Position numbers and translations under genes: made by a program. Of a stretch of DNA of 30,757 bases, positions 1-30,757 are shown one piece after another. Source of the DNA: a virus (taxonomy: Duplodnaviria; Caudoviricetes); IMG/VR virus record IMGVR_UViG_3300038316_000377, positions 1 through 30,757 of that record; one strand, given 5' to 3'. Within the stretch, counting starts at the first letter, position 1. Each line of letters opens with the position of its first letter. Under the pieces are notes generated by a model. That model saw only the letters and a list, made by a program, of their open reading frames with translations. It was not told the origin of the DNA and made no database searches.

Positions 1-225
1 TTATGATCTTACCTGTGTTTCATTTTCAACAGGGGCATCTATCAGGTGCCCCTTGATCACCCAACCCTCTGGCTGATCGATCCTTACCCAGTCACCATCC
101 ATTTTTACGATGGTTACCTCTTGTCCTCTCCATAGCTGCCCTACTCGAGTGCTAGTTGAGGCAGGACTCATGAAAACCGCTGCCACCTGACTTTCGCAAA
201 GCATTTTTTTGTTTTTTTTACTCAT
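1..225 (-). CDS. Small SH3b-domain protein
   Basis: Start MSKKNKK at 225 after a GGAGGA RBS; motif VGQLWRGQEVTIVKMDGDWVRI...GWV is typical of bacterial SH3. Confidence 0.7.
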   Translation of the reverse strand: MSKKNKKMLCESQVAAVFMSPASTSTRVGQLWRGQEVTIVKMDGDWVRIDQPEGWVIKGHLIDAPVENETQVRS

Positions 226-236
226 TCTTTCCTCCA

Positions 237-1682
237 TTATTTTGGCCTTCCATATGCGGAAATGTGAAAAACGTGAGGGTATCGTGCTGTCAGTGCTGAA
301 ACCGTGCCATACCAGGGATCGTGGATCCAAAACACCCCATTAGTTTCACCCAAAAACGTTACCCAGTGCTGTAGATAACCAGCACCAGGGAGCATATCCA
401 CCCGCCCCATTGCAGGTAATCCCTTTGCCAACATCGAGCGCACGGTATCTTCCCAGCCATAACCACTCGGGAAAGCCTTGAATATCTCAAGCGGTACGCC
501 ATATTTAAGCTTTGGTATCTGCCAGTACATACGGTTAGTCGGATTCAAATAACCATAGCTGCCAATGGGTCCGGAATTTAGCAGCGTCCCGTATTCCAAC
601 GGCGTTACTTCTCTATCGAGGATCAGGGATAGACAACCCGACGTGTTGGATGCCAGGCATCCTTGCTCTCCGATTGTGATCCCGGAGTTACCCATTTTCA
701 ACCAGCTCCACCGCGGATCTCGTTGGGACCATAACGGAACTGGCAACAGGTTGCGTTCATCTTTTTCAACCACCCTTTGCAGGTAGCGGTCATTGAACCA
801 CTCCCCAACCCCGATCCGTGCCCAACCGTCCACTTCTTCATAGACGTTCACCTGGTCACCGGATGAAAGGGATCTCACGGTTTTAGTCGAGCCAGGAACC
901 GGTCTAACTTTCAAACGCACTCGAGCGATCTTTTTTACTTCAGCAAGATAGAGAGGCTTTAGCTCTGGTTCTGGGGTAACAATAATCGGCAAGTAAACTT
1001 CGTGTGATTCTTCCGTCATTCCAAAGTAATTGAGCATCTGGTCTTCTGTACCGTTCCAACGATTGGTATCGATATAGTGGGATGCCACTCCGTGGGCTGC
1101 ACCATTGCCGCGGTCTCCGGTTTGATGGATCAACCAGGTATCAACGCCAGAAGGCAACCAGGGTGGTCCAGGATGTTCAGGCGTATAAGCAGGTTCGGGA
1201 AGTGGGGTAAGGTAAGTTGCCAACCACCAGTCGATACCTTCTGGCAGATCAGGCACATGGAGAAACGAATTGACCCAGGATGCCCTCGAATAAATGATTG
1301 GATATCTTCCAGTCTCCACTCTCAAGCGTTCAAGGCTAGCGTTTACGGTCTGAGTGATGCGATATTTGCTGTAACCATGATCAAGCTCGAGATCAAGCAC
1401 GAGACGATCATGGTCTTTTGGATTGACGATCTGCAGAAAGTGGTCCATCTGCCGGATTGCATCCTCCCCTGGATAGGTGACGTGGTATGCCAATCTCGGT
1501 GCAGTCACACTTGCCCACGAATAGGAAAACCAGGGATCGGTGTATCCCCAGGAAATCGCAGCTCTGATCCCACAGAACGTGATCAGTGGATTCAAAACAT
1601 CAAAATTGATTTTTGCCCTGCCATCAGCTGAGTATTGATATCTGCTGATATCCACGCCAAAAGGTTTGTTCTGGTTACTCAT
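237..1682 (-). CDS. Endolysin: GH25 muramidase + SH3b + C39-like cysteine peptidase
   Basis: GVDIS and LDLE (DxE) GH25 motifs, YPIIYS, IHQT/DTNRW; central SH3 (GDQVNVYEEVDGWARIG); C-terminal SQRDPRW...GC...HW...HDP C39-like pattern. Confidence 0.85.
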   Translation of the reverse strand: MSNQNKPFGVDISRYQYSADGRAKINFDVLNPLITFCGIRAAISWGYTDPWFSYSWASVTAPRLAYHVTYPGEDAIRQMDHFLQIVNPKDHDRLVLDLELDHGYSKYRITQTVNASLERLRVETGRYPIIYSRASWVNSFLHVPDLPEGIDWWLATYLTPLPEPAYTPEHPGPPWLPSGVDTWLIHQTGDRGNGAAHGVASHYIDTNRWNGTEDQMLNYFGMTEESHEVYLPIIVTPEPELKPLYLAEVKKIARVRLKVRPVPGSTKTVRSLSSGDQVNVYEEVDGWARIGVGEWFNDRYLQRVVEKDERNLLPVPLWSQRDPRWSWLKMGNSGITIGEQGCLASNTSGCLSLILDREVTPLEYGTLLNSGPIGSYGYLNPTNRMYWQIPKLKYGVPLEIFKAFPSGYGWEDTVRSMLAKGLPAMGRVDMLPGAGYLQHWVTFLGETNGVFWIHDPWYGTVSALTARYPHVFHISAYGRPK

Positions 1683-1721
1683 GATTAATCTCCACTTTGG
1701 AATGTCTTGGTTTCAAAGTAA

Positions 1722-4700
1722 TTATCCCGTCTCATAAAATCCCTCGCACCGTATTCGTTTAGTTCCTGAAGCTGTGAATAGCCCCCCTCCCATATCCGTG
1801 CCAAATTGCAACCGATTCAAAGCAGTGTCGATATACCACTTAGTTGCCACAGACAGAACTACTCCGTTATTCACACACAGTCCGTTTACCCCACCATACC
1901 AAACGCCAGATTTAACAGCGAATGGCAAAGTTAGTGTTGCCGCCGTGCTATTAGACGTTCCTGCTGTTATATCAATGGCAAAGAAACACATTTTTCCCAT
2001 TCGATAATATCTGTAAGTGCCAGTCGGCAATGCAGTCCAACCCGTTTGTGTCGGTGTCCAATCCTGCCAAGAAGGTGTCTGTAAAAAAGCGGTGCTGTCC
2101 AGCCCATCAAGCTTGTCAGAATCAGCCGCTTTGCCAGTAGACTTCAGGTAAGCAACCCCATCGCCATCTTTGAGGTCACCAGTAATGGTCGCATCGCCAC
2201 CTACACTCAAGTCACCGCTAACGGTGAGGCTGCCTGACGGAGCAGGAGTATCTTTGATGATAAACAATACTTGCTTGTAAGGCGGTAGAGCCGAAGCACT
2301 GCCTGTGTATTGACTATCAGGCGTATGAGTATGCGCTCCTGCCGCTCCCAGGTTGAAGGTAAAGGTATGGGTATGTGTCCCGACTTGTGTTGTTCCGCTG
2401 CCGGACGCGGCTGCTCTTTGTGCTCCACCTGCATTGTCGTAAGTTATTGCTGCGGTTTCTGCGTGCGAATGAGCGGGAGCAGTAGAGACCGTTCCTGCGA
2501 TGTGATTGTGATTTGTGCCGTATGCCGTGCCAACTCGAGATCCAACGATTTCCGCACCATAAACACCTTTAGGAATGTAGCCATAAAAAGTATCTGCGGC
2601 TTTATATCCCAAGGGAACGCTTGAGGCATAAGTGCCAAGGACAACACCAGAAGGGAAGGCAGCCTCGTTGGCAGTGCTAATACGTTGCCAGTACCTGACG
2701 ACAATATAAGGTGGTAAGGTAGAGCCTTCGCTGGATGTGCCCACTGTGTGAGTATGAGCACCTGCATTAGTGGATTGTGCCCCAACTTTTCGGTGGGAAT
2801 GCTTGTTAGATGCTGTTGGGTTTCCAAACTCTGAGCTGCCTGTATAGTCCGTGGTCGAGGAGTCAACCTGGATTGTATGATAGTGATCACCTGCAGATGA
2901 CGAGTTTCCACTGGTCGTGTGGGTATGTGTTTTAGCACCACCAGTCCCAGAACCAGCCGCATAAATAAACTTGTCAGATAAATTAGGAGTGCCATTGCTG
3001 CCATCGCAAATTGCCCAGTCAGGTCCAAGATCCGCTCCAGCCGACTCCATTACGATTGTGCCAATTGGCGCTACCTTGTTGGCAGTTGCCCTAATCCAAC
3101 GCAAACCCCTGTAATAAGGAGGTAGATTGGATGCTGTACCAGTGTTCGGGTATGTATGGCCGTGGTCGCCTGCAATTGATTGATACGAGCCTGTACCAGT
3201 TGGGTGAGCGTGTTGTCCAACGATCCAGGCCTTATCCGGAAAGGCGTAAGCAGGAGCGCCATATTCGATGGATGAGCCAGAGATGTTCATTACATGGTTA
3301 CTGTGTCCTCCCCCATTAGCAGCGGTGGGGTTGGTGTGCGAGTGAGTTGTGCTTCCAAGCGCGGTACCAAGCACAGTCGAGGTATGGCCCATAACAAACT
3401 GATTATCCAGTTCTGTCACAAAAGCAAAACCAGTTGGTGCAAGTGCACCAGCCCAGAGAACCATTGCACCACCAGGAACTTCAAATGTTCCCGCTGGTTC
3501 TTCTTCGACAGGCAGCCAACTCTGGTCAATCTTACCCATTGAGTTTGCTTGTGGGATGCCAAGAGGTTCAGCAATTTGACTTACTTCACCACCTTTTATC
3601 TCTACAGTGTCAGCCAAGACTTCAACTTTTTCAGCGGTCAAACTGATCTTTGACTCTGTCCCTGACGAAAACAGTTCAATAATGGCTTGTTTGGCTGGCA
3701 TTAATAACTTGCTTGCAAGGAGTTTTACACGAGACCAAAGAGAGGACTCTGATATGATTGTCTGAGTCGCCGCTCTTTGGAGGTCGCTTGCTCGGAGACG
3801 GTGTCTGACTTCTTCTGTATCAGTTGCGCCTTCAAGCACTGCAGTTATTGTCTCGCTATCTTCACCGTACTCAATGATTGTTGTATAGCCATCCCCTGCG
3901 GCCGGATCGGTTAATACAGTTATCCCAGTCCCATCAATCGTAGTATTACCTGACTCAAGACTGGCCTTAATCAGCAAGTCGTTGTTAGCAAATTTGATGT
4001 ACGATTGGCTTAGGTCAGCCAACCCAACTCCAAGCCCCCATGTATCAGTTGACATGCCATAATAACCATTCAGGTTGCCAAGGATAAATTGGACATTTCC
4101 TGATCCACCAAGATCGCCGATAATTTTGTCGGACATCAGCCTGATGTTTGATGATGCAACATTTCCAATCTGGATATCCCCACCAGTACCAATCTCTAAT
4201 GTGCCAATCACATCTAACTCATTGAGGCTTCCAGAGTTAGCGTTGACTTCTCCAGAAAGTTTGAGTTTATTGGTATTATCTGCAAAGGTCATTGTTTCAT
4301 TGAGAGATTGGTTGCCGAGCGCCAGTCCGTAGCCCTCAAGACCGCTGGTTTGCCAGCCATCGAGCTTTCCAATTCTCGCAACTTCTGTGCTTTGGTTCCA
4401 GGTGCTGCCCTGCAAAAACACACTAAGCCTTTGCTCACTGTTTGCCGTCAGTTCCAACCAACCGTCACCTGAATGGCCACGTACAAAATAGACCGAGCCT
4501 GCCCCCCAGTCGTTTGCGCCACTGCCATCAAGATCTCTCGTGACGTTGTAAGTCGTGCCCGAAACAAGCGAACCTACTTGCATGTATTCCATCTTGTTTT
4601 CTGCACGCAAAAGCAGGAAATCGCCTGGTGTTATTGCCTGGCCGAAATCAATCTTCGTATCTGTTGAAAGGACCTCTGCTTCAAACTTGCCGGACTGTTT

Positions 4701-5405
4701 GGTAAGGACCAGTGAACCTTCCATCACCAGCACGTTTTCTTTTTTGAAAAGCAGCGTGGAGAGTTCACTGAAAAAGCCTTTGCGAAAAGGCTGCGTTGCT
4801 GAACCAATATCAGAAGAATCACCTATGGCAGGTATGATATCGGTAACTTCGACTGTCTCCAAGAATTTATTGAGTGCTGTCCACACGTGAGCGATGCTAT
4901 CGTGATCCGCACTGGTTTTGTGGGTTTCTAATGCTGAAAGCTCATTGAAATATCCTTTGCGGAAAGGATGTTCGGCTGAACCGATATCTGAAACATCGCC
5001 TGTGGAAGGCACGATATTCGCGACTTCAATTGTCTGTAAGAATTTATTGAGTGCTGTCCATATATGAGCGACACTGTCATGGTCTGCACTGCCTTTATGC
5101 GTTTCTAATGCCGAGAGTTCACTGAAGTAGCCTTTACGAAAAGGGCGTTCAGCTGTCCCAATATCTGATGCGTCGCCAGTTGTAGGTACGATGTTGGCAA
5201 CTTCAATTGTTTGTAAAAATTTATTAAGCGCCGCCCAGACGTGGGCAACGCTGTCGTGATCCGCGCTGGCTTTGTGCGTTTCCAATGCCAGGACCAGCGC
5301 TTCGATTTCTTTGGATACCGTGTCAGTGTTGACATCATCCGACATGCGCGTCAGGTAGGGTGCTGCCCTTTTCATCAAATCAGATATCTTGTCTCTATTA
5401 GCCAT
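1722..5405 (-). CDS. Modular tail fibre / receptor-binding protein
   Basis: Follows baseplate genes; three tail-collar + HxH needle modules ending in LPPY; ADSDKLDGLDSTAF linker; C-terminal beta domain. Confidence 0.85.
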   Translation of the reverse strand: MANRDKISDLMKRAAPYLTRMSDDVNTDTVSKEIEALVLALETHKASADHDSVAHVWAALNKFLQTIEVANIVPTTGDASDIGTAERPFRKGYFSELSALETHKGSADHDSVAHIWTALNKFLQTIEVANIVPSTGDVSDIGSAEHPFRKGYFNELSALETHKTSADHDSIAHVWTALNKFLETVEVTDIIPAIGDSSDIGSATQPFRKGFFSELSTLLFKKENVLVMEGSLVLTKQSGKFEAEVLSTDTKIDFGQAITPGDFLLLRAENKMEYMQVGSLVSGTTYNVTRDLDGSGANDWGAGSVYFVRGHSGDGWLELTANSEQRLSVFLQGSTWNQSTEVARIGKLDGWQTSGLEGYGLALGNQSLNETMTFADNTNKLKLSGEVNANSGSLNELDVIGTLEIGTGGDIQIGNVASSNIRLMSDKIIGDLGGSGNVQFILGNLNGYYGMSTDTWGLGVGLADLSQSYIKFANNDLLIKASLESGNTTIDGTGITVLTDPAAGDGYTTIIEYGEDSETITAVLEGATDTEEVRHRLRASDLQRAATQTIISESSLWSRVKLLASKLLMPAKQAIIELFSSGTESKISLTAEKVEVLADTVEIKGGEVSQIAEPLGIPQANSMGKIDQSWLPVEEEPAGTFEVPGGAMVLWAGALAPTGFAFVTELDNQFVMGHTSTVLGTALGSTTHSHTNPTAANGGGHSNHVMNISGSSIEYGAPAYAFPDKAWIVGQHAHPTGTGSYQSIAGDHGHTYPNTGTASNLPPYYRGLRWIRATANKVAPIGTIVMESAGADLGPDWAICDGSNGTPNLSDKFIYAAGSGTGGAKTHTHTTSGNSSSAGDHYHTIQVDSSTTDYTGSSEFGNPTASNKHSHRKVGAQSTNAGAHTHTVGTSSEGSTLPPYIVVRYWQRISTANEAAFPSGVVLGTYASSVPLGYKAADTFYGYIPKGVYGAEIVGSRVGTAYGTNHNHIAGTVSTAPAHSHAETAAITYDNAGGAQRAAASGSGTTQVGTHTHTFTFNLGAAGAHTHTPDSQYTGSASALPPYKQVLFIIKDTPAPSGSLTVSGDLSVGGDATITGDLKDGDGVAYLKSTGKAADSDKLDGLDSTAFLQTPSWQDWTPTQTGWTALPTGTYRYYRMGKMCFFAIDITAGTSNSTAATLTLPFAVKSGVWYGGVNGLCVNNGVVLSVATKWYIDTALNRLQFGTDMGGGLFTASGTKRIRCEGFYETG
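2250..3479 (-). repeat. Three tandem collar/HxH-needle modules in the tail fibre (about 135 aa each)
   Basis: Modules start VPGGAMVLWAG, APIGTIVMESA, FPSGVVLGTYA; each carries about 4 HxH motifs and ends LPPY. Confidence 0.8.
4758..5288 (-). repeat. Three tandem 177-bp (59-aa) repeats in the tail fibre N-terminus
   Basis: ALETHKxSADHDSxAHxWxALNKFL...PFRKGxFxELS repeats start at 5288, 5111 and 4934. Confidence 0.95.
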
Positions 5406-6936
5406 TCGTTATCCTCAGGTTGTAGGGATTTTGCCAGTTTGCCGGCTTGAGCTTCAAGCCGCCACCGCTCCATTCGACTTCATCGCAAAAGAAGCTTTTT
5501 TTGCCAGTTAGTGTGGTTGTCTCGATCGCCCCCCACAGAATCGGTTCAATGGAGATCCATTTTCCGGTTGGGTCAAAATGCTCCTCGACCTGCGAACCGG
5601 CAGGATAATAGAGTTTGCCATCAGAGCGCATTTCGACTGGTGGGTTTGTAGTTTCGTCTGGTTGTTCCCACACTTCAACAGTCCGATCCAAATTCACCCT
5701 CGCGAGCAAGCGTTTGTTGTTCGAGGTGCCGATCTCCAGAAAATCTTCAGCCTCTGTCAGGGCGGTTGTGTCTCCGTTTCGATAACTTTCCGCATAGAGA
5801 CTGCTGCGGTCGTTTATAAAAATCGTTTGCATAAACTGACCTGCATCAGTCAAAATGTTTTGTAGTTGTTGTGATGTTTCGGTCAAAACGTTGTTGTATA
5901 GGCGGAAGGGCATGTCTTTGGTCGTCTGGATCCAGGTGTCTGTCTCGCTATCAAATTCAACAAAAATCCCGCCGCCATAGCCATGATTAGGATCGAGGGT
6001 AATAATTTGGTAACTGCTCTCAGTTGAAAAGGACGAACTGAAGGCCAAGAAATAGGTTTTTCCAGGTGTAAGCACCAGTGTTTCTGAGAAGATAGCTCTC
6101 ACCCACTCCGCTGTTGTTGTGATATCGTAGGCATTTATGGTAGCGCTTCTGATGGAAGTTCCAGGGACCCCATCAACCGATTCAGACAATTCAACACTGA
6201 CATCACCAGGCCCACCAACTTTTCGAATGTGGATCTCCAGATCTGCCAGGTTGATATCGGAGGTTGCCAAAAAGCTTTGGCCCACTTTCACACCTTCCAA
6301 CAACTGGACGGAAGCGTTCCCGATCGTCTGAAAAGATAGTGCCAGTTCTGTTGGCACAAATGTATACCGCCATCCTAACGTCTGCCACCAGCCCCAACAT
6401 TCAACTTTGGCTTCTTTTGCGTTTCCGGAAGCTGTGAACACTCTTGGAAAGCCGCGCTCATTTCGCAATCGGGTTGCCATTGCGACCGCTTCAACTGCAT
6501 TCATTGAGCCGCCGCTCTCGAGCAATTCTTTGGTCCCAAACTTTGCGATGGAATCGTCATCCGAAATCCAGGGGGAAGTGCGTCTGATCCCGACCGTGTT
6601 ACCACCTGCTGAAATCAGGTTGTAAGCAACTGCAATTTTGTTGTGCATTTCTTCCAGGTCGGCGCTGACAATGATCTGGTCTCTTGGGATTTCTACTCGA
6701 TTGACGAAACCCCACCAAACCGCGTTTCCGGCATCATCGTAGATCTCCACACCATTTCGCAGGTAGTTGATCAGCTCGAGTAGCTGATCTGGTTTGCCTG
6801 AGATATTGAGCTCAGCTTTTTCGCAGCCGCCATAAACTGTTTTGCTATAATGATCGACTTCAACAACCAATCCAGCAGGAAGAACCTGTTCAACAACTTG
6901 ATTTCGCTGCAGAAAACGAACTTTCACAGCAGCCAC
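5398..6936 (-). CDS. Tail tip / baseplate hub protein with probable inserted carbohydrate-binding module
   Basis: Second gene after tape measure; VWWGFVNRVE hub-like motif; central beta-sandwich (VGQSF...LTPGKTYFL...DMPFRL). Confidence 0.6.
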   Translation of the reverse strand: MAAVKVRFLQRNQVVEQVLPAGLVVEVDHYSKTVYGGCEKAELNISGKPDQLLELINYLRNGVEIYDDAGNAVWWGFVNRVEIPRDQIIVSADLEEMHNKIAVAYNLISAGGNTVGIRRTSPWISDDDSIAKFGTKELLESGGSMNAVEAVAMATRLRNERGFPRVFTASGNAKEAKVECWGWWQTLGWRYTFVPTELALSFQTIGNASVQLLEGVKVGQSFLATSDINLADLEIHIRKVGGPGDVSVELSESVDGVPGTSIRSATINAYDITTTAEWVRAIFSETLVLTPGKTYFLAFSSSFSTESSYQIITLDPNHGYGGGIFVEFDSETDTWIQTTKDMPFRLYNNVLTETSQQLQNILTDAGQFMQTIFINDRSSLYAESYRNGDTTALTEAEDFLEIGTSNNKRLLARVNLDRTVEVWEQPDETTNPPVEMRSDGKLYYPAGSQVEEHFDPTGKWISIEPILWGAIETTTLTGKKSFFCDEVEWSGGGLKLKPANWQNPYNLRITNG

Positions 6937-8231
6937 CTTCGCGGACGATAACTCCCGCTCACTCCAACTAGAAAATCGGCAGGCGCTTGGTTCATGATAG
7001 TTCTGTGAGCTGCAAAATAGAACAGATGAAAAGCACCAGGCACCAGCATTAGCGAGCCTATTTTCTTTCTCAAGCCCGTTTTCTTGCCGTCTGCATCCTC
7101 ATTCCAGCCGCTGTCACCATCAATAATCACTTTGCCATTCGGCACCACCCAGGTATCCAAATTGACAAATCCATCCTGGGCAAATAACATCACATCATCA
7201 AATGCCCACGTCCAGGTGCCGGCTCTGGTTGGTGTTGCCCACAGCTCAAGCGTTAGCCCAGCCAGGTTATCTTTGCCTTCCAACCAGGGTGGCATGCGAA
7301 AATCAAACAGATCCAGCCAATGACGCGCATAAGTTTGTGATTCACGTAGCCAATCGGTTTCATAAAGGGGTGTCACCCACGATACAATCCGGAGCTTATA
7401 CTTAAATTCCGAATAGGCGCTGGTGTACCAGGGGCGCAGTAGCATTTTCAAACGTTGCCCCCCCATCATGGAAATTAGCGAGTCCGAAATCGCCCAGCGC
7501 AAAATCGGTTGAGCGGATCCGTAGGTTAACTGCCCTTGCGCGATCGCTCCGCCACTTGCGCCTACAGCACTCACGGGCGTTACACCTATCGCGCTTTCCG
7601 CTTCAAGCATCCAGCCGGTGTTCCAGTTAGGGCGGGTATTGTTCATCCCAATCCACAAATGGGCGAGATCTTCTGTATATAAATTTTCGATGATCAACTT
7701 TACTGGTGTTGGCAGATCACCCTGAATCAGGTTGGCAGTCACATAGGCAGAATTAATCCTTTTATTTGGGACCAGGCCAACACCATCGTTGGCATTAAAA
7801 ACCCTGGCTTGTGGGCTCCCATTAACATTCCCAATTGGCAAAACTGTTTCCGGACCCTCCCAGAATGGGTCTCTTTCAAACGAGATCTCAACATTTACCC
7901 GACCTCGGGTGTACTCCCTGCTGATTGCACTGTCAACTGTCACAGCACCATCATCGATTTGACTTCTCCAGGCTGTTTCTCCTTCAGCCACTTTATATTC
8001 CAGGTAAACCGGATCCAACGCGGGATCCTTTCTCCTGGCACGCTCAAACCAGCGGTTCAGAGTTTGGATGTTTGCTGAGATCGATCCGCGCAGCTGCACC
8101 TTAACTGATTCCGTTATTGTTTTTGCTCGTACGTCAACCGCTGGATAATAGCCAGCCTGCAAAAACAAGCCAACTCGCTCATTCAGATCAATCCGTTGAT
8201 TTCCAGAGACAAAGACTAAACTACATCCCAT
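6924..8231 (-). CDS. Distal tail protein (Dit), enlarged
   Basis: Directly after tape measure; DPFWEG and GDLPTPVKLII motifs typical of Dit; 435 aa suggests an inserted domain. Confidence 0.65.
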   Translation of the reverse strand: MGCSLVFVSGNQRIDLNERVGLFLQAGYYPAVDVRAKTITESVKVQLRGSISANIQTLNRWFERARRKDPALDPVYLEYKVAEGETAWRSQIDDGAVTVDSAISREYTRGRVNVEISFERDPFWEGPETVLPIGNVNGSPQARVFNANDGVGLVPNKRINSAYVTANLIQGDLPTPVKLIIENLYTEDLAHLWIGMNNTRPNWNTGWMLEAESAIGVTPVSAVGASGGAIAQGQLTYGSAQPILRWAISDSLISMMGGQRLKMLLRPWYTSAYSEFKYKLRIVSWVTPLYETDWLRESQTYARHWLDLFDFRMPPWLEGKDNLAGLTLELWATPTRAGTWTWAFDDVMLFAQDGFVNLDTWVVPNGKVIIDGDSGWNEDADGKKTGLRKKIGSLMLVPGAFHLFYFAAHRTIMNQAPADFLVGVSGSYRPRRWLL

Positions 8232-10774
8232 TACCAGCCCTCCGTCACTTTTCTTGCCACCTTGTTTGCCAGTAGCTCATAATCGATCGGCTCACTGGGA
8301 TTGACATTGATTGTCACAGGCGGTCTTTCCGCTGTGACCGTTTGCCCCACACCCGCAAAGACAGGCTGCATACCCATCGCTGAGATTCCAACATCCATCG
8401 TCGGCAGCAGGCCTGCCATTGTTTTTCGCATGGATCGCTCCACATTGTCCATCTCCTTCATGAAACCAACGCCGATACCTTCTGCGATAGGTCCACCAAT
8501 TCCTTCTGCCCAAAGCTTGGACGGGCTATTAATACCAAGAAGCTCTTTGATATTAGAAAAAAGACTCCGAAATTTTTCCTTGATGTTTGCAACCAGGGTC
8601 GCCCAGCTATTTAAGATTCCTTGCCAAAGTCCAGAGACAATGTCCCTTCCAATCTCTCCAATGTTGCTGATTGCGTTTCGCAGCCCCTCTTTTAATTTGT
8701 CAATCAACTCTCGCCCCTTTGAGCTCATCGTGCTAAACCAGCTGCCGAACCCGTCAACGACATTCCTGATCGCATCCGAGCCGCTTGTTCGCAGCGCTGT
8801 AAACATCCCTTTAATTCCACTAATCAAACTTTCAATGATTTGAGTCCCAGAACTAATGATGCTCGGCAAAGATTGTACGATTGCACCAACGATGGCAAGA
8901 ATAATTTCCGGAACGTAACTTATCAGAACCGGCAATGCCTGCACAAGGCCATCCACCAAAGCGACTATCAGCTCTAAGGCCGCTCCGATCAGCAAAGGCA
9001 AGTTTTCAATTAATACAATGACTACCTGAGGAATAATTTCTGCGATCTTTGTCATCATTTGCGGCAGCGCCTGAGCAATCCCATTGATGAGCATGACGAT
9101 CATCCCTATTGCGGCTGGAATTAATTGTGGGAGAAGTATGCCGATCCCTTCGATGAGAACTGTAATAATGTCCTGACCTGTGGCCGCCAGCTCAGGTAGC
9201 ATTTGGACAATCCCGTCCACCAATTGCATAATCAACTCCGGTGCCGCTTCCAGCAACATGGGCGCCATTTCACCGATCGCTCCTACCAATGATGTGACGA
9301 TTTCTACTCCCAGATCTATCATCTCCGGCAACAGCTCCACAATTGCCCCGAACATTTGTGACAGGGCAGTCACCAGGACACCCAGTAGCTGCGGTAGCAA
9401 GCCTACTATCGTATTCAAAACCTGGACAAAGATTCCAGTAATCACTGGCAGCAGTGTCGGCACCAACGCCCCAACGGCCGTCAATATCCCATCTGTAGCT
9501 TTAGGCAGTGCTTTCACGACATTTTCCAGGATAGGCACGATGTTCTTAACTACCGAACCGAAGGCGTCTACGACGTTCTCGGTCAGGTTGGTCATGTCAG
9601 CGTTGGAATTTCCCAAACCTGCTGTAAATGAACCGACAGCTGCTTTCAACAACCCCAGAGATCCACTAATTGTTTGGGTGCTTTCTTTGGCGAAATTGCC
9701 GGCATACTGTTCAGTGTTTTCGAAGAACATCTGCATTGCCATCTCTGACTTTTCAGCTTGAGTGGCAGACGCCCACACAAAATCCAACCCTTTTGAAGCA
9801 GCATAGGCTTCGATGGTTGTTGCGTTCATAGCAACACCCAGGTTGTCCATCATGGTGAAGTTCCCTTTGGCAGCTCCAGCGACCGAATCCAGGGCAGTCT
9901 GCATATCAATACCCATCACGCTTGCCATGTCAGCTGCCCGCTGCATTGCCCTGGAGCTCAGATCAGCCGATGTCTCAATGTCCAGTCCGCTTCCCTGAAA
10001 AAGCGCACCCATTTTGTTGGCTGTTTCCAGATATTGGTTTTGGGTCACGCCCATGTTCTTGTAAGCATCTTCACCGATCGCCTGCATCCTGCCCGCAAAT
10101 TCGCCGAAGACTGCCTCAGAACCTCCCAGGCTCTGTTCCAGATCTCCAAAGCCTGAAATAACAGCTTGAGCCAGTTTGATTGCTCCTGCACCAGCTGCTA
10201 CCGCCATGCCGCCGATTGCCAATCCAGCTGCCTTTCCCAGCCCGGCAATCTTATCTCCTACGCCTGTGAGCATAGAGGCGGTGCCTTTTCCCAGATCCTT
10301 TAGCCGGTCTCCCAGAGTCTTAACTTCTTTCTCGGATTTTTTAGACTCTTCACCGACCTTCTTGGTTTCTTTAGCAGTATCCTCTGATTCGCTCCCCATA
10401 CCCTCCAGAGCTTCCTCAGTTTTTACCAGTTCGAGGGACATTTTCCCTAATTTTTCAGACTCTTTGTTTAGCTGAATCTGCAGTTCCTGTGCAGCCCGAC
10501 TAGTTTCGCCCTTGGATTCTGCAACGCGGTCATACTCCTCTTGAAGCGAGGCTACCTTTCCAGTTTGCACCCCAATTGATTGATTGAGCGTAGAGATTCT
10601 CTGTTCAAGCCCTTCTGAGCTTTTAGTCCAATCACCCAACGTGGCAACACCGGCCTTGAACTGGCTGTCCAATACCCTCAGTTCCCGATTCGCAGACGAA
10701 ATACCTGTTTTGAAATCGGTCGAATCCAGGCTCATGCTGGAATTTAATGCGCTGCTTCCGCTGTCTTTAGCCAT
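8231..10774 (-). CDS. Tail tape measure protein
   Basis: About 850 aa helical Ala/Gly-rich protein with amphipathic repeats and LGINSPSK C-terminal motif; follows the chaperones. Confidence 0.92.
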   Translation of the reverse strand: MAKDSGSSALNSSMSLDSTDFKTGISSANRELRVLDSQFKAGVATLGDWTKSSEGLEQRISTLNQSIGVQTGKVASLQEEYDRVAESKGETSRAAQELQIQLNKESEKLGKMSLELVKTEEALEGMGSESEDTAKETKKVGEESKKSEKEVKTLGDRLKDLGKGTASMLTGVGDKIAGLGKAAGLAIGGMAVAAGAGAIKLAQAVISGFGDLEQSLGGSEAVFGEFAGRMQAIGEDAYKNMGVTQNQYLETANKMGALFQGSGLDIETSADLSSRAMQRAADMASVMGIDMQTALDSVAGAAKGNFTMMDNLGVAMNATTIEAYAASKGLDFVWASATQAEKSEMAMQMFFENTEQYAGNFAKESTQTISGSLGLLKAAVGSFTAGLGNSNADMTNLTENVVDAFGSVVKNIVPILENVVKALPKATDGILTAVGALVPTLLPVITGIFVQVLNTIVGLLPQLLGVLVTALSQMFGAIVELLPEMIDLGVEIVTSLVGAIGEMAPMLLEAAPELIMQLVDGIVQMLPELAATGQDIITVLIEGIGILLPQLIPAAIGMIVMLINGIAQALPQMMTKIAEIIPQVVIVLIENLPLLIGAALELIVALVDGLVQALPVLISYVPEIILAIVGAIVQSLPSIISSGTQIIESLISGIKGMFTALRTSGSDAIRNVVDGFGSWFSTMSSKGRELIDKLKEGLRNAISNIGEIGRDIVSGLWQGILNSWATLVANIKEKFRSLFSNIKELLGINSPSKLWAEGIGGPIAEGIGVGFMKEMDNVERSMRKTMAGLLPTMDVGISAMGMQPVFAGVGQTVTAERPPVTINVNPSEPIDYELLANKVARKVTEGW

Positions 10775-10795
10775 CAACTAACTCCTTAGGCTGCA

Positions 10796-11313
10796 TTACC
10801 ACACATCCTCAGCATAGAGTTGCTTATTAGGGCTTGCATCACCCTTGCTGGAAACGTGCCTTACAAAATCGAACAAGCTAACCGCGTCTGTACGGTCGAT
10901 ATCTGCCAGCGACCAGTTGAAACTCTTCACCAACATCAGCTGGATGTTCATCAACGCCTCCAAAGGCTCCCCATCATCTTCGACCGCCTCCGAATCTACT
11001 CCGGAGGCGGGTTGGGATTTGGGTTGCTGATCGAGCCCACAATCTGAGTGAGCACAGTCATCACTTCGTTAAACTCCGCTCCGTCCATCAACTCGTCCCG
11101 GGTGAACTTGTTGCCAAAAAAAGCAACCACAAAATCACCCAGGTTGTCTGCTATTTCAGGATCCATATTCTGAGGATCCTGCAACTCCTGGATCCACTTC
11201 TGCAGCTTGAAAGCCTCTTTCAGAAGCCGGAAGGGGACGAAACTCTGGCGGTATACCGCCTTTTCTTCGTTGTTCTCGTCATAAAGTTTTAGCTCGATTG
11301 CAAATTTTGGCAT
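10796..11313 (-). CDS. Tail assembly chaperone gpGT (-1 frameshift fusion product)
   Basis: Slippery heptamer C CCA AAT at 11023-11017 in frame; -1 frame reads SQPASGVDSEAVEDDGEPLEALMNIQLMLVKSFNWSLADIDRTD...YAEDVW to a stop at 10796. Confidence 0.8.
10984..11023 (-). promoter_or_regulatory. Programmed -1 frameshift signal (CCCAAAT + 6-nt spacer + 11-bp stem-loop)
   Basis: CCGCCTCCGGA-GTAGA-TTCGGAGGCGG hairpin begins 6 nt after the X XXY YYZ heptamer. Confidence 0.8.
10996..11313 (-). CDS. Tail assembly chaperone gpG
   Basis: Lies between major tail protein and tape measure; FGNKFTRDEL motif. Confidence 0.85.
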   Translation of the reverse strand: MPKFAIELKLYDENNEEKAVYRQSFVPFRLLKEAFKLQKWIQELQDPQNMDPEIADNLGDFVVAFFGNKFTRDELMDGAEFNEVMTVLTQIVGSISNPNPNPPPE

Positions 11314-11329
11314 GGCACTCCATTTCGGT

Positions 11330-11360
11330 AGGCGGAAAGGGCTTTCACCCTACTCCGCCT
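11330..11360 (-). other. GC-rich stem-loop with GAAA tetraloop between major tail and chaperone genes
   Basis: AGGCGGA-GT-AGGGT-GAAA-GCCCT-T-TCCGCCT; no U-tract. Confidence 0.55.
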
Positions 11361-11383
11361 TCAAATTTATCTTTCGCTTAGTT

Positions 11384-12004
11384 CTATGCTACCGTAGCAG
11401 GCACAGGCACCGCGGTAAACCAGCCCGCTATCAATGACGCCGAAGCGGTCACGTCTTCATCCGCTTTAACAACTTTGACAGTTTCCTTCTTCCCAGTCGC
11501 GGTCTGAAATTCGAATATTGTGCGCAAGCCGGTGAAGGTCAGTTTGGCGTTCTTAGGCGCGGGGGTAGTTTCCAGTGTTGCAAATTCCTCATCAGCCAGG
11601 GCAAATTTGCCTTTCAGGTAACAAACGTACCTGTATTTTCCGTTCGACTTTTTCGAACGGAACAGCAGGGCATATTCTGGCGGTTCACCGCCGCTGCCCT
11701 CGATCAACATGCCGTTGGTGGCGTTATAGGTCTTTCCGGTCAAAAGTGCCACTGTTACCAACGGAACGTTGGTGACCTCGATCTCAACCGAACTCTCACT
11801 TTCAGCACTTGAGCTGTCAAAAACGCCGTCGTCCGCGTATTGAGTGTTCGAATTCCGGGTGGTGCTCACCTTTGCGGTTGCAACGGGTGCCAGGTAGACC
11901 GGAGCAGACGCTGTGTAGCCGGTTGCGTCGTCTTTTGTCACTGGCGCGTAATGCAGTTTGTCAAGCCCAACTTGACTTTTATATTCTCCTTGCACAATAG
12001 TCAT
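11384..12004 (-). CDS. Major tail protein (phi13 family-like)
   Basis: VGLDKLHYA, YADDG, ALLFRSKKSNGKYRYV.YLKGKF motifs. Confidence 0.9.
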   Translation of the reverse strand: MTIVQGEYKSQVGLDKLHYAPVTKDDATGYTASAPVYLAPVATAKVSTTRNSNTQYADDGVFDSSSAESESSVEIEVTNVPLVTVALLTGKTYNATNGMLIEGSGGEPPEYALLFRSKKSNGKYRYVCYLKGKFALADEEFATLETTPAPKNAKLTFTGLRTIFEFQTATGKKETVKVVKADEDVTASASLIAGWFTAVPVPATVA

Positions 12005-12007
12005 TTC

Positions 12008-12355
12008 TTACTCCTTTTCTTCCATAAAAAGAAAATCCTTGCTCTGGCCGTAGTGGCCAGTTTCTGTGTAATCCATGTCGCGTTCAGCTTGAAACAAAAA
12101 GCCGTCTGCCAACATAGCTGCTTCCACATCCGGGAAGCTTTCAAATCCATCCTTGGACCAACAATTCAGCTGTACCAGGTGATTTCGCAGGACCTCATGG
12201 TCATCCACATGTTCCTCTGGGGCAGTTGAGATAACCTGGAACGTTATATAACGATCAGGCAATACCTCGCCGGTCTGTGATACCAGTCGGTTGTTTTCGA
12301 CTGGTAACCCAAGCCCCGCTAAGGCAGCCTTCGTTCGAGCCCAAATTGTTGCCAT
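12008..12355 (-). CDS. Tail terminator / tail completion protein
   Basis: Position before major tail protein; PDRYITF, VQLNCWS, YTETGHYG pattern. Confidence 0.7.
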   Translation of the reverse strand: MATIWARTKAALAGLGLPVENNRLVSQTGEVLPDRYITFQVISTAPEEHVDDHEVLRNHLVQLNCWSKDGFESFPDVEAAMLADGFLFQAERDMDYTETGHYGQSKDFLFMEEKE

Positions 12356-12747
12356 TATTCAATCCCTCTGGCTTTCAGTCGCGCTTTCATTGCCCGATAG
12401 ATCTTTGCCTTATCTTCAGTCATGGTCGCACGTATAAACGAGTGCGCCTTCACGCTTGAAGAGCCAAATTCATTCACAGTTCCATATCGAACCACTTCAC
12501 CAGGCGCGTCAATCAACCCGATTTCCACGAAAGAGACGTTTCCATCTTTTTTGATTTCGCTCCGTTTGAGATGGTCTTTGAGTTTGCCAGTCCGGATCCT
12601 GACCCGCCGTTGCATGCCTGCCAGGGCAACTTCTGCTCCGGCATCCAGCATATCGCCAACGATCTCGTCAATCTGCGAGCGTTCCAGCTCGTCAAGATCT
12701 TCCAGCATCCTCTGCAGGTTTGCTGGCATTTTGAGTCCGGCTTTCAT
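12355..12747 (-). CDS. HK97 gp10-like neck protein
   Basis: RTGKLKDHL, YGTVNEFGSS, HSFIRAT motifs. Confidence 0.85.
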   Translation of the reverse strand: MKAGLKMPANLQRMLEDLDELERSQIDEIVGDMLDAGAEVALAGMQRRVRIRTGKLKDHLKRSEIKKDGNVSFVEIGLIDAPGEVVRYGTVNEFGSSSVKAHSFIRATMTEDKAKIYRAMKARLKARGIE

Positions 12748-13091
12748 TAACCAGCTCCAATCATGGCAATTCTTAGCTCCTGATATTCATCCCGCTCTCT
12801 CACGTTGTCAATCGAGTGTATTTCCCAGGTATTACCGCGATAGATCACCTTCCAGGTCTCGTCGAGATCAGGCTGATACCGAATCAACAGCGTTGCGGTC
12901 TTTCTGGCTCCGGCGGCATCAGCCTGCCAGAGTTCCTGTCCGTGGGCATTGGTCCATCGACACCAGGTCTGAATCTGCCGACCCGTAATGGGTTTGACAA
13001 ATCCGCCGGCGTCTTTTTCAAGCTTGCGCTCTTCCAGAACGATCTTTGTTCGCAGCTCTCCTGGATTGGTCGTGGTTCTGCCGATTTTCAT
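12747..13091 (-). CDS. Head closure / head-tail adaptor (SPP1 gp16-like)
   Basis: NPGELRTKI, LIRY, WEIHSIDNV motifs. Confidence 0.85.
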   Translation of the reverse strand: MKIGRTTTNPGELRTKIVLEERKLEKDAGGFVKPITGRQIQTWCRWTNAHGQELWQADAAGARKTATLLIRYQPDLDETWKVIYRGNTWEIHSIDNVRERDEYQELRIAMIGAG

Positions 13092-13390
13092 GGGACAAGC
13101 TCTTTCAATCTTGCGGCTTCAGCTTTCAGCTGGAGCAACACCGAGTTCAGTCCAAACACAAGCGGCATCTCATTTTCGGCACCCAGCTGTGCTGGATTTT
13201 CGTGCCATTGCACTAAGAGCATCCTGGCCGCCGATTTGGCAGTAGGGTTGATCACTTCATCCTCGGCCCACTTCCACCCGGTAGCGTTTTCAATGTACGC
13301 GTCCACCTGGGGAAGCAAGTCCAGCATGTTCTGATCATCACTTTCGCAGCGCAAAACGGTGGCTGCCTCACTCGAAGTCAAAATGCTCAC
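13088..13390 (-). CDS. Head-tail connector (HK97 gp6 / SPP1 gp15-like)
   Basis: LR..DD...AYIENATG...MLLVQWHENP; follows the capsid gene. Confidence 0.85.
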   Translation of the reverse strand: MSILTSSEAATVLRCESDDQNMLDLLPQVDAYIENATGWKWAEDEVINPTAKSAARMLLVQWHENPAQLGAENEMPLVFGLNSVLLQLKAEAARLKELVP

Positions 13391-13411
13391 GTTATCTCCA
13401 ATCCAGACCCA

Positions 13412-13441
13412 CTCCCCTGACTCTCTGGGAGTCTCAGGGAG
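13412..13441 (-). terminator. Stem-loop after the capsid gene (possible partial terminator or stabiliser)
   Basis: Imperfect inverted repeat ctcccctgactct-ctgg-gagtctcagggag. Confidence 0.45.
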
Positions 13442-13457
13442 CAGGCCCGTTTGAGTC

Positions 13458-14606
13458 TTAGCTCAACCCAATGGCAATTGCCTCTGGGTCTAAAACGATC
13501 GCGCCGTACATGATGGAAACTTCGTCCACGATTTGGCGATACTCCGCATAGCGGCGGACCTCAAACACCAGGCCGGTGTAGGGGTCGCGGATGCTGGTAG
13601 CATCGATAGCCGCATCACCCTCTTTGGGGATTTCCGGTAGGCGGCAGCCCAAACCAAGGGCTGACTGGTTGAACGCCAGGTTGGGGGTGTATTGGTGGAT
13701 ACTGACCGCCTTGCCATCAGCACCAGCTCCCAATAGACCAGGAGCGCCGATAGTCAGGGTCCCTGCAGACGCGATGCCTTCAGTTACCACGTACTTAGAT
13801 CCAGAAGCTTCATCAGCGATCGAGATCACATCACCTTCCAGGATTGTGCCTGTGCCGGTTTTGACTTTGATCTCCGTTGCGCCTGCGGCGTGAGCTCCAT
13901 CTAAGACATAACTGGCGCCAGTCCCTTTGGTATGTTTGGGCATTTGATTGGATTCGTAGAGATTGAAGCCTTGGACCCGCGTGCGGTATCCGTTCTTCAT
14001 CATCTCATCATCACCAGCCTCGTTGGCTTTCCAAAGCATGCCCATATAGGCACGCATCGCCTCCGCAGTCGCTGTGTTCAGCACCAGGGAGAGTTCTCCG
14101 TTGGACCGATCGTTCTTCGCCAGGATACCCCACAATTTTGCGAAATATTCCAGGTTAGCGGAAGATGCCGTGAACGGCACGGTGTCGGCTGTGCCAAAAG
14201 CGCGGCTGGCATTCAGGATCGCTACGCCCGCCAGGTAACTTTCGATCCCAGCGGCTAGCTTGTCAAATGCCTGCAGGTACTGGTTTTGGCGGCGGATCGC
14301 CATATTGGCGTCACCGATTGCTTCTGAAGCTTCACCGGTAACAGCAATACGCACACCCTTTCGGTATGCCATTGTGTAAGTGAGTGCTTTTGCCACATCA
14401 GCACTAGGTGCGGGCAGAGTTGCTGCAGGTTCGATGTCAACTGCACCGCTTACCTGAGGCACATCCCATACCACACTTTGACCCTTTGCGGCTCGAGAGA
14501 GTTTGCCATCCACCTGGACGGCTCTGATCATCCCAAACTGGCGCCGTGGAAATTCCGCGATGCCCGCATAAAGGGTTGGAAACAAACTTGCTAAAGAATC
14601 AGGCAT
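13458..14606 (-). CDS. Major capsid protein, P22 coat-like with insertion domain
   Basis: Position; GFNLYESNQ, GTILEGDVISIA...YVVT insertion, NLAFNQSALGL, DPYTGLVFEV, YGAIVLDPE C-terminus. Confidence 0.85.
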   Translation of the reverse strand: MPDSLASLFPTLYAGIAEFPRRQFGMIRAVQVDGKLSRAAKGQSVVWDVPQVSGAVDIEPAATLPAPSADVAKALTYTMAYRKGVRIAVTGEASEAIGDANMAIRRQNQYLQAFDKLAAGIESYLAGVAILNASRAFGTADTVPFTASSANLEYFAKLWGILAKNDRSNGELSLVLNTATAEAMRAYMGMLWKANEAGDDEMMKNGYRTRVQGFNLYESNQMPKHTKGTGASYVLDGAHAAGATEIKVKTGTGTILEGDVISIADEASGSKYVVTEGIASAGTLTIGAPGLLGAGADGKAVSIHQYTPNLAFNQSALGLGCRLPEIPKEGDAAIDATSIRDPYTGLVFEVRRYAEYRQIVDEVSIMYGAIVLDPEAIAIGLS

Positions 14607-14609
14607 TTT

Positions 14610-14978
14610 TTACTCCTTTTCTTCAGTGACTTTGCCACCGCGTTTCATAAACGCAGCCTTCTCACTGGTATTCATCCCGTCGAATTCCTCGCGGGTCATG
14701 GTGTTTTTGACAGTGCCAACTTCTGCAGCTGCCTCTGATACTGGTACGAACAAACTGGCCGTGCTTTCGGCAAGCTCGTCCGCCTTTGTCAGCTTGTTGT
14801 AAAGGTCGAGCGCCTTTTGTGCTTCGGCTTGAGCCTCGTCCAGCGCGGGCTCAAGAGCCAGAGCAGCATTGACGTCTTCCTCGGTGCCGCCCAGGAGGGT
14901 TTCAATCTCCTGAGCCTTGTCATTCACGGCCTGGACGCGTTTTTGCGCCAGATCATACGCACTCTTGAATGTGGTCAT
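14610..14978 (-). CDS. Scaffolding protein
   Basis: Helical Ala/Glu-rich 122 aa between protease and capsid; C-terminal MTREEFDGMNTSEKAAFMKRGGKVTE resembles scaffold capsid-binding tails. Confidence 0.65.
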   Translation of the reverse strand: MTTFKSAYDLAQKRVQAVNDKAQEIETLLGGTEEDVNAALALEPALDEAQAEAQKALDLYNKLTKADELAESTASLFVPVSEAAAEVGTVKNTMTREEFDGMNTSEKAAFMKRGGKVTEEKE

Positions 14979-15803
14979 TTACTTCTCCTTCTTGAGAGTT
15001 TTGATTTTTTCGCGCAGCGCCTGGACGGCTTGCTCGCGTTCTTCTGTATCGGAGGCATCTTCCGGCACGCTGGTTGCCAGATCCTCCGTAACATTCAATC
15101 CTTTTTGCATCATTTCCTGAACAGCAGCAGGAACCTCCCGGTATCCTTTCAATGCGTTGTTCATCACTGGCAGGGAATCCTTTGCTATCCCCATCGCTCT
15201 TGTGGATGCGGGTTGGCTGATGATCTCATCCACGAACCCATTCTCAAGCGCCGTTTGGGCGCTCATCCAGGTCTCGTCTGCCATCATCTTTTCGATCTGG
15301 CTTTGTTCAAGCGCGCTCTTTGCCGAATACGCTTCCACGATCCCCTTTTTCAACTCCTTGAGCATGCTGATCGACACCCTGTGATCATCCACATTGCCGA
15401 TCGTCACCGTCCACGGGTCGTGGATCATGAAAAAGGCGGAGTCTTGCATTTGCACCTTGGATCCCGCTGTGGCGATGTAGGTAGCCGCGCTTGCGCACAA
15501 TCCATCGATCTGGCATATCACCTTGCCAGGATAAGACATCAACAGTGCCCGGATTGCGCTTGCGGCCATGATGTCGCCGCCCGATGAATGGATCCGGAAC
15601 AAAACCGGTTTTCCGGCTGCTTTGTCCAAAGCGTCCTTCACCGAATCCTGGGTGATATACCCAAGCGGTGGGTTGATCGGATCCCAAAACCAATAACTGT
15701 CCATGATGTCGCCGTAGCAGAAAATTTCAACTTCACCGCTCTCGATGGCGTCAAACACCAATCGGCGTTCACCTTCCTGTGCCAGCTTGCTGTTCAATTT
15801 CAT
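14979..15803 (-). CDS. ClpP-type (S14) head maturation protease
   Basis: IHSSGGD, GLCASAA (Ser), FMIHDP (His), ETWMSAQTALENGFVDEI. Confidence 0.92.
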   Translation of the reverse strand: MKLNSKLAQEGERRLVFDAIESGEVEIFCYGDIMDSYWFWDPINPPLGYITQDSVKDALDKAAGKPVLFRIHSSGGDIMAASAIRALLMSYPGKVICQIDGLCASAATYIATAGSKVQMQDSAFFMIHDPWTVTIGNVDDHRVSISMLKELKKGIVEAYSAKSALEQSQIEKMMADETWMSAQTALENGFVDEIISQPASTRAMGIAKDSLPVMNNALKGYREVPAAVQEMMQKGLNVTEDLATSVPEDASDTEEREQAVQALREKIKTLKKEK

Positions 15804-17026
15804 AGTGTCTCCTTGCCGGGCATGATTAACCCCTTATCTGTGATCACTGCCATATTTCCAGGGAAGTAGTGTTGATCTCCACCCGGGTAGGGTTCCAGGT
15901 CATTAATTGCCCGGGCTTCGTTGGGTGAATAAATGCCATCCAGAATCTGGGTATGCAAAAATTCAGCTTGTGTTTTAGTGTCCAGCTGCATCAGGGCTTT
16001 GCGCTCAAAGCGGAAGAATCCCGCGTCCTGATCCTCAGTTGCCAGCCATTTCAGCCTGGCACTCTGTTCAAACTGCACCAGGTAGGGGTTCAGGGTGGTT
16101 CCCAGGTAATCCAGCTGCTGCTGCTCGTTCGACTGGTAGGATTGCTTTCCCAAATTGAGCCTGTACTGTGGCAAGCCAAAATAGTTCGCGATCTCAACTT
16201 CTGTCGCCTGGATGCTTTCCAGGAACTGCACATCAGACGCGTTCATCGTGATCTGTTTGAAATCAAGGATGGCGTTGTCCTGCACCATCACACCATCTGT
16301 GGCTGACTTTAGATAACTGTCTTTCACCTTCTGCCTGGCTTCTTCCCCAATCGCGCCATTTACCTTCAGAATGGCAGTAGGTAACAGTCCGTTGCCCATC
16401 AGGGTGTTTCTCGAGTTGTTGGCCCCGATCTGTCGGCTGATCGTATCGGACGCGTATCCCAGCACTGACCTACCAAACATTCCCCGCTTATCCGGGTTGA
16501 TCATCAGTTGCAGGATCTCGGGATCCGGGATATTTTTGACTTCCCCGTTGTCAAACAACACCTGGAAATAGCGGTTGCCTTTCTTATCAAACACCGGCCG
16601 TACCTTGCTTGCTTCCAGGTGATAGATTTCTGGGTATGTGCTAACCGGTCTCCAGGCATAGGCATTGCCCATGCCCAACAAGTCCAAAATCAGCCGTTTT
16701 TTGAACACAAAAGGTGTTTGCCATCTGTTAGGCTCAATTTCAATCAAATAAGCCACATTTCGGCTGTCTCCGTCTGGCTTGACCCTTCTGGAGCCTCTTT
16801 CCAGCCGCTCAAACTGCTGAAAGGGCAGAGCGGCAATGTCGTCGCTCAAGATATTCATGCAGCGGTAAACGGTAGATAATTTCTTGGCCGTTTCCACACT
16901 AATGGTTCCAATTGTCGCCATTGGTGGCCAATAGAGTACAAAGTTATTGTCACCAGGCTGCATCTCAGCTGGAATCGGGGTTATCACTGCTTTGTTGATT
17001 ACTTGTTTCTTGCTCACATACCCCAT
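15800..17026 (-). CDS. Portal protein (HK97 family)
   Basis: VYRCMNILSDDIAALP, EPNRWQT, GNAY, QFLE, IANYFGLP, SPNEAR; start at ATG 17026 or GTG 17017. Confidence 0.95.
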   Translation of the reverse strand: MGYVSKKQVINKAVITPIPAEMQPGDNNFVLYWPPMATIGTISVETAKKLSTVYRCMNILSDDIAALPFQQFERLERGSRRVKPDGDSRNVAYLIEIEPNRWQTPFVFKKRLILDLLGMGNAYAWRPVSTYPEIYHLEASKVRPVFDKKGNRYFQVLFDNGEVKNIPDPEILQLMINPDKRGMFGRSVLGYASDTISRQIGANNSRNTLMGNGLLPTAILKVNGAIGEEARQKVKDSYLKSATDGVMVQDNAILDFKQITMNASDVQFLESIQATEVEIANYFGLPQYRLNLGKQSYQSNEQQQLDYLGTTLNPYLVQFEQSARLKWLATEDQDAGFFRFERKALMQLDTKTQAEFLHTQILDGIYSPNEARAINDLEPYPGGDQHYFPGNMAVITDKGLIMPGKETL

Positions 17027-18597
17027 CCTTCCGCCAGGATCCGTTCCTCGAGGTTGTCGGCCTGGTCGTAGAACCGCGCCCGGCACATTGCCAGCACCAG
17101 CGCCATAACTGGGTCGATTCGTTTGGTCCTGATCACGCTCTTTCCTTTAGTCTCTTTGACAAGCTTTTTCAGTCCTGATCCGTTAGTCGCGATCGAGGCG
17201 TTTCCGAAGGTCCACCGAAGCAATGGGTTGTGTTCGTGAGTCAACTGCCCGGAGCGCATCAGGGTTTCTACCGTGTTCATCGGGTCTGTCAGGACCGCAA
17301 AAGTACCCTGCTGAGTGACAACGTTGATGCCTTCTTTCATCTCAGCCTGAGTCAACATGACCGCAAAAGCGGGATCCGAAACCAGCTCAACCACCTCGTG
17401 CATCTCTTTATATTCGAGCACCTTGTCAAGGATTGCCCAATGGTCGATCGTGTCTCCATCTGTTACGTGTACGTGCCCGCTCATCTCCCATTTGTCATAG
17501 GGGACATGATCAGTTCGGACCCGATCAAGCAATGTGTTGCGCGGAATAAAGGCGTCGCTCTTGAAATGCCAGTGATCCAATCCTGGTTGAGGTGGGAATA
17601 GTCGCACAATGGCAGAAAGGTCGGTTGTAGTAGAAGCGTCCTGGCCAATGAAACATTTCATCCCCAGAAGCTTTTCATCAGGAATGATTTCTTCAGTCTG
17701 GTCGTAGACTTCCAGATTGATCCAGCTGGTCAGCTTTGTTGTTACCCACTGATTCAAATCCAGCCAGCGGAAGTTCAGTTCGACCTCAGGGCTGTTCTTT
17801 GCCCGGTTTGCAGCATCCCGCATCGATTCAATGTCTTTGGCCACACCAAGGGATGGGTTGGCTTCATACCAGTTTTCTTCGTTATAGATGTCTTCTCCCT
17901 CGTAGGAGTAGATCGCCACATACCAGGACGGATCCGAGATCTCACCAGAAGCAACCCGCATCGCATAATCATGCAGCTCCCAACCAATGCTTACCCGATC
18001 AGGGTCTTTCCCGGCCGTTGTAAAATTCCACCAGATCGGCTGGGCTCGAGAAGCGCCGGATCCGTGGGTCATCACATCCCACAACTCACGGTTGGGTTGT
18101 GCATGAATTTCATCAAATAACACCGCACTGGGTTTATACCCATGCTTTGTGTAAGCCTCTGAGCTCATTACCTTATAGCGCGTTCCGCTTACCTTATCGG
18201 TAATTTTCTTGTAAGATGGCAAGATCTTAGACCGCTTCAACAGCGCCGGTACCAGCTCGAGCATCTTGCTGGCCACATCATATATGATCGATGCTTGCTC
18301 CCGGTCAGCTGCGCACCCGTACACCTCGCCATTGATCTCACCATCGGCATACAGATGATATAAGGCAACTCCAGCTCCAAGCTCGGATTTCCCATTTTTT
18401 TTTGGAACCTCAACCCAGATATAGCGATACTGTCTGGTACCGTCCTCTTTGACAGTTCCATACACATCCCGCAGGATCTTCTCCTCCCAGGGCAGCAGCT
18501 TGAAGGGCTGTCCATAGAACTTCCCGTCGGTGTGTTTCAGCATCGAAAAGAAAGCACAAGCGCGGTCGGCTTTAGCCTGATCAAACGGCATGCCCAC
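17014..18597 (-). CDS. terL: Terminase large subunit
   Basis: LLPWE, Walker A VPKKNGKS, Walker B VLFDEIH, TTAG, GQDASTTTDLSA, RIDP nuclease motifs. Confidence 0.97.
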   Translation of the reverse strand: MGMPFDQAKADRACAFFSMLKHTDGKFYGQPFKLLPWEEKILRDVYGTVKEDGTRQYRYIWVEVPKKNGKSELGAGVALYHLYADGEINGEVYGCAADREQASIIYDVASKMLELVPALLKRSKILPSYKKITDKVSGTRYKVMSSEAYTKHGYKPSAVLFDEIHAQPNRELWDVMTHGSGASRAQPIWWNFTTAGKDPDRVSIGWELHDYAMRVASGEISDPSWYVAIYSYEGEDIYNEENWYEANPSLGVAKDIESMRDAANRAKNSPEVELNFRWLDLNQWVTTKLTSWINLEVYDQTEEIIPDEKLLGMKCFIGQDASTTTDLSAIVRLFPPQPGLDHWHFKSDAFIPRNTLLDRVRTDHVPYDKWEMSGHVHVTDGDTIDHWAILDKVLEYKEMHEVVELVSDPAFAVMLTQAEMKEGINVVTQQGTFAVLTDPMNTVETLMRSGQLTHEHNPLLRWTFGNASIATNGSGLKKLVKETKGKSVIRTKRIDPVMALVLAMCRARFYDQADNLEERILAEGWGM

Positions 18598-19222
18598 CCC
18601 CCTTGTTCACGATCGCTTCAAATTGAGCGGTAGGATCGCCTAACAGTTTTTCCATCTCGTCCAGCGGATCCTCTTCTTCAGCCCGTTCTGGAACCACTCC
18701 AGCTCTGGATCTCGGAGTCAGGTACATCTGCTGCTGATACCCAAGAAGGCTCGACCGCTTGCGATCCAGCCTGGCATCAATATCCAGGACGGTCTTATAT
18801 GCCGCTTGCACCTTGTTCACAATCTGAACCAGTTGCTTTGCCAACACATCCCAGGTTTCACCCTCTTTGTCGTAATCAGCCATATGGCGGCGGTGCATCA
18901 GCACATCCTCGCGCCGGTCTTTCCAATCTGCCAGGGAGGCTGTTCTCATGACCAGCAGATCTTGTTCTTCTTCCAGGGTAAGGCAGTATGCGATCAGCAG
19001 ATCACGGTCCTGGCTGTCCACGCGCTCTGCTTTCAGACTGTCAAACTCGCGCATCAGCCTTCGCCAGCTTTCCCTGGCAAACGCATGACCTTTCAGCTCT
19101 TTAGGCGCTGAAGTTGGTAAACTTCTGCCTGTTTTATTCACGATTTCTGCTGATAATCGCTGATTTTTTTCGTCCAAAGTTTCGTGTCGGACCACTAAAT
19201 CTGCTGGTTTTTTAGCAGGCAT
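18581..19222 (-). CDS. terS: Terminase small subunit (P27-like)
   Basis: Directly upstream of terL; PKEL...W...DRDLLIAYC and YLTPRSRA motifs; start MPAKKP. Confidence 0.8.
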   Translation of the reverse strand: MPAKKPADLVVRHETLDEKNQRLSAEIVNKTGRSLPTSAPKELKGHAFARESWRRLMREFDSLKAERVDSQDRDLLIAYCLTLEEEQDLLVMRTASLADWKDRREDVLMHRRHMADYDKEGETWDVLAKQLVQIVNKVQAAYKTVLDIDARLDRKRSSLLGYQQQMYLTPRSRAGVVPERAEEEDPLDEMEKLLGDPTAQFEAIVNKGGGHAV

Positions 19223-19239
19223 TAGGATTCTCCACATTG

Positions 19240-19310
19240 GGATTTTTTTTCGTGCGTGTGACCACCTGCGCTCGACATCCTCCGATTGAAAACTTTTTCA
19301 TCCCCCCCTC
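19240..19310. other. Probable cos / packaging-initiation region
   Basis: Non-coding gap between HNH and terS with a G-run, GC core and A8 tract, as in HNH-associated cos phages; exact cut site not determinable. Confidence 0.45.
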
Positions 19311-19645
19311 CCCATCTCTTCGACTGTCTTCTTCGAGTGACAGCTCGGGCACAAGGACTGGAATGGCCCATCCCAGAACATCTTGGGGTCTCCTTTGTGA
19401 GGGATCACGTGGTCCACGTGTTCTGCTGGTGTTGTTATGCCTATGCGCTCACACGAAGCGCACCAGGGGTGCTCCGCCAGGAACGCTGCCCGAAATTTCT
19501 GCCACCGTCGATCGTACAACTTCTGCCGGCTCCGGTCTCGTGTCCATCCACTTGCCGTTGAAGCTACCGCATGTACCTGGCACCGGCCACCCGTCACAAG
19601 GTTGGGGCACCCAGGATACGAGCACGGTCGTAGTGGTTTGTACAT
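19298..19645 (-). CDS. HNH endonuclease (terminase-associated)
   Basis: CSYPGC, HPWCASC, HVDHVIPHKGD, QSLCPSCHSKKT. Confidence 0.93.
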   Translation of the reverse strand: MYKPLRPCSYPGCPNLVTGGRCQVHAVASTASGWTRDRSRQKLYDRRWQKFRAAFLAEHPWCASCERIGITTPAEHVDHVIPHKGDPKMFWDGPFQSLCPSCHSKKTVEEMGRGG

Positions 19646-19646
19646 C

Positions 19647-20096
19647 TCAACAACCCTTCAGCTGTTTCAGCTCTGCCTCCAACACTGTGATCCGGTTGGC
19701 TAAGCTTGCTATGGTTACGGTTTGTTCTGCGATCTTCCGATCACGCTCCGCTACATCCAACTGGAGCTTTTCGATTTCGTGTTGTTGTGCGCTTTTCAAA
19801 TTTTCAAGCTCCTGGATCTTTTGGTCACGGCTTCTGACTTCTGCTCGCAACACATCGACCTCGCATGTCAGCTCCGAGATCTTTGTGCTTTGCTTTTCAA
19901 TTTTCACGTCTTGCTTATCTGCCTTACTGTCCAGCTGCTCAAGGCGGTCTTTGTACTCCTGGTAAAGCAAAGAGCTTGCCTCGTTTGCCACCTTTTGAGC
20001 GACAGAGTGCACATGCTTTCGGGCCGCAATAGCGCGGACAATCTCAACGATTACGCCACCGGTCAACAACCCAGCTATGACAGCGCCCCAGTCCAT
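19647..20096 (-). CDS. Membrane-anchored coiled-coil protein (lysis accessory candidate)
   Basis: N-terminal hydrophobic helix then long heptad coiled coil; next to holin. Confidence 0.6.
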   Translation of the reverse strand: MDWGAVIAGLLTGGVIVEIVRAIAARKHVHSVAQKVANEASSLLYQEYKDRLEQLDSKADKQDVKIEKQSTKISELTCEVDVLRAEVRSRDQKIQELENLKSAQQHEIEKLQLDVAERDRKIAEQTVTIASLANRITVLEAELKQLKGC

Positions 20097-20443
20097 TAGA
20101 TAATGCAGCCCCGCGAAGCCTTGATTTGCTTGATCTTGCTGGTTTGTGGTGAAACGATGTAAGTGCCAGCATTGAAGATCAAGGCCTGGATAAATGCGTA
20201 AACGGCTTGGACCAACGTTATCGGGCCTGCTGTGGATGGGATCAGTCCGTTGTTGACCAGTAGGAAGATCGTTACTGTAACGACCAGCATTGCGCCGATC
20301 ATGATCCCGCTCTTCACTTCAGATCTCAATCCTGCATACCAGGTCGAGAGCGCTGGGAAATAAGAGGCCAGCAAACTGGCAATCACAGCGATGATATTAA
20401 TGATCATCTCAGGGGTAAACTCAATTGGTTGCATCAACTCCAT
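20096..20443 (-). CDS. Holin-like membrane protein
   Basis: Three hydrophobic helices, basic C-terminus; AGGAGAAGG RBS; ATGs at 20443 and 20434. Confidence 0.65.
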   Translation of the reverse strand: MELMQPIEFTPEMIINIIAVIASLLASYFPALSTWYAGLRSEVKSGIMIGAMLVVTVTIFLLVNNGLIPSTAGPITLVQAVYAFIQALIFNAGTYIVSPQTSKIKQIKASRGCII

Positions 20444-20469
20444 CCTTCTCCTGGTCACACCAGGCGCTT

Positions 20470-20518
20470 AAAAACGAAAAACCAACCACGCGATCTCTCT
20501 CAAGATCAATGGTTGGTT
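20470..20518 (-). terminator. Intrinsic terminator in the late-operon leader
   Basis: AACCAACCA...GATCT-loop-AGATC...TGGTTGGTT followed by TTTCGTTTTT. Confidence 0.7.
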
Positions 20519-20558
20519 GGAAGCCAACAAACGCCAGATATACGGTTTTCTACCTAAT

Positions 20559-20587
20559 ATAATACCAGATATGGGGGTCTAATGCAA
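20559..20587 (-). promoter_or_regulatory. Sigma70-type promoter for the late operon
   Basis: TTGCAT-17 bp-TATTAT with TG extended -10. Confidence 0.7.
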
Positions 20588-20611
20588 GTAATTCACAGGG
20601 GAAGGTACTCC

Positions 20612-20726
20612 TTAAAGCACACCGCCCCAGTGGGGGGACTGGAGCGGTGCTTCGAGGGCGGAGAGATGGGATAGTGCTCCTTTTTTCTCCTTTAACCCGA
20701 GTTGCTTAGTGGGTTCTCGCTGACTA
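20612..20726 (-). ncRNA. Candidate ~110-nt small RNA antisense to the neighbouring tRNA-like RNA
   Basis: Starts about 6 nt after the TATACT -10; 5' end TAGTCAGCGAG-AAC-CCACTAAGC; ends in GC-rich hairpin 20615-20652 + TTT; no ATG-started ORF. Confidence 0.5.
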
Positions 20727-20731
20727 ACCAT

Positions 20732-20761
20732 AGTATAGCTGATATTGTCATTTTATGTCAA
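20732..20761 (-). promoter_or_regulatory. Sigma70-type promoter
   Basis: TTGACA-18 bp-TATACT. Confidence 0.75.
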
Positions 20762-20790
20762 GAGAAACCAAAGGATTTGTAAAGAGGTGT

Positions 20791-20863
20791 TGCCCCCAGG
20801 GAGACTCGAACTCCCATCTAACACGTAGTCAGCGAGTTGCTTTATCCACTAAGCTATGGGGGC
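20791..20863 (-). tRNA. Atypical tRNA / tRNA-like RNA (Val-GAC in the standard fold, Arg-like body, no encoded CCA)
   Basis: GCCCCCA-TA-GCTT-AGTGGATA-AAGC-A-ACTCG-CTGACTA-CGTGT-TAGAT-GGGAG-TTCGAGT-CTCCC-TGGGGGC-A; U-U mismatch in anticodon stem, U37. Confidence 0.8.
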
Positions 20864-20931
20864 AAGCACAATGATTATTCTACTATACCGCCACACCATT
20901 TTCTACAAAAACACCAGTGAGAAATCTTAAA

Positions 20932-22446
20932 TTATTCTAAACCGATATCCAGCTGCCCGACATCCTTGCCCTTTTTGGCTTCCGCTTTTTTGAACGGGTT
21001 TACCGTGTCTGCAGGCAGTTTCAGTTCCTTTCCTTCAAACCATTCCCGGATCGATAATAGTTGGATCCGTGGGAATGCGGTCGCCTGGGTGTACTGATAT
21101 TCTCCAGACATAGTCGCCTCACGTTTCATCTCAGATGTGGCATCCTTGAGTGTGATCAGGATTCCCATTGGGGCATCCTCTCTCTCCAGGTCGCCTTTCA
21201 ACCTGGCAACATCTCCCCTGTTAGTCCCTCCGCCTTTCACCTGGACAATGATCTTGCGTAGTTTCGGATTGGAATAATCGACTTTTTCTCTGAAAAGGAT
21301 GATTCCATCGATTCCTCTATCAGCACCCTTCTTCGATACACCGCTTGGAGGGTTTGCACCAACTAATGTGATTGCCCAGTCCTGGAAGGCAAACTTGTCT
21401 TTTTCAGCCAGTGCTGCAGCCGATTCATAATCCATCGGGATCCCGTCAATGTTGACATTGATCCCTGGGAAGTGGTTAATCATTCTTTCCCTGATCACAT
21501 TGATGGATTGCATGCTGATGTCAACCCCGACCCAGTTCCGGTTCAATCGCTCAGCCACTGCCACGGTCGTCCCACACCCGCAAAACGGATCCAACACACA
21601 ATCGCCTTCATTGCTGGACGCCTGGATGATCCGTTCCAATAGTGCTTCTGGTTTTTGCGTCGGGTAACCCAAGCGTTCTTTAGCAGTTGCATTGATAACT
21701 GGTATTTGCCATACATCAGTCATAATTACACCGTCGTTTAAATACACCTTTGCCCGATACTTTGCTCCATTCTTATCTCGTCGAGTGGTAAGTCTATAAC
21801 GACCTTGTTCATCTTCATGCTTATATCGAGTCTCTCTTTCATCTAGACTGCCCTGACTGTAATCTTGTAATGGACAGGTGAATAAGTGTTTTTGACGTGA
21901 CTTTGTGAAAAGGAGAATAACATCGTGCTTTCGTTGAAATGAGGTTGCCCTTTGAGTTGCCTTGGGCCCATAATACCAAATAATCTCGTTCAAAAACTCT
22001 CCTCCTGCTTTAGCAAATATCACATCCATGATCATCTTCAGATAATGGCTGGCCGTCGGATCGCAGTGCAAATAGATCGAGCCTGTCTCCTTCAATACTC
22101 GCCTGAGTGGAATCAGCCTGGCGGTCATGTTAACCAGATAGGCCATCATTGGGGTATCTCTCATGATCTCAAACAAGCTCTGCATCATGATCGCGATCTG
22201 CGGATTCGGGTTTTCCTTCAATGCTTCAAACAGACGTATGGTCGGAGGGGACCATTCCCAGGTATCCTCAAACGCCCGGATCTGCGCTGAAGCATCCACC
22301 TGGCCTTCTTTGAACAGCACGTTGTAATTACGGTTGGAATTGAACGGCGGGTCCAGGTAGATCAGGTCGAAAAGGTTATCGGAAAATCTCTCCTCTATTA
22401 CCTGCAGATTATCCCCAAAAAAGAGTGTGCGGTTCTCGAGTGTCAT
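20932..22446 (-). CDS. Beta-class N6/N4 DNA methyltransferase fused to a C-terminal Mrr-like PD-(D/E)xK domain
   Basis: YLDPPF (motif IV) precedes LDPFCGCGTT (motif I); YPTQKP; C-terminal GADRGIDG...VQVKGG; start MTLENR after AGGAGGT RBS. Confidence 0.9.
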   Translation of the reverse strand: MTLENRTLFFGDNLQVIEERFSDNLFDLIYLDPPFNSNRNYNVLFKEGQVDASAQIRAFEDTWEWSPPTIRLFEALKENPNPQIAIMMQSLFEIMRDTPMMAYLVNMTARLIPLRRVLKETGSIYLHCDPTASHYLKMIMDVIFAKAGGEFLNEIIWYYGPKATQRATSFQRKHDVILLFTKSRQKHLFTCPLQDYSQGSLDERETRYKHEDEQGRYRLTTRRDKNGAKYRAKVYLNDGVIMTDVWQIPVINATAKERLGYPTQKPEALLERIIQASSNEGDCVLDPFCGCGTTVAVAERLNRNWVGVDISMQSINVIRERMINHFPGINVNIDGIPMDYESAAALAEKDKFAFQDWAITLVGANPPSGVSKKGADRGIDGIILFREKVDYSNPKLRKIIVQVKGGGTNRGDVARLKGDLEREDAPMGILITLKDATSEMKREATMSGEYQYTQATAFPRIQLLSIREWFEGKELKLPADTVNPFKKAEAKKGKDVGQLDIGLE

Positions 22447-22483
22447 GTGTACCTCCTGGTGTGTTTTTGCCTTTGGTATCCAC

Positions 22484-22514
22484 ATTATACCTGCCTGCTC
22501 TACTTGAGATACAA
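22484..22514 (-). promoter_or_regulatory. Promoter for the methyltransferase
   Basis: Perfect TATAAT at 22489-22484; -35 poor (TTGTAT at 19 bp). Confidence 0.5.
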
Positions 22515-22550
22515 AAACCAACCAACGAACAAAAAGAGTCGTTGGTTGGT
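22513..22550 (-). terminator. Intrinsic terminator at the end of the early operon
   Basis: Perfect 12-bp stem ACCAACCAACGA/TCGTTGGTTGGT then TTTT. Confidence 0.8.
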
Positions 22551-22577
22551 AATATCAATCAATCCTATTTCAGGGTA

Positions 22578-22790
22578 TTACGCTTTCTGCTCCTTTTGGC
22601 TGATCAACTCTGCCAGCGCCTTCGTCCCCATGTCCCAGTGGAACTCCCTACCGCATTCCACGCAAACACCCCGCCAGAAGGTGGTTGCAATCCCGTTCAC
22701 GATCAGCATTTGCCGCCCTTTGAAGTCGCTCAACCTGCCGACCTCCCGGCCGCACTTCTGACACTCAATGATCACTATCTCTTCTGGCAT
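22578..22790 (-). CDS. Small zinc-ribbon protein
   Basis: CQKC...CVEC; start MPEEIV after GAGGG RBS. Confidence 0.7.
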   Translation of the reverse strand: MPEEIVIIECQKCGREVGRLSDFKGRQMLIVNGIATTFWRGVCVECGREFHWDMGTKALAELISQKEQKA

Positions 22791-22803
22791 GTAACCCTCT
22801 TTC

Positions 22804-23313
22804 TCAGGACTTACTTCGTCGCAAATACGCCGGCCCATCGTTGGCACCAGCAAACACGTCCACGACCTCTTTTTCAAACATTGCGAACTGAGCCCTAACA
22901 AACGTGATAGGCTGCCCGATCTGTTCAGGATACTCTTCCCAGCTGAATGGGATCTCGAATAAATTCAACCTCCCCCGCACTTCAAATGGATCAATCGGAC
23001 GGATCCTGCGCAGGATCCAGGCGAAATGACCCTCTTTGTGCCAGTACTGGTCGACCCGTGCCTCTGGCTCCTTGGTACAGCCAATCAGGTCAGCCACTGC
23101 CAGTACCTGCCCAAAGAGCAGCTGTTCCTGGTCAATCCCAATCCTGAAAACCCGCCTCACATATTCGAGATCCCGTTCCAGGTCAGCCTTGCTCTTGCTC
23201 GCATGGATCAGAATATCGCCACGGTGCCCGGTATACCACTTCCGGTTTTCCACTGTCATGTATCCATTGGCGATCAACCACGCCCAGGGTTGCTTGATAC
23301 TGATTGCTTTCAT
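22804..23313 (-). CDS. ASCH-domain protein
   Basis: MKAISIKQPWAWLI..G...VENR.W...HRG.ILIHAS, RGRLNLF. Confidence 0.9.
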   Translation of the reverse strand: MKAISIKQPWAWLIANGYMTVENRKWYTGHRGDILIHASKSKADLERDLEYVRRVFRIGIDQEQLLFGQVLAVADLIGCTKEPEARVDQYWHKEGHFAWILRRIRPIDPFEVRGRLNLFEIPFSWEEYPEQIGQPITFVRAQFAMFEKEVVDVFAGANDGPAYLRRSKS

Positions 23314-23510
23314 TCGGTCACCTCTTCTCTTTTGCATAGCCCCTTGACAAACTCTTCCAGCTGCGCTTTGGCTTCCACTGAAGCTGCTGCCTTTACCTTT
23401 ACATCGTCCTGGTCGAATGTCATCCCACCAAGAGTCTTCATGTACTCGTCCCTGGCATCTTCCCAGGCATAGAGCAGCCTGTAGAATTCCGTGAGATCAT
23501 CTTCGCTCAT
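23310..23510 (-). CDS. Hypothetical phage protein
   Basis: 4-bp overlaps with both neighbours. Confidence 0.7.
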   Translation of the reverse strand: MSEDDLTEFYRLLYAWEDARDEYMKTLGGMTFDQDDVKVKAAASVEAKAQLEEFVKGLCKREEVTE

Positions 23511-24067
23511 TCGAACCTCTCAACCGGATCCATCCAGGGAACGCCTAACAGCCTGAAAACATCATCCTCTTCAGGTGTATCCAGAACCTCTTCGCCATCC
23601 CACAATCTTCCATCCTTGAAGTACAGATGATCCGGGCAGTAGCCGCCCCACACTTTCTGTTTCACCATTTTTTTGGTAAAATCGGCGGAGCCGGTTCTGA
23701 TCATGAAGATGCAGCCCCATTTCTCGGGTTTTGTCATGAACAGGTCCACCTTCATCCCAAAAGCTACAAACTGCGCATACCACTCACCTGCTTTGGCAAA
23801 TAGTGTTCTATCAGATGATCCCAACAAAGTTTGCGAGTGGAGGTCGAATAGCCTTGTTTTGATAATCTCGGTGTCCCATTCACGAACTCCGAACAGATCC
23901 CGGGTGGATTTGGGAATTGCTACGAGCTCGATATCCCCCACCTCCAGGCATTGCCGTCTGATGGATCCCGCAATCTCAATCCGCTCACATACCGGCTCCA
24001 GCAGATCCAGCAATCTATGAGCCTGATACCGAGCAGCATCCAAAGGCACTTTCTTAGCTCCGCTCAT
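23507..24067 (-). CDS. Minimal family X DNA polymerase-like nucleotidyltransferase (palm + thumb only)
   Basis: IAGSIRR, GDIELV, KVDLF, RTGSADF, EEDDVF..LG.PW.DP.ER PolX motifs in 186 aa. Confidence 0.85.
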   Translation of the reverse strand: MSGAKKVPLDAARYQAHRLLDLLEPVCERIEIAGSIRRQCLEVGDIELVAIPKSTRDLFGVREWDTEIIKTRLFDLHSQTLLGSSDRTLFAKAGEWYAQFVAFGMKVDLFMTKPEKWGCIFMIRTGSADFTKKMVKQKVWGGYCPDHLYFKDGRLWDGEEVLDTPEEDDVFRLLGVPWMDPVERFE

Positions 24068-24278
24068 CGGTCACTCTGCTTTCCTTGTCATTCAGCTGGT
24101 CCAGCTTATCGGCTATCGCTCGTAGTTCGAGGGCGGTAAGATAAAAAACGCTCGTGTCCTTGTATCGCCACCCAAGATCGGTTAGTCTCAACCTCCCTTG
24201 TTCTCTGCCGCTTTTTCGAGAGACAAAATAAATATCCCTCGCAACAAATTCAAATTTGATGATTGTTTGGTTACTCAT
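24054..24278 (-). CDS. Hypothetical phage protein
   Basis: Start MSNQT after AGGAG RBS; operon context. Confidence 0.6.
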   Translation of the reverse strand: MSNQTIIKFEFVARDIYFVSRKSGREQGRLRLTDLGWRYKDTSVFYLTALELRAIADKLDQLNDKESRVTDERS

Positions 24279-24300
24279 TTCACGCTCCTGTTTAACCTGA

Positions 24301-24516
24301 TTACAAGTGAAATTCCACACGTTTGACAACAATATCTGGGTGTAATCTTTCTGCAACCCATTTCCAGGTGTTTTTTTCAAGCTCCAAATCAGCAATCTGT
24401 TGTTCATAATCGCTGGTCATATTGAGCATTTCTTGAGCTGTTTCGCTGTCGAGTTCAGCTGGAATTCCAGTATTGATGACAAATCGAAGTATTTGGTTTA
24501 TTTTTTCTTTACTCAT
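24301..24516 (-). CDS. Hypothetical phage protein
   Basis: GAGG RBS; operon context. Confidence 0.6.
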   Translation of the reverse strand: MSKEKINQILRFVINTGIPAELDSETAQEMLNMTSDYEQQIADLELEKNTWKWVAERLHPDIVVKRVEFHL

Positions 24517-24519
24517 TCC

Positions 24520-24966
24520 TCACGCTCCTTCCACAGGGACATAGATCGCTCCATGACCGGTAAGAATTTTTCTCTCTGGATATTCAAGAATTGCTGCATC
24601 TGTTACAACATCAAATCCGCAATCGTTCACAATCTTTTTAAACGCTTCCAACTCTGCAACGATGGCGTTCCAGCTCACAACCTCATCTGTTTTATCTTCT
24701 TCGAGGTAAGTGGAAAGACTGTCTAAGAGCCTATTTTCTGCATCAATTAGTTCTGCAGTGCGAGATTCGAGTTTGAGAAACTCTGCGCTCATAGCCATAT
24801 TCGCAGATACCGAGTCCAAAATGAGTTTGTTCAGTGCGTTCTCAATTTCCGTCCACAACTCGTGCACATCCTGGCTGGACAAGTCCAGCGCAACATCACA
24901 GGCGTGGGCGTATTTCAAGTTTTCAAGTGCTGTTGTTTCACTCACCATTTTCCTCAACTTCCTCAT
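24520..24966 (-). CDS. Hypothetical coiled-coil protein
   Basis: Operon context; helical composition. Confidence 0.65.
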   Translation of the reverse strand: MRKLRKMVSETTALENLKYAHACDVALDLSSQDVHELWTEIENALNKLILDSVSANMAMSAEFLKLESRTAELIDAENRLLDSLSTYLEEDKTDEVVSWNAIVAELEAFKKIVNDCGFDVVTDAAILEYPERKILTGHGAIYVPVEGA

Positions 24967-25084
24967 GATTCACCCGCCACAACAACACTCCAACCTGGAC
25001 CATGAAAATCAAAACCATCCAGATCACCGCGACTGCCAGCATGGAACAAACCAAACGACCTGCAAACTGCGCCAGGGTCACCAT
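24938..25084 (-). CDS. Small single-pass membrane protein (48 aa)
   Basis: MVTLAQFAGRLVCSMLAVAVIWMVLIFMVQVGVLLWRV; ATG overlaps the end of the upstream gene. Confidence 0.45.
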   Translation of the reverse strand: MVTLAQFAGRLVCSMLAVAVIWMVLIFMVQVGVLLWRVNHEEVEENGE

Positions 25085-25395
25085 AGCCGCATCTGCTTCT
25101 CGCGCTGGCCACGTGCCAGTGCGCTTCCGGGGTTTGCGTTGGCAATGAGCGCCAACTGCAACTTGTCCAGGATGATCTTCGCAAACTTCTTGCGGTTGAT
25201 CCGGTTGCCATAAATAAACGGCGCGTCCCAACCTAATGCCAGGGCGATCTGCAACTCGTTGAGTGTGCCTTCACGCTCGAGCTGCAGGATCAGCGGCGCC
25301 ATTTTCGCCGCAAACGCCTGCAACCCTTTCACGATCCCGATCTCAGCCGCACTGTCCACCAAAACCCGGATGATCAAATCTTCCTTACGCGCCAT
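25078..25395 (-). CDS. Hypothetical protein, possible HTH
   Basis: GAGGT RBS; LNELQIALALG HTH-like segment. Confidence 0.6.
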   Translation of the reverse strand: MARKEDLIIRVLVDSAAEIGIVKGLQAFAAKMAPLILQLEREGTLNELQIALALGWDAPFIYGNRINRKKFAKIILDKLQLALIANANPGSALARGQREKQMRLW

Positions 25396-26227
25396 TTTTT
25401 ACCTCGCTCTTGCCCCGATACAGTTTCCGGTATTTTTCGACGGTCTTCTCTTGCTTTTCGGCCGCTGTTTCCGGCCGGATCCTGTTTTTCAAGCGGAAAA
25501 CAAACACCCCTGGCCCGGCAGAATCGCCCAGGTCAAGAATGTCATCCGCAAGCTCTTTGACCTTTTCCAAGGTCCATTCTCCCGACCGCACAGCTTCAGC
25601 CACCTGGCCATAAACTTGCGGGAATACTCCCAGCCGTTCCAGCTTGCCCTCGAGCGGGCGGTCGATCACATCATGCCAGCCGTTATGTTTGTCCAGATTT
25701 TTGGACACTTGTCCAGATTTCTGGACACCTTGTCCAGATTTATGGACAGTTTCCTCGCGCGGATTATCAAGATAATCAGGAGGTAGGTTAAATTCAGGGG
25801 GTAAAGACTTAAAATCTTTAACATCCTCCTTAATAGACCTGTCCAGATTTCTGGACACCTTGTCCAGATTTTTGGACAGGTTATCCACAGGTTTATCCAC
25901 AGAGTTATCCACATCTTTTTCTACAGTTCCTTCCGCGTCTTGAGCACCTCCATGCAGATAGATGGTGATCCGAGAATAATGAGTACTGCTGGACAGCAGC
26001 CAGCCGCAATCTCTCAATATCCCCAGGTGCCCGTATAGTGCGGATCTTGACAATCCCGTCACCTCCTGAATTTCTTTCATCGAAAATTCTTGTGATTCCG
26101 CTTCTTTGCCCCACAAAAGCCCGCGCAACTGCACATATGTCCGGAACACGCCAGCTGGGACGCTGGTGTCATAGACAATGTCAGCAGGGATGGCAACAAA
26201 CTTGGGTGGCAGTAGTGGGCGTGCCAT
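25385..26227 (-). CDS. Phage replication initiator (N-terminal wHTH, iteron-containing linker)
   Basis: FVAIP...SMKEIQEVTGLSRSALYGHLGILRDCGWL HTH; low-complexity linker encoded by iterons. Confidence 0.8.
   Translation of the reverse strand: MARPLLPPKFVAIPADIVYDTSVPAGVFRTYVQLRGLLWGKEAESQEFSMKEIQEVTGLSRSALYGHLGILRDCGWLLSSSTHYSRITIYLHGGAQDAEGTVEKDVDNSVDKPVDNLSKNLDKVSRNLDRSIKEDVKDFKSLPPEFNLPPDYLDNPREETVHKSGQGVQKSGQVSKNLDKHNGWHDVIDRPLEGKLERLGVFPQVYGQVAEAVRSGEWTLEKVKELADDILDLGDSAGPGVFVFRLKNRIRPETAAEKQEKTVEKYRKLYRGKSEVKNGA
25690..25878. repeat. Five palindromic 18-bp iterons TGTCCAGATTTnTGGACA (replication origin)
   Basis: Copies at 25690, 25710, 25731, 25840, 25861 flanking an AT-richer spacer. 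Confidence 0.9.
25881..25913 (+). promoter_or_regulatory. Three perfect DnaA boxes (TTATCCACA), 12-bp period
   Basis: Exact matches at 25881, 25893, 25905. Confidence 0.85.
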
Positions 26228-26229
26228 TG

Positions 26230-26610
26230 CTAAATTTTGAACAGATCTAATTGAATTTCTTCGCCGAATTTGACTTCAGCTGCTTTATCCATCTCGCGCA
26301 GCGTATCAGCCAGGCTGATAATCCGGGACTTGTACTCCCGCGTCCTGAAATCCACATATTCCGCTTTACTGTCCGCAATATAATAGCCACCATAACAGCC
26401 ATCCGAATCTTTTCGGTGGCAGATCAGGTATCCCTGTTTGCGAAGGTTTTCAATCGCCTTCCGCATCGCCCGGTCATCTTTCTTGCCGATCAATCCCCGC
26501 CAGCGCAGCCTTCCCGCCAGGTCCTCTCGTCTCAACGGCATGTCATACCTGCGGTTTTCAAGTTGCTCCAAGGTGTGATATTCCAGCTCTGTCAATGTTT
26601 GTGTTTCCAT
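26230..26610 (-). CDS. Winged-helix DNA-binding protein
   Basis: RREDLA...DRAMRKAIENLRKQGYLIC...GGYYIA pattern; GAGGT RBS. Confidence 0.75.
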   Translation of the reverse strand: METQTLTELEYHTLEQLENRRYDMPLRREDLAGRLRWRGLIGKKDDRAMRKAIENLRKQGYLICHRKDSDGCYGGYYIADSKAEYVDFRTREYKSRIISLADTLREMDKAAEVKFGEEIQLDLFKI

Positions 26611-26653
26611 GATTACCTCTGCTATAATTGGAGAGTCCCATGAGGACTCTGCA

Positions 26654-26938
26654 CTAATCCTGGCTAACGGCTCGTGACTGTTGGCCAGGTTTGTTATTAA
26701 CCTCAGGCAGACGCTCAAGCACGATGCTCCTTGCTATGCCTGGCGTCTGCCTGATCAAACCTTTTACCGCAAGATCTTTTAGCAGCCCCGATATGTGAGA
26801 GGTGCTCGTGCCACCCATTATCGCCACCAGTTCACGGACGGAAGGAGAGTAACCGTTCCAATGAATGAAGGTCTCAATGCATCTTAGAAGTTGATAATGG
26901 ATATCTCGCAAAGCAAAGGGTTTTTCCAATTTTTTCAT
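26654..26938 (-). CDS. Stand-alone LexA-type DNA-binding domain protein
   Basis: GYSPSVREL...STSHI...L..L..KGLI.....ARSI is the LexA N-terminal wHTH; no peptidase domain. Confidence 0.85.
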   Translation of the reverse strand: MKKLEKPFALRDIHYQLLRCIETFIHWNGYSPSVRELVAIMGGTSTSHISGLLKDLAVKGLIRQTPGIARSIVLERLPEVNNKPGQQSRAVSQD

Positions 26939-26999
26939 CAAATTTCTCTCATTGCTTGGGATAATGCGTATTATCCCAACCACTCTCTTTTTTCTTTTC

Positions 27000-27953
27000 C
27001 TAGGAGCTCGCAAGCCCCAACATTTCGCTTACCGTCATCCAGGTCTTATCCGGATTTGGCATCAGCTTCTGTAAATACAATCTCGTGGTCTCAACGTTGT
27101 TTTGTTTCAGGAACCTCCTTATCGTGTCTTCATCATCGCCAGCTTGTGCTCTCAAATAGGCCGCTGTATGGCGCAAGCTGTGCACTTTCAACCCCCTGGT
27201 GCGCAGGCCGGCTTTTCGGGCGTAATACTTGAGACTGTCTCTGACCGTCTGGTCCGAGATTGGCAGGTCAATAATTTCCCCCGTGTTTGTATACCGGTGG
27301 AAAACAAAACCAGCGAACTTCTGCTCTGCATCGGCAAACGCCATGATCGCTTCGTACACTGGTGGATACACTTCTTTGGTCTGGTTTGGCTTGCCTTTGC
27401 CCTGGTACCTCATTATTACTATTCCACCTGGCAGCACTTCAAGATCCTCGTAACGGAGCTGCCGGAGCTCAGAATTTCGGAGCCCTGTCAGTAGATACCC
27501 TGCAAAAAGAGCCTTGTTTCGAAGCCCTGGTAGGTTGTCTGTATTGATGGCCCGTAGGAATGCTCCTGCCTGCTCTTCATCCCAACACATCGCCTTGCCA
27601 TATCTTTCGACTTTGGGCAGTTTGAAGCTTGCAGCCGGATTGTCCTCACGAAGACGGTACTCTTCACCGTCCATGTCCAGGGTGACATACTCTCTGATCA
27701 CAAAGGTATAGAAGCTCTTAACCCCGCTGATCCGGCTCGCGATGGTCGCGTCAGTCCTGCCCGCCTGGTGCAGATCTGCCAGCCAGCCAGCAATATCCTT
27801 CCGACTGATCTCCCAGGCTGGCTTTCCGCAAAAGGCAAGCAGGCCAGTCAGGCTCGAGCGGTAAGATTGCGCTGTGTTCCGGCTGTTCTGCCGGTCCAAC
27901 CACAGCTTGATCGCGTCCTGCCAGACTGCTTGCTTTGCTTCGTCAGTTGACAT
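27000..27953 (-). CDS. XerC/D-like tyrosine recombinase
   Basis: SAM-like N-terminus (NTAQSY...ATIASRISGVKSFY...NPA), TGLRNSEL, GKGK, HSLRH, TTRLY; start MSTDEAK after GAGGA. Confidence 0.9.
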   Translation of the reverse strand: MSTDEAKQAVWQDAIKLWLDRQNSRNTAQSYRSSLTGLLAFCGKPAWEISRKDIAGWLADLHQAGRTDATIASRISGVKSFYTFVIREYVTLDMDGEEYRLREDNPAASFKLPKVERYGKAMCWDEEQAGAFLRAINTDNLPGLRNKALFAGYLLTGLRNSELRQLRYEDLEVLPGGIVIMRYQGKGKPNQTKEVYPPVYEAIMAFADAEQKFAGFVFHRYTNTGEIIDLPISDQTVRDSLKYYARKAGLRTRGLKVHSLRHTAAYLRAQAGDDEDTIRRFLKQNNVETTRLYLQKLMPNPDKTWMTVSEMLGLASS

Positions 27954-27990
27954 AGGATTCCTCGAAAAAAGGGATAAAATAAATGGACAG

Positions 27991-28512
27991 ATGACAAAAG
28001 AAGGTGTTGAATTTCTTTTTACGATCCTCACCGGTCTTGCCACAACTGGTACGTTTTTGTTTCTCCTTTTTGACCGTCGTCCTAGCTGTGAAATCAAACT
28101 GCGGATCAGTGAATCGCAGCGGAGCTTCCCGAACATCAACGGTGCCAGGAATATGGTCTCCAGCCCTGAACTTTTCCTCACCATTACGAACACCGGACGA
28201 GTGGAGCTCTATATTGCAGCGGTATGGATTAATTCCGAAACATTCAAAACGTCGTATTATTTGCGCTGCAATCGTGTCAACCGAGACACCACTACCGGCT
28301 CCTTCGCGCTCTTGCCGAAAAGAAGAACAGTTCAAAGGATTTATCTCTCTGATCTCATTCGAGAATCTTGTCCAGAAGATGGAAAAGTTTCTCTGTTGGA
28401 GATTCAGGCAGAAATCGTTCTTGAAACCGGAGACAAATTCCATTCTAAGAAGCTTCCAATCCCAGCAGAATTACTTGAAGCAGCGTCAAAAGAGTCATTA
28501 ATCCAATCATGA
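27991..28512 (+). CDS. Membrane-anchored hypothetical protein (counter-oriented moron)
   Basis: N-terminal TM helix, then LTITNTGR beta-rich domain; opposite strand to the operon. Confidence 0.7.
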   Translation: MTKEGVEFLFTILTGLATTGTFLFLLFDRRPSCEIKLRISESQRSFPNINGARNMVSSPELFLTITNTGRVELYIAAVWINSETFKTSYYLRCNRVNRDTTTGSFALLPKRRTVQRIYLSDLIRESCPEDGKVSLLEIQAEIVLETGDKFHSKKLPIPAELLEAASKESLIQS

Positions 28513-28624
28513 TCGTCAGCCACGTGTCCCTGTCGATCTTCCCGATTTCATACAAATAACGGGGTATCCAAACAATCGCGACTGCGATCACAAGAGTGAG
28601 TAAAGCAATCATCCAAATCGGCAT
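28445..28624 (-). CDS. Unannotated 59-aa two-TM protein
   Basis: MPIWMIALLTLVIAVAIVWIPRYLYEIGKIDRDTWLTIMIGLMTLLTLLQVILLGLEAS; ATG abuts the previous stop (TAGATG). Confidence 0.55.
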   Translation of the reverse strand: MPIWMIALLTLVIAVAIVWIPRYLYEIGKIDRDTWLTIMIGLMTLLTLLQVILLGLEAS

Positions 28625-28762
28625 CTACTTCCCCGCTCCCTGATCCCTGTTTCCTGCTCCCTGTATCCTCGGTGCGATCTCTTCCTGCCAAAACGCGTGC
28701 AGGGCCATCGGTAAAACGAAAACTAAAAATGGAGATAAAAGTACTAATGCATCACGCAACAT
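28625..28762 (-). CDS. Unannotated 45-aa membrane peptide
   Basis: MLRDALVLLSPFLVFVLPMALHAFWQEEIAPRIQGAGNRDQGAGK; AAGGA RBS right after cro. Confidence 0.55.
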   Translation of the reverse strand: MLRDALVLLSPFLVFVLPMALHAFWQEEIAPRIQGAGNRDQGAGK

Positions 28763-28777
28763 GACAATCCTTTCGTA

Positions 28778-28981
28778 CTACTTAATGGCTTCTTTTTCGG
28801 GTTCGTAAAATCGGGTCCAATCAAAACCCAGGGTAGAGCCGATGCGTTTGGCGACATCGACAGAAGGTCGACGTTCACCATTCTCGATATTCGTGTAATA
28901 CGCTCTAGCTACACCGACTTTTTCTGCAACTTCCACTTGGGTTAATTTTTCTGTTTCTCGGATGTTCTTCAACCAACTCAT
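28778..28981 (-). CDS. cro: Cro-like XRE HTH regulator
   Basis: LTQVEVAEKVGVARAYYTNIENGERRPS; divergent from cI. Confidence 0.9.
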   Translation of the reverse strand: MSWLKNIRETEKLTQVEVAEKVGVARAYYTNIENGERRPSVDVAKRIGSTLGFDWTRFYEPEKEAIK

Positions 28982-28990
28982 TCCTACTCC

Positions 28991-29107
28991 TGTTCCGTTA
29001 TGACACTTATCATAGTGCCAATATGGAACTGTGTCAAGGGTAATCGCAAAACTGGTTTCCAATATGACACTATTTGGTCTACTTCTTGCAAGTGCCATTG
29101 TGGAACA
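28991..29107. promoter_or_regulatory. Four 17-bp operators (consensus AGTGYCA-N3-YGGAAM)
   Basis: 28991-29007 (-), 29014-29030 (+), 29055-29071 (-), 29091-29107 (+). Confidence 0.8.
29009..29037 (-). promoter_or_regulatory. Lytic (cro) promoter
   Basis: TTGACA-17 bp-TATGAT; operator 2 fills the spacer. Confidence 0.8.
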
Positions 29108-29114
29108 TTATTAT
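29086..29114 (+). promoter_or_regulatory. Lysogenic (cI) promoter
   Basis: TTGCAA-17 bp-TATTAT; operator 4 fills the spacer. Confidence 0.7.
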
Positions 29115-29126
29115 TAGGAGAGGAAA

Positions 29127-29729
29127 ATGAAAAACTTGCATATAGCTAGAACAACTAAAGGTATGACCCAAGAACAAGTTGCTGGTTTGTTGGGAGTACA
29201 CCGTACTACCTACAATCGATACGAGAAAGGTCTTCGTTCACCTGATTTGGAAACTGTCTCCAAACTGGCAACAATCTTCGGAGTAACAACGGATTACTTA
29301 TTGGGAAGTAAGCCCAACGAGCAAGATCCTGATCAGATTCGTCTTATTCCTTTGCTTGGATCTGTCCCTGCGGGCACTCCCATTGAAGCCATTGAAGATA
29401 TCGAAGAGTACATTGATATATACCCACGCTTTGTCAAACACGGCGAGCTCTTTGCACTCCGGGTCCAGGGAGACAGCATGGAGCCCGATCTTCGTAATGG
29501 AGATATTGTCGTCATAGAAAAACAGGAATATGTCGAAAATGGACAAATAGCTGTTGTCCGTGTCAATGGGGAAGATTTCACCATTAAACGTGTGAAGCTC
29601 TCTCAGAAAGGTCTCATGCTCATCCCCAGCAACCCCGCCTATGACCCGGTCTTCTTTGATTCCGACCAGGTCGCCACCCTTCCCGTCACCATTATTGGAG
29701 TGGTAATCGAAATCCGTAGGAGGTTGTGA
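29127..29729 (+). CDS. cI: CI-like repressor (XRE HTH + S24 autopeptidase)
   Basis: HTH; VPAG cleavage site; GDSMEP (Ser) and TIKRV (Lys). Confidence 0.95.
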   Translation: MKNLHIARTTKGMTQEQVAGLLGVHRTTYNRYEKGLRSPDLETVSKLATIFGVTTDYLLGSKPNEQDPDQIRLIPLLGSVPAGTPIEAIEDIEEYIDIYPRFVKHGELFALRVQGDSMEPDLRNGDIVVIEKQEYVENGQIAVVRVNGEDFTIKRVKLSQKGLMLIPSNPAYDPVFFDSDQVATLPVTIIGVVIEIRRRL

Positions 29730-30538
29730 TGGATCGGAAAAGGGCGGACATTCTGATCAATACAAATCGCCATTCTTACAAAATTGCGGATAAAGCTGAA
29801 AAGACCAAAATTATTGATGAGATCCAGTCCCAAACAAGCTTAAGCCGTAGCACCATCAGCCGAAGGTTGAATATGCCTACTCAATACAGCACACTATCGG
29901 ATCGCAAGAATAAGGACCTTTCCTCTGAAAGCCCCAACTACTGTAATCCCACTCTCAATCAACGCTGGGAAGCCCTGCCAAAGAAAGCAAGGACCTGGAT
30001 CATCGTGACAGCGATCATCCTTCTCCTTTACTTGTGTAGTTTGTTGACCAGCTGCACCCCCCAGATCCAGGAAGTCATCGTTACCCAAATCCACACTCAG
30101 GAGATTGAAGTGACCCGCGAAATTGAGGTCACCCGGCTCGTGGTCGTTACCGTAACACCCCCGCCTCCGACGCCGACCTCGACATTTCAAAAATGGAGCT
30201 TGGAAAATGCCAGGGATGCTATTGTAGAAGCTGGTTTGGAATTTGAAGGGTATTACGAAATGACCAACGATGACTACGGCTTGGCACCAATGAACGCTGC
30301 TCAGGCTTGGAGGTTCTTAATACCTTCACTTTGTGCTGATTGCGGGGGTAGGATCTACTCCTTCGACAATCCAGAAAAATTGGCAGCAATGAAAGAGTAT
30401 TACGATATGCTTGGTGAAGCATCTGCTCTTTTCTTTTCATGGGCCTTTGCCAAGGACAACATCCTGATCCAGATCAGCGGCGATCTGCCCCAGACCCAAG
30501 CACTGCAATACCAGCAGGCTTTGGAAAACATGAAATAA
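29726..30538 (+). CDS. Membrane-anchored / lipoprotein-like protein co-transcribed with cI
   Basis: Hydrophobic helix ending LLTSC, EVTR/TP-rich linker, globular C-terminal domain. Confidence 0.75.
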   Translation: MMDRKRADILINTNRHSYKIADKAEKTKIIDEIQSQTSLSRSTISRRLNMPTQYSTLSDRKNKDLSSESPNYCNPTLNQRWEALPKKARTWIIVTAIILLLYLCSLLTSCTPQIQEVIVTQIHTQEIEVTREIEVTRLVVVTVTPPPPTPTSTFQKWSLENARDAIVEAGLEFEGYYEMTNDDYGLAPMNAAQAWRFLIPSLCADCGGRIYSFDNPEKLAAMKEYYDMLGEASALFFSWAFAKDNILIQISGDLPQTQALQYQQALENMK

Positions 30539-30669
30539 CATAGCACATTAACATAATAAATCATCATACTGGTGCGCTATTCATGCATCATGGATAAAGA
30601 TACCAAAAGACCTCACGTCTCACGGAAAGTGAGAGCCTTGCTATCTGAACCCCGCAATAACGGTCATAG

Positions 30670-30715
30670 GGTTCACATCCGTGAGGTTCGGAGGTTCGAG
30701 TCCTCTAGCGCCCAC
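30670..30715 (+). other. Attachment site: 3' half of tRNA-Val(CAC)
   Basis: GG-TTCACAT-CCGTG-AGGTTC-GGAGG-TTCGAGT-CCTCT-AGCGCCC-A; no D-arm or 5' acceptor strand upstream. Confidence 0.88.
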
Positions 30716-30732
30716 TTTTTCTTTAACCATCG

Positions 30733-30750
30733 CCTTCTCCTTGGAGAAGG
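30733..30750 (+). terminator. Hairpin downstream of the tRNA fragment (probably host tRNA terminator)
   Basis: CCTTCTC-CTTG-GAGAAGG. Confidence 0.5.
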
Positions 30751-30757
30751 GGGACCA

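Follow-up and report, generated by a model that had tools for sequence, protein, structure and literature searches.

A phage tRNA and a separately promoted RNA complementary to its anticodon and D arms: a candidate RNA-only toxin–antitoxin cassette

Why would a phage place, directly behind a tRNA gene, a second promoter whose predicted transcript opens with sequence complementary to the anticodon arm of that tRNA? We addressed this question for a locus in a virus record of 30.8 kb (30,757 nt; IMGVR_UViG_3300038316_000377; Duplodnaviria; Caudoviricetes), the whole of which was analysed and is called the window here. The window virus is a temperate tailed phage. Its early operon lies on the minus strand, with a gene for a methyltransferase–nuclease fusion as the last gene; past this operon and the cassette come a holin-like ORF (so named by us from a membrane protein that matched no family above the cut-off) and HNH, terminase, portal, capsid, tail and endolysin genes. 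The fusion is a single gene directly upstream of the cassette, so this slot is possibly a hotspot for defence. An integrase-family gene (27000-28193, minus strand) occupies an unusual place within the early operon, after cro. The host is likely to be an Anaerolineae bacterium, because a related cassette (L250) is present in an Anaerolineaceae MAG; at odds with such a host, a copy of one homologous locus, L009, was placed in a bin labelled Desulfuromonas (L252).

The original prediction described a cloverleaf on the minus strand, a near-consensus promoter behind it and a short RNA with two blocks complementary to the cloverleaf, and all of these elements were recovered (Table 1). The cloverleaf (20863-20791) matches the Rfam tRNA model at 60.9 bits, is called tRNA-Val(gac) by ARAGORN and is itself the minimum free energy (MFE) fold; an alternative fold with an ACG loop is the MFE arm but has non-tRNA geometry. 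The tRNA has A20 (20845), C3-G70, A73, an unusual U37 (20827) and a U29.U41 mismatch, and CCA is not encoded, as in several Anaerolineaceae tRNA genes. With intact acceptor and T arms, it is a likely substrate for RNase P processing, as judged from the predicted fold. Homologues have a similar -10 box 7-15 nt upstream of the tRNA. The promoter of the small RNA (20761-20732) scored 11/12, the highest of nine sites in 19500-22500.

Both complementarities are exact, with perfect inverted repeats of 11 nt (20716-20726 and 20826-20836) and 9 nt (20704-20712 and 20846-20854). Cofolding of the two RNAs, a check that the original prediction had suggested, yielded a gain of -9.5 kcal/mol versus -0.1 ± 0.6 for shuffled small RNAs (sRNAs), and 0 of 500 shuffles were as low. 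As a control we used a generic T-arm and promoter scan (7/64 parts of the data), which returned 121 matches and no family member; in 0 of these 121 generic viral tRNA and promoter matches did an exact complementary block longer than 7 nt lie 60 nt or less from the -10 box. The end hairpin is present (z = -4.47 for 20605-20680) and is predicted by cofolding to be unchanged upon tRNA binding. Two AAGGAG motifs are also present, with no start codon after them, for which reason we rejected a CreT-like reading. Only part of the claim that AAGCAACTCG copies the junction of the D and anticodon stems stood: the 10-nt direct repeat is exact (20698-20707 and 20833-20842), but it is not maintained as a junction copy, because L227 and L231 keep it in their small RNAs although their tRNAs lack AAGCAACTCG. 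We discarded a 39-codon ORF over the small RNA, the ATG of which abuts the -10 box and which is not conserved in L009, L227 or L231; there was no conserved ORF in the small RNA across four homologues. A third block (20664-20671, complementary to 20812-20819) was discarded as well, since it is not kept in L009.

Table 1. Features of the cassette and its surroundings in the window
Feature	Coordinates	Strand	Basis or remark
Promoter-like site for the tRNA, the weaker of the two: TAGAAA-17-TAGAAT, 9/12	20877..20905	-	Promoter scoring
tRNA, 73 nt, anticodon GAC at 20830-20828; candidate RNA toxin	20791..20863	-	Rfam, ARAGORN, fold
Promoter-like site for the small RNA, strong: TTGACA-18-TATACT, 11/12	20732..20761	-	Hexamers kept, spacer diverged in L009
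Antisense small RNA, predicted, ~115 nt; candidate antitoxin	20611..20726	-	Predicted ends; pairing, cofold
Target 1: 5' strand of the anticodon stem and whole loop, tRNA positions 28-38	20826..20836	-	Inverted repeat
Target 2: 5' D-stem strand and D-loop through G18-G19, stopping just before A20	20846..20854	-	Inverted repeat
Block 1: 5' seed against the anticodon arm	20716..20726	-	Swapped together with the anticodon arm in homologues
Block 2: against the D arm	20704..20712	-	In relatives, one compensatory G-C to A-U and one U-G
Conserved segment AACTCGG...AAAGGAGAA; possible pairing with the T arm or with the 3' anticodon strand once freed	20677..20703	-	Inference
GC hairpin and short GTGTGCTTTAAG tail, terminator-like	20611..20652	-	Common to many cassettes; also alone at gene ends
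DNA methyltransferase and Mrr-like nuclease domain fusion, upstream neighbour of the cassette	20932..22521	-	PF01555, PF22722, PF04471
Separate late-operon promoter-like site, TTGCAT-17-TATTAT	20559..20587	-	Read from sequence; neighbour, outside the cassette
CI-like repressor	29127-29729		In the window

Comparison of ten holin-linked loci at the same slot revealed that the cassette is dispensable and swapped. L009 has a tRNA identical to that of the window, with promoter hexamers and blocks conserved and the spacer diverged. At the same slot, L001 and L002 carry a different, short-D-arm tRNA with anticodon CCT and its own 13-nt block. A small-RNA remnant with no tRNA is found in L003 and the hairpin alone in L010; an ORF occupies the slot in L005 and L006, and in L004, L007 and L008 the late promoter is present and the cassette absent. 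Given this presence, absence and swapping, we conclude that the cassette is an exchangeable accessory unit. One phage has two cassettes, L001 and L227, on the same contig, and L226 has two cassettes and an orphan small RNA. The late promoter, kept in loci with and without the cassette, leads (20587-20470, minus strand) into a leader of about 80 nt, alternative hairpins and a U-tailed terminator, and the promoter and leader are retained in all ten loci. This leader, which we take to resemble a pR'/tR'-type antitermination unit, has two 8-nt direct repeats 31 bp apart that are conserved in holin-linked loci.

Beyond this slot, we scanned for the end hairpin and for tRNA bodies of the arginine type bearing other anticodons, which yielded 32 tRNA/small-RNA pairs. 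Our catalogue holds 28 pairs (27 distinct tRNAs, 11 anticodons); L149 (L149/L207), L179, L196 and L236, which its pattern missed or which were found later, lie outside it. The catalogued pairs comprise 21 in tandem as in the window, 4 convergent, with the small RNA made from the strand opposite the tRNA, and 3 in which the small RNA is a terminated leader. Their best helix to the anticodon arm is 8-17 bp long and in 27/28 takes in the entire anticodon, a promoter of at least 8/12 lies directly ahead of the seed in 25/28, and the small-RNA promoter outscores the tRNA promoter in 22/25. Among 329 ordinary tRNAs, a comparable helix occurred in 10 and a helix with a promoter in 1, L019, which on inspection was an ordinary tRNA-Asp. 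L019 and L038 are large-phage tRNA-Asp genes with encoded CCA, U37 and no antisense partners. The candidate antitoxin is predicted to be specific, with the cognate tRNA ranked first in 24/28 by duplex energy and in 18/28 by whole-molecule cofold, figures that are inflated and partly circular because the catalogued small RNAs were chosen as the best-pairing site; promoter adjacency is independent of that choice.

In a check that the original prediction had suggested, the blocks were seen to change together with the tRNA across homologues. The window, L227 and L231 tRNAs have a near-identical body with the same acceptor and T arms; their anticodon arms differ, and the seeds match accordingly. 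In the D-arm helix, 36/36 cells are paired in four sequences, with one compensatory change, and the shuffle control (72/500) is not significant with four sequences. We conclude that the tRNA/antisense-RNA family is real and covarying. A 173-bp insert between the tRNA and the small-RNA promoter in L309 fits a small RNA acting in trans. A second, orphan small RNA in L149 gives -9.5 with the L145 tRNA versus -1.0 with its own tRNA. Phages with two cassettes and orphan small RNAs are signs of conflict, although a recent duplication could also explain the L149 case.

Searches of other collections delimit the family. There were 0 matches to the exact antisense pattern in viral contigs and none to the cassette in 50,697 GenBank phages; L228 and L220 as queries matched tRNA bodies alone, and of seven annotated matches examined, five (L314-L318) were ordinary tRNAs or contained no family tRNA. 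Contigs from RNA libraries, belonging to 4 of 23 listed runs, covered scattered pieces, L231- and L001-like cassettes among them, with strand, ends and level unreadable from contigs. Several small RNAs (L135, L150, L151, L170 and L001) have a conserved stem-loop in the 3' half, the loop of which is nearly complementary to the acceptor stem and, in four of the five, to the terminator that immediately precedes the tRNA promoter. The hairpin with its short tail also occurs without any tRNA (L155, L157, L158, L161, L165, L251 and L253), where it lies at the ends of genes or closes further short RNAs that have a promoter; a conserved 5' motif is common to L161 and L253.

What the original prediction overlooked is the disagreement between the identity elements of the tRNA and its anticodon. 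According to Table 1 of PMC9976931, bacterial determinants are A20, C35, U/G36, C3-G70 and A/G73, and also G2-C71, for arginine, A35, C36, A73, G3-C70 and U4-A69 for valine, and G3.U70 for alanine. Of the arginine set, the window tRNA has A20, C3-G70 and A73 and lacks C35 and U/G36, with C-U one position later, at 36-37. Of the valine set, it has A35, C36 and A73 and lacks G3-C70, U4-A69 and a purine at 37, carrying C3-G70, C4-G69 and U37 instead; A37 is found in 60/63 control C36 tRNAs. In place of the G2-C71 listed for arginine it has C2-G71, as does the host tRNA-Arg, and it is closer to Anaerolineaceae tRNA-Arg than to tRNA-Val.

The same disagreement recurs across the family, whose tRNAs, judged by body against anticodon, look mis-identified. 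All 25 full-D members have arginine-type bodies with non-arginine anticodons, with A20 in 25 and C3-G70 in 24; both elements were built into the arginine-body scan patterns (and GCT into one of them), and they also hold in members found via the hairpin or holin routes. C-[G/U] is kept in the loop in 25/25 (7 at 34-35, 8 at 35-36 and 10 at 36-37), a mark that was unselected in the 17 non-GCT members. Members with C36 and no C34-G35 have G/U37 in 10/10, versus 3/63 of the control C36 tRNAs. The three short-D members combine G3.U70, the alanine pair, and A73 with CCA or CCT anticodons (Trp or Arg). The GCU type has full arginine identity and no long variable arm of the tRNA-Ser kind, and is therefore predicted to insert Arg at Ser codons. 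Shifted recognition by E. coli ArgRS has reportedly been described (Kiga et al. 2001), a -1 case concerning position 34; a +1 shift would, by analogy, be an extension of that case.

We also asked how often such tRNAs have an antisense partner, leaving out those with a broken acceptor or T arm (8/29 of the GCU type and 5/29 from the other arginine-body scan). Intact C-[G/U] tRNAs of the scan for arginine bodies with other anticodons had a partner in 12/15, and those without C-[G/U] in 0/9; the three unpartnered are L242 and L222 and L246, the last two read as ordinary Thr and Arg tRNAs. Intact GCU-type tRNAs had a promoter-adjacent antisense site in 9/21 and none within 700 nt in 12/21. Two actinobacterial plasmids carry lone Arg-body tRNAs (L312:1197-1270 and L313:1198-1271) with anticodon AAC, G37 or U37, imperfect first acceptor pairs and operator-like palindromes over the promoter region, and neither had an antisense partner within about 1.2 kb (0/2). 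Since the 12 GCU-type tRNAs, L242 and the two plasmid tRNAs are unpartnered, such tRNAs can exist without this antidote. Unpaired relatives often lay behind hairpins, with an upstream MFE of -19.5 or lower in 10/12, a count with no control set. Three odd-anticodon Arg-body tRNAs stand in tandem behind a terminator at L194:1065-1300 (minus-strand numbering), where no antisense partner was found, and in L190 and L201 unpaired GCU-type tRNAs lie directly upstream of ORFs that read as transposase-like from their sequence.

We propose that the cassette is a two-RNA accessory unit in which a miscoding tRNA toxin is neutralised by a separately promoted antisense RNA, a reading of the sequence evidence to which we give a probability of about 60%. 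The host would mature the tRNA and add CCA, and ArgRS would charge it via A20, C3-G70, A73 and the shifted C36-U37, so that the valine codons GUC/GUU would receive Arg; alternatively, the odd loop might provoke frameshifts. The small RNA, in excess, would enter via the anticodon loop and unzip the two arms, blocking charging and decoding. Should small-RNA synthesis stop, because the prophage is lost or an infecting phage shuts it off, the tRNA, presumed more stable than its partner, would be freed and growth would halt, leading to addiction or abortive infection. Anticodon arm and seed would diversify jointly into specificity groups, and orphan small RNAs would give cross-immunity. We infer toxicity of the candidate toxin from the identity mismatch together with toxic precedents: E. 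coli cells expressing allo-tRNAs stop growing and die (PMC5389517), and tRNA-ProX species are toxic in E. coli (PMC10404621).

The best-surviving alternative, in our view an unlikely one, is that the tRNA serves the lytic phase as a decoy for an anticodon nuclease or ArgRS, or as a saboteur of host translation, and is silenced by the antisense RNA in lysogeny, with no addiction or defence involved. Pairing and promoter asymmetry fit this too, and unpaired relatives often lie behind hairpins or operator-like palindromes, which suggests that several kinds of silencing exist. However, among close relatives the slot either has a tRNA with another anticodon or no cassette, which argues against a fixed lytic need, and orphan small RNAs matching the tRNA of another phage suit conflict better.

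The original prediction suggested a switch of the kind known from phages P1 and P4, possibly controlling read-through into lysis and packaging genes. In the form weighed here, a tRNA-shaped repressor would bind the short transcript in trans and decide between termination and read-through into downstream genes, with the anticodon as a mere specificity code. In P1/P7 C4 and P4 CI, as in the cassette, a tRNA-shaped phage RNA pairs through two short, specificity-setting blocks. The resemblance in two-block recognition by an RNase P-like substrate favours such a switch, and feedback termination is plausible for the leader layout, in which promoter, seed, terminator and tRNA are followed by an integrase gene (L175 and L195). 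We nevertheless consider it improbable. The small RNA is on the opposite strand in 4/28 pairs, and its end hairpin is predicted to stay unchanged on binding. The next gene after the small RNA is either the holin-like ORF behind its own promoter or a convergent gene (convergent in L145, L147, L149 and L200), a separate promoter and terminator serve the late operon, and 3/10 holin-linked loci have no cassette and 2 have an ORF in its slot; for these reasons control of the late operon is not supported. Searches of the window and six homologous loci with Rfam models produced no C4, c4-a1b1 or related match, only tRNA-clan and sub-threshold matches, and the elements for synthetase identity are retained. 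C4 and CI repress antirepressor or lytic mRNA of their own operon, at sites in an mRNA that leads to icd/ant or kil, whereas the partner in the cassette is non-coding, stands alone behind a promoter of its own and contains no conserved ORF; the structured RNA of the cassette, unlike C4 and CI, scores as a true tRNA. PMC8201110 describes C4 as regulating ant with icd. Of the roles first suggested for the short RNA, that of a dedicated, separately promoted antisense partner gating the tRNA fits our results, but that of a late-operon switch is not supported.

That the window tRNA is an ordinary if weak tRNA-Val, an aid to translation whose level the small RNA tunes, is very improbable. Ordinary Val(TAC) tRNAs with A20 account for 14/27 matches in 401 Anaerolineae genomes, and in view of these and of its valine determinants A35, C36 and A73 the window tRNA may carry Val, correctly; in 13 phage genes, 49% of the Val codons are GTC or GTT. 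Against this reading stand the missing G3-C70 and U4-A69, the U37, the relatives with the same body that carry CGG or CGC anticodons and no Pro or Ala identity, and an antisense partner that ordinary phage tRNAs lack. Finally, although template switching can make short inverted copies and may be a source of new seeds, a functionless, one-off inverted duplication scar is contradicted by covariation across homologues, by 32 pairs of differing sequence with compensatory changes and by seeds sited at promoters, and its probability is negligible.

The miscoding-tRNA model has partial parallels among known systems. Laboratory mutants known as +1 frameshift-suppressor tRNAs are not known to have an antisense partner; several family members are likewise tRNA-Arg-like with one extra anticodon-arm nucleotide (74 nt), whereas the window tRNA has 73 nt and a 7-nt loop. 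The validated type VIII toxin–antitoxin loci named by TADB 3.0 are creTA and SdsR-RyeA; in this type, an RNA toxin and an RNA antitoxin are encoded on one strand or on opposite ones (PMC10767807). Both parts of the cassette are likewise adjacent non-coding RNAs, but its proposed toxin is a tRNA and there are many specificity groups. CreA works through a CRISPR effector on transcription (PMC10097628), whereas direct pairing with the anticodon and D arms is predicted for the candidate antitoxin of the cassette. Identity and anticodon also disagree in allo-tRNAs (Mukai 2017) and tRNA-ProX (Schuntermann 2023), both toxic in E. coli, and allo-tRNAs occur close to toxin–antitoxin loci (PMC5389517); allo-tRNAs have 8/4 or 9/3 Ser/Ala bodies and tRNA-ProX has Pro bodies with a dedicated synthetase. 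Cassette tRNAs, in contrast, have 7/5 Arg-type or short-D G3.U70 bodies, and the window tRNA is a 7/5 cloverleaf, not 8/4 or 9/3 as in allo-tRNAs. The word 'antisense' occurs 0 times in the main text of PMC5389517 or PMC10404621. A tRNA toxin with an antisense antitoxin was not found in the literature searched, which was largely open-access main text; irregular tRNA loci, treated in the supplements of PMC5389517, may be relevant to novelty.

On a broader reading, to which we give even odds, the family is a widespread and unrecognised RNA-only toxin–antitoxin class in phages and prophages, in which the toxin would be a mis-identified tRNA and the antitoxin an anticodon-aimed small RNA, with immunity groups and orphan antidotes against the tRNAs of rivals. 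It would embrace Arg- or Ala-charged tRNAs that read Val, Ser, Ala, Pro, Asp, Trp or Arg codons, or that cause frameshifting. If true, a tRNA would act as a toxin and a small RNA would target a tRNA anticodon, neither of which was found in the literature searched. Many annotated phage tRNA-Val, -Ser, -Ala and -Asp genes would then miscode, and to take them as supplements to codon usage would be wrong, and shifted-register recognition by ArgRS would appear to be used in nature. The cassettes would also provide natural, orthogonal on/off switches for tRNAs, each pair in about 300 bp.
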